Below, piece by piece: positions 1 through 64,000 of a stretch of DNA of 64,000 bases. Made by a program: the position numbers and the translations under genes. The stretch spans positions 288,001 through 352,000 of the forward strand of contig CAVSBO010000004.1 in assembly GCA_963726195.1 (NCBI GenBank). The letters are read 5' to 3'. Position 1 is the stretch's first letter, and each line of letters starts with the position of its first letter. Origin of the DNA: Candidatus Thorarchaeota archaeon (lineage in GTDB: Archaea; Asgardarchaeota; Thorarchaeia; Thorarchaeales; Thorarchaeaceae). The notes beneath the pieces are model-generated. The model had not been told where the DNA came from. It did no database searches and saw only the letters and a list, made by a program, of their open reading frames with translations.

Positions 1-224
1 GTCCCTTTTCTTACACCATGATTCATGATCAGTGTCCTCTATGAAAGCGCCTTCTGTACATGTCATCCTGAAAGACGGAGCATCTGAAGCAGAAGACGGA
101 ATCCCCGTTATGGCTACTGATTACGCGTTCCAAGTTGCGAAGTCAATCAAAAGGGATAATACCTTAGATACTGGTCGCCTCGCAGGGGTCAAAGGTTACG
201 ACTGTCCTAATAACCGACGGCGGA

Positions 225-587
225 TTGAAGCATACTCTTGCCATTGTGAGATCACTAGGCAAGAAGGGAATCCGCTGTGCAGTAGTGGACAGGTCGGTCT
301 TCGCACAGTCGTTCTACTCCCGGTATTGCAGTGAAAGCTATGTGGTACCTGACCCGGAGAAGAAGGAAAGAGCATTCATGAATTCGTTGATGACTTTGGT
401 CAAGTCAGGAAGGTACGATGTCCTGCTGCCCGCGGGATGGCATCCGAACTACTACGCTGCCAAGGCCAAGGCAATGCTGGATCAATACACCCATGTTCCG
501 GAAGCGCATGGTGAGGAACGATCTCGATTCATTGGCGAGTCGCTGTACGACAACCACATTGAAAGAACAGATTCAGCTTTTGATTGA
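225..587 (+). pseudogene. Truncated ATP-grasp (carboxylate-amine ligase-like) N-terminal fragment
   Basis: In-frame TVLITDGGLKHTLAIVRSLGKKG...SFYSRYC...YDVLLP is the typical pre-ATP-grasp N-terminus; similarity is lost after about 95 aa and the catalytic domain is absent. Confidence 0.55.
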
Positions 588-625
588 GAAATCGAAGAGA
601 CAATGAATGGAGTCTCAGTGAACGG

Positions 626-1408
626 ATGGCGCCACAGATGGAAATGCGACCCAGACTAATTGACTCACATTGCCACTTGCTAGAGCCGGAATTCGCGTCT
701 GACATGAACGATGTGATAGAATCTGCGAAGGCCAAGGGAATTCTGATTATCAACTCCGCAATATCGCCCGCATCTTGGGAAGCCTGCATAAGGATGGCAG
801 CAACTAATCCATCTGTCTATGCATCAATCGGGCTTGACCCAATGCTTTACGATCAAGCACAATCCGCGGTCGATTTCATAACCAAGCATGCAGGAGGCAT
901 CGTAAGTGTCGGCGAATGTGGCATAGACCACTTCCGAGCTACGGATCATAGCGAGAGGCAGATGCAGGAAGACGCATTTAGGATTCTGGTCAAGCTCTCA
1001 TCGCAACTTGGTATCCCTGTACAGGTGCATTCCCGATCAGCTGGTGCTGCGGCCTTAGAAATACTCTCGTCCACCGATGCGCAACTTGTGCATATGCATG
1101 CGTTTGATGGCAGAGCAAATCTAGCTAGAGTTGCATCAAGAGAGCGTGGTTACTACTTCTCGATTCCTACCTCGGTTGTGCATTCTCCCCAAAAGAGGAA
1201 ACTCGTCAAGGCAGTGGACTACGAGCGACTCCTCGTTGAGACTGATAGTCCCGTTCTGGGACCAGTAGCTGGCATCAGAAATGAACCGGCCAATTTGTGG
1301 ATTGCAGTGAGAGAGATTTCGATGATACTTGGCAGGAGCGAAGATGAGGTCGCATCTACTGTTCTAGAGAACACCCTGAGGCTCTACAGAAGGATACGCG
1401 TTAAGTGA
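626..1408 (+). CDS. tatD: TatD family deoxyribonuclease
   Basis: Motifs IDSHCHL, VGECGID, VHSR, HAF, LVETDSP, RNEP; start chosen at an internal ATG. Confidence 0.93.
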   Translation: MAPQMEMRPRLIDSHCHLLEPEFASDMNDVIESAKAKGILIINSAISPASWEACIRMAATNPSVYASIGLDPMLYDQAQSAVDFITKHAGGIVSVGECGIDHFRATDHSERQMQEDAFRILVKLSSQLGIPVQVHSRSAGAAALEILSSTDAQLVHMHAFDGRANLARVASRERGYYFSIPTSVVHSPQKRKLVKAVDYERLLVETDSPVLGPVAGIRNEPANLWIAVREISMILGRSEDEVASTVLENTLRLYRRIRVK

Positions 1409-1452
1409 TAGGGTTCATAAACACATGAACGTCAGCAGCCTTAGTGGTGCCT

Positions 1453-2100
1453 ATGAAACAGGGATTGGAAGAGAAGCTCGAAACCCTCCTGTCCTCTCAG
1501 ACTGCAGCCGTTGCTCGTGACGAATGGACAAAGGCACAGCCTTCAGCACTGGTTCCCCTCTTTGATTATCGCTTCGACCACGTGAATCAGGTGGTCCGAG
1601 ATCTCGAAATACCTTGCTGCAGCAGACAGGCGCTAATCTTGACATAGTCACAATGGCGGCGTGGCTGCATGACATATCAAAACCTGGTATTGGTGGGGAC
1701 TCGAATCACGGAGAGGCGAGTGCAAAGGACGCACGTGACATCCTGTCTAAAGAAGGGAATCGACCGGTTGACCATCGACCGCGTGTGCGACGCGATAAGG
1801 AAAGCATGTCGGGCTGACACTGGAAGGTCCGCTGGCCACTCCTGAGGCTCAGGCTCTTTGGGAAGCTGACAAGCTAGTGAAGCTTGGCATGATAGGATTG
1901 GTTCACTACATATTGAATGGCATCAAACTGAAACCAGGTATGGATATGGAGGCGAATTGCCAGTGAGATTCGCGGCTTCATTCCACTGGCTGAGAGAATC
2001 GCGAGCAGCATGAGCACTCAAGCGGCGAAGCAGGTCGCAGGTTCGAGAATGCAGCATTTGAAGAACGTAAGCGGATATCTGGACGCTGAATTGCGTCAGT
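1453..2100 (+). CDS. HD-domain phosphohydrolase (five +1 frameshifts), apparently fused in frame to the downstream CinA-like domain
   Basis: Reconstructed across frames: RFDHVNQV...AAWLHDISK...HGEASA...AIRKH...LWEADKL...MSTQAAKQVA..R, a complete HD motif set. Confidence 0.8.
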
Positions 2101-2966
2101 CGGCGGCTCCCAAAGGCGCGACAACCAAAAAGCCCGAGACTGCCACCCAGCTCAAGGCCGGAATAATGACGATCGGCAATGAGGTCCTAGACGGTGTGAT
2201 TTTGGACACGAATGGGAATTGGATGGAGCTCCGTCTCGCAGCGCTGGGTGTCATTGTAGAGAGACAGACATCAGTCAGAGACACTGTTGCCGACATCGGG
2301 AGAGGCCTTGCATATCTGAGAGAGACCTGCAATGTAGTCATCACTTCAGGAGGTCTTGGACCCACTCACGATGATATGACTCTCAATGCTATTGCCACAA
2401 CTCTAGGCCTTCAGTTGGAAGAAGATTCGGCTGCCTTGTCCATCGTCCAAAGGCAGTACCAGCATCTGTACGAACAGGGAATAGTCACCAGTCCGGACTT
2501 GACCGAAAGCAGAAAGAAGATGGCACGATTGCCGGTGGGTTCGACTCCCTTGGACAACACGGTCGGAGGTGCTCCGGGGGTCATGATTGCTCATGACGGG
2601 ACCACAATCTTCTGTCTGCCCGGTGTTCCTCGTGAATTGAGAGCAATCTTCGAGTCCTCAGTTCGTCCGTGGGTAGAGAAGAAGAGTACGCAACACTACT
2701 TCGAGCGAATCGTGGATTTCGAGATATCTGATGAGACCGTATTCTCACCATTCATTGACAGGGTTATGAAGAAGAATCCTGGAGTGTACATAAAATCCAT
2801 GCCCCAAACTTACGGATCCTCAAAGGTTCTCAGAGTCTGGGTTTCTGCAAGAGGGAACAACGTGGGTGCGTTGAAGACTTCAGTGGAAAAGGCCATCAGT
2901 GCGCTTTCACAGGAATCAGGCTTCAAAGTGTCGGCAGCCAAGGGCTCTCAAGACGATTCCCGATAA
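2010..2966 (+). CDS. CinA-like / molybdopterin-binding (MoCF-biosynthesis fold) pyrophosphatase domain
   Basis: TIGNEVLDG..LDTN, SGGLGPTHDDMT, GGAPG, LPGVPRE; no PncC domain. Confidence 0.9.
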   Translation: MSTQAAKQVAGSRMQHLKNVSGYLDAELRQSAAPKGATTKKPETATQLKAGIMTIGNEVLDGVILDTNGNWMELRLAALGVIVERQTSVRDTVADIGRGLAYLRETCNVVITSGGLGPTHDDMTLNAIATTLGLQLEEDSAALSIVQRQYQHLYEQGIVTSPDLTESRKKMARLPVGSTPLDNTVGGAPGVMIAHDGTTIFCLPGVPRELRAIFESSVRPWVEKKSTQHYFERIVDFEISDETVFSPFIDRVMKKNPGVYIKSMPQTYGSSKVLRVWVSARGNNVGALKTSVEKAISALSQESGFKVSAAKGSQDDSR

Positions 2967-3013
2967 GTATATTCACCGGGTCCGTCTGCGGCTCACAAAG
3001 GTGAATCTGTCCC

Positions 3014-3784
3014 GTGCTTGTGGATTTCGTCATCGATCTGAACGATATTATTGTCTTCTTTATTGGATTCCTCTACGTCCTCGTTGTCTTGGGCATAGGA
3101 GATCTCGCACGAAGGAAACTGAACAAGGGTTCGAATCTCACTCGAAAAATTATACACCTCTTTGCAGGGATTGTCATCTGGACTGTTCCTTTCTATCCTC
3201 ATCCTTGGGTGGCCACAGTTCTAGCGTTCACATTCGTCGTTTTCCTTGCTGTGGCGAACTCGAAGAGGTTTGGAAGATTCTTTGCCGCAATGGCTCGCCC
3301 TGAAGATCTCGAACACGGAAGTGTAAGGGGACCGTTCTGGTATGCCGTGTCCATAACCCTGCTCACAGGCCTGTTTACTTTCACAGGGTATCAGAGGCTC
3401 TATTTCGTTGCAGCGGCTGCTATCCAGATTATGATGTTCGGCGATGGCATGTCTGCTCCGGTCGGCATGAAATACGGCAAGAACCACATGCACACCATAT
3501 TTGGCTCGAAAAGGAGCATACCCGGGAGTTCTGCATTATTCCTTTTCGGCTTCTTTGGCGCAATGCTTGCGTTCTGGTTCTTCGGAGTGTTCAACTATGG
3601 CGTGTTCATTGGAGGCGGACAGATACTCTGGATGTCGATGATCTATTTGGCTTTAATTGCATCAATCTCAGCAACGCTCATAGAACTGGTAAGCCCGAAA
3701 GGCAGTGACAATGTGACGCTGCCCTTTCTCACTACTCTGATAATCTTCATGGTAGGCATGCAGATGGGCTTCGTCGTGCTGTGA
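3014..3784 (+). CDS. CTP-dependent polyprenol/dolichol/phytol kinase family membrane protein
   Basis: RKIIH, GDGMSAPVG.KYG, KRSIPGS, E..SPKGSDN..LP; multiple TM helices. Confidence 0.85.
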   Translation: MLVDFVIDLNDIIVFFIGFLYVLVVLGIGDLARRKLNKGSNLTRKIIHLFAGIVIWTVPFYPHPWVATVLAFTFVVFLAVANSKRFGRFFAAMARPEDLEHGSVRGPFWYAVSITLLTGLFTFTGYQRLYFVAAAAIQIMMFGDGMSAPVGMKYGKNHMHTIFGSKRSIPGSSALFLFGFFGAMLAFWFFGVFNYGVFIGGGQILWMSMIYLALIASISATLIELVSPKGSDNVTLPFLTTLIIFMVGMQMGFVVL

Positions 3785-3786
3785 GC

Positions 3787-4347
3787 CTAGCGGCTCGCCT
3801 CAACCACAATGCGGTAGTAATAGACCTTGCCTGCAGTGGGGCTGTCACGTTCCACACGGATGACCTGCCCCGCTTTGGCACCAAGCACTTTGGCAGCCGG
3901 GTCGTCCCTCAGGATTCTCGGAAGCTGTGGTTTCTTGATGCCATAGTGTTCGAGCACCATGTGGACCTCACTATCGCTCACGATGATGTGCTTGGGAACA
4001 AGCTCATGCTGAAACAAGTCGAACGAAGAATAAGTACCCTCGACCAGTTCTACCTTGGACGCCCGTGCGAACTTCCTTGCAGCGGGAGTGAAACGAGAGC
4101 CTCCCACCAGAACTCCTTCGAGGGCTTGGGCTTCTTCCATGTCCCGGGCGATGTCCTTCACTATTGCGACGCCGACAACTTTCGCTTCCTTGAATATCCA
4201 GACGACTGACTTGGTGACCGCTTCGCCTGTCTCCTTCACAGGGAGCATGACGTATCGGTCTTCGTATTCAAAGAGTTCGTCGACCTTGTAACCACGAAGT
4301 GTAAGCAAACCTCTGGTCTTAATCACTGATGCTGGAAGGTCTACCAT
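3787..4347 (-). CDS. rpoH: RNA polymerase subunit H/Rpb5 with additional N-terminal (jaw, restriction-endonuclease-like fold) domain
   Basis: C-terminal HELVPKH...QLPRI...DPAAK.LGAK.GQVIRV.R.SPTAGK..YYR.V is the Rpo5/Rpb5 signature; about 110 aa extra N-terminal domain. Confidence 0.92.
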   Translation of the reverse strand: MVDLPASVIKTRGLLTLRGYKVDELFEYEDRYVMLPVKETGEAVTKSVVWIFKEAKVVGVAIVKDIARDMEEAQALEGVLVGGSRFTPAARKFARASKVELVEGTYSSFDLFQHELVPKHIIVSDSEVHMVLEHYGIKKPQLPRILRDDPAAKVLGAKAGQVIRVERDSPTAGKVYYYRIVVEASR

Positions 4348-4562
4348 GGACGAAGCACCCGGGCGCAAAGCTCCGCGCTGTTGCAGCACATATAAACGTT
4401 GTCAAGTGTGTTGTTAGTGCCATACGAGTTCTTGAGCGGTTTCGTAATGCAAGACCAATGGAATGGTGTCACTGGCCATTGCCTTGTCGGATATTTGTCC
4501 GAATATGGTTCATTTATCAATGCTTAAACGATGGCTACCCCGGAACATGAAAACCCACCAAG

Positions 4563-5456
4563 GTGGCAACTTGCATGAAACGCCTGACCCGAGCTCGAAC
4601 GTCCATGACTTTCGCCGCAGCAATCTGGGGCTCGTCATTCGTCGTGGGGCGAGTTGGGGTCTCCTATCTCAATCCAGTTCTATTCACGTTTCTGGAGAAT
4701 TGCATTGGCCTCGTGGTCCTTGTCATCGGTCTAAACATACGGAAACCTAACAGCGAGAGGCAAGGGCCGACCAACGTTCTCTTCATGTCTGAGTCTGTGC
4801 TGCTTGGTTCCCTTAATGGGCTCGCGTACACGCTTCAATACATTGGTCTCTCTCTCACAACAGCTGTGAACACGAGTCTACTGGTCAATGTCAGTATGCC
4901 CTTCGTGCCTGTAGTAGCTTGGGCCTTGCTGAAGGAAAGGCTCTCACTAAGACGAACCGGAGGACTCGTGATTGGAATCTGTGGTGCGGTTCTCGTGACC
5001 ACGAAAGGCCAGCTGGAGTTACTAATCGGAGGAGAGTTGTTGGGCAATCTATGCGCGTTGAGTGCTGGAATATTATGGGCATTCTGGATTGTCATCTCTC
5101 AACGTGGCATCGAAAAGACGCGAAGCCCACTGCGACTGGCTGTTGGCAATGAGGCATACACTGTTGTCACGCTCTTCATTGCCACGTTGGTAACCGGAGC
5201 CTACAGTTTGGGTGCAGTTTCTGCTTGGCAACCGTGGATCGCAATCGCGTATCTCGGGATAATGTCAGTTGGGCTGGCCTACTTGCTCTACTATGGAGGC
5301 CTCCAAGAGATTGGCGGCTCAGCATCGGCTGCCTATATTCTCCTGCAATCCGTGGTGGCCCTAACTCTGGGCATCGTTCTGTTGGCTGAGCCTTTGACTC
5401 CACCGGTTTTCGGGGGTGCTTTGATGATTCTGCTGGCTGTTGTCATCGCTGGCTAG
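4563..5456 (+). CDS. EamA/DMT family transporter
   Basis: IWGSSF start, about 10 TM helices in two repeats, LLKERL and LAEPLT motifs. Confidence 0.9.
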   Translation: MATCMKRLTRARTSMTFAAAIWGSSFVVGRVGVSYLNPVLFTFLENCIGLVVLVIGLNIRKPNSERQGPTNVLFMSESVLLGSLNGLAYTLQYIGLSLTTAVNTSLLVNVSMPFVPVVAWALLKERLSLRRTGGLVIGICGAVLVTTKGQLELLIGGELLGNLCALSAGILWAFWIVISQRGIEKTRSPLRLAVGNEAYTVVTLFIATLVTGAYSLGAVSAWQPWIAIAYLGIMSVGLAYLLYYGGLQEIGGSASAAYILLQSVVALTLGIVLLAEPLTPPVFGGALMILLAVVIAG

Positions 5457-5551
5457 GGAAGATGAATACGTGATGACAAGCTTCTTGAATGGGTTTTGCG
5501 AAGGTAAATAAAGCCCGATGAGCTTCGGGTAGAGGTCAGAGGCGAACCATA

Positions 5552-5977
5552 GTGCCGGGACTTACTAAGGGGATAATTGCCGACGTGAAGAATAGGCCCT
5601 ACGTCAATCTCCCGCAGGGCTTCTTTTCAAACCCTGCCGTCAGTGGTATGAAGGCGGCAATGGTAATCTATTTCGAACGTTCCGGTGAGATTCGTCTAAT
5701 ACCGATGATGAAAGAGGCTGGCGCAAGGGTGAGGCTGGAAGTCGAAAAGGTGAATCCGGCCCTGATGCAAACTATGACGCATCTCTTCAAGCAGCACGAT
5801 TTGAAAGTCCTTTTCACGACAGGTTTCTGTTTCGAGCAGAACCGATGTGTTTACGAGGTTTACTTCGCCGCTGATGATATTCGCGAGAAAGAAGCAGAGA
5901 TTCGTGAGACTATCAACAGCATACCAGGTCTCTATGAGAGCGAATTCGAATTGCTTGAGATAGACGGTGAATGGTAG
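5552..5977 (+). CDS. Hypothetical protein, probable C-terminal ACT-like domain
   Basis: Clean 141-aa ORF; C-terminal beta-alpha-beta-beta-alpha-beta pattern ending I.SIPGLYE.EFE. Confidence 0.6.
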   Translation: MPGLTKGIIADVKNRPYVNLPQGFFSNPAVSGMKAAMVIYFERSGEIRLIPMMKEAGARVRLEVEKVNPALMQTMTHLFKQHDLKVLFTTGFCFEQNRCVYEVYFAADDIREKEAEIRETINSIPGLYESEFELLEIDGEW

Positions 5978-5997
5978 AAGCCGTGGTCTTACTCAGC

Positions 5998-6699
5998 CTA
6001 AGCAGGGCTGGTAGCCTTCGAGCCTTTCTTCATGATGCGGAAAGCAGCGTTTTCCTTCACGCTCGTCTCGACAACTTCGAGGTTGACGCGCAGCAGTGAC
6101 TCCAGATATCCCTTGATGAAAGCTGCCGGATAGAACGGACTGCCGAAGACTATCAAATCGTCGTGATACGACACTGCGCCCCAGCCGTTATCCTGAAGGA
6201 GTCCAAGCACTAAGGCCCTGCTAGATTCATCTCGCGGGTCCCGACCATGAAGGAGTGTGACCACGTCGGCAACAGGAGCTTGGCTCCCTGCAGTGGTACC
6301 CAGTTCATACTGTTCACTGGGCGTGAGCTTCGAGAAGAACAATGACGACAGGGTTTCGGACTCCAATGCGACACGGCACGAGTTCACATAGATGCCTCGC
6401 TCGCTCCACTTGTGAACGGAGAAGTCGAGGAAGAATTTGACAGCATCCTCGATTAGTTGAGCTCTTGAGCGCCCCGCTCTGGCCTTGACCAGTTGATCTA
6501 TTCTTCCGACAAGTGGCTGGCTCATGGTGACGCTGATGATCTCTTTCTTCTCCTCTGTTGGCCTTCTTTTCCTTCCCTGTTTCTTCTCTTCTCCGGTATT
6601 ACGGCTCACTGAGGTCTCGGTCTTGGGGTCATTGTCGACGCTAGGTGATTTCGGGTCATCAGTGATGTTTATGCCGGGGTCTACAGGCTTTCGAGCCAA
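5998..6699 (-). CDS. Ribbon-helix-helix (CopG-like) regulator with V4R-like C-terminal domain
   Basis: ISVTMSQPLVGRIDQLV...SRAQLIEDAV is an RHH; NGWGAV and FIKGYLESLL resemble V4R-type domains. Confidence 0.7.
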   Translation of the reverse strand: MARKPVDPGINITDDPKSPSVDNDPKTETSVSRNTGEEKKQGRKRRPTEEKKEIISVTMSQPLVGRIDQLVKARAGRSRAQLIEDAVKFFLDFSVHKWSERGIYVNSCRVALESETLSSLFFSKLTPSEQYELGTTAGSQAPVADVVTLLHGRDPRDESSRALVLGLLQDNGWGAVSYHDDLIVFGSPFYPAAFIKGYLESLLRVNLEVVETSVKENAAFRIMKKGSKATSPA

Positions 6700-6912
6700 G
6701 TGTAGCTTGCCTCCCGACCTCTTTCTTTCTGAAGCGTCGCTGAGTGTGCTCAGGGATGATTTGTGCGTGTTGCACTCTGTGAAGGGGTCTCGTTCGTCCC
6801 GAAGTGTTCCTCTGCTATAAGAATGCTTTGGGACGAAGCGAACCCAGCTGCAGGCTGGTCATCATTACAAATGACGGTAAGCACTACGTTTGTTCTGTAA
6901 TCCAGGACTGGA

Positions 6913-7302
6913 GTGGGTTTGACCCAGCAATGTTTAATCACTTTTGTGGAAGAAGTCAGCTGGGTACCCGCCTTGGCTCATTGCGAATTCTGGCTCGAGA
7001 TGAGGGAAGAGGACAACGCATTTCGTGTTATGCTGCTCCTCTTTGAAGGGATTGATCCTCCAAACGAGTATGCTCAGGTCGACAACCAAATCGTAGACTG
7101 CGGTCGGTATCTGTACGCTTCACCTTGGTTACCGAGTATCCATGCAGCAGAGAACGAAATGACGACGACCGCACGGAGTTACTCGGAGAAGGATGTCAAG
7201 ATTATGGTTATCCGCGAGATAAGAAAGACAGTTCCGTCTTGCCAAGACTCCGGATTTGGGACTACTAGTGTGAGCAAAAAGAAAAGAGAGAGGGGTCACT
7301 GA
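6913..7302 (+). CDS. Hypothetical protein
   Basis: 129-aa ORF filling the gap between neighbours; no recognised motif. Confidence 0.45.
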   Translation: MGLTQQCLITFVEEVSWVPALAHCEFWLEMREEDNAFRVMLLLFEGIDPPNEYAQVDNQIVDCGRYLYASPWLPSIHAAENEMTTTARSYSEKDVKIMVIREIRKTVPSCQDSGFGTTSVSKKKRERGH

Positions 7303-7314
7303 CCCCTAACTCTC
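7276..7314 (-). terminator. Hairpin plus U-tract downstream of the 7313-7975 gene
   Basis: AGGGGTCA-c-TGACCCCT (7291-7307), extended by GAGAG/CTCTC, with an A-rich tract at 7276-7285 (U-tract on the minus strand). Confidence 0.6.
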
Positions 7315-7975
7315 AAGGTGCAGGCCACGGAATCACAAGGCTTAGCATCGCAGGACTGATTATCACAATGATGCCGACTGCAATGCATGCGAGACCAATA
7401 AGCACGCTGACTGGGTTGGAAGCAAACACCTTGCCTATGAGTTCAATCAGCTTGATGAGCAGTCCGCCCAACAGGTAGACCACGGCGAAGATGATTATGA
7501 ATATCACGAGCATTCCCTTGAGGGAGACGATCTGTGTAATGGCGCCTCCAATGACCGGGGCGGTCTTCAAGGGATTCAGTATACCATAGAGTGTGAATGT
7601 ACCGAAGCCTGCTATGCCTGCTGCAAAAAGAAAGGCGAGTGGGAACTTGTCGAGTATTCTCATCACGAGTGAGAATCCCGTTATGATGAGTATTCCAGCA
7701 ACGATGGGAGCGCCCGGCTGGGTCGTCCATGCCACATACCCAACAAGCATGTCGAGGAATCCGACAATGAACCCGACGTGAGTACCTGTTTTGACCACCA
7801 AATCCAAGAACTTGCCGATTATCGGAACTTCCTCAAGAACGTGTTCCAGGAGCCAGGCAGCAGCCAAGATTCCTGAGATAATGAGCACCCAAGCTATAAC
7901 CACTTGGTTAGCGAAGAATGCCATTATCTGTCCGAGGCTGAGATCGAAGATGCCAAACTGTAGCATATTATGCAC
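7313..7975 (-). CDS. Hypothetical multi-pass membrane protein
   Basis: 220 aa, about 6-7 hydrophobic segments. Confidence 0.75.
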   Translation of the reverse strand: MHNMLQFGIFDLSLGQIMAFFANQVVIAWVLIISGILAAAWLLEHVLEEVPIIGKFLDLVVKTGTHVGFIVGFLDMLVGYVAWTTQPGAPIVAGILIITGFSLVMRILDKFPLAFLFAAGIAGFGTFTLYGILNPLKTAPVIGGAITQIVSLKGMLVIFIIIFAVVYLLGGLLIKLIELIGKVFASNPVSVLIGLACIAVGIIVIISPAMLSLVIPWPAP

Positions 7976-8125
7976 CTATCATAGGTGAAACACGACTAGT
8001 ATTTGAAAGTTTGGCGTTGTCACAATTTGCTAGCCAATGAACGAGCTGCCGATGCTGTTTCGGATGCAGTTGGCGCGTATGCACTAGAGCAGCACGACCA
8101 TGCAAATCCAAGTAACTATACTCCT

Positions 8126-9673
8126 TCAGACATGGACAGTCCCAAGCATGGCCGAAGACAGCGCAAACGCGCTGAAGAATACTAGACCACAGGCCAGACC
8201 AATTAATGCTGGTCTTCCGCCGTTCACCATTCGCGAATTCTGAAAGCCCGTTGAGAGAGTCATCGCGGCCAAGGCGATTATCAGCGGAGTGAGATCAATC
8301 AAGGAGAGGGCCTTGGGATTCCACAGAGGCCCCTGATGCATCAAGGCCCCGATGAACAGAAAGGGTGTCAGTGAAGATAGAAGGCCTAGGACAGCTGCAC
8401 TTGTGAGGCTCAACACGTAGACCTTGAGTCTCTGTGCCGCTATTATAGATCCACGTTCTTTTATGATAGCAGACCTCTTGACCATATGTACAGCCAACTT
8501 GGATAGTCTCTCACCGGCTTGAGTTGCCGAAGCTTCGCACATCAGTGAGATGACCTTCATCATTTGGGCCGCTCTCTTACCCAAGGCCTTCTCACTCGCA
8601 ATTGCCATGGCCTCTTTGGTGCTGGCCTTTTGCCAATAGATTGACTGAATGGCGGGGTCGATCAACCGCTGAATCTCCACTCCAGTATCGTCCCTTATGG
8701 CCGGAAGAGCGACCTCGAGTGTGTCTCCAGATCGAAGACGTTCGCCCAGAAGCATCATGAAATTGACAAACTCGTCATATTCTGTGGTGATGTCCTTCTG
8801 AGATGGTGCGAGTGCTCCTGTATTCTGCGGTCGGTCAAAGTAGGCAGAGAACTGACGCTGGAACCGTGAACCCATGCCCCAGCTCAACCCAGCGAATAAT
8901 GGTGCCATCAGTATCACGAGGGGATTAGTGCCATAGCCCGCAAGAGAGATGGCAAGTGTAAACATGATGGGTAAGTATGTCGTAAGAGCAGCAACAATCA
9001 ATAATCTGCTCTCAAGCTCGAGGTTCCTCTGACGCAGCATCGCGTCGGCTTCGAATGACTCCCCTGAGAGGAGCTCCAGTAGGTCCGTTTTCCTCTCGAG
9101 GGCGGTTAGAATCGCGAGGAGGTAACGCCTCAGGTCATCGGACGGCTGATCCTTGGCGAACTCGGCGATTGCCTTCTCCGGTGGCACTCCATCTTCTGTC
9201 TGGGCAAGGATTCGGCGAAATGATTCAGATAGATACGGATGCTCTGACTGTGCTACCATCTCAATGGCATCAAATATCGTTCCTCTCGCTTGGAATACCA
9301 AAACAAACTGCTCGAATACGATATCGGCTTCCTCTGACAGGCCGATTTTGTAGCTGTTCATCAGAGAGACTGGATGGGAAACGATGATGTAGTATGCAAC
9401 CACCGCAATAACAGTCGATGGAGGAACAATGATCAATGGATTGGTTGCCAGACGTGACATCAACCAAAGCAACCCGATGAACACAAGAAAGGAGACCAAG
9501 TAAGATGCAGAGGCAACTCCTTTGGAGGTTAGGTTCATCTTAGGTGCCAAAAATCTTACGGCACGGTCAAGCTCCTTGTCCTTCTTTCTGGCACCGAGCA
9601 GCGAGAAAGGGGGTATCTTCGACCCTACCCTGCAGAGCCGCTCGTACATTATCTGCCAATCCTCTAGTAGCAC
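8126..9673 (-). CDS. Type II secretion F / TadB-TadC / ArlJ-like membrane platform protein
   Basis: Two T2SSF-like repeats (GTIFDAIE..A...HPYLS..F..I....EDG.PPEKA...F; LRSGDTLE.AL) separated by TM pairs. Confidence 0.7.
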   Translation of the reverse strand: MLLEDWQIMYERLCRVGSKIPPFSLLGARKKDKELDRAVRFLAPKMNLTSKGVASASYLVSFLVFIGLLWLMSRLATNPLIIVPPSTVIAVVAYYIIVSHPVSLMNSYKIGLSEEADIVFEQFVLVFQARGTIFDAIEMVAQSEHPYLSESFRRILAQTEDGVPPEKAIAEFAKDQPSDDLRRYLLAILTALERKTDLLELLSGESFEADAMLRQRNLELESRLLIVAALTTYLPIMFTLAISLAGYGTNPLVILMAPLFAGLSWGMGSRFQRQFSAYFDRPQNTGALAPSQKDITTEYDEFVNFMMLLGERLRSGDTLEVALPAIRDDTGVEIQRLIDPAIQSIYWQKASTKEAMAIASEKALGKRAAQMMKVISLMCEASATQAGERLSKLAVHMVKRSAIIKERGSIIAAQRLKVYVLSLTSAAVLGLLSSLTPFLFIGALMHQGPLWNPKALSLIDLTPLIIALAAMTLSTGFQNSRMVNGGRPALIGLACGLVFFSAFALSSAMLGTVHV

Positions 9674-9702
9674 GCGTACCGAGGCACTTCTTAAACTGCC
9701 CG

Positions 9703-10958
9703 CTATCCGAAGTCAGTAAGCTGGGTCTGAGACATGAGTTCTGAATAGGTTTTGCTTACATCGAGCCAGCGCTGCACCGGGTTGGTCAGATGTAGACCGA
9801 TTTCGTTTACTGCTTCGCTCAGCGAAGAGAACTTCCTGGGAGGCGATGCAAGCGCACGACGGGCTATCTCTCTGAAGCGCCAGACACCGAGTGGCACCCA
9901 CTTGCTGGGGTCCACTTCCATGAATGCTATTACTCCTGCCTGTTTGTGAGCATCAGCAAGAAGCTCAAGGGCAGGAAGCCTAGTCGCATAGTAAGCTCCC
10001 ACTATCACTTGCGCATAGTCTTTTCTTCCCTTGAACCACTCATAGTCGGACATTACGGGTGGATTTGGTCCGCCAAGCCAACACTCAAGCGCCTCGAATT
10101 GCCAAGCAGTCGGCAGCAAGAGAAGAACCACCGTGTTTCCAAGCGCATGGTCTGCGTAAACTGAATAATCGTTTGTGACTGGGTACCTCAAAACCTCCTT
10201 GTGGAGCTCTTGCCCACTATGTCATCGACAGCTGTTATGCTCCATTGTGTAGGTACAAGTCTCCGAGTTCTCTTTAGACCAAGGAGTCCAATCGAAAGAA
10301 GCCTCGTCACATGCTCCTGTCTGATTCCTTCATGGAACAACTCGAGGACTCCGTCTCCTGCCTTCAGATCCGTGTCGGTGGTGATTCGGTCAATGGGTTT
10401 AGACACGTGAGGATTGTCCTCAAGCTGGAAATAGCTCAGTGGTGCTGACGGTCCAACGGGCAGGGTTCGCCCCGTGAGGACTGTGGTAAAAGACGGTCTC
10501 TTGATGAGTAGAGCCTCAGAAGAAGTGGGCGTGTCTGACAAAGCAAGAGTCTGGGTCTCTGCTAGGAGCCTTGGTGGGTTTATCGCGGCGTCTACTGGAA
10601 GGAATCTCTTAGTTCGAACGAGGCTGAACCTGTATGCTAGGATTTGGTCCAGTGTCTTGTCAAGCCACAGGTCTGGTCTCTCCATCAGTGCAGTCTCTTC
10701 TCCTCTCAAAGGAGGAATCAGAGGCCCCGCCAAGACCTTCGGGTATCCATAGCTACCGACGAACACCGCAGGTGGTGATGACCCCGCAAGGTTGAGACCG
10801 GTAACCGCTTGGTCGATGTTGAACAGAGCCCTCGCTCTCATTACGAGCGGACAAGGGCTGACTCCACAAAGGGCCCTGTGCCCCATGCATCTGGAGCAGA
10901 CTCGTTCGTCATATGACTGACCCGTGCTCCTCGTTGCTTCCAGATGTGTTTGAGGCAA
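9703..10958 (-). CDS. nreA: Nre (NreA-like) PCNA-interacting DNA repair protein, one frameshift near 10205
   Basis: N-terminal CSRCMG...LCG..PCP zinc site, GSSPP.VFVG..GYPKV..GP, RRLVPT.WSITAVDD, G.YYA.RL, VPLGVW..RE, C-terminal PIP box QTQLTDF. Confidence 0.9.
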
Positions 10959-11201
10959 TTCGCCGTGCGCCCCGTTTGGCAGTTGCTTTTGTGTTCTATA
11001 TCTTATTCACTGCTTGTAAGCATTTAGACTTGTCAATCGTTCGTTGTGGTGAAGGTCTGTATGGAATGCATGCCGTCCCGATGGCATTGCTAGTAGGCTG
11101 GAGAGTAAGAAGAGTCATATATGCAGGGAACGAATAGCCAAAAGATATGGCAAGCGATAATCCCATGGGAATGATATACGCGCACCGGCTAGCCGCGAAG
11201 G

Positions 11202-11447
11202 ATGACAAAGAAAGAGCTGAAGTGGAGTTGCGCCTGCCCTAGATGTCCAACCTACAAAGGAACAGGTGAGACTGCGGACAACTTTTGCGGCCAAGGAAAA
11301 AGCATGAGAATCACCCAAGAGAAGGGTTGTATCTGTCATCGCTGCGTAGTATCAGTTCAAGCTGGCAACAAGGACATGTACTGCTGCACCAGAGGGACAA
11401 GAACGCTCAACATGCTTGAGGGGCTAATGGAAGGTCTCAAGAGATAA
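11202..11447 (+). CDS. Small Cys-rich protein (DUF2769-like)
   Basis: CACPRCPTY...FC..GKS..I..EKGCIC..C.V.......YC..G pattern. Confidence 0.75.
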   Translation: MTKKELKWSCACPRCPTYKGTGETADNFCGQGKSMRITQEKGCICHRCVVSVQAGNKDMYCCTRGTRTLNMLEGLMEGLKR

Positions 11448-11509
11448 TTCGACAATAAAGCGTGCGATGCCGCCTTCGGTGCAGCGCCCGTTCTTGAACA
11501 GGTCAATTG

Positions 11510-11983
11510 TCAGAATGGTTTCAATAGCCACATTTTCCATGCTTCGTAGAGTAGAACTGAGATGCCAATCAATGTCATAGAGACGTACATGATATCCTGC
11601 GTTTTCATTGGCCAAGACATCAGGAGAGCAACATAGACAACAAGCATCGATGAAAAGAGCGTAATCAGGAAAATGAAGCGTGGAATGAGCCGGGTTCCTA
11701 TCTTAACGAAAAGGGTGAGTGAACCAACGCGGACTTGCTTTAGAACTGAGTACACACCGTTTTCGTCCTTGGCCACGAGTTCGACTTCTGCCAGCTTGTT
11801 CAAATGATGAAGGGCGAGGCTAGGGCTTGACAGGCCCAAGGCGCGTTGCACGTCTCTAACGCCCATGGGTCCATGAGTGAGCAATAGAGCATAGACCCCC
11901 ATGGTTTTTCCTTTTAGTAGATCGTCGATGCTCTTCTTGTATTCGTCCCCGCTCACACTCTTCATCACCCTGGTTACCAGCAA
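11510..11983 (-). CDS. Winged-helix transcriptional regulator with two C-terminal TM helices
   Basis: GPMGVRDVQRALGLSSPSLALHHLNKL...LV.KD.NG.Y followed by two hydrophobic segments. Confidence 0.85.
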   Translation of the reverse strand: MLVTRVMKSVSGDEYKKSIDDLLKGKTMGVYALLLTHGPMGVRDVQRALGLSSPSLALHHLNKLAEVELVAKDENGVYSVLKQVRVGSLTLFVKIGTRLIPRFIFLITLFSSMLVVYVALLMSWPMKTQDIMYVSMTLIGISVLLYEAWKMWLLKPF

Positions 11984-12036
11984 GAAGACTCGTGCCGTAA
12001 GATAAACTCAGCTCATCGTCTATGCTCAGTCGAGTC

Positions 12037-12771
12037 CTACGGGTACGAGGCCGCCTGCGTGATTATATCATAGAGCTGCACGACTGGGCTGCTAAGATGG
12101 CCCCCTTCAATGAGCCAGTAACCAGTTGTCGCATAGTTGGTTGTCTCAGGCCAGCCGTTGGGCGCGTAGTTGCCAGTCCATGTCCCGTTCTGAATGTATG
12201 CCAACCCGTCGCTCTTGGTGTAGCCGATGTAGAACAGAGTGTTGTCATTGAAGTATATCTCAATGAAGAAATCAATCGGCCAAGTGTTTGGCCAGTATTG
12301 GGGATGAGACGAAGCATCATCCATCTGTCCGATACTGTCATTGACTAGCAGACCGCTGAATGAGTCCCAGGTTGTCTGGTCCACCGATCCTATGCCTGTG
12401 ACGTTCTTGTCGAACGGAGAGAAGAGCACACGCACTTGATTCAAAGGCTGTTCGTGTTTCATGTAGACACCGTCAACAAAAGCGGAAGCATTGCTCTGCC
12501 GGTAGAAAAGGGTAAGATTGACATTCACAAAGGTCGAGTTGCACATCCAGTAGAACAGGACATCGTCTCTCTTGCTCTGAAGATACTCCATTGCCATGGC
12601 ACCAAACCCGTTTCCATGATGAGTCGTTGTGGTCGTAGTTGTGGTTGTTGTAGTCGTTGTGTGGGTACCAGGCAACAGGATCGATGTGGCAATCAATCCG
12701 CCGGTGACTATGAGCGCAACTACTACAGCTGCCAATACTGCGGACCGCATGGTCGTTCCGTATTCTTTCAT
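12037..12771 (-). CDS. Membrane-anchored extracellular protein with poly-Thr linker
   Basis: N-terminal TM helix, 13-Thr run, several NxS/T sequons (NST, NLT, NAS, NVT, NDS, NGT). Confidence 0.8.
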   Translation of the reverse strand: MKEYGTTMRSAVLAAVVVALIVTGGLIATSILLPGTHTTTTTTTTTTTTTHHGNGFGAMAMEYLQSKRDDVLFYWMCNSTFVNVNLTLFYRQSNASAFVDGVYMKHEQPLNQVRVLFSPFDKNVTGIGSVDQTTWDSFSGLLVNDSIGQMDDASSHPQYWPNTWPIDFFIEIYFNDNTLFYIGYTKSDGLAYIQNGTWTGNYAPNGWPETTNYATTGYWLIEGGHLSSPVVQLYDIITQAASYP

Positions 12772-12916
12772 TTCAATTCCCCCGAAGGTCGATACTCACT
12801 CCTCGCGAAAGGATATTATACTACGGTTTAAACAGCGCGTTCAAAAGGTTGAACAGCAGAAACTCTACCACGAAGCCGGCAGATATAGAAGCCGAATTGA
12901 TACGGGGAACCAAGAC

Positions 12917-13216
12917 ATGTCAACGCGAAGAGAATCAATCGAGAAGCTTCTGGAGGATACAGAAGTCCCGCTTACAGCCAGAGACATATGCGAACGATTG
13001 GGAATCACCGGTACGTCCGAGATATTCGATGACATTGAGCACATCAGTCAAACAATCAGAATCAGGGGAAAAGAGATACTGATTCGCCCTGCGAGATGCG
13101 CCAAATGCGGTTATGTGTTCTGGAATCGCCATGTGGCTAAGATGCCGGCTAAGTGCCCCAAGTGCCATTCTGAACAAATAATGGAGCCCGGCTATATCAT
13201 TAAACCGGGCAGATAG
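12917..13216 (+). CDS. HTH plus zinc-ribbon transcriptional regulator (COG3357-like)
   Basis: TRRE.I..LL....PLTA..I, D..HI..T, PARC.KCGY.F, P.KCPKCHSE.I..P. Confidence 0.88.
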   Translation: MSTRRESIEKLLEDTEVPLTARDICERLGITGTSEIFDDIEHISQTIRIRGKEILIRPARCAKCGYVFWNRHVAKMPAKCPKCHSEQIMEPGYIIKPGR

Positions 13217-13297
13217 TCGGCGTTTCAAGGCCCAACGCTGCAATCAGTGCAAGATTCGCATATTTGGAACTTGCAGCAGGTGAGACGTCGGTTCGAA

Positions 13298-13609
13298 TCA
13301 GTGTGAGTCGAAACGATGAACGCCCAGGATACCACTTCCTTCATGCTTGATTTCGAGCACTCTCGTTACTGCATAATCACTGAGACCGAACTCGGATTTC
13401 TCCACATACCCGTGGATGACCACCTTCATACCGACGTGGGGTAGGAATCTGCACTTGTCCATCACCGCAGAAGAGACATGAACGTCGTACGTTTTCCCTG
13501 TGTCCTCGTCTTGGACAACAATGTTCGTCGACCCGTACCATCTCTGAGCACTCACTCTGACTGTCGTGCTTCGGCCAACTTCGCGGATTACTCCTTTGAC
13601 TACAGTCAA
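13298..13609 (-). CDS. Small OB-fold protein
   Basis: V.G.I.EV...V.DED.G.....V......PHVGMKV.I.GYV pattern; TTG start inferred. Confidence 0.6.
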   Translation of the reverse strand: MTVVKGVIREVGRSTTVRVSAQRWYGSTNIVVQDEDTGKTYDVHVSSAVMDKCRFLPHVGMKVVIHGYVEKSEFGLSDYAVTRVLEIKHEGSGILGVHRFDSH

Positions 13610-13780
13610 GCCAACATTCCTTCTCAGTGTGACAGAGATGATTAGTCGGGCAATCAGGCACGACTGGATAGCAGCACTGCACCGTGCTGAGCATGATGTC
13701 GCACAATGATTTAGCTTTCTATTATGCGCTAGGATCAAATGCTATTTGGCAATCATGGTTGTGGCTTAGTATCACTGGGC

Positions 13781-15049
13781 CTAGGTCTGCCACGGAGGCA
13801 CGAGCCTGCCGTATCTTCCTCCACCGCCAGCAACGTAGGTCACGGTTCCCTCCCGGAGCGCTTCGACCATGGCTCCCACTCTCTTGTCGATTTCCGATAC
13901 TTTTTCAACTGGAGCATCTGTGAGTATAGTGGTCTCCCGACCTAGGCTGGTTCGCATTCTCTCATACAATTGCCTTACGCTCTTCGTCGATTTCGCCATG
14001 CCATTCAATGACGCGGAGATGACATCGAGCAGTGGCGGGATGTGCAAGTAGGGCGGACGATGCAGTGGAGACTTACTCTTGCCGGCACCAATCATCATGG
14101 CGCGGTCTCGAACGCCCAGGCGCAGGTTCTTTCCGTCGGCGGGGCACTTGGCGCGCCGCCTATGGATATCACGCAGAAGCGCAGTCTTCTCGCCTGAATC
14201 TCTGCATTTGATGTAGATGCTGAGCTTGTCGTACCGCGGTGGCCCATCCCCATCCAACATCTCCACTGTTCTTCGGCAAGAACTGCAAAAAGAGAGGTAG
14301 TATTTTCCCATCCGGGGATCCAGGCCCAAGTTCAGGACCGGTCTTCTGCCTTCTCGTCTCAATATGGCATTTCTAAGCTCGTCGAATGTCGCTGATTCCA
14401 TGGAGAACCTTACAAGCTCCCTTCCCAGCTTGTCGGGTGAGGGTGAGTGAGCATCGCTTGAAGTAACGAAGGTAATCCTGTCGAGTTCTGGTATGCAGTC
14501 TGCAATCTCAGTATCTGCGGAGAGACCCAGTTCCAGAAAATGGATGTTCGGAGCTTCCTTCCCATAACAGGCCAGCAAAGACTGATACCGGCCTTCTCGG
14601 AATATGGACTTGAATGGCGTGAATGCATGAGCCGGGCCTATGAGTCCTCCCGTCTCTCTCACGACTGCTGCAAGGTCTTCAGCACCGAGATTTACTCTTG
14701 GACGGCCGCCCCACTCGGAATCGATATTGACAGAAGACGGTCTGAGGCTGCGGCGCAATTCATCTACTGACTGAAAATCGGGCAGTATCACGATGTGATG
14801 GATAGATTCCTTGTCTTCGATTTCTACTGTTAGTATGAAGGAGACGTTATCCTGTTTCAGTTCCTCTCCGGATGCCACGAGATTGCGCCTGAGATGCTCC
14901 AACCAGTCCGGTTGAGTCGCATCACCGGTGCCCAGAATGTCAAGACCTTTTTCAACGGCACCTTTGACCAGATTCGGAATCGTCATCGTCCGACTGACAC
15001 CAATCGAGTGGTGCGAGTGAATGTGCAGGTCCGTATCAAACTCAAGCAT
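13781..15049 (-). CDS. PHP-domain endonuclease Q-like protein (TIGR00375 family)
   Basis: DLHIHS, GTGD, PAHAFTP, ELGLSAD, SDAHSP, GKYY..FC..C, GV.DR, GGGGRYG. Confidence 0.9.
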   Translation of the reverse strand: MLEFDTDLHIHSHHSIGVSRTMTIPNLVKGAVEKGLDILGTGDATQPDWLEHLRRNLVASGEELKQDNVSFILTVEIEDKESIHHIVILPDFQSVDELRRSLRPSSVNIDSEWGGRPRVNLGAEDLAAVVRETGGLIGPAHAFTPFKSIFREGRYQSLLACYGKEAPNIHFLELGLSADTEIADCIPELDRITFVTSSDAHSPSPDKLGRELVRFSMESATFDELRNAILRREGRRPVLNLGLDPRMGKYYLSFCSSCRRTVEMLDGDGPPRYDKLSIYIKCRDSGEKTALLRDIHRRRAKCPADGKNLRLGVRDRAMMIGAGKSKSPLHRPPYLHIPPLLDVISASLNGMAKSTKSVRQLYERMRTSLGRETTILTDAPVEKVSEIDKRVGAMVEALREGTVTYVAGGGGRYGRLVPPWQT

Positions 15050-15063
15050 CTGTTGCGTTCACT

Positions 15064-16053
15064 TCACACTCGGACAACTACCTTCGCTACACTGGACTTG
15101 TCCGCATACTCGAAAGCCTCGACGCCCTGCTCGAGAGTGAACTCCTTTGACACGAGGCTTTTCACTTCGATGCGCCCGTTTGCCAGCATATCTATGGCTG
15201 TGTTGTACGAACCAGCCACACTGCCTTGGAGTGATATCTGGCGCTCGACAATCAGACTGGAATCAATCTCGATATTCTTGTCATAATGGCTCTTCATAGC
15301 GACGATTCCGCCTGGTCTAACGATCTCAAGAGCCATTCTCAGTCCTTCAGGATTGCCGGTCGCCTCGACCACAATTCTTGGGCCCAAGCCCGATGTCGAA
15401 TCGAGGATATGCTTCTTCCATTGACCATTTGTGGTATTCACAGTGTGAGTCAGACCTAGCTGTCTGGCCAGACCAAGCTGCCACTGATTTCGTCCCAGCA
15501 CGTGAACTTCTGCACCAAAGCTATCGTAGACCTGTGCTACTAGAAGACCCAGCTTTCCGCTACCAACCACAGCAACGATTTCTCCCGCTCTCGAGGGGCT
15601 TTGGACGTATGTTTGCACAGCAGCTGCCAGGGGTTCAACGAATGTGCCCGCTATCGCATCCAAAGGCGGTGGTATGATATGAATGATGTCTGCCGGGACA
15701 CTAATGTACTCTGCCAATCCCCCGTCCGTTGTGACTCCTATGCTTCGTTTGTCTGTACAGAATGGCTTCATGTCATTTCTGCAGAATATGCATCGGCCGC
15801 AATAGGAATGCGCCTCTGTGGTAACGAGTGAACCGGGTGTGAATTCATCTACTGAGCTCTCTTCTATTACGCCTGCAATCTCGTGACCTAGAATCAAAGG
15901 AAGCTTGACGCCGAGTTCACCTCTCCATATTGAGAGGTCCGTCTCGCAGATGCCGACAGCACGGACATCTATCCTGACATCACCTGGCATGACCGATGGC
16001 TTGGGCGTGTCACCCAAACGAAGCCCGTCCTGTGTGAGCACAAGCGATCTCAT
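15064..16053 (-). CDS. Zinc-dependent (MDR) alcohol/threonine dehydrogenase-like protein
   Basis: GICETD, GHE..G, CGRC.FC...C, DGGLAEY, EPLAAA, VGSGKLG. Confidence 0.92.
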   Translation of the reverse strand: MRSLVLTQDGLRLGDTPKPSVMPGDVRIDVRAVGICETDLSIWRGELGVKLPLILGHEIAGVIEESSVDEFTPGSLVTTEAHSYCGRCIFCRNDMKPFCTDKRSIGVTTDGGLAEYISVPADIIHIIPPPLDAIAGTFVEPLAAAVQTYVQSPSRAGEIVAVVGSGKLGLLVAQVYDSFGAEVHVLGRNQWQLGLARQLGLTHTVNTTNGQWKKHILDSTSGLGPRIVVEATGNPEGLRMALEIVRPGGIVAMKSHYDKNIEIDSSLIVERQISLQGSVAGSYNTAIDMLANGRIEVKSLVSKEFTLEQGVEAFEYADKSSVAKVVVRV

Positions 16054-16275
16054 ACTTCTCCGGTGACCCACTCTGGGTCCTCAAGTCAATCATAAACCCA
16101 TCGATGAATTGCATATTCGAATACTACCCGAGGTATGTGGCCGAAGGCCACGTGGTGTATTTGAGAAGCATATTGGCTGTTCCTGCTGTTATTGAATGGT
16201 GCAGGTCTATTTGGGCACAAGTTCAAAAACTGCAGAACGCAATTTGCGATGAGATTCTCTAAGGAACACAACCTT

Positions 16276-17181
16276 ATGGCCGACTCCTCAACTCTCTTCA
16301 CAAGACGACTCGCTCAATCTGAGAGCGGTTTGTGGTTGCAGCTTGAAGAGGCTCCTTCTGCCTTAGTCCCGATTTCCGCAGTCAAGGAGGAAATGAACAG
16401 ATTCGCAAGTCTTCCGGGCGCTCTGCTCTACCTGTCTTCCTTGGAGGGCAACTCAGTCGGGGGAACGGCTGCATACCGCGACAGTATCGCCCGTACCTTG
16501 AGTCTGGTTGCTGTGAGAATGAAACCCAGTCGCAGGGAAGGACTACTCTTTCCTATGATGAAATCCTCATTGCCGCTCTTTCGAAGCGCGGCAATCATCA
16601 AAGCAGAGACTCTTGTAAGATTGTCCACAGGTCGTACTAGCATTCCTTTTCCTCTTGGATACGAGCTCCCAGAATGGGTTAGCCCAAGCTTGGAGGCAGC
16701 CGGGTTTCAGAGAGGGGAGGTGCTATCTCATTGTTCCGTTGAGAAGGTGTCACGCAAGCAGTCCACGGTTCACCAGCTGGACTGGGACCGCGACACCAAC
16801 ACAGCCGGGGCGTATGCGCTCCTTGAAAAGGTCGGTAAGGAATCCGGTCTCGATTGCTCTCAAGTCCGCCTGGCCGTAAGCATGGCCTCTGGTGCTGGGT
16901 CTCTCAAGACGATTTCCAGAGAAGGGCACACCTTAGGCATGGTGGGTTTCAAGGCATTCAGCAGATACGGAGTCGTAACGGTCTGCGTGTACGATCCCGA
17001 TTCTATTGATATGGCTCAATTCGGAGGTGCCATCCTGCATCTATGTGCCGAAGCGAAGGTCAAGGTACTCCATTTCCTGCTCGTTGGTCAGGGACAAAGA
17101 GATCTCGTGGATTCACTGAGTGATTTGTCGGGATCGTCGCTCAAGAGAGAAGATCTCCAGCTCATGCGGAAGGTTTTGTGA
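16276..17181 (+). CDS. Hypothetical protein, possibly degenerate tandem GNAT-like fold
   Basis: Long clean ORF with LEAAGF motif and two alpha/beta halves; fold call is weak. Confidence 0.55.
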   Translation: MADSSTLFTRRLAQSESGLWLQLEEAPSALVPISAVKEEMNRFASLPGALLYLSSLEGNSVGGTAAYRDSIARTLSLVAVRMKPSRREGLLFPMMKSSLPLFRSAAIIKAETLVRLSTGRTSIPFPLGYELPEWVSPSLEAAGFQRGEVLSHCSVEKVSRKQSTVHQLDWDRDTNTAGAYALLEKVGKESGLDCSQVRLAVSMASGAGSLKTISREGHTLGMVGFKAFSRYGVVTVCVYDPDSIDMAQFGGAILHLCAEAKVKVLHFLLVGQGQRDLVDSLSDLSGSSLKREDLQLMRKVL

Positions 17182-17251
17182 GCTACGGAGTTTGAGCTGT
17201 CGTGTGGAAAGCCTTTTGTGAGTTGTACGTCCTGTGGGTCGAGGTCATGCC

Positions 17252-18256
17252 ATGTCTGCTTTGAGGCTAGAGAAGAGAGGTTCGGGACTGCTCCTTGAGT
17301 ACCGCAAAGTGAGACTTGCGTTTGATACCGGGCTCCCAGAACTACCTACTCTTCTGTCCCATGCCCATGCTGACCACACGATGAACCTGCATGCGGCCAG
17401 CAAGCTGATTGCTACTTCTGAGACCTTGGATACGCTTCTAGCAAGGAATGAGTCAACTCTGGTAGAGGAGCAAGAAATAGGATGGGCAAAAGACCTTGCC
17501 CTTGACGGAGTCCGAGTTACAGCACTGAACGCAGGGCATGTTATTGGGTCCGCCATGTTTCTTCTCGAATTTGATGACGGGTTGAGGGTGTTGTACACTG
17601 GTGATTTCAACGTGGTCGATAGTGTTGTCCATCACGCTGCCCAGCCGATACTGGCAGACGTTCTCATTACCGAGGCGACCTACGGATCGCCAGAATGGGT
17701 CTTCCCGGAAAGAGGCAAAGTGCATGCGATGATTCTTGAAGCTGCACAAAGAGAGCTTGACCAAGGCATGATTCCCTTGTTCAAGGCGTACTCCTTAGGC
17801 AAGGCCCAGGAAGCCATTGCTGTTCTCGAAGAAGGGGGTTTCGAGATTCTATCTGGCAATAGAGTCATCGATGACGTGAGCAGCGTGTATTCAAAGCACG
17901 GAACCCGGTTGAATTATACGCCGCTCGAACGTGCTCGAAAGGCTGGCGTACTGGAACGAGATTATGCGATTGTAAGTTCCTCCGTAAGCAACACGTTTGC
18001 CAGTCTTACGAGAATCCTTGGAGAAGAGAAGGCCAATGAAATAAAGGGCATGACTTCGACCTTCAATCTATCTGGCTGGACACTCAGAGAGTTCAATAGC
18101 TCGGGTTTTCCTCTGAGCGCTCACTCAGACTTTCCCGGACTGATGGAGTTCACCGAAGCGGTCAGTCCGCGCATTGTCTATTGTTTCGCTGGAAATGCGA
18201 GAAGGTTCTCTAACGAATTGGCAAGAGATGGCGTCAACGCTGTGCCACTTGAGTAG
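17252..18256 (+). CDS. Metallo-beta-lactamase / beta-CASP family nuclease
   Basis: SHAHADH, AGHVIGS, YTGDF, EATYG.P, YSLGKAQE, LSAHSDF. Confidence 0.92.
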   Translation: MSALRLEKRGSGLLLEYRKVRLAFDTGLPELPTLLSHAHADHTMNLHAASKLIATSETLDTLLARNESTLVEEQEIGWAKDLALDGVRVTALNAGHVIGSAMFLLEFDDGLRVLYTGDFNVVDSVVHHAAQPILADVLITEATYGSPEWVFPERGKVHAMILEAAQRELDQGMIPLFKAYSLGKAQEAIAVLEEGGFEILSGNRVIDDVSSVYSKHGTRLNYTPLERARKAGVLERDYAIVSSSVSNTFASLTRILGEEKANEIKGMTSTFNLSGWTLREFNSSGFPLSAHSDFPGLMEFTEAVSPRIVYCFAGNARRFSNELARDGVNAVPLE

Positions 18257-18833
18257 GTGAGACTGTTGGCTAACGCTTCTGACATGGTGCAACCCGTACA
18301 TGCAGAATCGTTCTTCTCAGTCGCGAGATCCGGAGAGATTCACGAACGCCTCAGCTATGAGTATACCGACCCCGAGCACTACTACCGAAGGGTGTTACAA
18401 GACGAGGAGGACTTCAGGAGAGAGATAGAGACTCTGTCGGACAACCTTCAATACTATCTTGACAAGGAGCGAGTGGAAATCAATGGCCATGCAGTGAGGT
18501 CTCAGGTACACTACACAGACATCTTCCTGAAGGGTGAAAGCGACGTTGTCGCGGTCGTGTACCTCATCGACTTTTCGGGTCGGTTCACACCCAACGCCAA
18601 CAGAATCGAGAACTTGGCTTGAGGAAGAAACAGCCCCTTACGATTTTGAGATAATGTGGAGGTTCCCAATGGGTACACACGACATAAGCATTGAGAGCCT
18701 CCTAGAATACGAGATTTACAAAAGCATTGTCGTGCTGTGGGCTCAGGAAGGCGACAAGGTGGGCGGATACGAAAGAATGGAGTTCAATCTGGCATCCGCC
18801 AACCATAACCCCGAAGGAGTGGGCGAGGAGTGA
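18257..18833 (+). CDS. Hypothetical protein (frameshift near 18610 joins ORFs 18257-18622 and 18534-18833)
   Basis: Removing one A in GAG-A-ACT restores NRIETWLEEETAPYDFE. Confidence 0.65.
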
Positions 18834-18839
18834 GGTCAG

Positions 18840-19136
18840 ATGACCCACAATCTCAATATCCTTGACACTCCGATTCGGACAGCGTTGCAGGTTGTCTCAC
18901 AATTCCCATTGTTGCCTCTGATAATCATCTTCTTGGGGATAACACTCGTTGTGGCAGGTTTGGTCATGATGGCAACCGAGCGGACCCGCGGTCCAGAAGT
19001 GAGACGCGAAAGCAAGGGCATCGTATTGATTGGTCCTCTGCCAATTGTATGGGGCTATGGTGGAAGAGTTCAGAGAATAGCAATAATCATAGCGTTCCTT
19101 GTTTTCGCGGTTTGTCTGATGCTGGTACTGATGTAG
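18840..19136 (+). CDS. DUF131 (TIGR00304-like) small membrane protein
   Basis: TM - KGIVLIGPLPIVWG - TM signature. Confidence 0.85.
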   Translation: MTHNLNILDTPIRTALQVVSQFPLLPLIIIFLGITLVVAGLVMMATERTRGPEVRRESKGIVLIGPLPIVWGYGGRVQRIAIIIAFLVFAVCLMLVLM

Positions 19137-19422
19137 GAGACCACCCGCATTCGGGGCATTGGCGTCCTTGGTTAATCATCCGAACTATCTTCCCGTTCAA
19201 CAAATCCTCCGGACAAATACCAAGAGGGTTCCTGCAAGTGGGACATTCAACCTTGCGGCCAAGATCTCTGATACAGGTGATTGTACCACAAGAGGAGCAT
19301 CTCACGGCGTGGTCTTGACAGAACTCGTTTCGACAATGGTCGCACCGCATCTTAGACTTGCCGCCGCAAATTGCACAAGGCTTCGTCACAATGTTACGCC
19401 CCAGTTCGTGTTTCATGTGCAA
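19087..19422 (-). CDS. Cys-rich multi-zinc-finger protein
   Basis: CAIC, CDHC, C..H, CSSC, CPTC, CPEC pairs. Confidence 0.7.
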   Translation of the reverse strand: MHMKHELGRNIVTKPCAICGGKSKMRCDHCRNEFCQDHAVRCSSCGTITCIRDLGRKVECPTCRNPLGICPEDLLNGKIVRMINQGRQCPECGWSPTSVPASDKPRKQGTL

Positions 19423-19578
19423 CAGATAAGTCTGTTCCTCGACGGACTGACCAAAAAAAGCTCACGTTGAGGAATTAGTCTATCTTGGGAAGATGTCTCT
19501 CGGCAAGCCTCCAGTAATATCCGTGCATTACCAATGCTCTTAGATAATTGATGTCTAGTCCAACTGGGGACAACTCAC

Positions 19579-19845
19579 ATGATGTTCAAGTGTATTCAAT
19601 GCGGCAGGGTTTCAGCTGATATCGACAAGGTCTTGGATGGTGCATGCGAATGCGGCTGTAGACGTTTTCAGCTGAAATCTGAAGATGCATTGTTACCCGT
19701 GGCACAGCTGTCTGAGGCGGAGTCCATACGCAAAGACCTCCATGTCTGGCTTGACCTCAATCTAGACTCCATCACTCCTGAGGACCTAAGTAGACTCCGT
19801 GTGGTTCTCGAAGTTGACAAACCAATAGAGGTTCCCAGAGGATAA
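19579..19845 (+). CDS. Zinc-ribbon protein (DUF2072/OapC-like N-terminus)
   Basis: KCIQCGRV.....VL.G.C.CG.RRFQ. Confidence 0.6.
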   Translation: MMFKCIQCGRVSADIDKVLDGACECGCRRFQLKSEDALLPVAQLSEAESIRKDLHVWLDLNLDSITPEDLSRLRVVLEVDKPIEVPRG

Positions 19846-19850
19846 GCTGC

Positions 19851-22472
19851 TCATTGCTTCCCTTCCACAGGTTCTAGCGGACGTTCGATTCTCGCTACCT
19901 GACTATCAATCTCGATTCCCAAGTCCGTCTTACCCGCGATTGCCGCGATACGTTGAACTGCTTTCAGGTTATGAATCAAAGAGTCCAACCATGTGAACAG
20001 GTCTCCCGGGTACGCCCATAGTTCAAAATCATCGTGCAATCGCTTCGCGATGCCAGATGGATTGAGTCCTTCCTTTCTGCGTTCCACTATCCACCTGCCC
20101 AACCTTATCATGCCATGGTCACACTCGGGAAAATCACGGCAACCGCAGTTGAATATCTCAGCCACCCACCGACTAAACACTTCATAGACCCACCCGGGGA
20201 ACTTGGCCCGGCTCTCCTGCTGGCGGCCCAAGTCTGTCATTTCGGCCATGACTCCTGAGAATAAACGGGTCGGCATGTGAGTCTTGAATGCAGCATCCAC
20301 TTCGGCTTGCAGTTTCGCGCTTAGGTATACGTTATCGAACGGCTCCAATCCGATTGCAGTATCCAAGACATCCATCGTCTCGATGTGCTTCAGAACGTCG
20401 AATCCCTCGCTTGGAGTGAGAAATGAGACTGATGTTGCCCTACCGAGTTCTGTGGGATATACTCCGTTGTCTTGCACACGTATCATGTGATGGCGCACAA
20501 GATACTTCAGCGCATCCGTGACCGAAACGGTCGTAGAAAGCATTTCATCGTAGGCCCGTGTCACATCTTTGAAATCTATCAGACCAGTCGAGCATATTGT
20601 GGCCAGTATCTGTTCGGCGCATGCCTCGGTATCGGCTGTCGGTTCGACGTCTTCCACCACGCCATTAAGCAAATCGACCGCAACTTCGTCTTCCGTTCTC
20701 TGTTGCCCGCTGTGATATTTCCTTTCTGGCTGAACCAAGAGATAGACGAGACCCCTGTCGTGCTTGCCAAGGCGGCCGGCTCGACCGAGCATTTGTTCGA
20801 ACTCGGCGTTCGTGAGCCAGTCTGAGCCCATCGCAAGAGACTCAAATATGACTTGGGACGCTGGCAGGTCCACTCCTGCTCCGAGGGCTGCAGTAGTGAC
20901 TACTGAGGCATAGCGCTGCTTGGAATATGCTGACTCAACGTGACGTCTACGATTGTAGGTGAGGCCTCCGTGATAGACAGTGGCGGAGGTTCCGTTCTCA
21001 CGTAGCCAATCACTTAGGTCGTGTGCTCGGCGCCGTGAGTAGGTGAACACAATCGATTGGCCCTTGAATCCCGCACTGCTAACATTGCGGAATTCCTGCA
21101 AGACAAGCCTGCGGATCATCTCTCGCTTGTCTTCTTCGCTGTGAGCGAAAGCCAAGTGGCGTTCTAGCGGCACCGGCCTCCCTGTGTGGTTGACTAGGGT
21201 GAGCTTGAGTTCCTTGGCTAGGTTCTCCGGCGACCCCACAGTGGCCGACAAGCAGAGGATTTGAGCACGCGGGGCATGGTACCTCAGTCTTGCTACGAGT
21301 CCGTCTAGCTCCGGTCCCCTTTCGGGGTCTGCCAGATTCTGGATTTCATCTACCACTATTGTTCCGACTGTGCCCAACTGTTTGATATCTCCGGAACGGA
21401 ATATTATGTCTAACGCTTCGTACGTGGCGCAAATGATGTCCGCCTTTGATATGTCAGTATCAACGATTGGCCTGCCCTCATTGCCCACATCTAGGCGGGA
21501 CATGCCTACCCTAATCCCGGTGCGCAATCCGAGTTCGCGGTATCGTTTTCTAAACTGCTCGTACTTCTCGTTAGTGAGGGCGACGAGAGGAGCGATGTAA
21601 ATCATCCTCTCACCTGCCACCGCCTTGGGTATCCCGGCCAGTTCGGCAATCAGCGTCTTTCCCGATGAAGTTGAAGACACCACCAAGAGGCTTGCACCGC
21701 GTAGCAGGCCCGATTTGATGGCCAGCTCTTGGACGGGGAGAAGTTTCTCGATGCCGTCGGACTGAAGTAGCTGGGCAAGCTCCTTTGGTATGGGCAGCGA
21801 AGACAACCGTTGCATTGCGCCGGTCTCGCCTACAGGGATAGTATCAAACAGTGTAAGTTCCTTTTCGCGTGTCGGGTCGAATCCTGGGGTCAGCATCTCT
21901 AACAGCCTTGGCACGGACCGCACACGTGAAACTTGTCGCTCCAGCTGGATAATCATGGCTTGGGACAATTTCACTCCCATGTTCTTGAGTTCAGTCTTGA
22001 GATCGCTCTGCCCGCAGCTAATGCAAGAGACTTGGTTCTCAGAAACCTTCACTGCGTTCCGACGAGAAAGGACAGTGAGGCGGTCTTCACGTGAGCAGCT
22101 CGGACAGATGGGTACAATCTTGGGCTGGGTTGCCTGAATACGTGAGAGAAAGTCGCGAAGTTCATCAACGAAAGGTGGAGCCTCCCTGCTGGGAATGAGA
22201 ATGCTTGTCGCTTTCCTGAGTACCTCGTGGAACTCCTTCTCTTGAAGGTACACTGGCTTGTTGTACTTGATGAACCAAGCGCGCTTGATTTCGAGGAGTT
22301 GCGGGCTTCTGTATCCGTATTCGACCATGCCCATGAGAGATGCACGCTGCCTATCTGACAGTACCTCGGAGAAGACCCCTACTAGTGTGGCCATCTCCTG
22401 TCTCGCGCGTCTGAGCAAAATCGTGTAAGGCTCAGATAGTCGCTTCTGTATCTCTGCGTCTGCGACCTCCAC
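19851..22472 (-). CDS. Archaea-specific Ski2-like SF2 helicase (COG1202/ASH-Ski2 type)
   Basis: LLPVQ, SSTSSGKTLIAELAG, PLVAL.N.KY, DEIQ, RG.ELDGL, SAT, RPVPLERH, QMLGRAGR; N-terminal CxxC pairs and C-terminal CGC..FPEC.HG. Confidence 0.92.
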   Translation of the reverse strand: MEVADAEIQKRLSEPYTILLRRARQEMATLVGVFSEVLSDRQRASLMGMVEYGYRSPQLLEIKRAWFIKYNKPVYLQEKEFHEVLRKATSILIPSREAPPFVDELRDFLSRIQATQPKIVPICPSCSREDRLTVLSRRNAVKVSENQVSCISCGQSDLKTELKNMGVKLSQAMIIQLERQVSRVRSVPRLLEMLTPGFDPTREKELTLFDTIPVGETGAMQRLSSLPIPKELAQLLQSDGIEKLLPVQELAIKSGLLRGASLLVVSSTSSGKTLIAELAGIPKAVAGERMIYIAPLVALTNEKYEQFRKRYRELGLRTGIRVGMSRLDVGNEGRPIVDTDISKADIICATYEALDIIFRSGDIKQLGTVGTIVVDEIQNLADPERGPELDGLVARLRYHAPRAQILCLSATVGSPENLAKELKLTLVNHTGRPVPLERHLAFAHSEEDKREMIRRLVLQEFRNVSSAGFKGQSIVFTYSRRRAHDLSDWLRENGTSATVYHGGLTYNRRRHVESAYSKQRYASVVTTAALGAGVDLPASQVIFESLAMGSDWLTNAEFEQMLGRAGRLGKHDRGLVYLLVQPERKYHSGQQRTEDEVAVDLLNGVVEDVEPTADTEACAEQILATICSTGLIDFKDVTRAYDEMLSTTVSVTDALKYLVRHHMIRVQDNGVYPTELGRATSVSFLTPSEGFDVLKHIETMDVLDTAIGLEPFDNVYLSAKLQAEVDAAFKTHMPTRLFSGVMAEMTDLGRQQESRAKFPGWVYEVFSRWVAEIFNCGCRDFPECDHGMIRLGRWIVERRKEGLNPSGIAKRLHDDFELWAYPGDLFTWLDSLIHNLKAVQRIAAIAGKTDLGIEIDSQVARIERPLEPVEGKQ

Positions 22473-22520
22473 TGTGGTAGCCTCACGAAAAGGTCCTCAG
22501 AATAGAATTCGTTTGCGTTT

Positions 22521-23297
22521 TCAAACTTCGTATATGAATAGGCTTTCGTTCTCTTTCACGCCATCAAGCGTCTGCTCATACTCTTCCCGAATTGCTTCAA
22601 TACCCGTACTCGTACTCACGCCCGCTTTCTCAACGATTGTCCAGTCAGACATGGTTTCAATGTCCACTGAACTGGCGAATTTGTTGTATGGAGTTGCCAT
22701 AACTTTGATGCGTTGCGAATCATTGTACTTACGCTTCCTGTACCAATCGACAAGGGGACGGTACATTGGGCTGTTCGTGCCAGCAAGAATGAATCTCGCT
22801 CTTTGAGTACCAGATACGTGAGACACGTGAATCTTCTTTAGCAAGTCCATTGAATGGGCCATTGTCGGAACAGTCACGTTTGACTTGAACTTCATGAGTG
22901 GCTCTGCGGCCAATACATTGCCTCGTTCTATAACGAGTTGACGTATGGTGGTCATGATTTCCTCTGTCTTGCGCGTGGCCAGCGGGTCAATCACTTCTGG
23001 AGAGATAATATCAACCAATGGTACAGGCTCATCAACGCGCATCTGAGTAGGATCAAACATCAAGGCCGCCAAGGGCTCAAGCACTTCGACCCTGCGGTTC
23101 CCGCTCGTGGCCACTCCCTTGAACACTCCTGGCCCAATCAGAACAGACAAGACGGATTCTGCCCTTATGATTGACCACAATTGACGAGAAAGAATCAAGA
23201 CTTGGCCGCTCAGGTCGGCGCCACGTAACACGCCTAGGTCATAGTCGTAGGCTTCTACGCCCAGCAGCCAGTAGATTGGCCCTTGTTCCATCCTCAA
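22521..23297 (-). CDS. Hypothetical protein
   Basis: 258-aa ORF abutting the upstream gene, same strand as the helicase. Confidence 0.75.
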   Translation of the reverse strand: MRMEQGPIYWLLGVEAYDYDLGVLRGADLSGQVLILSRQLWSIIRAESVLSVLIGPGVFKGVATSGNRRVEVLEPLAALMFDPTQMRVDEPVPLVDIISPEVIDPLATRKTEEIMTTIRQLVIERGNVLAAEPLMKFKSNVTVPTMAHSMDLLKKIHVSHVSGTQRARFILAGTNSPMYRPLVDWYRKRKYNDSQRIKVMATPYNKFASSVDIETMSDWTIVEKAGVSTSTGIEAIREEYEQTLDGVKENESLFIYEV

Positions 23298-24482
23298 TCA
23301 CCCGCCGATGACGTAGGAGTTGACAAAATCGGACACGATTCTCGTAGCAATCTCGTCTCCTTGTTCGGCTGGCGCTCCCGCAAGCTCAGCCTTTCCTTTC
23401 TCGATGATTTCTTTTGCAGGCGCATTCTGAATGTGCAGCCGTTCTCCGATCTCGAGAACACACTTTTCAACACAATCTGGAATCGTGTTCCCTTGATACT
23501 TCAGAACACGAATGACGCGGCTGATGTGTTCGTTAAGGTATGCGCTTTGATCTTCGCCCGAGCGCCTTCGTGCAAGCCGAACGTCCCTCTCTAAGAAATC
23601 GAAAGGAGAAGCCATGTCTGGCTCTGCTTTGTCTCCACGCGTTGAGCTAACCCCTACCTGAACATACCTAGACTTGTCCCCTCTACCTGTCGGTCTTGGA
23701 GCGATGTGCACCAACAAATGGGCGACGGCATTCGGATCCATTTTGCTTAGGTCCGTGTCAAGTCCGTTGGTGAGATCATTAATCCTTGCTCTTGTCGTGT
23801 CTATTGTTGCTGACTCGGAAGCAGACGCAAGTACGGATCCAATCTTTCTGAACAGGGCTTGATTCCGCTTTCGGAGTTGTAGAAGTCTGCCTTTCAGGGC
23901 ACTGGGCTTCCACTTCGTGATGGCAGGACCAAAGGCCATCAACAAGTCCTCGCTGTTCGATCTAGGATGCTCTGCAAGCCAAGTCCGAATTGCTGGGAGA
24001 ACAAAACCCTCTGCGAGCTTGGTCCTTGCATTGAATACAGAAAGCGCCTTCTCAACAGTGTAGCTTTCAGACTCTGCAACAGATTCTAGATTTGAGAGCT
24101 CTCTGGTCTTGAGCTCCAGTTCTCTAGCAAAGCTGCCGTAGATGTAAGCTATCCATCTGCCTTCCACCAGCGCGAATTCCAGGATGTTACCTGATAGATT
24201 GGGGATATCTTCTCCGACAGTCGTTCTTCGCTGCAGTTCTCCTGACACTATGTTGACGGCGTCTTTGGTGCTCATGATGCCATCCAAGTTGATTAGGCAG
24301 GCGACCTGCGCCACTTCCAGCGGGCAAGAGAGCTGCGTCGCGGCATCCTTCGCTTCAGCCATCGGCAGTCTTCTGACCCTCTCTCGCAGGTTGGCGTACT
24401 TCTCAGCAAACTCGCGTACGAGTTTCTGTCCGCTAGCTGCTGCAAGGGTCTCGATTTCTTGGTCGCTCAAAACAGGAATCAC
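23298..24482 (-). CDS. Hypothetical, predominantly helical protein
   Basis: 394-aa clean ORF; motif-like segment RGDKSRY...TRGDKAEPDM.SPFDFLERD. Confidence 0.8.
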   Translation of the reverse strand: MIPVLSDQEIETLAAASGQKLVREFAEKYANLRERVRRLPMAEAKDAATQLSCPLEVAQVACLINLDGIMSTKDAVNIVSGELQRRTTVGEDIPNLSGNILEFALVEGRWIAYIYGSFARELELKTRELSNLESVAESESYTVEKALSVFNARTKLAEGFVLPAIRTWLAEHPRSNSEDLLMAFGPAITKWKPSALKGRLLQLRKRNQALFRKIGSVLASASESATIDTTRARINDLTNGLDTDLSKMDPNAVAHLLVHIAPRPTGRGDKSRYVQVGVSSTRGDKAEPDMASPFDFLERDVRLARRRSGEDQSAYLNEHISRVIRVLKYQGNTIPDCVEKCVLEIGERLHIQNAPAKEIIEKGKAELAGAPAEQGDEIATRIVSDFVNSYVIGG

Positions 24483-24593
24483 CTCAATGTCAACTACGAC
24501 TGCCTAGCACCGACTGGTTCTGTACCAACTATCAGGGACGTTCTAGATATGCATTATGTGGACATATGCTCTGCCAAATATGAACGAGGCTTA

Positions 24594-24788
24594 CTAGAAC
24601 ACAAGAAGAAGGAAGTGAAGCCCAAAACCCATGAGCAGTGACCCAAGAATCAGGGCGAAGAACGCCTTGAACTTCGAGAAGTGACGAGCGTGCTCCACGT
24701 GCACAACCATCCATGCGAAGGCGAACACTGACAGGGCGATGAAGGCCAGCGCCACCCATATCAGATACCCTTCGAAAAGCTGCATCAT
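24594..24788 (-). CDS. Small two-TM membrane protein
   Basis: 64 aa, two hydrophobic helices flanking HVEHARHFSK. Confidence 0.7.
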   Translation of the reverse strand: MMQLFEGYLIWVALAFIALSVFAFAWMVVHVEHARHFSKFKAFFALILGSLLMGFGLHFLLLVF

Positions 24789-24864
24789 GGTATGCGACCT
24801 CAGGTATAACTCGTCTCTAGGCCCCTCACTTGACCCTGATTTAAAGCTCTCTATGGTCACATCT

Positions 24865-25692
24865 TCATGCTGTGAAGGGGTACTCCTTGGTCGTGGTCTT
24901 TCCATCGATAGTAATCTTCCTGACGAGCTTGCCTGTCTTCTTTGCTAGCCTTCTCTTCTCAGAGAATGGCAGCCTATCGTCCTCAGGAACGAGTATCTCG
25001 TCTATCACAATCTGATGGTCGATCTGGATGCTCTTGGACTTGGCCGTGATTTCGGACATCAGTTCTGGTATGGCCTCACTTAACACGAAGGCAAGTACGT
25101 CGGGTGTGTTTGCGCATGCTCCTTTGCAGAATGTGGGATCCTTCTGCTTTGATTCTTTCTCTGCTTCCTCTTCGCCTTCCTCTTCTGCTTCGCCCTCTTC
25201 TCCAGACTTTCCGGAGTCGCCCTTAGCGGAGGTGGCCTTGGGGAACGAGGCTTTGGTTGTCACACTCCAAGGCTTTGTTCCATCACGTGGGCTCATGGAA
25301 AGCAACAGAAACGTGGTTGGGTCGTCCACCTCAAGGAGTGCCCGGAGGTGTTCAATGGGAGCAGCTTCACTTAGCTTGGCCTTGAAGACAGGTGCACCCT
25401 CACCTTTCGATTTGCTCCACGGGAGTGGCAGACTCAGTTTGGCGAACGCTGATCTTCGGTCCGTATATGTCACAACCGTGCCCGAGACTTTGTGGAATCC
25501 AGCTGGTGCGAATTTGAGATAACCCTCTACGAAGACCCTTTCGTGATCGAAGTCCGCCTTGAATGTGATTCGCTGTTGTGCAAGTCCTATCACTGCTCTT
25601 GGACCGGGGTATGTCCCGATGCCATACTTCACGAGCTTTGCATGAACAAACTCATCGGGTTTACCCTTGACAATCTTCGCTAGCCAGTTCAT
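24865..25692 (-). CDS. Hypothetical protein with internal acidic loop
   Basis: Clean ORF with EEGEAEEEGEEEAEKE insert. Confidence 0.75.
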   Translation of the reverse strand: MNWLAKIVKGKPDEFVHAKLVKYGIGTYPGPRAVIGLAQQRITFKADFDHERVFVEGYLKFAPAGFHKVSGTVVTYTDRRSAFAKLSLPLPWSKSKGEGAPVFKAKLSEAAPIEHLRALLEVDDPTTFLLLSMSPRDGTKPWSVTTKASFPKATSAKGDSGKSGEEGEAEEEGEEEAEKESKQKDPTFCKGACANTPDVLAFVLSEAIPELMSEITAKSKSIQIDHQIVIDEILVPEDDRLPFSEKRRLAKKTGKLVRKITIDGKTTTKEYPFTA

Positions 25693-25790
25693 CTTTCGAA
25701 GCCCGTTCGGACGCACAGGCTAGGCTGAATTTAAGTCTGATGCCAGCTGCGCGACTGACTAGCTTATAACTGAGATGAGACGCGCGAGGA

Positions 25791-27028
25791 ATGGGAAAAC
25801 TCGAAATGGGACTCAGAGCATCTGGACACTTCTGGAACATCATGACTATGTACGCCATGACCATAATAATGCGGGCGTCTTTCTATGTGAGCATCGCAGT
25901 CATCGGTAGTAAACTGGAGCCGCTAGAGTTGGCAGTTGTGTTTGGCGCCTACCCGCTTACAGAGTTGGTTTCGGTTTCCTTCTTCGGTTCCTACAGTGAT
26001 AAGATTGGCAGAAAACCGATATTCGTGGCCAGTCTGTTCATGACGTCTCTAGCAGCTTCTTGTTTTCCATACCCACCAACTTGTGGGTCTTGCTTGTTTT
26101 CTCTGTCGTGTTTGGCCTTGGTGCAGCCTCCCTAGTATCAACAACACTCTCCATGGTGGCCGACATGTCCTCAGAGACGAATCGTGCCCGATTGATGGGC
26201 TATTACGACATGTCGACACTGTTTGGTCTTGCAGGAGGTTTCGGCCTCGGTCTGATACTCTTGCAGTTCGGGTGGTCAGCATTTGCTATCCTCATCGGGG
26301 CATCAGCGGCCGCCGCCATTGCGGGGGTTGCTGCGCAGGTCTTAATCAAGGAGACTAGAACTGAAATACAGGCCGGAATCAGTGTGAGGCGTCTCATACG
26401 CAAAGTGGCAAGTGATAAGAGAATCCAGAAGCTCGTTCCAGTGTATGTGCCAATCATATCAATGTACGGGATTTTCATAGCATACACGGAGACAATTCTG
26501 AAAAATGAGTTCAAGCATTTGGCGGGTACTGACTTGTTGGTCCTTTTCGGGATTCTCGGTGCTTCTCTTGTCGTTGGAATAATAAGCATGAGTCATCTCT
26601 CGGACCATTATAATAAGCGGAGGCCATTCATCGTCACAGGACTTCTTGGATTTGGATTACTTGCTTATCTTTTGGTATCAAACTCAGCTGACATTAGCGC
26701 TCTCTGGTCAGTATGGCCCATACTCCCGATTCTTGGCTTCATAGCCGGGGCCTTTCCGCCTGCAGCAATGGCTTACCTCACCGATGTATCGGAAAGAGAT
26801 TCCCGAGGAGCCACAATGGGAGTCTACAGCATATTCTTCGGCACGGGTATGCTAATTGGACCCTTCTTAGGTGGGATTGCATATTTTTACTTCGGCCTGA
26901 TCGGTCTCGCTTTCATTGTGGCTCTCCTCATCGCAATCGCGATTGTCGGTACCTATCGCATGTCAGAGGTGCAGACTCTGAACCGGGAGGGAATGGAAGG
27001 CAAAGAGCTTCCGCTGAGCAAGAGTTAA
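25791..27028 (+). CDS. MFS transporter (frameshift near 26058)
   Basis: GSYSDKIGRKP and SHLSDHYNKRRP motif-A copies, about 12 TM helices. Confidence 0.9.
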
Positions 27029-27081
27029 TTAGCGAACGCATCATCCTTGGTCAGATAATACCCAGCAGGGGAGATTTGAGA

Positions 27082-27691
27082 ATGGTCAGAGTAACAACCA
27101 TCAGCAATGTGCTATCAGGAGTCGGCTTGGCAGTCTTAGGGTTCGCTGTGATTTTCAAGTTAATACCTGAGAACTTCCGCTCTTCAGTATCCAGATTATG
27201 CTTGGATGGTCGGCGCAGCGCTTTTCGTGCTTGTCATCATAATGAGCATAATCAACACCTTCACGGAGATGACAGGCTTCGTTCACCCAGATGACAAGCT
27301 CATTAGCAACATGTTTGTGTTCCTTATGGCAATCGCCACGATTCTCATCTATGGAATCCTAGATCAGGGTCTACTATTCCAGTACAGTCTTTACAATCTG
27401 GGTTCAATGATAGTCATCGCCTACGTGTTCTTGTTTGTCTTCTTGCTTTTCAGAGAGACCATCATGAAGGGCGGAGAGAAGGGCAAAGTGAAGGAGATGA
27501 CCGCTCGGTTCATGCTTGTGTCACTCTTTCTCGGTGCTGTAATGTCCGCTGTCAAGTTCGGATTGGATTTCATCTACATTTACATCGGGACGTATGCTCA
27601 TGCCTCCTTGGTACTAGGTATCTTCGCAGTGATACTCGTGATTGTAATCGCAATAGTCCTTGGAAGGCGATACGAACCAGTCTCTCAGTAG
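27082..27691 (+). CDS. Hypothetical membrane protein (frameshift near 27170)
   Basis: MVRVTT..TM continues into YAWMVGAALF after removing one A; about 6 TM helices. Confidence 0.7.
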
Positions 27692-27822
27692 TCCTCGAAA
27701 TGAGAATGGAAGGACCCACTTCCATTCTTCATCTTTATTGTCTATGTGATTATGGATTACGCGATTCTTCGACATTGATGCTTGATAGCTGCCACTAATG
27801 CGCAACCATGAAGCATGCTTAA

Positions 27823-29736
27823 GTGCAGCAGTCCAACTTGCGGTTCAAGGTGATGCCTCGGATGACAAAGGATGGATTGTGGCTGGGTTACAAGCTGGAT
27901 CCACAAGGGAACAAGACGGATGAACGTTTTGAGATTAGCACTGACTTGCTGAGGCGTCACGGAGGTATTTTCGGGTCAACAGGCTCTGGAAAGACAGTCC
28001 TGGGCAAGGTCATCCTCGAAGAAGCAGCAATGCAAGGGATTCCTGTGCTGGCGTTCGATCCTCAGGGAGACATCGCATCATTGATGTTGCCCGGCGATCC
28101 GAAAGTTCTTGAATCGAAAGGAGTTCCTGCCTCCCGACTGAAGGAGTACTTGGACAAGGTTATAGTGCGAGTCTATACACCAGCCAGCAGTAAGGGTCTG
28201 TCCGTTTCAATCAATCCTCTGAGTCTGCCTGATGAGAAAGCTGATTCTGACGACATGATTCGACTGCTTGACAACTCGGCGAGAACTCTTGTCAAGGTTC
28301 TTCTGAAAGTCGCTGGTCTCACTTCAACTTGGGAGAGCAAGTCCTTTGCCGCTGTCTACGAACTCATTCGGATCAAGTGGCAGAAAAAGGTGAAAATCAA
28401 AGATCTAAGCGAACTCGCTGATATGCTGGTCGCTGATAAGGAATCTGTCGGCGTTGACCTTGAGCCGTTTATGAAGGTAACCGAGCGGGAGAAACTCGCA
28501 GCAGCTATCCGGAGCTTAACTGTGGGTTCATCTCAGTTGCTGTTCCGAGAGGAGGGGCAACTTGACTTTGACCAGTTGACCAAACCTGTGAATGGGAAAA
28601 CACCAATCAATGTTCTCTTTCTTAAGACGCTCAGGAGTGAAGAAGAGAAGCACTTCTTTATCTCTATCGTACTCAACCAGCTGTATTCTTGGATGTTGAA
28701 GCAGGGCTACACGGACAAGCCAAAGCTGGTTATCTACCAAGATGAAGCGGCACCATTCATTCCGGCTGGCATGAGGGCGCCCGGTCCGAAGGAAATCTAC
28801 CTTCTACTTTTCCGACAGGCAAGAAAATACGGAATTGAGTGTGTGATTTCTACTCAGAGCCCCAAGGATATCGACTACAAGGCCTTCGAGCAGTTCAACA
28901 CTATTGCAACTGGCAGAATCAGCAGCGAGCAGTCACTCAAGGTCCTGGAGAGAATACTCGAGCCTATCGCAGGAGAGAGAGAGTCGGAGTCAATCATGAA
29001 AGCTCTTCCAGGTCAGGAGGTTGGTTCATTCATATTCTCATCTGCGGACATGGCTCCAAAGGTCAACCACATGGTCGTGCGATGGCTGTTGACGAATCAC
29101 GTCACACTCACTGAACAGGACGTACAGAAGTATATGGCCGCAATGGTGAAGGAACAGCAGAAGTTGCTGGAGGAATTGGAGAAGACTCGTGTAGAGGAAG
29201 AGAAGCGAAGGGCTCACGAAGACGAACGAAAGCGGCAAGACGAAGAGAGGGCTAGGCTTCTTGAATTGAAGAAGTCTAAGTTCAAGTCGGTGAAAGAGAC
29301 AGAGAAGGTATTCGCGACTCGGGGGAAGCTAGGGGCAGTCTCATATGACGACATCATGAACGCCTTCATAGCTAGAATTGAGGCTGTCGCCAGAACCACT
29401 TTCGGTCTCCCATTCCTGAAAGAACTCGTCAAGGCACGAAGATTGGAATATGAGCGAGCAATGTCTACATACCTGAAGGAGGCCAAGGCGGCAATCGCCC
29501 AGGGCCTAGCGAAAGAAGTTGCGCTTCCGGGTGAGAAGAGCGGGAAGCCAACTCAGTACCTGAGCTACGAATTCGAGTACGTGCTCCAAGAGGTAATCAA
29601 GAGTACTGGAGTTCTTGAGCCAGAATATGTAGACGGAGGCAGACTCAAGAAGCGCTTCGAGGAGATTGTGGAAAAGGCCACGACAAACCACCTGTTGGAA
29701 CGCGTAATCCTCGGGAAGCCGTTCCTGCAGTTCTAG
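27823..29736 (+). CDS. HerA/FtsK-superfamily ATPase (DUF87/DUF853-like) with charged coiled-coil
   Basis: RHGGIFGSTGSGKT, DPQGD, VYTP.S..G, YQDEA, RQARKYG, STQSP.DIDYK. Confidence 0.88.
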   Translation: MQQSNLRFKVMPRMTKDGLWLGYKLDPQGNKTDERFEISTDLLRRHGGIFGSTGSGKTVLGKVILEEAAMQGIPVLAFDPQGDIASLMLPGDPKVLESKGVPASRLKEYLDKVIVRVYTPASSKGLSVSINPLSLPDEKADSDDMIRLLDNSARTLVKVLLKVAGLTSTWESKSFAAVYELIRIKWQKKVKIKDLSELADMLVADKESVGVDLEPFMKVTEREKLAAAIRSLTVGSSQLLFREEGQLDFDQLTKPVNGKTPINVLFLKTLRSEEEKHFFISIVLNQLYSWMLKQGYTDKPKLVIYQDEAAPFIPAGMRAPGPKEIYLLLFRQARKYGIECVISTQSPKDIDYKAFEQFNTIATGRISSEQSLKVLERILEPIAGERESESIMKALPGQEVGSFIFSSADMAPKVNHMVVRWLLTNHVTLTEQDVQKYMAAMVKEQQKLLEELEKTRVEEEKRRAHEDERKRQDEERARLLELKKSKFKSVKETEKVFATRGKLGAVSYDDIMNAFIARIEAVARTTFGLPFLKELVKARRLEYERAMSTYLKEAKAAIAQGLAKEVALPGEKSGKPTQYLSYEFEYVLQEVIKSTGVLEPEYVDGGRLKKRFEEIVEKATTNHLLERVILGKPFLQF

Positions 29737-29793
29737 AGAACCCTGCATCATGATTAGCTTGGTTGCTACTGAATGGTCCCGCCAAAGCACCGA

Positions 29794-30507
29794 CTATGAC
29801 TGAAACAAGCCTTGGCCTGTGATGCGGCAGTCCAGCCATTGCTCGATCATTTTTGCAGTCGAGGCTGATGCTTGACTGATGCTATCCTCACTTATCCCCG
29901 GGAATCCGTAGATTAGCAGCACCACTTCGTTGCTTCGGTTCGTGACCCTCGTGAAGTCCGAGTCATGTGTTGCATAACCATAGCACACGATTTTCTCGTC
30001 GTCAGCGAGAACTATCTCTCTGCCTCTGCACTCAAGTGATTCCCCGCCGATTCTGCGGAACACCTCGCCTTTTCCGGCGGTCCGAACTGTTAGCTTTCCA
30101 GTCATCTTTGAAATGTCTGTAAGACCGATTGGCAGCTTGTGGACAACTGAGGCAAGGTTGGCAGTGTCAACGACATTATTGACTCGCCAGAGGTTCTGAC
30201 CCACGAGTATTCTTCTTAGAAGTGCCTCACTTGAAACGCGCTCTTTCGTGGGATCCATTCCGAAGGTCCAATAGAGATCCCTGAATGATCGGAATACAAG
30301 GTCGTCCTTGAGACCATCAAGTGTCATTTCGGCTCGGACACGCTTGAAGATGTCCTGTTCAAACTTCTCAAAAGCCGGACGCGAGGGTGAGACCTTGACT
30401 TCGACCATCTGGATGGCTGCCAGGCATAATCCTTTGCAGTCGACTTCGAAACTCACTAGGTCCTTGTTCGCCAGCCTTCCGGTGAATGGTCTGTCAAGAG
30501 AACTCAT
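29794..30507 (-). CDS. B3/4 domain (PheRS-beta editing-like) protein
   Basis: FR..YW..G.DPTK.R.SSEAL.RR, N.VVD..NL.S, LPIGL.D, LADD. Confidence 0.9.
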   Translation of the reverse strand: MSSLDRPFTGRLANKDLVSFEVDCKGLCLAAIQMVEVKVSPSRPAFEKFEQDIFKRVRAEMTLDGLKDDLVFRSFRDLYWTFGMDPTKERVSSEALLRRILVGQNLWRVNNVVDTANLASVVHKLPIGLTDISKMTGKLTVRTAGKGEVFRRIGGESLECRGREIVLADDEKIVCYGYATHDSDFTRVTNRSNEVVLLIYGFPGISEDSISQASASTAKMIEQWLDCRITGQGLFQS

Positions 30508-30596
30508 TGACGGAGAGAAGCCGGGTCGACACGTTTGAGTCTTTCGGGGTATTCTTTCCAACCACTGTCTCTGGGTCAAGAACATGATTCTCGGAC

Positions 30597-31403
30597 CTAG
30601 AGCTTTGATATGACCTCGTCAAGACTGCTGACGGTCAAGTCCGGAGTTTGGTCGAGTCCTCTCGAATCGTAAGATAGGATGAGGGAGGGATCTCTTTTGA
30701 TGAGGATGGTGGTCATACTGGCAGCCCTGCCTCCTGCTATGTCCGACGCAGGGTTGTCACCCACCATTACGGATTCCGCTACGCTGAAACCAAGCGACCT
30801 GACCGATTCGACGAACATCTCCGGGAGAGGCTTGCCGACAATGATAGCTTTTGCTCCCGTCGCATCTTCAATTGCGGCGACAATGGAGAGTTCACCGATG
30901 AATGTGTCCTCTTTGCCCAAGTAGATTCCTGGGTAGTCTCTGCTGCCACTGATGCAGATTAAGGGCGCACCTTGTTTGACCATCTTCGTTGCGAAATTGA
31001 GTCGCTCGAATGTCATCCCCCTGTCTGCACCAACTGCAACATAGTCGACGGGGGGATTGTTGGTGACATCTAGGCCTCTTGCAACGAAGTCTTCAATCGC
31101 TCCTCCTTCGCTGATGACAAAACACCTTGCGCCTGGTGACCTATTATGAACATAGGCAGCTGCCGCTGCTCCTGCGCTGAATACATTACCCAAGTCAAAA
31201 TCAAAACCAACGCCATTCACGGCTTTCTGAATCTGCCTTGATGACAACCGTCCGACATTCGTCAGGATGCCGATGGTTTTTCCTCTCTTGATGAGCTCAT
31301 CGCAGAGGTGGAGGGCGTCCTGAAATGGAGTCGGGTGTTCGATTTGTTCTACAATCGTGTTGTCCACATCGAAGAGCCACAGCTGCTTGTCCTTGAGTTT
31401 CAT
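30597..31403 (-). CDS. HAD-IIA (NagD-like) phosphatase
   Basis: FDVDNT, LTN, VGKP, MVGDN..SDI.GG. Confidence 0.9.
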   Translation of the reverse strand: MKLKDKQLWLFDVDNTIVEQIEHPTPFQDALHLCDELIKRGKTIGILTNVGRLSSRQIQKAVNGVGFDFDLGNVFSAGAAAAAYVHNRSPGARCFVISEGGAIEDFVARGLDVTNNPPVDYVAVGADRGMTFERLNFATKMVKQGAPLICISGSRDYPGIYLGKEDTFIGELSIVAAIEDATGAKAIIVGKPLPEMFVESVRSLGFSVAESVMVGDNPASDIAGGRAASMTTILIKRDPSLILSYDSRGLDQTPDLTVSSLDEVISKL

Positions 31404-31494
31404 CGTTCTGACCCGCCATCTTGTTCTTGCAGAGAGAAATGGCACAGCGGCTTGCTGTCTTGCTGAGGCGAGCTCCAGGAGCTGAGAAGGCAGA

Positions 31495-31845
31495 CTAGTC
31501 CTTGGGGAGCAAGGGTATGGCACAGATGAACTTGAAGACCTCTTTGCCCTTGCGATTGTCAATGCCATGAATCATATTTGGAGGCACGAATACGACATCA
31601 TCTTTCCGGGCCGGTGTATTGCCCGAGGAAGACATGACCTCCGCCTTGCCGCTAACCACGTAGATTTCGTGTTCTTCGGGATGCTGATGCAGCGGCACGA
31701 TCCCGCCTGGTTGTATCTCGAATAGACGCAACGCATACGTTTTGGCACCATTGTTCCGGTCGACGAGCCACCGAAACGTCGCTTTCTCTGTGCCTTGCAC
31801 AGCGACAGGGAGTTCTTCTCGTTTCTTGCTGGTAATTACGTACAA
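31495..31845 (-). CDS. Cupin domain protein
   Basis: PGG.VPLHQH.EEHE.YV.SG, FVPPN..HG. Confidence 0.9.
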   Translation of the reverse strand: MYVITSKKREELPVAVQGTEKATFRWLVDRNNGAKTYALRLFEIQPGGIVPLHQHPEEHEIYVVSGKAEVMSSSGNTPARKDDVVFVPPNMIHGIDNRKGKEVFKFICAIPLLPKD

Positions 31846-32085
31846 CGCTCGCGGCCTCCTTATGGTCGGGATTTCAGGCCTTCCGTTTGCATGAGTCCCG
31901 TGGGAACTATAATAACATTAGGTTACGGCATGGTTTTTGCAGGGACTGGGCTGCATGTCTGGAGCAATTCGTCATGCGCTTGCTTGCTCTTCAATCCGAG
32001 CCACCGCACAGAAAGTTTAATCAGACTACCCCGATTCCTAATCTTCGTTCCCAGCGGGAATGCTCCGCGCAAATGAGGGAAGTAA

Positions 32086-32604
32086 ATGAGTGAACAGGAC
32101 ACCTACGTGCGAGCCAAGCTTGCGGAGATTAGTACCTCGCTTGAACGTCTCACGAACACGCTGAATCGTACTATTGATGTGATATCGAGAATCGTTGAGA
32201 TTCAAGACACCACGACCCAAATCATGAGCGCCGTCGCAGCAAATGGCAAGAAGCTCGATGATATCATGCAAACCACACGAAAGACCCCGATGGGTGGTGT
32301 GTCGGCGGCGGGCCAAGCAGCTGCGGAACCGCGTTCTGCTGTCTCGCCACTTCAAGTTGTTTTCGATACGCTTGATTCTCAAATAAGAGATGGGGCGATA
32401 GCCAGTGATCTGGCTGTGAAGATAAATGAGGCCGCGGACACTCTTGAGCAGAAGGGTGGCGGTAGTGCTGTTGTCGTCAAAATGCAGCGTTGGAACCGAA
32501 TTCTGAAGACATACGGGCGCGTAGATCCTATTAGCGCCAACGACATCAGAAAACTACGTGATGACCTAAAGGACTGGCAGCGTGAGGTTGCAAAGGCGCA
32601 ATGA
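32086..32604 (+). CDS. Coiled-coil protein with C-terminal Vps28-CTD-like four-helix bundle
   Basis: Heptad N-terminus, flexible linker, C-terminal F.T....IR....A......I.E..DTL...W...L......D.I....IR.L..DL pattern matching the remembered VPS28 CTD. Confidence 0.6.
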   Translation: MSEQDTYVRAKLAEISTSLERLTNTLNRTIDVISRIVEIQDTTTQIMSAVAANGKKLDDIMQTTRKTPMGGVSAAGQAAAEPRSAVSPLQVVFDTLDSQIRDGAIASDLAVKINEAADTLEQKGGGSAVVVKMQRWNRILKTYGRVDPISANDIRKLRDDLKDWQREVAKAQ

Positions 32605-32705
32605 AATCCTGACCGCTTGACTCACCTTCAGAGTCAGCGGGACAGAATGCTACTCATAGCGGTCAGCTTAAATCAAGACGAGGGCAGAAAGCTGATTGCA
32701 GGTCC

Positions 32706-34232
32706 ATGGAGAGACTCAGCTTCATACAGCCAGATTCGCTACGAAACCAAATGAATAGAGCCGCCAGTGCTATCAGCAATTCCACAAAGGTCCTCGCCGT
32801 TTCGCACATAGATGCAGACGGAATTACATCGCTGGCAATAGTGGTGACCATGCTTGAACGGCTCGGTAAGAAGGTGTCTTGGAAGAACATCCACCAGCTC
32901 AGCTCGGAAACAATACTTGACGTGAAAGAGCTCGTTGGAGAGTTTCGACCTGACCTCGTTGTATTCAGCGACTTCGGGTCTGGTCAAATGGATCTGGTCC
33001 GTGGGAACATCCAAGGCGAGCCTGGCGTTGACGCCATTGTGGTCTTGGATCATCACATTCCTTCTGACGAGCGCGCGGACTCTTGGATTGAGGGGAATGC
33101 TCAGGGCATAGTGGAAGTGAACCCCTGCCAGCATGGCATGATTGGAAGCTCTGAGTTGTCAGGAGCAGGTCTTGCATTCTTGGTGGCATACTCGATATCA
33201 CCTGAGAATGTCGATCTGAGCGAGCTCGCGGTCGTTGGAGCAACAGGTGACCTACAAGACTACTACGGTCGTGGCTTCTCAGGCCTGAACAAGGAGATAA
33301 TAGCATTAGCACAAGATCACGGCTATGTCAAGGTTCACAAAGACCTGACATTCTTCGGGATAAGCACAAGGCCGCTGCCGTTCTTGTTGGAGTATACGAC
33401 GGATCCCTACCTTCCCGGAATAACTGGAAACAGGGATGGGTGCTTCGCATTCTTCGACGAGTTGGGTATTACCCTGAAGGACGGCCAAGGCGAATGGAGA
33501 ACATGGGCTGACCTCAAGCTGGATGAGAAGAAACGAGTAATTCAGAAGCTGATTGATTCGATTCTTCAAAGCTATGAAAACCCGAGGGCAGCCACTGGCA
33601 TCATCGGTGACGTGATGACACTTGTCAGGCGGCCCCCAAGGACCGAACTTAGAACTGCAAAAGAGTTCTCGACCCTGCTCAACGCGTGCGGGAGAAACAA
33701 GAAACCTGAGGTCGGTGTGAGAATATGCTTCGGTGACCTGGACGCGTGGCGAGAAGGGCAAGTTCTGCTTCAGCAACACAGGGCCAATCTGGCGAGTGCG
33801 CTACGGCGTCTCGAAACAGGAGGGGTTCAAGAGATGCCGGGGATGTATCTGGTCATGGACCCGGAAACGCCTGATACCATTGTGGGTGTCGTAATAGGCA
33901 TGGCTCAGGGATCCAGAATCATACCGACTGACAAACCGGTGATTGGGGTGAGCACGAAGGTATCGGACGAAGGACCTATGCTGAAGATATCTGGTCGTGC
34001 TGTCAGTAGCCTTGTGAAAAGGGGCATCAATCTAAGAGAGGCCTTCGTGTCTGCCAGCAAATCGCTGAACGACAGATATGGGAAGATGATTGCAGAGGGA
34101 GGAGGTCATCCAATGGCTGCAGGTGCGTTCGTGCACACTGACTATCTGGATGAATTCTTGGAAATAGTATCAGACCTAATCTCAAAAACACTGCAGTCAA
34201 CGATTGAAGGAAAAAGTGATGATAGGGGGTAA
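32706..34232 (+). CDS. RecJ/GAN-like DHH phosphoesterase
   Basis: SHIDADG, SDFGSG, LDHH, GA.GDLQ, EFSTLLNACGR, GGGHPMAAGA (DHHA1). Confidence 0.92.
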   Translation: MERLSFIQPDSLRNQMNRAASAISNSTKVLAVSHIDADGITSLAIVVTMLERLGKKVSWKNIHQLSSETILDVKELVGEFRPDLVVFSDFGSGQMDLVRGNIQGEPGVDAIVVLDHHIPSDERADSWIEGNAQGIVEVNPCQHGMIGSSELSGAGLAFLVAYSISPENVDLSELAVVGATGDLQDYYGRGFSGLNKEIIALAQDHGYVKVHKDLTFFGISTRPLPFLLEYTTDPYLPGITGNRDGCFAFFDELGITLKDGQGEWRTWADLKLDEKKRVIQKLIDSILQSYENPRAATGIIGDVMTLVRRPPRTELRTAKEFSTLLNACGRNKKPEVGVRICFGDLDAWREGQVLLQQHRANLASALRRLETGGVQEMPGMYLVMDPETPDTIVGVVIGMAQGSRIIPTDKPVIGVSTKVSDEGPMLKISGRAVSSLVKRGINLREAFVSASKSLNDRYGKMIAEGGGHPMAAGAFVHTDYLDEFLEIVSDLISKTLQSTIEGKSDDRG

Positions 34233-34242
34233 GATACCCCCT
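34207..34242 (-). terminator. Hairpin plus U-tract between convergent genes
   Basis: AGGGGGTA-aga-TACCCCCT (34224-34242) with A5 at 34211-34215. Confidence 0.55.
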
Positions 34243-34266
34243 TTCAAGTGTGTTAGATGATTTAGT

Positions 34267-34727
34267 CTAGTATTGGTCGGCTGTCAGGCTTGCGCCTATG
34301 ACCCCTGGAATGAAGATCAGAGCGAAAGATGCTCCAAGATCTATTGCGGCCGCCTTAATCACGCCCCACATCGCTGCATAGTCTGAAATGGTCAGACCCA
34401 TAGACAGCAGTGCGAAGCCCAAGAAGAAGAGGACCATCGTTATGATAGAAACGAAGAACATCCTTACTCCGCTCTTGGAGATCAAGCCTGCAACGAACCC
34501 GGCAACGGCAAGGGCTACGATAGGTCCGTAGACGCCGCCCAATGCGGCCGAGTACGGGAATATGAGCTGAGCAAAGAGCAAAGCTCCCACGCAAGCAGGC
34601 CGCTAGTGATGGCTCCAGAGCCCAAAAGTGCCTGAATCTGGGCGATTGAAAGACCCAGAATCTGGAATGCACCGATTACGACAGACACGAGGAGACATAT
34701 TAGTAGTGCGATTATCGTTCTGAACAT
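34267..34727 (-). CDS. Hypothetical four-TM membrane protein (frameshift near 34588)
   Basis: ORFs 34515-34727 and 34267-34590 join by adding one G in a G-run (LLAWGALLF). Confidence 0.7.
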
Positions 34728-34963
34728 TGGCTACGAACACTCCTTGAGATGCAACAGAGTTCTGCCACTCTTACCACCAATCCTGTTCCTTTTATACTTC
34801 TTGGCGATATCCCTTTTCATTCACTGTGGGCGGTATCGGGCCATCTTCACAGACCCTTTTCTGCTTCTGCGACCAGATTAGCGATTCTCTCTTTGAGCTG
34901 TTTCAGGAGCTGAAACACGCTTGGGTTCTTTCTGTATTTGACAGGTCTTCAGAGCTGAACCAA

Positions 34964-36124
34964 CTAACAGACTGCAAGCCCCTCAGGCATTGGAACAGCC
35001 TCGAAGCAGGCGGGGCAAGTCAGGTCCTCGTGAATGTTGAAGGGCTCGTTCTCCTCATACTTGACGCGAAAACTGTACTGGCATTTCGGGCAATGTGCCT
35101 TCACGTATCCCCTGAGCCTAATAGAGGCCATCCATGCATCTTCTGCGAGCTGAGACTCTCCGAGCGCTTGGTACTCAGCCGCGAGTTCCACCCATACAGC
35201 AGCGGCGCCACTGTCATCTCTTGCTCCCTGAGTCAGGCAATCAATCGACTCACGATTCCGACCTAGCAATTTGTACGCTTCATGAAAGTACCGCCATGAT
35301 TCAGGATCGTCTGCGATGCTAGACCTCAACCGCTTCAGGTATGTTTCGCAACCGTCTTCATTGCAGGAACGTTTCGCCAAGACAGCCAGCCTTCCAAGAG
35401 CCTCCGCGTTGTCAGGCTCGAGTACTAGCACGCTGGAAAACAGACTAACAGCTTCTTCGTCATGGCCTTGTCGGAATCGAGTCTCGCCGAGGATGATTAG
35501 AGTTCGGTAGTTGTCTGGGTCTATCTGTTGGGCCTTTTCGACGAGATACTCAGCTTCACTGACCTTCCCCTGAAGAAGCAGTGCGTATGCGTGGTTCGAC
35601 ACGGCGACGATAGACTTCGGTTGAAGCCGCTCTATCCTCTCCCAGATTTCAGATGCCCCTCCATAGTCGCCCAGTCTATGGAGGCACATTGCGTACAATC
35701 CCAAGAGTTTCCTGTCCTGCGGAAATCGAAACACCGCTCTCCGCAACACTTCGCACGCCGATGCATATTTCGTCTCGACGTACAGAACCTTGCAGAGATC
35801 GCCCCATGCCTCTGGCTCCTCGGCATCTAGTTGCACAGCAAGTCTCAGATACTTCTCGGCTTCGTTGAACTCGCCTATGGCCTTCAGAGAGCGACCCATA
35901 ACAAGGGCAAGAACAGCGTGGTCTCCGGCTAAACCCTCTGCTTTTCTCAAGACCTCGACAGCCTTCACAGGGTCTCCAGACTGGAGATGCGCCATGCCCA
36001 GACAAACGAGTACGTCAGCATCCTCTTCTCCCGATTCGAGAATTCGTTCGAGGATAGAGACCGCGTCTTTCGGTCGCCCTTCTTCCAGTGCCCTTGCCGC
36101 ATTCTTCAAGGTCGCAAGCGTCAA
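34964..36124 (-). CDS. Tetratricopeptide repeat protein with C-terminal zinc ribbon
   Basis: About 9 TPR-like repeats, then CPKC...CPAC. Confidence 0.88.
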   Translation of the reverse strand: MTLATLKNAARALEEGRPKDAVSILERILESGEEDADVLVCLGMAHLQSGDPVKAVEVLRKAEGLAGDHAVLALVMGRSLKAIGEFNEAEKYLRLAVQLDAEEPEAWGDLCKVLYVETKYASACEVLRRAVFRFPQDRKLLGLYAMCLHRLGDYGGASEIWERIERLQPKSIVAVSNHAYALLLQGKVSEAEYLVEKAQQIDPDNYRTLIILGETRFRQGHDEEAVSLFSSVLVLEPDNAEALGRLAVLAKRSCNEDGCETYLKRLRSSIADDPESWRYFHEAYKLLGRNRESIDCLTQGARDDSGAAAVWVELAAEYQALGESQLAEDAWMASIRLRGYVKAHCPKCQYSFRVKYEENEPFNIHEDLTCPACFEAVPMPEGLAVC

Positions 36125-36359
36125 CGATTCATTTCCTCTTTATTGCTCGCGAAAGGCCTGAGAGCATTAGCGATTAGCCGTCATTGGCTGTGGGCTTACC
36201 TTCGACCCACGCCATAAGTACCTCACTATATGGCACTTTGAGAACTAGGAACGGTTGCTTGGGTTTGAGGCTCTTGCTCGCAGTTTGTGGCTCATGCAGG
36301 GCGTTCTGAACTTCGTGAGAGAAGCTTTGTTATATCGTAGACGCGGCTCGTAGAACTCA

Positions 36360-37210
36360 ATGTCAAAAAACAAGTATGCCACTCCTTTTCCAGTTCTGCA
36401 GGCCGCGAGTCTACTCAGCTCACAGGTCGCGGATTCAGAAGTTCGATATGTCCCTGAAGCAGCTGGTAACGCCTGATAGCTATGTGGTTGACCTTGGGAC
36501 AGGATCTGGTGTTCTTGCGCTGCTCGCTGCTAAGGCCGGAGCCCGAAAGGTCACTGCAGTCGAAATCAGTCAGGAATGCATTGACTATGCTCGAAGGGCC
36601 GTATCGATGAATGGTCTTGAAGACCAAGTTGAGTTCTTTGTCGGGCACTTCTCTGAATTCCGCCCAAGGGAACGAGCCGACATCGTCGTGTGCGAAATGC
36701 TATCGTCGATGATGCTGGTAGAGCAGCAAGTGCCGGCCTGTTTTCACGCTGCCAAGTACATACTCAAGAAAGGAGGCAAGATGATTCCAGAAAGCGCCAC
36801 TGTATGGTTGGTTCCTGTCGAGAGTCCTGATGCATGGAACAGATTCGACCCTCCTAATCTCCACTTTCCACGATTGCCGCAGACGGTTGGTCCTGAGGAA
36901 TACAGAGACCTTCCGGCGGCTGAGGCAGATTTCAACCTTCGACTTCTCCAGTCGTTCGACCTTGCTGACCGTGGACAGAAAGACGCACTTCGATATCATC
37001 GAGGAAGGAACTCTTCACGGTCTCGTGGGATTCTTCGAGTCCAAGCTTCTCGACGGCATTACGCTCTACATGAGCGATGGCTGGAGAGAACTCTTCCTGC
37101 CTCTGGAAGAACCTTCGAATGTCACAAGAGGCACTCGAGTAGGATTTCACATTAAATACTCACCCGGGCAGTTCGACTCGTTGTCATTGACAACCACCAA
37201 TGCACGATAG
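36360..37210 (+). CDS. Class I SAM-dependent methyltransferase, PRMT-like (two frameshifts, near 36420 and 36915)
   Basis: VVDLGTGSGVL..LAAKAGARKV.AVE; DIVVCEML....LVE double-E loop; LK.GG.MIP; beta-barrel tail GTLHGLVGFFE..L...W.ELFLPL. Confidence 0.85.
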
Positions 37211-37316
37211 GTGCAAACGACAGGGTCACTCCGACTGGGGTTCGTCAGAACGGAACAACACAACCGAAGGACAGGGAGGGCGTGTCCATACCGAAGAGGT
37301 GATTTGTGTCGGCAAA

Positions 37317-37799
37317 ATGCACCCGCCAGTGAATGCGTTGCAGAAGACACAACCATCCAGCACGTGGTCATGGATCCCTGTGACTTGGCTGATTCTATTT
37401 CCTATTCTTACGGTGTTCGGCTACGTTGCCTCCATTCTCGGCGGGCATGAGTTGTATTGGTTAGTGTTTCTCCTCGGAGTACCCATAGTGGTAGCTCCCT
37501 TGACGTATAGGAGACTCGCTGGTGGCGCGTGCAGCGTCAGATTCCGTGTGTGTGCTCTCGTAAAGGGAATCATGGCCGGTGTCGTCTTTGTCTTGCTATC
37601 ATTCATAGCGGATGTTGTGGTCTGGTCTCTTGCAGGCCCTGTTGCCGGATGGAGCCCGATGCCTCATAACCAGCTTGACTTCAGTCCGTACTACGCTTGG
37701 TTCTTGGCGGCACTAGTTGGCGGCTTTGCCGCTAGGGTAGCCGAAGTAAGAGGTCGTAGCAAGCCAGTCAGCCAACTGAAGGTCAGCGGTTTCGAGTGA
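37317..37799 (+). CDS. Hypothetical four-TM membrane protein
   Basis: Four hydrophobic segments. Confidence 0.7.
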   Translation: MHPPVNALQKTQPSSTWSWIPVTWLILFPILTVFGYVASILGGHELYWLVFLLGVPIVVAPLTYRRLAGGACSVRFRVCALVKGIMAGVVFVLLSFIADVVVWSLAGPVAGWSPMPHNQLDFSPYYAWFLAALVGGFAARVAEVRGRSKPVSQLKVSGFE

Positions 37800-37972
37800 A
37801 CACGCAAGTACTTTCTCGATTCTCTGGTCTCTCTCTGGTCCTGCAATTCTGAATGTGCAGCAATACTGAAAGGGTCTCTGTCCACTCGTCTTTACATCGG
37901 GATTTGTTCGGTGTTCTGTCCGAGAACAAAGCTTTAAGTAAAGCGGCTCTGGCTGATGGCTGGGTTGCCGCG

Positions 37973-38644
37973 ATGGTGGAACTCAAGGGACCTCTTTGCT
38001 ATATTCTGGATTTCGACGACATATATCAGTACGCATACCAAACTGCGATAAGAGTCAGGGACTCAAACTGGAGGCCTCAGGCAGTCGTGGGTATTGCACG
38101 AGGAGGTTGGGTTCATGCTAGGATACAGTGCGATCTTCTTGGTGTGAAAGAGCTCTTTAGCATCAAGGTGGATCACTGGGGCGTGACGGCGACAAAGGAT
38201 GGGAAGGCCAAGATATCCTGTCCATTGAGCGGCGATGTAAAGGGCAAGAAGGTCTTAGTCGTCGACGACATCACTGATACTGGGGAGAGTCTGACTCTAG
38301 CTGTGAACCATGTGAAGGAGCAGGGCCGCGCATCTGAGGTGAAATCAGCTACTCTGATGCACATTGCTGGTTCCAAGTTCGTGCCAGACTATTTCGGCGT
38401 GGAAACAAGCTGGGCGTGGGAGATATGGCCATGGAATTTCTATGAAGACCTCACTGCGCTGATAACCAAGATTTTCCAAGGCGAGAAGATCAAAGAGATG
38501 ACCACTCTTGAGCTTAAGAAATACCTGAGAGAGTACAACAATATCGTCCTTTCTGATGAACAGGTATCGAAGGTCAAGGCGCACATGGGCTTCCTTGGTC
38601 TGATACAATATCCGCTGGACAAGACCTGGCGAATGCTCAAGTAG
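37973..38644 (+). CDS. Purine phosphoribosyltransferase (archaeal HGPRT/XGPRT-like)
   Basis: VGIARGGW, VLVVDDITDTGESL PRPP loop, PDYF. Confidence 0.9.
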   Translation: MVELKGPLCYILDFDDIYQYAYQTAIRVRDSNWRPQAVVGIARGGWVHARIQCDLLGVKELFSIKVDHWGVTATKDGKAKISCPLSGDVKGKKVLVVDDITDTGESLTLAVNHVKEQGRASEVKSATLMHIAGSKFVPDYFGVETSWAWEIWPWNFYEDLTALITKIFQGEKIKEMTTLELKKYLREYNNIVLSDEQVSKVKAHMGFLGLIQYPLDKTWRMLK

Positions 38645-38855
38645 TGTTCTACCCTTCCCGCAGGAAAGTCCTGTCTGTTTGCTCCAACGCAATAAGGGGT
38701 ATGCACTACTTCACCTCAGTAACGACCACATGCTTATCCCGCGTCACAGCACTTCCAAAGAAATAGGACCATGATACACCGGTGGCGCCTCGCCAGATGC
38801 CAACCAGTCCCTGCGCTTCGCAGTTCCTCGACATCGTTGGCTCATCAAGCGAAAA

Positions 38856-38898
38856 TTAGGCCGACCTAAATATCTATAAATATCTTAGGACCACCTAA
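38856..38898 (+). promoter_or_regulatory. Two DtxR/MntR-type operator palindromes flanking the TATA box of the dtxR-feoA/feoB operon
   Basis: TTAGG-ccga-CCTAA (38856-38869) and TTAGG-acca-CCTAA (38885-38898) on either side of TATAAATA (38875-38882). Confidence 0.8.
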
Positions 38899-38911
38899 AT
38901 CATGACCTGCC

Positions 38912-39682
38912 ATGAGCACTGAGAGTGTTGAGGAGTACCTCGAAGCAATTCATGCCTTCAACGAAAAAGGCGAGCCGGCAAAGACTACAGAATTGGCTGA
39001 GAGGCTCAGTGTGTCTGCTCCCAGCGTTACTGAGATGCTCAAGAGGTTGGCCGATGACAGTCTCGTCGAATATGAGCCATACAAGGGCGCAACCCTGACG
39101 GGCAAGGGAATGGCGTATGCTGAAAGGATTGTGAGGAAGCACCGGCTTCTAGAACGCTTTCTGCACGACTCATTGGGAATCAAAACCGAGAAGGTGCACG
39201 ACGAAGCTTGCCGACTCGAACATAGCCTTTCAGAGGATGTGGCAGACGCAATGTGTCGAGCCCTTGACCAACCCACGACCTGTCCTGATGACCACAACCC
39301 CATTCCGCCGTGTTCACTCGAAGTCAAGGATTGTGATGATTGCGTAGCCGCGAGAAAAAAGGCGAATGATCATCCACGGCTCGTGACTCAGCTTTCAAAC
39401 CTTAGAACCGGTGACGAGGCCATCGTCGCATTTGTAAGAGCAGGAAACGGGGTGTGCAACCGGCTCGTCGACATGGGACTGACTCAAGGCACGCAAGTGA
39501 GAGTAGTAAACATAGCCCCTTTCAAGGGACCTGTTGAGATTGCAGTAAGAGATACGACCCTTGCTCTCGGAAGGTCCCTGGCGTCTTCCGTGTTCGTCGA
39601 GATCAGAGAGGGCAAGGCGCCTATGCATGCTGCTCCCCCGGGCCCTCATACTGGCAGAAGGTGGAGAGCACGTGGGCAATGA
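38912..39682 (+). CDS. DtxR/IdeR-family metal-dependent regulator with C-terminal FeoA domain
   Basis: EEYLEAI, L.VSAPSVTEML..L, RKHRLLERFL, EACRLEH; RL.DMGL..G..V.V...APF.GP. Confidence 0.95.
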   Translation: MSTESVEEYLEAIHAFNEKGEPAKTTELAERLSVSAPSVTEMLKRLADDSLVEYEPYKGATLTGKGMAYAERIVRKHRLLERFLHDSLGIKTEKVHDEACRLEHSLSEDVADAMCRALDQPTTCPDDHNPIPPCSLEVKDCDDCVAARKKANDHPRLVTQLSNLRTGDEAIVAFVRAGNGVCNRLVDMGLTQGTQVRVVNIAPFKGPVEIAVRDTTLALGRSLASSVFVEIREGKAPMHAAPPGPHTGRRWRARGQ

Positions 39683-41612
39683 ACAGCGGCATCTGAGAAT
39701 CGCCCTGATCGGCAATGCAAACGTAGGCAAGAGCGCCATATTCAACCAGCTGACAGGCCTCCATCAGCATGTGAGCAACTGGCCCGGCAAGACTGTTGAA
39801 AAGGCAGAGGGGACACTGGCTCTCGGCGGCAGCGTTGTCGATGTTGTGGATCTGCCCGGGACGTACGGTCTGACGGCGAATTCGCCTGATGAGTCGGTCA
39901 GCCGTGAGTACATCACGTCCGACCCCCCAGATGCGCTGATCAATGTCGTCGATGCTGTGGCCCTAGAGAGGAATCTGTTTCTAACGCTTGAACTGCTCGA
40001 GCTGCAACCGCGGATGGTCATTGCGCTCAACCAAGTAGATGCTGCCGAGGGAATTGGCCTTAGAGTGGACTCAGTTCACCTCTCCGAGATTCTCGGGGTC
40101 CCTGTGATTCCGACAATAGGCACTCGAAACGTCGGTCTTCACACTCTCATGGAAGAGGCCATTCGGGTTTCGAATGGTCGCCAGCAGCAGTCCAATCCGA
40201 TTAAGTACAGCACTGAGTTAGAGAAGAGAATCCAAGAGCTTACAGACCTACTCGGAATCGAAGGACTACCTTTTCCGAGCCGCTGGGCTGCGTTGAGGCT
40301 TCTTGAGGGCGATGCCGAGATTGAGCGGCTAGTATATGCAGAGAAGCCCGACGTTGAGACAACTGTAACAAGACTGAGGAGCGAAATCGAGAGCCTGACC
40401 GGTCAAGATTCACGGGGTGCCCTTGCTTCAGAGCTTTACACAGTCGCTCACAGAGTTTCCTCTGAGGTCACGTTCCATATTACCGCCAAACCTACAGTCG
40501 AACAGTATGTAGATCGTCTTTCTCTGCACCCTGTGGTCGGCTACCTCGTCATGGCGCTTGTGATTGTATCAATGTTCTACACCGTATTCCTGTTGGGACA
40601 ACACCTTTCGTCGTTGCTGGATCAGGCATTCCAGATACTCAAAGCTGGGTACTATGCGTCCTTTCCGGGTGCTGTCGCAGGGTTTGTCTGGGTTGGAGTC
40701 ATCGAAGGTGTAGTTGCAGGCACAACCGTAGCACTCCCATACATAGTACCGTTCATTGTTGCGTTGTCCATCCTTGAGGACACGGGTTACCTTGCTCGCA
40801 TAGCATTTCTGATGGACTCGGCGATGCACAAGATAGGCTTTCACGGCAAAGGCTTCATCCCACTGATGCTTGGTTTCGGCTGCAATGTACCTGCTTGTCT
40901 CGGCTGCCGCATAATGGAAACAGGACGTGAGCGACTGATATGCGCCTTTGCGACGAGCCTTGTGCCATGCACTGCAAGAAGCATTGTGATCATGGGGCTG
41001 GTTGCAGTCTACGTGGGAATCGGGTGGGCTGCTGTTCTCTACATCATTGACTTCCTTCTTATTTTCGGCCTGAGTCGGCTAGCATTCAAGGTGCTGCCGG
41101 GAGAGCCTACCGGGCTAATCATGGATATGCCGCGCTACCGAAGGCCGAGTCTTGACAACACGATGAAGAAGGCCTGGGCCAACCTGAAGGAGTTCGTCTA
41201 CACTGCGTTTCCGCTCATAATAGTCGGTAACTTCGTAATCCAGCTTAGTAACGTCGTCGGATTGCTTTCCGTTGTTCAATCCTACATGAGTCCGGTGACC
41301 GTCCTATGGCTGGGTCTACCTGCAGTCACGGGCATCGTCCTCATATTCGGCATCCTTCGCAAGGAGATGACCATGATTCTTCTCGCGTCGCTTATGGGTA
41401 CGACGAACTTCGCCCTCATCATGTCACCTGTGCAGATGTTCGTGTTTGCATTCGTCGTCATGATTTACGTTCCATGCATAGCGACAATAGCAGTGCTTGC
41501 CAAGGAGTTTGGCCTTAAGAGGGCCGCGATAATCAGCATCGTAGAGGTATTGCTAGCAATCGCGTTGGGCGGCATCTTGCACTATGGGCTTCTGTTTCTG
41601 GGTTTCTCGTAA
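39672..41612 (+). CDS. feoB: Ferrous iron transporter FeoB
   Basis: GNANVGKS, NWPG.TVE, DLPG.Y, LEDTGYLAR.AF..D, GFGC..PA, Y.PC.AT. Confidence 0.96.
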   Translation: MGNEQRHLRIALIGNANVGKSAIFNQLTGLHQHVSNWPGKTVEKAEGTLALGGSVVDVVDLPGTYGLTANSPDESVSREYITSDPPDALINVVDAVALERNLFLTLELLELQPRMVIALNQVDAAEGIGLRVDSVHLSEILGVPVIPTIGTRNVGLHTLMEEAIRVSNGRQQQSNPIKYSTELEKRIQELTDLLGIEGLPFPSRWAALRLLEGDAEIERLVYAEKPDVETTVTRLRSEIESLTGQDSRGALASELYTVAHRVSSEVTFHITAKPTVEQYVDRLSLHPVVGYLVMALVIVSMFYTVFLLGQHLSSLLDQAFQILKAGYYASFPGAVAGFVWVGVIEGVVAGTTVALPYIVPFIVALSILEDTGYLARIAFLMDSAMHKIGFHGKGFIPLMLGFGCNVPACLGCRIMETGRERLICAFATSLVPCTARSIVIMGLVAVYVGIGWAAVLYIIDFLLIFGLSRLAFKVLPGEPTGLIMDMPRYRRPSLDNTMKKAWANLKEFVYTAFPLIIVGNFVIQLSNVVGLLSVVQSYMSPVTVLWLGLPAVTGIVLIFGILRKEMTMILLASLMGTTNFALIMSPVQMFVFAFVVMIYVPCIATIAVLAKEFGLKRAAIISIVEVLLAIALGGILHYGLLFLGFS

Positions 41613-41778
41613 GGCCCACGGACGCTTTTAGCTCGGGTGCTGGATGAGGTCATCTGGACCTGAGACAAGAGACTACATCTGGCTGTTGAAGTAGAGGCAT
41701 GTGGTAATTCTCACTAGCTATAAATGGAGGGCTGTATCGAGAAACTTGGGGCAACCGTCTCCGGAGCTGACGTAAGAC

Positions 41779-42639
41779 ATGGCATTCGAAGCTAAACCTG
41801 CGTATGTATTGTTGGATTCAAAACAGAAGGACCAGATTGAGAAGCTGCTGCCAATTGAGTTAGGGCTGTTCGGAGGCAGCGGCAACTATGACCCGACAGT
41901 GATTGAGAATCCCGTCGAAATCAAGGTCTTCACTCCATATGGAGCACCATCGGACAACTTCATCGTGGGAACAGTCAAGGGCCGCACTCTCGCGTTTCTC
42001 GCACGACACTGCAGAAACCACCGCATTCCTCCCCACATGATCAACTACCGTGCGAATGTGTGGGGGATGAAGTCACTCGGTGTTAAGAGAATAATCAGTC
42101 CTTGTGCGTGTGGAAGTCTGCAACCTGAGAAGATAGATCTCGGCGAGTTCGTGATTGTTGACCAAATCTTCGACAGGACATTCGGCCAAAGAAGGGACAC
42201 TTTCTTTGACGGAGGACCTGTGGCCCATGTCCCATTTGGGGATCCCTACTGTCCGGAACTAAGGAAGCTCGCGATAGAAACCGGGAAGCAGCTCAATTAC
42301 AAGGTGCATGAGAAAGGAACTTACGTTTGCATAAATGGTCCCAGGTTCTCCACCTATGCAGAGTCGATATTCTTCCACAACCAAGGGTGGGATGTCGTCG
42401 GAATGACAGCATACCCTGAGTCTGTGCTGGCGCGCGAGGCCGGGATTTGCTATTTGAACATAGCAATGCCTACTGACAAGGACGTTTACGGAACCGAACA
42501 TGTGACCCATGAAATGGTTCTGAAAACGATGGCCAGCAACATCGATCGGGTCCGCAAGATGACCTATGACCTGATTCCTAAAATACCGAAGAAAGCTACG
42601 TGCACCTGTCAGACCGCTATGGTGCACGGCCTATTCTGA
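41779..42639 (+). CDS. mtnP: S-methyl-5'-thioadenosine phosphorylase
   Basis: GGSG.Y, TPYG.PSD, RH...H.IPPH.INYRAN, GPRFST.AES, VGMT..PE..LARE. Confidence 0.93.
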   Translation: MAFEAKPAYVLLDSKQKDQIEKLLPIELGLFGGSGNYDPTVIENPVEIKVFTPYGAPSDNFIVGTVKGRTLAFLARHCRNHRIPPHMINYRANVWGMKSLGVKRIISPCACGSLQPEKIDLGEFVIVDQIFDRTFGQRRDTFFDGGPVAHVPFGDPYCPELRKLAIETGKQLNYKVHEKGTYVCINGPRFSTYAESIFFHNQGWDVVGMTAYPESVLAREAGICYLNIAMPTDKDVYGTEHVTHEMVLKTMASNIDRVRKMTYDLIPKIPKKATCTCQTAMVHGLF

Positions 42640-42650
42640 AAGGAACAGTT

Positions 42651-42700
42651 GGAGGTGAGCTCGGGACTAATCCCCAGAGCTCACATCCGGCTTTGTTTTA
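42651..42700 (+). terminator. Long hairpin plus T-rich tract after mtnP
   Basis: GTGAGCTC-GGGA-ctaa-TCCC-ca-GAGCTCAC followed by CTTTGTTTT. Confidence 0.6.
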
Positions 42701-42731
42701 GTCTGGTTACTGTTGTTCAGCTGGGAAGACT

Positions 42732-42833
42732 CTACCAGTCCTCGTCAAAATCCTCGTCGTCGCTCCAATCGTCGTCGTCATCGGAGTCGTTGTCAAAGTC
42801 ATCCTCGTCTCGGAACCAGAACAATGCGTTCAC
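42732..42833 (-). CDS. Small highly acidic peptide (33 aa), not in the ORF track
   Basis: GTG start gives MNALFWFRDEDDFDNDSDDDDDWSDDEDFDEDW-TAG; mixed GAC/GAT/GAG codons; TATA-like ATGCTTAA about 30 nt upstream; the frame is also open to an ATG at 42905. Confidence 0.65.
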   Translation of the reverse strand: MNALFWFRDEDDFDNDSDDDDDWSDDEDFDEDW

Positions 42834-43129
42834 CTTGAGAATCCCTAAGAGTGCGTTAGGTGTTAAGCATGCCCCAGAGCCCAGAAGCCGGTGATAGGCC
42901 TGCATGATTGTGAAGATGAGAAGAACTGGCCCTGATGCGAAATCTGAGTGTTATCAACGCTGATTGTATCTTTCAGTCGGTTTATATCATCAAAAGGGTA
43001 ATATCGGGTAGTTTGAATGCACTTCGGCAGTGTCACCCACGGTCCAAAAGTGGGTTGACGGCAACGTGTGCCCAATGAGGCCAATACCCATCACTGGGAC
43101 GTTATCATGACGAGCCCCGCTTTAAGGAT

Positions 43130-43954
43130 GTGATTCTTTCGACCGAGTCTAGATCCTCATCGCGCCGCACCTACGAAGTCATTGTGAGCGGCAGGGTGCA
43201 GCTCACTATTCTCTTGGAACCGACGAAGGATTTTGAGGTCTTGGTTGAGAAGGTGGAGGGAATAAAGAATCTGGCGAGAGGTGTCTTTGTTGCCAAGATG
43301 GAGTCTCAGCCAGTAAGGGATCTTATCCAGAGCGTGCGCCACATCTCATTGAAGAAGACGAAGCGGATACCGAGGGTCAAGGACTCGGGTCCCAGTGAGC
43401 CTGAGAACAGGACGTACACAGTGGTCGCTTACAGTTATGACAGCCCATCAGCACAGCAGAAGAAACAGACACAGAGACTCGTGCGCAGGTCTCCCTGCGT
43501 TAGATTGCGGCCCGGTGTCCTTCTCTTCCCCCATCTCAGGTCCAAGGAGTCTTTACGCTATTACAGGCAGGACACGGCTCATCCTCTCTATGATGCAAGG
43601 ACGTTCGTGGAGAAGATGAAGGAAAACGGCGCCGCGGTGCGGCGATGGTCTCATCTCAGGTTAGCGGACGAAAACAGCGAGGAGCTCGTTGGTCGCGCGA
43701 TTGAAAGAATGGTCTCCAAAGAAATGTCATTGATTGAGTTGAGACTGGCCAAACTCAGAGATGCAGCAGCCACTCCGGGCGTGCCTGTGAGAAAACTGAA
43801 AGAACGATATACCGTGATGGCGAGAAGGTTCAAGATTCTCAAGGCCAACTTCATGGCAGTACAGAGTATCTGGCATCACGATACCGAAAGAGAGCTCAGA
43901 AGGACGTACAACATCCAGCTGAAGGTGAAACGTGAGATTCTAGTCTGTCATTGA
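43130..43954 (+). CDS. Basic hypothetical protein with ChrB-N/PaaX/Cas2-like ferredoxin-fold segment
   Basis: YTVVAYSY.SPS.......RL.....VRLRPGVLLFP ... F...M.ENGA.V, then a helical tail; very Arg/Lys rich. Confidence 0.6.
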   Translation: MILSTESRSSSRRTYEVIVSGRVQLTILLEPTKDFEVLVEKVEGIKNLARGVFVAKMESQPVRDLIQSVRHISLKKTKRIPRVKDSGPSEPENRTYTVVAYSYDSPSAQQKKQTQRLVRRSPCVRLRPGVLLFPHLRSKESLRYYRQDTAHPLYDARTFVEKMKENGAAVRRWSHLRLADENSEELVGRAIERMVSKEMSLIELRLAKLRDAAATPGVPVRKLKERYTVMARRFKILKANFMAVQSIWHHDTERELRRTYNIQLKVKREILVCH

Positions 43955-44148
43955 CTCGACAAGTTTAGCACAAGCCGTCGTGCCGCCCGACTCTCACTAG
44001 GGCCATAACGCTGCGGAATTAGATTAGTCACTTTGACATCGCCTCTCCAGTATGGACACGCTCCAGAGTGTCTGCGCCGCTGAAACTTCTCATACGAACC
44101 AAAGGAGTGATAGCGAGGTTTTACATGAGTCCCCATGGCGAGTGCTTC

Positions 44149-44949
44149 ATGATTAGAATCGGCGTGGGTCAAACGCAGCCCAAGATTGGGGACAAAGCCT
44201 GGAACTTGGAGCAAACAAGGCGACTTCTCCAAGCCGCAGACGAGGAATCTGTCGATGTTGTCGTTCTTCCCGAGCTGCTCAACTCGGGCTATGTTTTCCG
44301 TTCCAAGAATGAGGCCAGTACCCTCTCCGAAGACATACCCACTGGACCATTCTCAAAGCTTCTTCGGGAGAGTTCTAGCAAGGGTCGGCTCATCGTGAGT
44401 GGAATATGCCAGAAGCAAGGCAATCTGACTTACAACTCAGCGGCGGCATTCGCCAATGGTGCATTGCTCACCACTTACCAGAAGCTGCATTTGTTCGACC
44501 GAGAGAGCGAGTGGTTTGCCTCAGGCAACAAAGAACCACCCGTAGTGGAGTTCCAAGGATATAGATTCGGCATCATGGTATGCTTTGACTGGGCTTTTCC
44601 AGAGGTGGCACGCATTCTGGCTCTCAAGTCTGCTCAAGTTGTTCTACATCCGGCCAACCTCGTTCTGCCCTACTGTCAGGATGCAATGAGAACTCGGTCG
44701 ATTGAGAACCGCGTGTTCACCGCCACGGCGAATCGCACTGGTCTCGAAAGGGGCGTTCAGTTTTCAGGACGGTCTCAAGTGACCAGTCCAAAAGGTGACA
44801 TACTCCTACGCCGAGGTGCAACGGACGAGGGACTATTCTGGGTTGATGTTGATCCGAGTGAAGCAGACAACAAGATGATTACGACTAGAAACCATGTTCT
44901 TAGAGATCGACGCCCGGAGGTTTACACAATACTTACGAAGACTTCCTGA
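44149..44949 (+). CDS. Carbon-nitrogen hydrolase (nitrilase/amidase superfamily)
   Basis: VLPEL..SGY, YNSA, YQKLHLF..E, VCFDW.FPE catalytic E-K-C triad. Confidence 0.93.
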   Translation: MIRIGVGQTQPKIGDKAWNLEQTRRLLQAADEESVDVVVLPELLNSGYVFRSKNEASTLSEDIPTGPFSKLLRESSSKGRLIVSGICQKQGNLTYNSAAAFANGALLTTYQKLHLFDRESEWFASGNKEPPVVEFQGYRFGIMVCFDWAFPEVARILALKSAQVVLHPANLVLPYCQDAMRTRSIENRVFTATANRTGLERGVQFSGRSQVTSPKGDILLRRGATDEGLFWVDVDPSEADNKMITTRNHVLRDRRPEVYTILTKTS

Positions 44950-45304
44950 TTCTGCGTGGATCTCTTTCGCGAGATTCCGATGCGGGATACTTGCGTGCAT
45001 TCTTTGCTATCTTGTTGATCACAGCAGTCGATGGACTGATTCCAACCGTATCGCAGAGGCGGAGCAGGTAGATCATGACATCAGCGATTTCGTCAGCCAT
45101 CGCCTCTCGATATTCGTCCTTTGCCAGTGAGCTCTCTACGTCTTCATCGCTGCGCCACTGAAAGAGTTCAAGCAGCTCTCCGATCTCGACGGCGGCTGAG
45201 ATAGCGAGGGCTGATGGCTTGTGATACTTGGTCCAGTTTCTTTCTTCCACGAAGCGTCTAATCTGAGCCATAATCTCTTCCATCGAAGGGGATTGGGAAG
45301 GCAT
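44933..45304 (-). CDS. MazG-like nucleotide pyrophosphohydrolase (dCTP pyrophosphatase-like)
   Basis: F..ER.W..YH.P..LA.....E.GELLE.FQW, DE.ADV.IYL, K...N..KYP. Confidence 0.92.
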   Translation of the reverse strand: MPSQSPSMEEIMAQIRRFVEERNWTKYHKPSALAISAAVEIGELLELFQWRSDEDVESSLAKDEYREAMADEIADVMIYLLRLCDTVGISPSTAVINKIAKNARKYPASESRERDPRRIRKSS

Positions 45305-45834
45305 CAATATCCCCTTTTGAGAGTCCTGTCGATTAGCACGACGCTGTACATGCACATGACTACTATGAATATAGCAACGGCGAATACTGGAATTGAAGAT
45401 TCGGGCAGCAGTCCAGCCCCAGTGAAAATGGTCATGAGAGAGTCAGTGACTCCTAGTACTCCACACAACCCGATAGTAATGCCGTTGAACATGCCGCCCC
45501 AGCGAAGACCGGCCCCCGGATTCAGCCTCCATATCTTGAAGCCAAATAGGGAGCCCGTTGAGAAAAGAATCACGAAGATGTATGTTGCAAAGATACTCCA
45601 GCGGTAGGTGTCCCACAAACCGACTGGGGTGAGTACCACCATAATGAAACCGAGAATCATAAGCACAAAGACCAAAGCCGGCCAAGGGTCACTGAGAAAA
45701 CCCCCTTTCTCTCCCTTTGTGGGTGTGACTTTCTCGGGGAATTCCTCCTCCTCAGCCTCTTCCGCCTCAAAAGAGTCTTCTTCCTCTTCAGTCTCATCGT
45801 CATTTTCAATTGGGGGTTGGTTGCGACGACTCAT
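45304..45834 (-). CDS. Four-TM membrane protein with acidic N-terminal tail
   Basis: DDETEEEEDSFEAEEAEEEE followed by four hydrophobic helices. Confidence 0.75.
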   Translation of the reverse strand: MSRRNQPPIENDDETEEEEDSFEAEEAEEEEFPEKVTPTKGEKGGFLSDPWPALVFVLMILGFIMVVLTPVGLWDTYRWSIFATYIFVILFSTGSLFGFKIWRLNPGAGLRWGGMFNGITIGLCGVLGVTDSLMTIFTGAGLLPESSIPVFAVAIFIVVMCMYSVVLIDRTLKRGY

Positions 45835-46005
45835 ACTCTGGCCTCGCGCTCTGCCCGCGACACAGAACCAGTCCGTTAAAACCCTTGTGTCCAAGCCAAC
45901 GAAGCAAATGCACGGACAGTTCCTGTTGAATCACAATCGACCTGGTTACCAAGGATGAGGTCCATAAGGCGAACTGTTAAAACAAATCGGCGCGGAGTCA
46001 TGCGT

Positions 46006-46611
46006 ATGTCCTTTGAGGGTCAGACCCGTGACCAATGGTTGCAAGCCGCACGTGTCTTCAGGCAGAAGGGCATGAACAAGAAGGCGATTGAGGCTTACCA
46101 GAAAGCACTGAAGGCTGACCCGAAATCAGTTGTGGCGCTGAATGAGATGGGCCTAGTTCACATTCATATCGGCGAACAGGACGCCGCCATTCAGGCCTTC
46201 GACAAGGCCATTGCAGTGATGCCGAACAAACCTGAAGCTTATGCGAACAAAGCAGAGGCATATCTCACAATGGGTGCCTTCGACGATGCTCTCAAGACTT
46301 CTGAGGAAGGTCTCAAGCATGCACCGAGTGACGCCTCACTATGGTGCCGAAAGGCAAGAGCCATGGAGAGTCTCTTGAAAATCCCAGAGGCTGTGAGCTG
46401 CTACAATGAGGCGTTAAAGTACAACTCTGGCGATCCCGAAACATGGAAGGCACTTGCTCTTTGTCTGGACGCTGAGCAGAAGTGGTCCGAGGTCGCTCGG
46501 GCGTACAGGATAGCCGCTGGACTACACAAGAAGCGCGGCGAGGCCCAAGAAGCTGAAAGCTGCTCCAAGTTCGCGAAAATGGCCGAAAGCAGTTCGGATG
46601 CCAATGCCTAG
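46006..46611 (+). CDS. Tetratricopeptide repeat protein
   Basis: About 5 TPRs (KAIEAYQKALKADP, AIQAFDKAIAVMP). Confidence 0.9.
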   Translation: MSFEGQTRDQWLQAARVFRQKGMNKKAIEAYQKALKADPKSVVALNEMGLVHIHIGEQDAAIQAFDKAIAVMPNKPEAYANKAEAYLTMGAFDDALKTSEEGLKHAPSDASLWCRKARAMESLLKIPEAVSCYNEALKYNSGDPETWKALALCLDAEQKWSEVARAYRIAAGLHKKRGEAQEAESCSKFAKMAESSSDANA

Positions 46612-46660
46612 ATATCGATGGCTTGGTGCTCTTTCTAGGTGCGTTGCCGTCAAGGTCATC

Positions 46661-46694
46661 AAAGAAAAGGGGAAAGAGGGGTGTGCACCCCTCT
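46661..46694 (-). terminator. Hairpin plus U-tract downstream of the PLD gene
   Basis: AGAGGGGTG-tg-CACCCCTCT (46675-46694) preceded by AAAGAAAAGGGGAA. Confidence 0.6.
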
Positions 46695-46749
46695 GCCATG
46701 ATACGCTTGTCCAAGCTGTGAACCAGTTCACTGCGATTCGCTATGGTTT

Positions 46750-48429
46750 CTACTTCTTCTTGAAGCAGGTGCCGCCAACGAGCACAATTACTGCCGCGAT
46801 GGCCACTATGGCGATGGTTGTCCACGGGATTTCCGAAACTGAGGTTGTAGTGGTTGTGGTTGAGAGAGAACCAAGAGCGTCTTTGACATGTATCACCATC
46901 TGGAATCCCTGATACCATGAGGGAGTTCCTGGGTTCACCTGCACATAGGCTAACACGGTGATGTTAGTGCCGTCTGGTTGAGCTGAAATCTGGTAGGTGA
47001 AGAACTCGAGATGCCCCTTTGGCGATGTGATGGCGTTCGTCGTTATCGTGTGGTTCGTCCATGCTCCTGCGCCGATTTTGACACTCAGGATGACCTGCGT
47101 AATCGAACTTCCGAAGAGTTCCTCGGCGTAAACAGTTACGTCGATGGGTGTCGTGCTCTTCGGTATGTTCGGGTGCCAGTACAGGTTCACATAGTCTTCA
47201 ACATCGCATGAAGCAATGCTCCAGTCATAGTCGAAGACTGCTTGATACCATTGAGCAACGTTTTGGTTCTGAATGATGACGCCCGCTTCTCTGTTGTCGA
47301 CAATGCTCTCGTCACTGAAGTTGATGCTGCAAACTAGGACGAGCCGACCGTCAACGATGATTCCTTTGTTGTGTTCCTCAGAGAACCACGTTGTGTCCTG
47401 CCAACCGATTGGAATCTTATTGGCCCAGCAGATATCAGATATGTTCTCGAAGTCCTTGGTCTCTGCCGTTATTATTCGAACGGTCACTCCTCGATTCTTA
47501 GCGGCCACGATTGCATCTATGACCTGATCAACTTGGCCTCCATCGTATACGCTCGTGAAGTACGGTATCTGTATGTCCAGAGTCACTTGAGCATTGTTTA
47601 TGCAATAAAGGATGGCCTGCAAGCTCGTGTCCGGACTGAAGACCGGTGTTACGTTCATCTGACCGCTGAACGTACCTGCAGCAGCAAACGGGCGAGGGTA
47701 GGAGCTGCCGCTCTCAGTGTAGGTCAAGGCGGTCCCGGTACCGTCCCCAGTAGTGTACGTCTTACCCCTACTCCAATCGTAGTCAAAGACCGCGCGATAA
47801 GCCGCGGCGACATCAACGTCCGTCATAGCGATGTCCCATTCACGGTTGGATATCTTGCCACTTTCTGGGAAGCTGGTCTTTGCCCAGTTTCCCGATTGAA
47901 CGACTATTGTCTTGTTGTCGATTATTATGAACTTTTGATGGGCTTGGGCAAAGTCAGTTGACTTAGTCCATCTGACGGGCAGACCAAGAGTAGTTAGGTT
48001 GTTGGCAACCCACTTGTTGGGGTCTTGATAGTTGAGGCTATTCCATCCAATCAAGAACTTCATCACCAGCGATGGCTTCGCCGTGTGAATCTGATGAATC
48101 AGGTCGACTATGTATGGGTTGTTTATCCCGAATATCTCGACATAGATGCTCTGCTGAGCACTGTTCAAGAAGTGCCACAGCTGGTCACGACTGCCATCGG
48201 GCGCTACGAAAGTAGTTACGTTCATGTTCTTGCTATATGTCGTCCAGGGAATTGCAGAAGGCGCGTATGGCGCTGCGGGCTTAGCGGAAGCCACTCCGGG
48301 CGGAAAAACCACGGGAGCAATTCCCATGATGAGAAGGCTGACTAGCAGAACACTTATTGTCCGATAATGAAAACCGGTCAATGCTTTCTCCTCTAACACC
48401 TGTGATGTCTCCAGCTCGGTACCCTTCAC
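46750..48429 (-). CDS. Exported phospholipase D superfamily protein with C-terminal membrane anchor
   Basis: Two HKD motifs (HQKFIIID, HNKGIIVD), N-terminal hydrophobic signal, Thr-rich linker, TM helix and KKK tail. Confidence 0.9.
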   Translation of the reverse strand: MKGTELETSQVLEEKALTGFHYRTISVLLVSLLIMGIAPVVFPPGVASAKPAAPYAPSAIPWTTYSKNMNVTTFVAPDGSRDQLWHFLNSAQQSIYVEIFGINNPYIVDLIHQIHTAKPSLVMKFLIGWNSLNYQDPNKWVANNLTTLGLPVRWTKSTDFAQAHQKFIIIDNKTIVVQSGNWAKTSFPESGKISNREWDIAMTDVDVAAAYRAVFDYDWSRGKTYTTGDGTGTALTYTESGSSYPRPFAAAGTFSGQMNVTPVFSPDTSLQAILYCINNAQVTLDIQIPYFTSVYDGGQVDQVIDAIVAAKNRGVTVRIITAETKDFENISDICWANKIPIGWQDTTWFSEEHNKGIIVDGRLVLVCSINFSDESIVDNREAGVIIQNQNVAQWYQAVFDYDWSIASCDVEDYVNLYWHPNIPKSTTPIDVTVYAEELFGSSITQVILSVKIGAGAWTNHTITTNAITSPKGHLEFFTYQISAQPDGTNITVLAYVQVNPGTPSWYQGFQMVIHVKDALGSLSTTTTTTSVSEIPWTTIAIVAIAAVIVLVGGTCFKKK

Positions 48430-48504
48430 TTATATCTTGCCCAACGTACATGTCGGAGGAAAGGCGAGTAACGTTATTATTCAGGATGTATCGCATACAA
48501 CGCT

Positions 48505-48762
48505 GTGAAGCTCTTCTACTATGTCGAACCCTCGGCCTACGAAGCGAGCATGAAGAAGGTGCGTGAGAAGTTTGGGATGCACCAAGAGGTAGATGAGGAC
48601 AAGACCATCTTGATGCTGGATGACAAGTCAAAGATTGAGCTAGTTACAGGTAGTTACGATCCGGGTCATGATGCGAAGGCTCTGGTAAGGGTCGTGCTCA
48701 TAGACCAGACGCTCAAGACATTCTTCGATTCGGTTTTTGGTGAGCCTTACAGAATCAAGTAA
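48505..48762 (+). CDS. Small hypothetical protein
   Basis: 85-aa ORF of normal composition, TTATTATT box about 30 nt upstream. Confidence 0.65.
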   Translation: MKLFYYVEPSAYEASMKKVREKFGMHQEVDEDKTILMLDDKSKIELVTGSYDPGHDAKALVRVVLIDQTLKTFFDSVFGEPYRIK

Positions 48763-48985
48763 CCGGCCGCCTCTTCAACAAGCGTCTCTACATCTCTCGA
48801 ATGCATAGCTTCCTTGTTAGAGAGAGCTTCGGCACTTTCGTTGTTGTAGATTCGCAGACTCCTCTCACACGTGTGTTTGTCTTCACCAATGACTGTGCGA
48901 GTGACTTAGCACATTCCTTCATCTTTAAAAAGGGAGCAATATCGGATGCGATACAATTCACACCTGTACGGAGGTCAGACAGTTC

Positions 48986-50014
48986 TTGGTGAAGACAGTA
49001 GAAGCAATCGACCTTGTCAAGCAGTTCAATGGGTTGACTGCTGTGGATAAGATCAATATGTCTGTTGAAAAAGGCGAGATATTCGGACTCTTGGGACCGA
49101 ACGGTGCGGGGAAGACCACCACGATAAAGATGCTCATCACCCTGTTGAAGCCCACCAGCGGCAAAGCGATTGTTGCAGGATACGACTGCGTAACGCAGGC
49201 CGATGAGGTCAGAAGAAGAATCGGCTACGTACCACAGGAATCGGCGCTTGATGGCAGGCTGACCGCAGCAGAGAACCTTGAGCTGTTCGCAGAGCTTTAC
49301 GGCTTGCCCAGGAGTGATATCAAACCCAGGATAAACGAGGTCCTTGAACTCGTGGAGTGAGAAAAGAGGAAGAATGATCTTGTATCACATTACAGCGGCG
49401 GAATGAAACGGCGTCTCGAGATAGCACGCGGTCTGCTTCCGACGCCTCAGGTTCTCTTCTTGGATGAGCCCACTTTGGGTTTGGACCCTCAGAGTCGTCG
49501 AGTAGTGTGGGAATTCATCCACAAGCTGCAGAAGGAATGGGACCTGACCATCCTGACGACAACTCATTACCTTGACGAAGCTGAGAAAGAAATGGACCGG
49601 GTCGCCATCATTGACAAAGGAACAATCATGGCCCAGGGGCCGCCCGAGGATTTGACGACCGATTTTGGGAAGGATGTGGTTGAGCTCGTGGTCAAATCTG
49701 ATAGCGGGGGTAATTCCGGAGAGCAACTGAAATCGAAGCTTTCTGCTCTTCAAATCAGCTCCGACCTGTCGGTCAGTGATCGGAAAGTCAGACTCGGTGT
49801 TCCAAACGGAAAGACCGCACTGCCTTCCATAATTCACAGGGTAGAGTCCGCAGGGCTTGAGATTGAATCAATCTCGGTGAGAAGCCCGTCACTTGATGAT
49901 GTCTTCATGAAATACACCGGGCGTGGTATCAGAGAGGAGGAAGGTCCGTCAGATAGTGCGGACACCAAGAAGCAAAGGGCAATGCAGTTGGCCCGAATGA
50001 GGGGGCGAGTGTAG
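48986..50014 (+). CDS. ABC transporter ATP-binding protein (DrrA/NodI-type), interrupted by in-frame TGA at 49358
   Basis: GPNGAGKTT, YSGGMKRRLEIARGL, FLDEPT.GLDP, TTHYL.EA, SLDDVF..YTG; both halves in the same frame. Confidence 0.92.
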
Positions 50015-50015
50015 A

Positions 50016-51258
50016 ATGGCTTTCAGAGCAACACGCGCAATATGGAAGCGAGAAATGAGGAAGTGGAGAAGAAACAGGACGCAGCTGATTCAGCTCCCTG
50101 ATGCTGCCGATTCTCTTTCTTCTGGTGATCGGGAATGCTTATTCAGGTTCATTTTCAGACGTACCTATCGCCATAACGAACCTTGATCCACTGACCCCTG
50201 CATGGGTCTTTGAACAAGCTCTTCGAAACTCAACAACTCTGACTGTCGTTGCGTCCAACATATCGGTCTCGGAAGCAAATGCGATGATTGACAGCGGGAA
50301 GATTGCGGGTTTTGTGTACATACCTGTGAATTTCAGCAAGACCCTCTTGCCATTGCCTTGGGGTGTCACTCCCAACCTAAGTAACAGAATCAATGTTACT
50401 GACGACAATACCAACATCATGATTTCGCAAGCGTTGGAAGGCCTTGTGGCGCAGGTGTTGAATGTGACACTGCACGACAATAGAGTCGCGTCATGGTTCA
50501 CGGATACTACACACATCCCATTCCGCATATCGGGATTGTCCATTGGCAAGGTTGACAGGTACTCAACGGGCTTCACCTTCATTGACTTTCTCGCGCCCGG
50601 CATACTGCTTATGACAGTCCTGTTCACTTCACTGTTCGCTGCAGGCATGCCAATCATACTTGACCGAGAGGTAGGTTACTTTGACATGCTGTTGTCAACG
50701 CCAACCCGCCGTAGTGATCTCGTTCTCGGGTTCACGCTAGCAGGAGTGACGAAGGTAATAGCTCAGGCCACATTCGTTCTAGTGATTGCTATCATATTGG
50801 GAATCCACATGGTACTGTCAGCACTAACGATTCTTTACATCTACATCTTGGCCACGCTTCTGGGGCTAGGGTTCGTGGGAATCTCGATTGCGCTGAGCGT
50901 GAAGGTTGAGCTAACCTCGATGCAGTTCATCAACGGACTGATCAACTTCCCTGTGTTCTTCCTATCGGGTGCGTTCTACCCAGTTGAGTCACTGCCCGCG
51001 TGGCTGAAATCGGTGGTATTGCTCAATCCAATGACGTATGCTGTGGATGGACTGAGAGCAGTCATGATCAAGGGCTCAAGCATTCTCAGTGTCATGCCGG
51101 ATGTAGTCTTCGTTGGTGTTTTTGCACTACTCACGCAGATCCTCGGGAATCTGGCGCTCTATCTTGCATTCTCAGGAAGAAAGATCCAGATACGGCACAG
51201 AAAGCATGCGGTGGTTGCCGCAGCTCCTGTTGCACAACCGCCAACTAACCCGCAGTAG
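50016..51258 (+). CDS. ABC-2 type transporter permease (frameshift near 50090)
   Basis: AIWKRE.RKW.R, DFLAPGIL, DRE.G....L.TP, FLSGAFYP..SLP.WL, NPMTYAVD.LR. Confidence 0.9.
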
Positions 51259-51362
51259 AGAGAAATCGGTAATGAGAACCAGCCCATCCATATTGTTGTC
51301 GGTGGACTGGTTCATTCTGCTTTTTGGAGAATCAGTTACCTTGGGAATTCGCGAGAAGAAAC

Positions 51363-51566
51363 CTAACCTTCCTCAATCGCTCCCTCGGGGCATGAATCAG
51401 TACAAGCATAGCACTCTGTGCATTCATCGGCACGCTTGACCTGATACTGGGATGTCTTCTTCTTCGTCTTCTTGTCTTCATTGAGAACGTAGAGCGAAGG
51501 ATCGACCGGGCAAACGTCTACGCATGTGCCACATCCAGTGCACTTGCTGTTAACTTTCCAAATCAT
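51363..51566 (-). CDS. 2x[4Fe-4S] ferredoxin
   Basis: CTGCGTCVDVCP and CTECYACTDSCP. Confidence 0.93.
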   Translation of the reverse strand: MIWKVNSKCTGCGTCVDVCPVDPSLYVLNEDKKTKKKTSQYQVKRADECTECYACTDSCPEGAIEEG

Positions 51567-51734
51567 TGTTGTCCACTCTTGGATTGCTTTGTCAGCGGAC
51601 CTTAGGTCCGACAGTCCTGAGGCCTTGGCTTTCCCATATAAGCAGAATGGTTAGCTCCTCTAGTCAATTGAGGGAACACTATCGAACATCCAGAATCCAA
51701 GACCAATGCTGACCACATTTAACCCAAAGAACCT

Positions 51735-52025
51735 CTACTTCTTGGAGGGCGAGAAAATCGGGTCAGGAGTCCATCCTGCCTCTTCCTTGTCCTCGGGACT
51801 TGCCGTAAGGAATGACTCGTAATCTAAGACACCCTGAATGCGAGGCAACTCGTATAGTGCCAGCGTCTCAAAGTCCTTCAGGTCTGGAACTTCGATACAC
51901 ACGATGACGTCATAGGGGCCTGAGTAGATCGTGCATGCCGCCTTCACACCTCTCAGCTTGCGGATGCGTTCCCTAACCCGGTACGCGTGTCCCAGTTCTG
52001 TTTTTACGCCCACGAAGACCCTCAC
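51735..52025 (-). CDS. Stand-alone Lrp/AsnC ligand-binding (RAM) domain protein
   Basis: V...I.KL.GV.....SGPYDVI..IE, LPRI.GV...ES. Confidence 0.85.
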   Translation of the reverse strand: MRVFVGVKTELGHAYRVRERIRKLRGVKAACTIYSGPYDVIVCIEVPDLKDFETLALYELPRIQGVLDYESFLTASPEDKEEAGWTPDPIFSPSKK

Positions 52026-52095
52026 GTCAATCAGAAATGCATACGCAATTCCGGGTTAAGTGCTTATCTTCGGATGTTGAGAGTTTGAAAGCATC

Positions 52096-53661
52096 TCATA
52101 TCGAGGGAGCACGTTTTGGTAACCAGATTCGGAAGTCTGCTCCCTGGCTAGGACAGCCAGCCACCCGATCCCGGACTCGGATTCGCCCACCGTATTTGTT
52201 AAGGATGTAAGCCGTCTGATGCAGTCCCACGCCACCAAAACGACGACCACTGTCGAACAGATATGCCTTTCTTCCATCATCGATTCCCGGACCGTTGTCA
52301 GCTACCGAGAGTTCATAGCCCTCGTCTCGCTCCAGAAGGCTTATCCAAACGTGCCTCTCTTGGAGGGGGTTGTGTACGACTGCGTTCTCGATTATATTGG
52401 TCAGCAGGACGTCTATGAACTTGCTAGCTAGTATGTTTGCGTCGCTGGAAATCGGGCCTACGTCTATTGTTGCATGTGTGAAATCTGTTCTGATATTGTT
52501 AACCGCTCTGTTGACCGCCTCTTTCAGTGATGTGGGATAAAGCGGAGTCTCACTGATGCGCTCCGTGGCCTTGGCCTTTGAAATCATCCTCGCGCATTTC
52601 TCAAGTGTTTCCTTCATCTCGTCAAGAACTGCTTGTCTTGCGTCAGGCTCCTGATGCGTTTCAAGCAGGTCAAGTCCCGCAGATATGGCTTGAAGATGAT
52701 TTCGAATGTCATGCCCCATGAGATCTAGGTATAGGTTAGCCAACTGCTCGGCTCTCTTGATCTGTGACACATCCCTGAAGCTCCACACGCGTCCACCCAG
52801 TTTCCCGCCTTGCGTCATTGGAGAAGAGTAGCATTCCATTAACCGGCCGTTCTTGAAGACAATCGTCATCAGGTCCGCTCCCGACGATGAGGTCAGTTGT
52901 TCGACTTTCTCGCTGAACTCCCCCGGCATCTCTAGTTGAAGTTGGAGCCAGCCGAAAACCTCAGACCAGTTCATCTTCATGATGGTTCCTTCTGGAATGC
53001 CCAGCATGTCCGTCAGGCGAGGATTGACGTGTTTGACTTTCCCCTCAGAATCGACGACGAGGACACCATTATCAGTAGATTCGATTGTCGCTCTAAACAG
53101 TGCCTCACTCTCACTCAAGATTTGCTCAGTCTTTCTCCTGTAGAGCGCCTCAGCGAAGACCGCAGCGACTGCCTCTATGTCTTTCGCATCTGCATTGTCA
53201 AAGCCGACATCTTTGTTGGCCAGCCCAATAACGCCAACAACTTTGTGTGCATAGGTCAGCGGCACACCCAAGAAATTATTGAGTGGTATATGGCCGTCTG
53301 GAACTCCAACTCGAGCTGGATGCAAACTGGGATGGTTCGTCAAGACTGTCTTTCCACTGAGCACGACCTGACCTAGTATCCCGTGGACCGTCATATGATT
53401 GAGTAGCTTCTTTGCCCGTTGTCTGTCAATCTTACAATCATCCAAGGCAGCAAGGTCCATAGCAAGATAGCTAAGTGTGCCATCAGGGTTCAGCTCGTTT
53501 ATTACTCCGAACTCGCTGCCGGTGATGCGCTGTGCAATCTCAAGACACCTCTCAGCCGCCTCCTGGTCAAGGGTTTGTTCGGCTGGGCTATCGGTTGAAG
53601 TAAACACCGAAGCGCTGTGAGGAGGGTCCTTGCCTTTCTTGGATTGTTCTCTGGTAGCCAT
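52096..53661 (-). CDS. GAF-PAS sensor histidine kinase
   Basis: GAF (G.P.GH.PL.NFLGVPL, GLANK), PAS, H-box LMGHDIRN, N-box NIIENAV.H, DNGPGI, G.GL. Confidence 0.92.
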   Translation of the reverse strand: MATREQSKKGKDPPHSASVFTSTDSPAEQTLDQEAAERCLEIAQRITGSEFGVINELNPDGTLSYLAMDLAALDDCKIDRQRAKKLLNHMTVHGILGQVVLSGKTVLTNHPSLHPARVGVPDGHIPLNNFLGVPLTYAHKVVGVIGLANKDVGFDNADAKDIEAVAAVFAEALYRRKTEQILSESEALFRATIESTDNGVLVVDSEGKVKHVNPRLTDMLGIPEGTIMKMNWSEVFGWLQLQLEMPGEFSEKVEQLTSSSGADLMTIVFKNGRLMECYSSPMTQGGKLGGRVWSFRDVSQIKRAEQLANLYLDLMGHDIRNHLQAISAGLDLLETHQEPDARQAVLDEMKETLEKCARMISKAKATERISETPLYPTSLKEAVNRAVNNIRTDFTHATIDVGPISSDANILASKFIDVLLTNIIENAVVHNPLQERHVWISLLERDEGYELSVADNGPGIDDGRKAYLFDSGRRFGGVGLHQTAYILNKYGGRIRVRDRVAGCPSQGADFRIWLPKRAPSI

Positions 53662-53836
53662 TCGACTCCCTGCATGTCGTTTAGGGCATGAACCCCACTA
53701 CTCCATGGCAGATGATTCATGCGTCCTGCCTTTTGGCCGCTAGGGCTTATTACGCTATTTTGCGCCGACGTCCGCCGTCTATCCGAAGTACGCGCGTCGC
53801 TTCAGAGCAAATTCCTGTCCTCAGAGTGCTTGTGCC

Positions 53837-55663
53837 TCAGGTCACTTCATCTTTGTCGAGCCATTCTCTGAGTGTGTGTGCAGTCTTCTGTGACATGCCC
53901 TCGACTTTCGCAAGCTCCTCGATACTTGCTGACTTAACCTTCTCGTAGCTGCCAAATGCCTTCAGCAAGGCGGCCCTTCTCTTTGGTCCTATCCCCGGCG
54001 CCTCCTCGAGAATCGAGCCGCTGAATCTCTTCTCCCTTAGTATGTGGTGATACCGTTGCGCAAACCGGTGTGCTTCGTCACGTATCCTCTGAATCAGTCG
54101 CAGCCCGTCCGACTCTGGTGGAAGAGCTATCCCGTTCATGTTGTCCTGAGTGAAGATGATTTCCTCCTTCTTCGCAAGAGCAGCAATCGGGAGGTATTCA
54201 AGTCCTAGCTGACCCAAAGCCTTGAGTGCCGCGCTGAGCTGACCTTTTCCCCCGTCGACCATGATCAAGTCTGGAATGATGCCGCCTCCTTCCAGCACAC
54301 CCTTGTACCTTCTGAGTATTACTTCATGCATCATGGCATAGTCGTCAGGGGTCTCCTTCACGCGCACCCTGAACATTCGGTAGTTGTGGTTCACAGGTTG
54401 GCCATTGACAAAGACTACGCATGAGCCCGTGGGGTCGGTTCCCTGTATGTTGGCGATGTCGAAGCCCTCGATGTGGAGTGGAGCGCGGGTGAGTCCTAGA
54501 GATTCCTTGAGCTGTTTGACGCCTTCGTCAACTATGTCCTCGTCACGGTCTCCGAGTACGAGTATCTTGCGCAGGCTTCTCATAGCATTTGCATTAGCCA
54601 TCTTGACGAGCTCACTCGCTTTGCCTTCGGTCGGTTGAAACAGCTTGACTGGCGTCGCCCGGTTCTGGCTCAGCCAATCGCTGAGCTGTTCCATTTCCGG
54701 AATCTCAACAGGAAGCAGAATCTCATCAGGCACTTGTGGGAGTCTGAGGTAGAACTGCTCGACAAACGAAGAGAGGACCTCCGAGTCCGTTGTGTCCATA
54801 CTGAGTTCGAAATAGAAATGGTCGGTGCCAACGAGCCGACCCGTCCTGATGACGAGCATCTCAACCAGAGCAGCCTGCTCAGTTCTAGATATCCCGAGGA
54901 CATCCCTGTCGATCTCAGCGACATCGAAGACCTTCTGTTTCCTCATGACTATCTCTATGTCTTTGAGCCGATCCCTAAGTCTGGCAGCACTTTCGAACTC
55001 TAGATTGTTGGCAGCCTTATCCATCTCTTTCTTGACTCTTTGTGTGAGCTGGGCTTCCTTTCCCTCAAGGTATAGGCACATCTCTTCGACCATGGACCTA
55101 TACTCCTCTTTTGAGACGTGCTCCTTACAGGGTCCTGCACAGCGCCCGAGGTAATAATCGGTGCACTCCCTCTTGACCGCTTCAGGGCTCTTGCACATGG
55201 CTATTGGTATGAACTTGCGGGCAGAATCCAAGAATCTGTCCAGCCGTCTTGTGCTCCCATATGGCCCGTAGTAGTTGGCGCCGTCCTTCGCGACATCTCG
55301 AGTGACCTCAAAGACAGGGTACTCCTTGTTGAGGTCGACGCGTATCCATGCGTGCCTTCGGTCGTCCTTCAGGGCGATGTTGTACTTGGGCATATGCTGC
55401 TTGATTAGAGTCGACTCAAGAATGACGGCCTCGAGTTCGGTGTTTGTCACTATGGTCTCGAGGTCGCGGGCGTGGCTCATCAGGTCCCACGTTTTTGCGT
55501 CCTGTTCCTTCCTGCTCAGGTAAGAACTGACACGTTTACGTAGAGACTTGGCTTTTCCAATGTAAATGATCTTGCCTGCTTCGTCCTTCCAGAGATACAC
55601 ACCTGGAAGCTCCGGAAGGTCTCCAACCAGTTTGGCAAGATCGGACACATCACGAATCTCCAT
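53837..55663 (-). CDS. uvrC: Excinuclease ABC subunit C
   Basis: GIY-YIG (PGVYLW...IYIGKAK.L..RV.SY), C-C-CxxxC cluster, UVR, IEGFDI, PDL..VDGGKGQL, RDEAHRFA, HhH GIGPKR. Confidence 0.97.
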   Translation of the reverse strand: MEIRDVSDLAKLVGDLPELPGVYLWKDEAGKIIYIGKAKSLRKRVSSYLSRKEQDAKTWDLMSHARDLETIVTNTELEAVILESTLIKQHMPKYNIALKDDRRHAWIRVDLNKEYPVFEVTRDVAKDGANYYGPYGSTRRLDRFLDSARKFIPIAMCKSPEAVKRECTDYYLGRCAGPCKEHVSKEEYRSMVEEMCLYLEGKEAQLTQRVKKEMDKAANNLEFESAARLRDRLKDIEIVMRKQKVFDVAEIDRDVLGISRTEQAALVEMLVIRTGRLVGTDHFYFELSMDTTDSEVLSSFVEQFYLRLPQVPDEILLPVEIPEMEQLSDWLSQNRATPVKLFQPTEGKASELVKMANANAMRSLRKILVLGDRDEDIVDEGVKQLKESLGLTRAPLHIEGFDIANIQGTDPTGSCVVFVNGQPVNHNYRMFRVRVKETPDDYAMMHEVILRRYKGVLEGGGIIPDLIMVDGGKGQLSAALKALGQLGLEYLPIAALAKKEEIIFTQDNMNGIALPPESDGLRLIQRIRDEAHRFAQRYHHILREKRFSGSILEEAPGIGPKRRAALLKAFGSYEKVKSASIEELAKVEGMSQKTAHTLREWLDKDEVT

Positions 55664-55698
55664 TCATCGGCTGATTTGACAATGCAGTCAGTCATAAA

Positions 55699-58579
55699 TC
55701 AGGTCTTTGGAGGAGGCAGCGTAACCACGGCTGTGTGACGAGCGTTGGGACCGTAGAGGATGCTCTTGAGATGCTGCCCGGTGAATGACTCTGCTACTGA
55801 TGAAACCTCTTCTGGCGTTCCTGCAGCTACGACCGTGCCACCTTTGACCCCTCCTTCAGGACCGAGATCGATGACCCAATCTGCGGTCTTGATAACTTCT
55901 TGGTTGTGCTCGATGACAATGACGGTGTTGCCAGCGTCCACAAGGCGATTCAAGACCCTGAGGAGCACGTCGACGTCTGATGCGGAGAGACCAGTAGTAG
56001 GCTCATCCAGTATGTAGAGCGTGGAGCCGGTGCTTCTGCGTGAGAGTTCCGCAGAAAGCTTTACTCTCTGTGCCTCTCCTCCGCTGAGCGTGGTCGCAGG
56101 CTGACCCAGTTCAACGTACCCGAGACCGACATCGGAAAGTGTTTGGAGCCTGTCAGACTACTTGTGGAATGTCTCGGAAGAATTCCAGTGCTTCCTCGAT
56201 GTTCATTCTAAGAACTTCTGTGATGTTCTTGCCTTTGTATGTCACCTCAAGGGTCTCTCTGTCAAAGCGATTACCATTGCAGACATCGCACGTGATGTAG
56301 ACATCGGTCATGAAGTGCATCTCGACACGGAGCAGTCCGCTGCCTTGGCATTTCTCACATCTGCCAGCACGCGTGTTGAAGCTGAACCTGCCAGCCGTGT
56401 AGCCCCTTGCTTTTGCCTCCGGAGTCAGAGCAAAAAGCTTGCGAATCTCATCGAACACCTTTGTGTAGGTTGCAGGGTTTGATCGAGGAGTCCGTCCAAT
56501 AGGAGACTGGTCCACGAGTATCAGGCGGTCGATGTTCTCTGTCCCGTCAATCCTGTCGTGGTCGCCGGGAGTCTCTGTGGAACCGTTCATAGTCTCAGCC
56601 AAGGCCTTGTACAGGGTCTCATGGACAAGCGTGCTCTTCCCACTGCCTGACACGCCCGTGATACAGATGAACTTCCCGAGAGGAAAGGCGACGTCGATGT
56701 TCCTCAGGTTATTCTGGCGGGCACCTCTCACGACCATTGATTTTCCGTTGCCCTCTCTTCTTGTCTTGGGCACTGGTATCTGCTTCTTGCCCGCGAGGTA
56801 GAGTGCGGTGAGAGACTTGGGGTTTGCCAGCACTTCAACAGGTGTGCCGCATGCAACCAGCTTTCCTCCGTGGACACCGGCCCCGGGACCCAAATCCACG
56901 ATGTAGTCTGCCGCATTAATGGTGTCTCGATCGTGTTCGATTACCACAACTGTGTTGCCAAGGCTTCTGAGTCGAATGAGAGTGACAAGCAGTCGAGAAA
57001 TGTCACGAGGGTGAAGTCCCACCGAGGGCTCATCGAGGCAGTACAGGACACCAGTGAGCGCGGACCCAATCTGTGTTGCCAAACGGATTCTCTGTGATTC
57101 TCCTCCCGAGAGTGTCATAGATGGTCGTTCGAGCGAAAGATAGTCAAGCCCAACTGACACTATGAATGACAAACGTGACACGATTTCCTTCAGGATTAGA
57201 CCCGCAATCTTGTGCTCTCGCTCCGTCAACTCGATGTTCTTGAAGAAGTCGAGAGCATCTTCAATCGTCATTGATGTGATGCTGTCGATTGTCTTTCCCG
57301 CGACCGTCACTGCAAGGCTTTCTGGGCGTAGTCTTTTGCCGCCGCATGTCGCACAGACCTTCCTGCTTGAATATTGGCTGATGATTTTCTCTTTGGTCTC
57401 CTCGGAAAGTCTGCCACGCAGATGGCGCTCGAATCGAGGCACCATGCCTTCCCAAGTGCGAGTGATGCTAACTGTCTGAAGTCGTCCTTTGTAGTCAACC
57501 TGTTGGTAGGAGAACTTCACTCTGAGAGGAGGACGACCCCACATTATGATATCATGAACAGAGTCGGGAAGTTCGTCCCAAGGTGTATCCAGAGAGAATT
57601 TTGCTTCTGCCGCCAGAGCCTCTAGTAGGCGATAGGGCCAAGACTGCAGAGACCCGGCCCATGGCTTGATAGCCCCGTCCGTTAGACTGAGCCTATTGTC
57701 AGGAACTATCTTGTCCGGATCGATGCTGATGGTTGCACCCAGACCGTTGCAGGCCGGACACGCACCAGCAGGAGTGTTGTATGAGAAAGCCTTGGGTTCG
57801 AGCTTCTCGTACTGAATGCCGCAGTGTGGGCACATCAGTTTCTCCGCGAACACCATGTCCTGTTCACCCTCACGTGCGATAATCACTGAACCCTGTCCAG
57901 ACTCCAGTGCGGTCTCAATGGAACCCACTAGTCTTTCCCTGCTTTTTTCACCCAGCTCAACCCTGTCAATTACCACATCGACATTGTGTTTCTTGCGTCC
58001 ATCCAGTTCTAGCCCTTCTAGTTCCTGAATCTCTCCGTCAGCTCTCACTCGCGTGAAACCGTTCTCAGTCAGATGCTGAAGACTATCCTCCAGCTTTCCT
58101 GGCTCTTCTCTGGCAACGGGAGCGAGGACCAAGATTCTCTTGCCACCATTCTCCTGAAGCAAGAGCGTGGCGGCTGACTCGGCAGTGAGCTGCTCCATTG
58201 CAGCACCACACTTGATGCAGTGAGGGACGCCTATGTTGGCAAACAGAAGGCGCAGATAGTCGTGTATCTCCGTGCTTGTTCCAACCGTGCTTCGAGGGTT
58301 CTTCGTGCCGCCTTTCTGTTCAATCGAGATTGCAGGAGGCAAGCCGGTGATTGACTCAACTCTTGGCTTGTCGAGTCGACCCAGAAACCTTCTGGCATAT
58401 GACGAAAGTGATTCGACGTACCTCCGCTGACCTTCCGCGAAGATGGTGTCAAAGACAAGACTGGACTTCCCCGAACCTGACGGACCAGTAACGACAACGA
58501 GCCTATCCCGAGGAATATCAACATCGATACCCTTGAGGTTGTGTTCAGCGGCCCCTCGAACCTTGATGTAGCCTGTCAC
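55699..58579 (-). CDS. uvrA: Excinuclease ABC subunit A, second paralogue (+1 frameshift near 56155)
   Basis: [66 protein letters not shown], zinc fingers; continues in a shifted frame through TLSGGEAQR and LDEPTTGL. Confidence 0.95.
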
Positions 58580-61500
58580 GACCTCTTCCTCCTCGTCCCG
58601 CTACTCTGGACAGCCGTCTCAGGTTTCTCTTTACGAAGTATCTCTTTGAGATACCTTCCAGTGTATGAGTTCTCGCATCCGGCCACTTCCTCCGGGGATC
58701 CCTCTGCAATGAGGTAGCCGCCTTCATCGCCGCCCTCGGGACCTAAATCTATGACCCAATCAGCTGTCTTAACCACATCAAGTTGGTGTTCCACAACGAG
58801 TACAGTGTTACCCAAGTCCACCAGTTTGTGGAGAACCTCGAGCAGCTTCTTGATGTCCGCAAAATGAAGGCCAGTAGTTGGTTCGTCGAGAAGAATCAAG
58901 GTTTGACCCGTGGCAGGTCGTGAGAGGAACTTGCTGAGCTTGATTCTCTGTGCCTCGCCACCGCTGAGTGTGGTCGCGGGCTGACCCAGCTGAACGTAAC
59001 CCATGCCGACGTCATAGAGGGTCTTGAGCTTGCGATGAATTGATGGAATGTCTGTGAAGAACTCAAGCGCTTCGTCAGTCCTCATCGCAAGGATATCAGC
59101 TATGTTCTTCCCTCTGTAACGGACCTGAAGTGTCTCCCTGTTGTATCGCCGCCCCTTGCACTCAGCGCAGGTTACTTCGACTGGCGGCAAGAACTGCATC
59201 TCTATGACTTCAACGCCAGCGCCCTTGCACTTCTCGCATCGTCCGCCTTTTACATTGAAGCTGAACCTGCCCGGCTGGTATCCTCTGATCTTTGCCTCGG
59301 GCAGATTGGAGAGGAGGTCTCTGATGTCAGAGAACAGGCTAACATAAGTCGCGGGGTTAGACCTCGGCGTGCGGCCGATGGGGCTCTGGTCAATGATGAT
59401 GACCTTGTCTCACTGCTCAGCGCCAATGATTGCATCGCATTCGCCGGGCGTGGCCGTCGCGTTGTAGAACCTTCTTGCCAACTCCCTCTGAAGGGTCTCG
59501 TCTATCAGGCTCGACTTCCCGCTGCCCGATACGCCCGTGACACATACGAAGAGTCCCAGAGGTATGCGCACGTTGATGGACTTGAGATTATGATGCCGTG
59601 CACCCTTTATCTCAATGTATCTACCATTCGGCTGTCTTCGAACAGAGGGGACGGGTATCTTGTCCTCCCCCCGAAGGTACTTGGCCGTCAATGATTTCTT
59701 CGATGCAAGTACTTCATCGACCGTTCCTGCAACAACAACTCGACCCCCTTCATCACCAGCCCCGGGTCCCAGGTCAACGAGGTAGTCAGCAGCCCTCATT
59801 GTAGACTCGTCATGTTCTACCACGACTACGGTGTTCCCTATGTCTCGCAGGCTCTTGAGCGAGTTAAGGAGTCGCAGATTATCACGTTGATGAAGCCCGA
59901 TGGAAGGCTCATCACAAACGTAGGTAACTCCCACAAGATTGGACCCAATCTGACTTGCAAGTCGTATTCTCTGTGCCTCTCCGCCAGCAAGTGACGGTGC
60001 CGGCCGATCAAGTGTCAGATAGTCGAGACCAACCTCCACAAGGAAACCTATCCTTCCCATTATCTCTTTGATGATTGGATGGGCAATCGGTTCTTCTCTC
60101 GGCGTCAAGACCACGGATTGAAAGAACTTGGAGAGATCTTTGATGGACATCCTGTTCACGTCCGTTATCGACAGGTCCCTGAACTTCACGGCAGTCGACT
60201 CGGGTCGAAGCCGCAAACCCTTGCATACTGGGCACTCGTGATCGACCATGAACTTCTCGAGCCACTGGCGTATGTAGTTTGACTTGGTCGTCTTGTAGTT
60301 GCGTTCCATCTGTGCAATCACGCCGCGAAACGGACCGAGCGTGCTGCCCTCCCATTGGGTCTTTGCCGGGTCATCTCCCCAATGCCAGTCGATTTTGATT
60401 TCCTCGTTGCCAGTTCCCAAAAGGACCTTATCCCTATCCTCTGGCTTCAGGTCTCTCCACGGGGTGCTCATCGAAAACCCGTACTTGTCAGCGACTGCTT
60501 TGATGGATGATGAGTGGGCCATCCAGTTATAGGGTGCGATGGCTCCCTGAGATATGGAGAGCGAGTCGTCTGGTATTACGAGTTTCAGGTCAATCTCCCT
60601 GATTGCTCCCAATCCTGTGCAGCTCGGACAAGCGCCGTGGGGGGTGTTCCAAGAAAACAGACGCGGCTCCATCTCTGGCAAGCTTATGCCGCAGTCAACG
60701 CACGCAAACTTCTCTGAGAGAGTAAGACTGCCGGAATCGGTGGCGATGGTCACAACTCTGTCGGCCATCTTTAGCGCGGTCTCTACGGCTTCTGAGATCC
60801 TTGCTCGCTGTGAGTTGGAGACCTTGAGCCGGTCGATGACAACTTCGATTGTGTGCTTGTAGTAACGGTCCAGTGACATGCCCTCTTCGATGTCTTTCAG
60901 TTCTCCATCGACGCGGACTCTGACAAATCCCTTCTCAAGCAGGTCGCGGAACTCTTTCCTGTACTCACCTTTCCTTTCTCTAACAATCGGTGCCATTATG
61001 GCAATGCTTGTCCCCTCTCCAAGGGCAAGAACCCTATCGACAATCTGCTGGGCAGTCTGGGGTTCGATTCTCTTGCCGCAGTTGGGACAGTGGGGAACAC
61101 CGACACGGGCGAACAGAAGCCTCAGGAAATCATAGATCTCTGTGATAGTGCCGACCGTGCTTCTCGGATTGTGACCTGCGCTCTTCTGGTCAATCGAAAT
61201 CGATGGGGATAGGCCAGACATGTAGTCCACCTTGGGCTTCTCAAGCATGCCGAGAAACTGTCGAGCGTAAGCTGAAAGCGATTCCACGAAGCGGCGCTGC
61301 CCCTCTGCGAATATCGTATCGAATACCAGACTGGACTTGCCCGAACCAGAGACACCAGTGACTACCGTCAGCTTGTTCCGAGGAATCTGCAGGTCGATGT
61401 GCTTGAGATTGTGCTCTGCAGCGCCACGAATGACGATGTCCTGTGGACCTTCCGTGTCCAGCTGAACGCTTTTGGCACGAGACCTAGACCTTGATGCCAT
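58576..61500 (-). CDS. uvrA: Excinuclease ABC subunit A, first paralogue (in-frame TGA at 59410-59412)
   Basis: GVSGSGKSS twice, [43 protein letters not shown]; ORFs 59410-61500 and 58576-59199 are in the same frame. Confidence 0.95.
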
Positions 61501-61503
61501 CGA

Positions 61504-63485
61504 CTACCGCCCTTCAATCTTCGTCTGCAGTTCACGAATCTGGTCTCGCAGTTCCGCAGCCTTCTCGAAATCGAGGTTCCTTGCTGCTTCCTTCATGTCT
61601 TCCTCAAGATTCACAATCAGCTCTGTGATGTTCTCCAAATCGACTAGGTCAAAGTCAGCTATCTTGGCCTGCTTAGGCTTCTTCTTCGATGGGATGCGCT
61701 CAGCAATATCGTATACGGATTTCACTATGGTCTTGGGCGTGATACCGTGTTGCTCGTTGTATCGCAGCTGGTACTCCCTGCGCCGGTTGGTCTCATTGAT
61801 TGCCGCCTGCATCGCCGCAGAGACATGATCACCGTAGAGTATGACCCGTCCGTTGACATTCCTTGCAGCTCGTCCCATTGTTTGAATGAGCGCCCATTCG
61901 CTTCTCAGGAAACCCTCCTTGTCAGCATCGAGAATGGCCACAAGGGAGACTTCTGGCAGGTCGAGACCCTCCCTTAGGAGGTTAATGCCAACGAGCACGT
62001 CGAATCTGCCAAGACGCAGGTCACGGATGATCTCTATGCGCTCAACCGTATTGATGTCCGAGTGAAGATACCTAGCCTTCACGCCGTTTTCCACTAGGTA
62101 TTCCGACAGCATCTCAGCGGTCTTTTTCGTGAGCGTAGTCACCAGCACTCGCTCATGTCTGGCCGCGGTCGTCCCTATCTCAGCCAGCAAGTCGTCGACC
62201 TGATTTCCAACGGGCTTCACTGTTATTTGCGGGTCGATCAGACCAGTAGGTCTCAGTAGCAATTCTACAATCTGACTACTTGCCTTTCTCTCATATGGCC
62301 CCGGTGTCGCGCTTGTGAAGATTGTGTGTTTCATGTAGCCCTTGAACTCATCGAACTTCAATGGACGATTGTCGTAAGTCTGACGGGAGTCTGAAACCAT
62401 AATCGACGAGGCTCTGCTTGCGAGATATGTCCCCGTGATACATCCCTTCCACCTGTGGAATGCTCATGTGGCTCTCGTCAATAATCATCAGAAAGTCTTC
62501 TGGAAAGTAATCAAGGAGACAGTAGGGCTTCTCACCCTGCTTCCTGCCGTCTATATGTCGGGAGTAGTTCTCGACACCCCCACACGATCCGGTCTGCCTG
62601 AGCATCTCCATGTCGTAGAGCGTCCGTCGGCGGAGCCGATCTGCCTCGACGAGCTTCCCCTGCTTCTTGAACCACTCAACGCGCTCTTCCATTTCGGCTT
62701 CAATCGAGTCCAAGGCGGCGATAGTTTTCTCATGGCGGGCTACGTGGTGCTTTGCAGGCCAGATGTCTATCCCGCGTTCCTCGAATATCCTGCGGGATGT
62801 CAGTGAATCAACTATTGATATTCGGTCTATCCTGTCGCCGTCGAGCTGGAGCCTTGTGGTCTCCGACTCGTAACCCGGATGAATGTCAATTACATCTCCA
62901 CGCACGCGAAATGTACCTGCTTTGAGTTCCATGTCGTTGCGCTCGTACTGCATTGACACTAGCTTTTCGAGAAGCGCGCGTCTTTCAATCTCTTGGCCCA
63001 CCTCAAGCGTCAGAGCAAGCTCGGTATACTCTTTGGGGTCGCCGAGGTTGTAGATACAGGAAACAGAAGCCACGACCACAACATCACTGCGGGTCTTGAG
63101 AGAGCGTGTGGTGGAGTTACGAAGCCTGTCTATCTCTTCGTTGATGTCCGTCTCTTTCTCGATGTACATGTCTTTGCTGGGAACATAGGCTTCTGGCATG
63201 TAGTAGTCATAGTATGAAACGAAGTACTCGACTGCGTTTTCGGGCAGGAAATTTCTGTACTCGGCTGCGAGCTGGGCTGCAAGTATCTTGTTGTGAGAGA
63301 TGACGATGGTGGGCTTTCCGTACTGAGCTATGACGTTGGCCATGACGAAGGTCTTGCCGGAGCCCGTGACACCGAGCAGAGTCTGCTCCTGAAGCCCACT
63401 GTTCAGGCCCTCCACGAGCTTCTGCAGCGCGTCGGGCTGATCTCCAGTGAGTTTGAACGGGGCAACCAGACTTGAAGTCCGCCAT
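61504..63485 (-). CDS. uvrB: Excinuclease ABC subunit B (+1 frameshifts near 63470 and 62380)
   Basis: [58 protein letters not shown]-terminal UVR. Confidence 0.97.
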
Positions 63486-63804
63486 CTGCTCTAGCCTCGA
63501 CCAGCGCAACGCATGCCTGATTACAAGTAAGGCTTATGGTACCTGCCACGCGCCGACTTGCCACGGCTGTTAGCCCTTCCTTGTATCTTTCTGTTTGCTC
63601 ATGTCCGCGGTGAAGAACGCGACACTAGTAGAGAGATAGTCGAAAGTATGACGGGCATGGGAGCTACGATTTGGCTGCTCGAAAAGTAGCTCTGGATAAA
63701 CGAATGGAGAGAGTTCTTCGCTCTTGTTCATTCGCGCCACTTAAATATCGGCGTGCGTGCGCTCCTTCAAGATGCAACTAGGCGACTTGACTAGGTGACT
63801 TAGC

Positions 63805-64000
63805 TTGATTGAACTTCGTGGATTACTCTACAAGACTTTGGAGAATATAGTTGGGCCGGAAAACGTATCCGACAAGGATTTTGACCTTGAGGCCTACACT
63901 CGGGACTTGAGTTCAGCTCCAGAAAAGAGAGCGTCGTTTGTTGTCCGACCCAGTACAACAGAGCAGGTTTCAACCATCCTTAGAGTGGCAAACCGGTATA
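63805..64000 (+). CDS. FAD-binding oxidoreductase (GlcD/FAD_binding_4-like), 5' part only
   Basis: L..IVG.ENVS......AY.RD.......FVVRP.TTEQVS.ILR.AN runs off the window end. Confidence 0.8.
   Translation, partial: MIELRGLLYKTLENIVGPENVSDKDFDLEAYTRDLSSAPEKRASFVVRPSTTEQVSTILRVANRY

Follow-up and report, generated by a model that had tools for sequence, protein, structure and literature searches.

What is a short coiled-coil protein with a four-helix bundle at its C-terminus doing in a Thorarchaeota genome, and is that bundle related to the C-terminal domain (CTD; Vps28-C below) of Vps28? The question is raised by an open reading frame (ORF) of 172 codons in a 64,000-nucleotide stretch of DNA from a Candidatus Thorarchaeota archaeon (assembly GCA_963726195.1, contig CAVSBO010000004.1, positions 288,001 to 352,000), referred to here as the window. 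A first-pass annotation, made from the sequence alone, had described the product as a stand-alone, ESCRT-I-like adaptor. In the sections below, we discuss the gene, the organization of the protein, and the relationship of its bundle to Vps28, and then turn to its relatives, its genomic neighborhood, and the role that these features suggest.

The Gene and Its Setting

The ORF is intact, with an ATG start and a Shine-Dalgarno-like motif (GAGGG) placed 8 nt upstream, and it is a real gene under selection (Table 1). It is carried on contig C4 of the assembly, and the ESCRT cluster of the same genome is found on contig C13, which agrees with the earlier placing of the gene outside any ESCRT cluster. 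No ESCRT genes stand beside it, its neighbors by Pfam being cupin, HAD, and DHH genes. The adjacent RecJ/GAN-like gene noticed in the first pass proved to be a gene with DHH, DHH-CID, and DHHA1 domains (Pfam), co-directional with the target gene and located 101 bp downstream. A hairpin in the 101-bp spacer that follows the target stop codon scores no better than those of shuffled sequences (z -1.4).

Table 1. Coordinates of the target gene, its parts, and the related or neighboring genes discussed in the text (plain numbers are positions in the window; L numbers denote extracted loci)
Feature	Position	Strand	Basis
Whole gene: coiled coil, linker, and Vps28-C-like bundle	32086..32604	+	ORF list; sequence, 172 codons plus TGA stop
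Residues 3-66: single long amphipathic helix of about nine heptads that is predicted to form a coiled coil	32092..32283	+	AF2, register analysis
Residues 67-87: flexible Gly/Ala/Pro/Ser linker	32284..32346	+	Low pLDDT, low conservation, indels
Residues 88-171: four-helix bundle, probable divergent Vps28-CTD homologue	32347..32598	+	CTD-only model, Foldseek, VIA, hhalign
DHH / DHH-CID / DHHA1 gene (RecJ/GAN/Cdc45-like nuclease family), context	32706..34232	+	Pfam
Cupin gene, divergently transcribed, context	31495..31845	-	Pfam, tblastn synteny
637-aa HerA/DUF87-type ATPase with Lys/Glu-rich coiled-coil C-terminal extension, same conserved block	27823-29736	+	
311-aa paralogue	L069:6625-7560, contig C3 ~843.6-844.6 kb	-	
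411-aa conserved helical protein beside the long paralogue	L069:8460-9695, contig C3 ~845.5-846.7 kb	-	
214-aa paralogue	L070:6404-7048, contig C3 ~524.4-525.0 kb	+	
Ras-family small GTPase genes flanking the 214-aa paralogue	L070:5053-6228, L070:7487-8089	-, -	

Molecular Organization of the Protein

The AlphaFold2 (AF2) model of the full protein, which was built with a 30-sequence alignment, consists of one continuous helix at residues 3-66 (pLDDT 77-94), a disordered stretch at about residues 67-87 (pLDDT <50), and four bundle helices at residues 88-102, 106-122, 127-142, and 151-171. When the C-terminal 92 residues were modeled alone, with paralogues in the alignment, the same four helices were obtained (pLDDT 85, pTM 0.73). 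Together with the ORF itself and the register analysis, these models confirm the heptads, the Gly/Ala/Pro linker, and the four C-terminal helices of the first-pass description. The same division can be seen in the conservation of the protein, with the majority-residue fraction being 0.69 in the N-terminal helix, 0.68-0.86 in the C-terminal helices and loop, and lowest (0.41) in the linker, which also varies in length among orthologues.

The N-terminal helix has the periodicity of a coiled coil: over 30 orthologues, heptad positions 8, 15, 22, 29, 36, 43, 50, 57, and 64 are 89% hydrophobic, forming nine unbroken heptads (residues 8-64), and they are accompanied by a second core row that occupies positions 12/19/26/33 in the first half of the helix and 25/32/39/46/53/60 in the second half. 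A core Asn is classic in parallel dimeric coiled coils such as the GCN4-type zippers and, because the near-invariant Asn53 occupies a core position in the second row, the N-terminal helix is probably a parallel coiled coil that forms a dimer. The helix also carries an invariant polar stripe made up of T6, Y7, K11, E14, R21, and N27, and since these residues fall outside the hydrophobic core rows, they are probably surface-exposed, which suggests a partner-binding face.

Relationship of the Bundle to Vps28

Structural searches place Vps28 first. With Foldseek, run against 350,542 PDB chains, the full model and the CTD-only model alike retrieved the Xenopus Vps28 CTD (2j9w) at rank 1; the CTD-only model aligned with 2j9w_A over 86 columns at an rmsd of 1.8 Å (TMq 0.79), and reached TMq 0.80 with the yeast structure 2g3k_A and 0.76 with 2j9v, the other bundles remaining at TM <=0.67. 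Overall, the Vps28 matches had TM values of 0.72-0.80 and rmsd values of 1.7-1.8 Å, at E-values of just 0.07-0.1. VIA-align, which is independent of Foldseek and was run over 48,161 representative chains, ranked the yeast Vps28 CTD 2j9u_A first (Z 12.3, 90/94 residues), followed in the same search by a repeat protein (Z 11.9) and CheA P1 (Z 11.8), and matches that lie <1 Z apart count as a tie by the VIA-align rule. In a second look with the CTD-only model, three Vps28 entries took ranks 1-3 (Z 12.4-12.6, rmsd 2.3-2.8 Å, 89-90 residues), with a redesigned bundle (Z 11.5) and CheA P1 (Z 11.0) coming after them. Lastly, a structure search of the ESM Atlas with an orthologue (P0034) matched residues 79-172 to a eukaryotic VPS28 cluster.

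Searches with standard sequence models return no such match. The target protein has no match to PF03997 even at E 10, and does not reach the gathering cut-off of 24.5 bits; a PF03997 search of the whole genome misses the target gene. No Vps28 match was found among Pfam, NCBIfam, and PDB sequences even at E 10, with either single-sequence or profile HMM queries. The sub-threshold matches that these databases did return (among them Syntaxin, CorA, haemagglutinin HA2, sigma-1, and RuvB) are coiled-coil noise.

Profile-to-profile comparison was made with a reference of 20 genuine Asgard Vps28 proteins taken from PF03997 genome matches (E 1e-13 to 1e-18). When the full-length family was compared with these proteins by hhalign, only the two CTDs were aligned with each other (E 0.006). 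In CTD-only comparisons with the Asgard Vps28 CTD, the 172-aa family gave a probability of 66% (E 5.7e-5; 68% and 4.7e-5 in another run), a paralogue family described below gave 63% (E 7e-5), and the two families merged gave 87% (E 4.3e-6), with each of these alignments covering 81-84 columns and reaching both C-termini. The observed score of 30 lies about 7 sd above the mean of 60 column shuffles (mean 12, sd 2.6, maximum 21-23), reversed alignments score 9-14, and an unrelated helical Thorarchaeota family, that of a 411-aa protein, scores 16 (E 0.27). The identity to Vps28 is 14-20%. D94, L96, W136, L140, and W164 align with conserved D, L, W, L, and W residues of Asgard Vps28, and the alignments to solved and to Asgard Vps28 CTDs, whether made from structures or from profiles, are colinear across the whole domain and end near both C-termini.

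We count this similarity as modest, because the Foldseek E-values are 0.07-0.1, the lead in Z is about 1, and the HH probability stays <90%. On balance, we consider it probable that the bundle is homologous to Vps28-C and highly divergent from it. The Vps28-CTD-like bundle proposed in the first pass has therefore stood up to both kinds of comparison that it called for: 2j9w, 2g3k, and 2j9v head the Foldseek matches of the AlphaFold model of the CTD (TM 0.72-0.80), Vps28 is also the top match in VIA and is present in the ESM Atlas result, and hhalign aligns CTD to CTD (66-87%) far above the shuffled, reversed, and unrelated controls. The matches are thus not to generic four-helix bundles only, by margins that are modest in each case (E 0.07, Z lead about 1, 66-87%).

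Other Readings of the Fold

The steadiness-box domain of Vps28 is the part that builds ESCRT-I and binds Vps23. The Vps28 N-terminal core/steadiness-box hairpin is absent from the target, in which the AF2 helix at residues 3-66 is continuous and hhalign aligns the CTD only. Because this N-terminal domain is missing, the target protein cannot be counted as a eukaryotic-type ESCRT-I subunit, and the term "ESCRT-I-like", which has no Pfam VPS28 match even at E 10 behind it, is not supported. A phosphotransfer bundle of the HPt/CheA-P1 type was considered and rejected, as the CTD contains no histidine, the family has no invariant His column, and the Z-scores of 11.0-11.8 are below those of Vps28.

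Two further readings concern the bundle and the helix, respectively. Small helical bundles often reach Z 10-13 against unrelated proteins, and the designed bundles and CheA P1 do score Z 11-11.9 here, which, together with the non-significant Foldseek E-values and the lack of any HMM-level Vps28 match, would suit a generic up-down four-helix bundle that has converged on the Vps28-C shape within a lineage-specific coiled-coil scaffold having no connection to ESCRT. We regard such convergence as unlikely, given that Vps28-C is the best match in three different structure searches, that the hhalign alignments are colinear over the full CTD (E 6e-5 to 4e-6, with a score about 7 sd higher than those of the shuffles), that the conserved Trp, Asp, and Leu positions coincide whereas the unrelated helical family reaches an E-value of just 0.27, and that a relative from Thorarchaeota, KXH73277.1, has a published HHpred match of 84% (PMC10936438). 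The N-terminal helix, for its part, could be read as a SNARE/syntaxin-like motif with Asn53 as the "zero layer", which would turn the protein into a factor of the membrane-fusion type; it is a helix of about 60 residues with an unbroken heptad core and a conserved polar Asn53 within that core, and the best Pfam match of the protein is Syntaxin (PF00804), at a non-significant E-value of 0.031. However, this match scores 14.5 bits where the cut-off is 26.7, the profile models the Habc region rather than the SNARE motif, Pfam contains no SNARE-domain match, dimeric coiled coils commonly have an Asn in the core, the domain order is reversed relative to syntaxins, and the C-terminus is a soluble bundle with no membrane anchor, so that we give the SNARE reading almost no credence. 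A divergent Vps28-C bundle carried behind a dimeric coiled coil is the reading that we retain.

Distribution and Paralogues

A word-indexed search returned about 120 orthologue clusters (165-185 aa, 45-99% identity), of which those that are named are nearly all from Thorarchaeota, with two bearing other Asgard labels, and an exhaustive phmmer search of 1.84 billion proteins added only a few distant members at 36-40% identity. Among 400 sampled Asgard genomes, the family is present in 79 of the 85 that belong to the window's own taxonomic family and in the single genome (1/1) of the sister family, the remaining 314 yielding one weak partial match. The 172-aa family is thus limited to Thorarchaeota, with almost none elsewhere. 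Two supposed relatives were discarded: P0125, a 1083-aa metagenomic protein with about 13 identical tandem repeats, matched target residues 139-166 with an E-value (2e-14, phmmer) that is summed over the repeats and looks like a repeat artefact, and the match to P0129, a repeat protein whose sequence is unlike the query, looks spurious.

The protein has relatives within Thorarchaeota, where it represents one of three paralogous families. A second and larger family (290 clusters, of which the listed ones span 204-362 aa, with up to 410 aa in the loci examined) combines a long repeat-rich coiled coil with a homologous bundle, which hhalign aligns with the 172-aa bundle at 97.7% (E 1.4e-12). This genome encodes two longer paralogues with the same bundle, of 311 aa and 214 aa. 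The former belongs to a cluster that is conserved across genera and consists of a 411-aa helical protein, a D-aminoacyl-tRNA deacylase, the paralogue, a 271-aa protein, and a TrmB-like coiled-coil protein. The 214-aa form is encoded between two Ras-family GTPase genes, both here and in a congeneric genome (L057), and can be aligned with the 172-aa protein from end to end, N-terminal helix included, except for an insertion of about 35 residues. Compared with the 172-aa protein, the longer paralogues (214-410 aa) have longer repeat-rich coiled coils and different conserved neighborhoods. The 411-aa protein itself gave a near-full-length sub-threshold match to PF03997 (E 0.006-0.017) and was examined as a candidate Vps28, which hhalign rejects (E 0.27, 16 columns).

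ESCRT Genes and Vps28 in Thorarchaeota

The ESCRT cluster on contig C13 encodes Vps22 with a Vps28-type box, Vps25, Vps4, an ESCRT-III protein, and a Zn-ribbon protein. Of the 400 Asgard genomes, 264 match PF03997 above its cut-off; among the 85 genomes of the window's own family, just 7 have a match, all of these matches being weak (E 1e-3 to 1e-5), and full-length Vps28 was not found by PF03997 in these 85 genomes. The complementary distribution of the 172-aa family and canonical Vps28 counts as one event, because it concerns a single lineage. The best PF03997 match of this genome is the N-terminal box of Vps22 (model positions 2-59), and the 81-aa "Vps28-N" ORF of the ESCRT cluster, which might be taken for one part of a split Vps28, is that same N-terminal box.

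In this assembly, Vps22 reads as three ORFs of 81, 92, and 92 aa (L024:6977-9200, C13 ~103.0-105.2 kb), and the aspartyl-tRNA synthetase beside it reads as two, of 329 and 114 aa. Both splits are likely frameshifts due to assembly error and not real, that of Vps22 being read in this way in view of the published Thorarchaeota Vps22, which is a single protein.

These observations fit into the published inventories as follows. Hatano et al. 2022 used a Thorarchaeota ESCRT set that comprises SB, Vps22, Vps25, ESCRT-III, and Vps4, and includes no Vps28 (PMC9192718, Supplementary Data 1). Makarova et al. 2024 placed the N-domain of Vps28 on the Vps22 of Thorarchaeota (PMC10936438, Table S3) and described Vps28-C as occurring both separately and in many multidomain Asgard proteins (PMC10936438); in the Thorarchaeota protein KXH73277.1, labeled "BAR-SB", residues 155-235 match 2J9U_A with an HHpred probability of 84% (PMC10936438, Table S3).

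Conserved Neighborhood and a Possible Nuclease Connection

The target gene lies within a conserved block that can be followed by Pfam and tblastn and that reads HerA-like, B3_4, HAD, and cupin genes on one side of the target and, on the other, the DHH-CID nuclease gene, a small membrane protein gene, and a TPR gene. The HAD-cupin-target-DHH order was found in 20/20 loci of other genera, in three congeners, and in one lineage with 40% identity. In 21 Thorarchaeota loci, a gene for a 113-119-aa membrane protein of the tail-anchored type, with a C-terminal hydrophobic helix and no Pfam family, lies between the target and DHH genes (L071:6604-6963 on the + strand, and the same position in L004-L023). 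The window's genus, with a spacer of just 101-180 bp, lacks this gene at the locus, and a search of this genome with the same protein as query revealed no copy at other positions. In the sister-family genome (G311), the target orthologue is co-directional with a full-length uvrC and lies 45 bp downstream of it (L066:3075-5482), and there is no DHH gene within the 10.5-kb stretch around the orthologue.

This setting raises the question of whether the target might be an accessory or scaffold of replication/repair nucleases that works with the adjacent DHH protein, for example by tethering the nuclease as a dimer. The idea draws on the finding that every examined locus of the family (24/24) has a co-directional DHH gene next to the target, including those in which protein identity falls to 40%, and on the position of the sister-family orthologue downstream of uvrC, another nuclease gene, and it is kept under consideration because both neighbors, DHH and uvrC, are nuclease genes. 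On the other hand, the entire block from the HerA-like gene through B3_4, HAD, cupin, target, and DHH to TPR has been kept, so that the adjacency may be inherited gene order, which we favor over an operon for this reason. A separate membrane protein gene intervenes between target and DHH in the 21 loci mentioned above, the DHH link is lost in the sister family, the paralogues occur in unrelated contexts, and no replication/repair protein is found among the structural matches. A nuclease-scaffolding function therefore appears to us distinctly improbable, and we return to the adaptor reading.

Proposed Role

In eukaryotes, Vps28-C binds the zinc finger (NZF)/GLUE domain of Vps36 as well as Vps20. 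By analogy, we lean slightly toward a soluble adaptor in which a dimeric coiled coil, a linker, and a divergent Vps28-C would dock ESCRT-II/III-type or Znr_PH_CC_SB partners, supplying Vps28-C in trans. In such an adaptor, the coiled-coil stalk would dimerize and thereby present two flexibly tethered Vps28-C bundles, the conserved polar stripe of the first four heptads would bind the partner that is to be connected, and the bundles, as eukaryotic Vps28-C does, may dock onto ESCRT-II/III-type proteins or the Zn-ribbon/PH "Znr_PH_CC_SB" protein. Vps28-C would be supplied in trans by the 172-aa protein and the two longer coiled-coil paralogues, which is proposed because no full-length Vps28 was found and because the Vps28-type steadiness box sits on Vps22. 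We also infer that the target may take part in membrane remodeling. Weighing against the adaptor are the lack of linkage to ESCRT genes, the neighbors being housekeeping genes, the RecJ-like nuclease gene, or, in the sister family, uvrC, as well as the lack of a steadiness box and the CheA-P1 and designed bundles that score just about 1 Z below Vps28.

A more far-reaching scenario, which we put forward as speculation and think unlikely, is that Thorarchaeota have dismantled ESCRT-I, with the steadiness box having moved onto Vps22 and Vps28-C onto three dimeric adaptor families (172, 214, and 280-410 aa), each of which could bring ESCRT-II/III to its own site or cargo independently of ubiquitin and Vps23. 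The shortest form, of 172 aa, might then couple membrane remodeling to chromosome replication or segregation, a coupling that is suggested because the gene is kept beside the Cdc45/RecJ-like gene and, in most genera, beside the gene for the tail-anchored protein. If the bundle does bind ESCRT-II/III, it would show how an Asgard lineage without ubiquitin, UEV-Vps23, and canonical Vps28 feeds its ESCRT machinery, and the proteins, being simple and soluble, would lend themselves to tests of the ancestral Vps28-C interaction.

Comparison with Known Systems

Set against Vps28 (PF03997; 2G3K, 2J9U, 2J9V, 2J9W), the target shares the C-terminal four-helix bundle of about 90 residues, including the helix order and loop lengths, with superposition rmsd values of 1.8-2.8 Å over 86-90 residues and a profile alignment to the Asgard Vps28 CTD that is weak but colinear. 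It differs in having a single long coiled-coil helix where Vps28 has the N-terminal steadiness-box/core domain and, with respect to Asgard Vps28 in particular, in not being encoded beside vps22/vps23-like genes.

Another parallel is with the Asgard Vps28-C proteins of Makarova et al., with which the 172-aa family shares a Vps28-C module located outside canonical Vps28 and behind an elongated helical N-terminal part. The target likewise appears to place Vps28-C in an Asgard protein that is not a canonical Vps28, and the support for this is comparable to the published HHpred value of 84% for KXH73277.1. In most of the proteins of Makarova et al., the partner of Vps28-C is an adaptin-appendage, longin, TPR, or Ig-like domain. 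The 172-aa family consists of shorter proteins and is not named in the available portions of the text and supplementary tables of PMC10936438. Asgard Vps28-C proteins are therefore already known as a kind, to which the 172-aa family is a new addition; it leaves the picture of ESCRT evolution unchanged and adds to the published catalogue of these proteins a well-defined, lineage-wide family.

Follow-up and report, generated by a model that had tools for sequence, protein, structure and literature searches.

Four genes of nucleotide excision repair lie on the minus strand of the 64,000-nucleotide stretch of DNA analysed here (the window), which comes from an Asgard archaeon of the Thorarchaeota, in the order uvrB-uvrA1-uvrA2-uvrC (Table 1). 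The locus is a bacterial-type UvrABC nucleotide-excision-repair operon, with uvrB and uvrC equivalogs beside uvrA. The original prediction had placed the genes in this order in one operon, which the four minus-strand genes confirm. It gave the four-gene locus as 55699-61500; both uvrA genes do lie inside that span, but uvrB and uvrC fall outside it. It had also supposed an archaeal host, in agreement with the scores of the small-subunit rRNA models (1320 bits for the archaeal SSU model, 996 for the bacterial one) and with the nearest named records, which are those of Ca. Thorarchaeota OWC5 and OWC3.

Table 1. Features of the excision-repair operon, in window coordinates.
Feature	Position	Strand	Description
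uvrB	61504..63415	-	two frames: 63415..62348 and 62400..61507
uvrA1	58576..61500	-	class I UvrA, 974 codons, in-frame TGA at 59412-59410
uvrA2	55699..58579	-	class I UvrA, about 959 codons, GTG start, +1 frameshift at about 56155-56158
uvrC	53837..55663	-	intact, 608 aa
uvrA1/uvrA2 junction	58576..58594	-	GTGA overlap and GAGGAGG in the uvrA1 3' end

The uvrB/uvrA1 gap and the uvrA1/uvrA2 overlap are as first described. The TAG stop of uvrB is followed after 3 nt by the ATG of uvrA1, and the start of uvrC lies 35 nt past the stop of uvrA2. The stop codon of uvrA1 (TGA, 58578-58576) shares bases with the GTG start of uvrA2 (58579-58577) to give the sequence GTGA, and the GAGGAGG motif at 58594-58588 is placed 9-15 nt upstream of this start. 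The uvrC product scores 532.5 bits with TIGR00194 (cut-off 285) and is 91% identical to its orthologue in a genome of the same genus (G002). uvrB is present as a single copy in the genome of the window. Its two pieces cover positions 23-369 and 369-658 of TIGR00631, each piece alone falls below the cut-off because a frameshift splits the gene.

Two uvrA genes of about 960 aa had been reported, however neither is an uninterrupted open reading frame in the window and these breaks had been overlooked. The pieces of uvrA1 match positions 4-681 and 684-942 of the UvrA model NF001503, those of uvrA2 match positions 5-807 and 809-941, and in both genes the longer of the two pieces passes the TIGR00630 cut-off of 729.8 (888 and 1096 bits, respectively). 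In G002 both orthologues are intact and span positions 4-942 of the 943 in NF001503, with scores of 1422 bits for A1 (92% identical to the window A1) and 1372 bits for A2 (959 aa, 93% identical) against a cut-off of 1147. Residues 22-955 of A1 align to solved UvrA structures. Both proteins retain a pair of Walker A motifs and a pair of signature motifs, along with Walker B, the H-loops and three zinc modules, these being a C-terminal zinc finger and modules 1 and 2, which flank the UvrB-binding and insertion domains. At 133 and 136-139 aa, these two domains have the canonical length found in single-copy UvrA. All of the ATPase motifs and zinc cysteine pairs are conserved in both the A1 and the A2 clade, with some clade-specific variants: most A1 proteins have LAGGE in signature I, and A2 proteins have TTGLS after the second Walker B. 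The two Walker A motifs, zinc fingers and UvrB-binding region originally attributed to each copy are thus all found, and by these sequence features A1 and A2 are canonical class I UvrA proteins.

A1 and A2 are 51% identical overall and 26% identical in the insertion domain, which bears out the earlier view that the copies are strongly diverged, chiefly in this domain, and are not a duplicate made in assembly. An assembly duplicate is also ruled out by the finding of the pair in dozens of genomes.

The tandem arrangement is a feature of the whole family. A survey for the B-A-A-C order showed that the pair is not confined to this assembly; all of the fetched family loci long enough to cover the order B-A1-A2-C show it, and the locus from G019, a member of the same order, has B-A1-A2 as far as the contig end. 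Among the 65 family genomes with any UvrA match, 57 have two that are full-length. The remaining eight have a single match, which in at least four of them adjoins a contig end. Of 17 loci from relatives, 14 have the 4-nt overlap between the uvrA1 stop and the uvrA2 start. Selection is not relaxed on either copy: for the same-genus pair of the window and G002, the only one used because dS is saturated between genera, dN/dS is 0.036 for A1, 0.041 for A2, 0.043 for uvrB and 0.034 for uvrC. The UvrB-binding domain is equally conserved inside each clade (identity 0.67 and 0.64).

In a UvrA tree, A1 and A2 form two old and separate clades, each with 100% support, and the branching within them broadly matches. 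Two Asgard families (f5 and f20) encode two full UvrA units in a single open reading frame of 1,916-1,961 aa. The N halves of these fused proteins are sister to A1 (support 99 and 98), and the linker between their units is 35-43 aa long, close to the 34 aa of the A1 tail and A2 head together. A2 does not group with the fused C halves in the best tree; forcing them together gives a p-AU of 0.21, which does not reject this grouping but does not favour it. A quick search had pointed to A2 and the C halves as orthologues, but the careful tree did not. Long UvrA proteins are also common more widely, as among the 150 representative clusters with the highest scores (proteins grouped at 50% identity) most greatly exceed the length of a single UvrA and match it in at least two stretches.

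Fifteen residues that make contacts in the UvrA homodimer have been published (PMC12796330). Four of these positions carry fixed differences between A1 and A2: 55 (F/Y), 82 (S/P), 84 (S/A) and 508 (V/T). This is an enrichment by a binomial test (p 0.002), although it becomes marginal once the comparison is restricted to positions that both clades conserve (Fisher p 0.053), and the four substitutions are conservative. In the fused proteins the F/Y difference at position 55 runs in the reverse direction to that predicted from orthology of A1 with the N half.

We consider a heterodimer of A1 and A2 to be the best reading of the pair, with a probability of roughly 55%, because the stop/start coupling is conserved, relatives are fused and the two proteins differ at dimer contacts. 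In the proposed mechanism, two full-length class I paralogues of ancient divergence have taken the place of a single uvrA. Both would be carried on one message and translated by way of the stop/start overlap, with the Shine-Dalgarno-like motif inside uvrA1, and this coupling would favour near-equal amounts of A1 and A2. The heterodimer would use both of its UvrB-binding domains to bind the one UvrB that the genome encodes, and may correspond, in unfused form, to the double-length UvrA that the two Asgard families and many other organisms make as a single chain. More speculatively, a permanently asymmetric dimer could fix protomer roles that a homodimeric UvrA takes on only transiently when bound to damaged DNA; lesion recognition might fall to one insertion domain, and the other might play a supporting part and be released first for UvrB loading. 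An obligate, asymmetric heterodimer with such permanently divided roles in Thorarchaeota is a tentative proposal, to which we give clearly less than even odds.

Most of the facts behind the heterodimer also fit two co-expressed homodimers. A1 and A2 would then act separately, with differing preferences for lesions or DNA structures, and would share one UvrB and one UvrC. Every catalytic and zinc motif is kept, as are the UvrB-binding and insertion domains, so each protein could in principle homodimerise. The low identity of the insertion domains, which contact DNA, would suit such a division of substrates, and additional full-length UvrA copies, unlinked, are retained in some other Asgard genomes. 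The operon coupling suits two co-expressed homodimers just as well; however, retention of the stop/start overlap in most of the relatives speaks against them. So does the gene content of the family, in which a single-copy genome was not seen, and so do the fused proteins of related lineages with an N half orthologous to A1 and the fixed differences at the published dimer contacts. We regard two homodimers as a rather unlikely explanation, though one to be taken seriously.

The in-frame TGA of uvrA1 (AEQ*DKV in translation) aligns to a leucine codon (CTC) in G002. DNA alignment with G002 shows one extra base in the window at the frame change of uvrA2 and another at that of uvrB (about 62374-62380), and the G002 uvrB is one open reading frame of 667 aa. 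All four uvr genes are intact in G002. Breaks are frequent throughout this assembly: 41 of 170 sampled open reading frames (about a quarter) are broken relative to G002, and frameshifts occur at a background rate of roughly one in every 7 kb of coding sequence, from which about 1.3 would be expected in the uvr operon. The Nre gene in the window is likewise split, and an unlinked, 1,619-aa doubled UvrA-like gene in the genome is broken into three frames.

The two frameshifts and the TGA look like assembly noise, as judged from the background rates, the intact G002 genes and the dN/dS of about 0.04 in each gene. If the interruptions were instead real, the excision-repair operon of this strain would be newly decaying into pseudogenes. 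Three of the four uvr genes are interrupted within 9.6 kb and the doubled UvrA-like gene is also in pieces, as decay would predict; yet unrelated genes show the same kind of breaks, and dN/dS is low in all four uvr genes at a dS of about 1. Decay of the operon is improbable, and decay specific to the uvr genes is rejected, since the background rate accounts for the breaks and dN/dS is low. Programmed recoding (read-through or frameshifting) is more improbable still: a zero-frame TGA is involved at two of the three sites, but relatives have plain sense codons there with no shift, no slippery sequence is present at the sites, and an alternative code for TGA is ruled out because TGA, TAG and TAA all occur as in-frame stops genome-wide, aligned to mixed G002 residues. 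The operon is ordinary for its family, its apparent breaks being a problem of assembly quality.

Structures of UvrA have shown that the two protomers behave differently after lesion binding (PMC11985968). Protomers encoded by separate, diverged and co-translated genes would permit mutation of one protomer at a time, and an obligate A1-A2 heterodimer, if it exists, would be a natural split system in which to dissect the asymmetry of UvrA. The Thorarchaeota pair would also connect the many double-length UvrA proteins that have yet to be studied with a two-subunit form that is tractable. Neither tandem class I uvrA genes nor a UvrA heterodimer turned up in a literature search that included a review.

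The canonical class I UvrA (NF001503/TIGR00630; structures 9gxk, 2r6f, 3pih and 3zqj) is a homodimer with the same full set of domains as A1 and A2, which match it over their whole length with scores that pass the curated cut-off and are encoded between uvrB and uvrC. To our knowledge, all UvrA systems studied have one gene, and UvrA has so far been studied only as a homodimer. Thorarchaeota differ in having two diverged genes coupled stop to start, whose products show fixed differences at about a quarter of the homodimer contact positions.

Class II UvrA proteins (Deinococcus radiodurans UvrA2, 2vf7; DrrC; Ecm16, 7sh1) are likewise a second UvrA-family protein in one genome. They have neither a UvrB-binding domain nor the first zinc module, and they work without UvrB (PMC9328131). 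Both A1 and A2, unlike these proteins, have the two features, and a class II identity is ruled out for either.

Double-length UvrA proteins include the chlamydial type (NF001885, 1,809 positions), the fused proteins of the two Asgard families and that of a Poribacteria bacterium, in which the fusion arose independently since its two halves are each other's sisters. All have two complete units in a fixed 1:1 ratio. A1 and A2 are separate polypeptides, parted by a stop codon in the window and in all family loci, which rules out a fused double UvrA; NF001885, whose cut-off is 3054 bits, gives them just 714 and 697. The Asgard fused proteins resemble the Thorarchaeota pair in the sister relationship of their N half to A1 and in the length of their linker, whereas their C halves have degenerate motifs and A2 is fully canonical.

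The operon holds two canonical UvrA genes, uvrA1 and uvrA2 (products A1 and A2), which are under selection and co-transcribed beside a single uvrB and a single uvrC. A1 and A2 are the only class I UvrA copies in the genome of the window (G000), which has one uvrB. This genome is archaeal, and its closest named records are from Thorarchaeota. As the original prediction had read from the sequence, the GTG start of uvrA2 overlaps the stop of uvrA1 in the motif GTGA, a three-base gap lies between the uvrB stop and the uvrA1 ATG, and uvrC comes next; the distance from the uvrA2 stop to the uvrC start is 35 nt. The GTGA overlap is preceded at 9-15 nt by a GAGGAGG motif. Downstream, a sensor histidine kinase-like gene adjoins uvrC on the same strand.

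Coordinates of the features discussed, in the window unless prefixed by genome and contig (G, C) or fetched locus (L)
Feature	Coordinates	Strand	Basis
uvrB	63415..61504	-	ORF listing and translation
uvrA1	61500..58576	-	ORF listing and translation
uvrA2	58579..55699	-	ORF listing and translation
uvrC	55663..53837	-	ORF listing and translation
GTGA overlap	58579-58576		
uvrA1 in-frame TGA	59412-59410		
uvrA2 frame change	near 56155-56158		
uvrB frame change	near 62374-62380		
Sensor histidine kinase-like gene	52096-53661	-	
Archaeal Nre gene	9703-10958	-	
Nre_N	10958..10188		
Rest of Nre_N, Nre_C	10191..9703		
Three overlapping ORFs	26060-27691	+	
Doubled ~1,620-aa UvrA type	G000:C4:235786-240641		
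Fused double class I UvrA	L030:3999-9749		
Fused double class I UvrA	L060:2657-8446		
Fused double class I UvrA	L058:2746-8631		
Fused double class I UvrA	L059:2604-8483		
Poribacteria double UvrA	L052:5068-10809		

The uvrA pair had been taken as full-length, overlooking that three uvr genes in the window are interrupted, uvrB and uvrA2 by frame changes and uvrA1 by an in-frame TGA. All four uvr genes are single intact ORFs in the same-genus relative Ca. Thorarchaeota OWC5 (G002), with 92-93% protein identity. Aligned with G002 at the DNA level, the operon as a whole shows just two frame-breaking indels in coding regions, each an additional base in the window, and the uvrA1 TGA is aligned with a Leu codon. 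When ORFs of at least 200 aa in 338 kb of G002 were compared with G000, 41 of the 170 sampled were broken in G000, mostly by frame changes, which amounts to about one break in every 7 kb of coding sequence; at this background rate about 1.3 breaks are expected in the uvr operon. The G000 assembly has 19 contigs and a completeness of 88.9%, and single-base frame breaks and stray stops are numerous in it. Long-standing pseudogenes are incompatible with the dN/dS values against G002 (uvrB 0.043, A1 0.036, A2 0.041, uvrC 0.034, at dS of about 1). Recoding was rejected because the other in-frame stops in G000 are of three kinds, TGA, TAG and TAA, at sites where the G002 residues are mixed. We conclude from these sequence comparisons that the breaks in uvrB, uvrA1 and uvrA2 are most probably noise of a low-accuracy assembly, and 'split gene' findings in this genome need to be controlled for assembly frame breaks. 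The archaeal Nre gene of the window is broken in like manner, the split falling within Nre_N. Elsewhere, the first of three overlapping ORFs matches MFS_1 from profile position 83 on only, and the stretch is possibly a further case of frame breakage, in a transporter gene.

Intact orthologues of A1 and A2 match the UvrA equivalog profile NF001503 end to end and above the cut-off, the pieces in the window cover consecutive stretches of it, and A1 residues 22-955 align to solved UvrA structures. Both clades keep the Walker A, signature, Walker B, H-loop and Q-loop II motifs and all three zinc modules, extending to the clades the retention of Walker A motifs and zinc fingers seen in the window. 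The strong divergence first noted, greatest in the insertion domain, is also borne out: overall identity between A1 and A2 is 51%; it reaches 67% in the N-terminal ATPase part but drops to 37% in the UvrB-binding domain and 26% in the insertion domain. Within each clade, too, the insertion domain evolves fastest, and the two clades constrain the UvrB-binding domain equally (within-clade identity 0.67 and 0.64). Neither copy shows relaxed selection; dN is alike for A1 and A2 and in neither exceeds that of uvrC.

An Asgard survey for the B-A-A-C order, proposed with the original prediction, found the pair to be family-wide and not unique to this assembly. The order B-A1-A2-C is present in all fetched family loci that span the operon, and G019, an order-mate of the family, has B-A1-A2 as far as its contig end. 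A phylum scan of 400 genomes gave a match in 65 genomes of the family; 57 of these have two full-length matches, and in at least four of the eight with one the match adjoins a contig end. The 4-nt overlap of stop and start recurs in 14 of 17 relatives. Most other Asgard families have one UvrA, including those with closed genomes of 4.4 Mb and 6.0 Mb. Single-copy Asgard genomes have the order B-A-C, the Thorarchaeota state is therefore B-A-C plus a second uvrA. Some Asgard genomes, including two Thorarchaeota family members, carry an unlinked extra full-length UvrA (L063-L067: G117:C44, G101:C20, G093:C1, G008:C5, G017:C50; ~945-975 aa, 40-44% identity), which forms a separate well-supported clade and is divergent at dimer-contact and DNA-inserting positions.

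A careful maximum-likelihood UvrA tree (71 rows, LG+G4) places A1 and A2 in two old clades, as anticipated, each with 100% support and with internal branching orders that broadly agree. In a quick tree, which still included its partial A2 row, G019 takes the basal place in both clades, so the pair is older than the family. The sister of A2 is the single-copy UvrA of two other Asgard families (support 99/97), and that of A1 is the N halves of fused double UvrA proteins (99/98).

Fifteen homodimer contact residues have been published for UvrA (PMC12796330), and these were mapped through the alignment of A1 with solved structures. Fixed A1/A2 differences occur at four of them (55 F/Y, 82 S/P, 84 S/A and 508 V/T), against a background of 36 in 936 positions (binomial p 0.002); the enrichment becomes marginal when the comparison is with positions that both clades conserve (Fisher p 0.053). 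The Phe at the hairpin tip of the C-terminal zinc finger, another site in touch with the partner subunit, is flanked by three further fixed differences. In G019 the canonical residues persist in A1, while R65 and P82 are already present in A2; A1 and A2 therefore diverged in steps. Position 55 in all four fused proteins pairs Y and F, with the two halves swapped in comparison with A1/A2. The contact-residue differences are suggestive of an asymmetric A1/A2 interface.

Translational coupling would probably yield similar amounts of A1 and A2, A1 would pair with A2, and the pair would load UvrB via both UvrB-binding domains. More speculatively, it might hard-wire the 'recognition' and 'support' protomer roles seen in the Mycobacterium tuberculosis UvrA2-UvrB1 intermediate (PMC11985968). 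The main rival is that A1 and A2 form two homodimers with differing substrate preferences. Class I and class II UvrA have been treated in the literature (PMC9328131) and Asgards are known to carry UvrABC (PMC12993045); no description of tandem class I uvrA genes or of UvrA heterodimers was found in the literature searched.

The fused double UvrA of two other Asgard families is a single ORF of 1,916-1,961 aa comprising two complete UvrA units. It is the sole full-length UvrA in G041, the one such genome with all UvrA matches listed, and uvrB and uvrC are absent within 3 kb of the four fused genes. From the last conserved motif of unit 1 to the first of unit 2 the fused proteins have 35-43 residues, and the A1 tail and A2 head together have 34; one change of frame at GTGA could therefore be enough to turn the split pair into the fused form or back. 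A 1,913-aa double UvrA from a Poribacteria bacterium, whose halves are each other's sisters, is an independent fusion by internal duplication. The best 150 matches among 1.84 billion representatives are mostly far longer than one UvrA, with at least two matched stretches, and NCBIfam includes a chlamydial UvrA model of 1,809 positions (NF001885). Single-chain UvrA 'dimers' are thus common and, as far as found in the literature, unstudied. G000 also has a third UvrA-family gene, of a doubled ~1,620-aa type, about 52 kb upstream of the window; it is broken into three frames here, with intact counterparts in G002:C17 (1,619 aa) and in other Asgard genomes. The C halves of the Asgard fused proteins have a degenerate Q-loop II, signature and H-loop II and have lost a Cys pair of zinc module 2; in this partial degeneration of their motifs they differ from A2.
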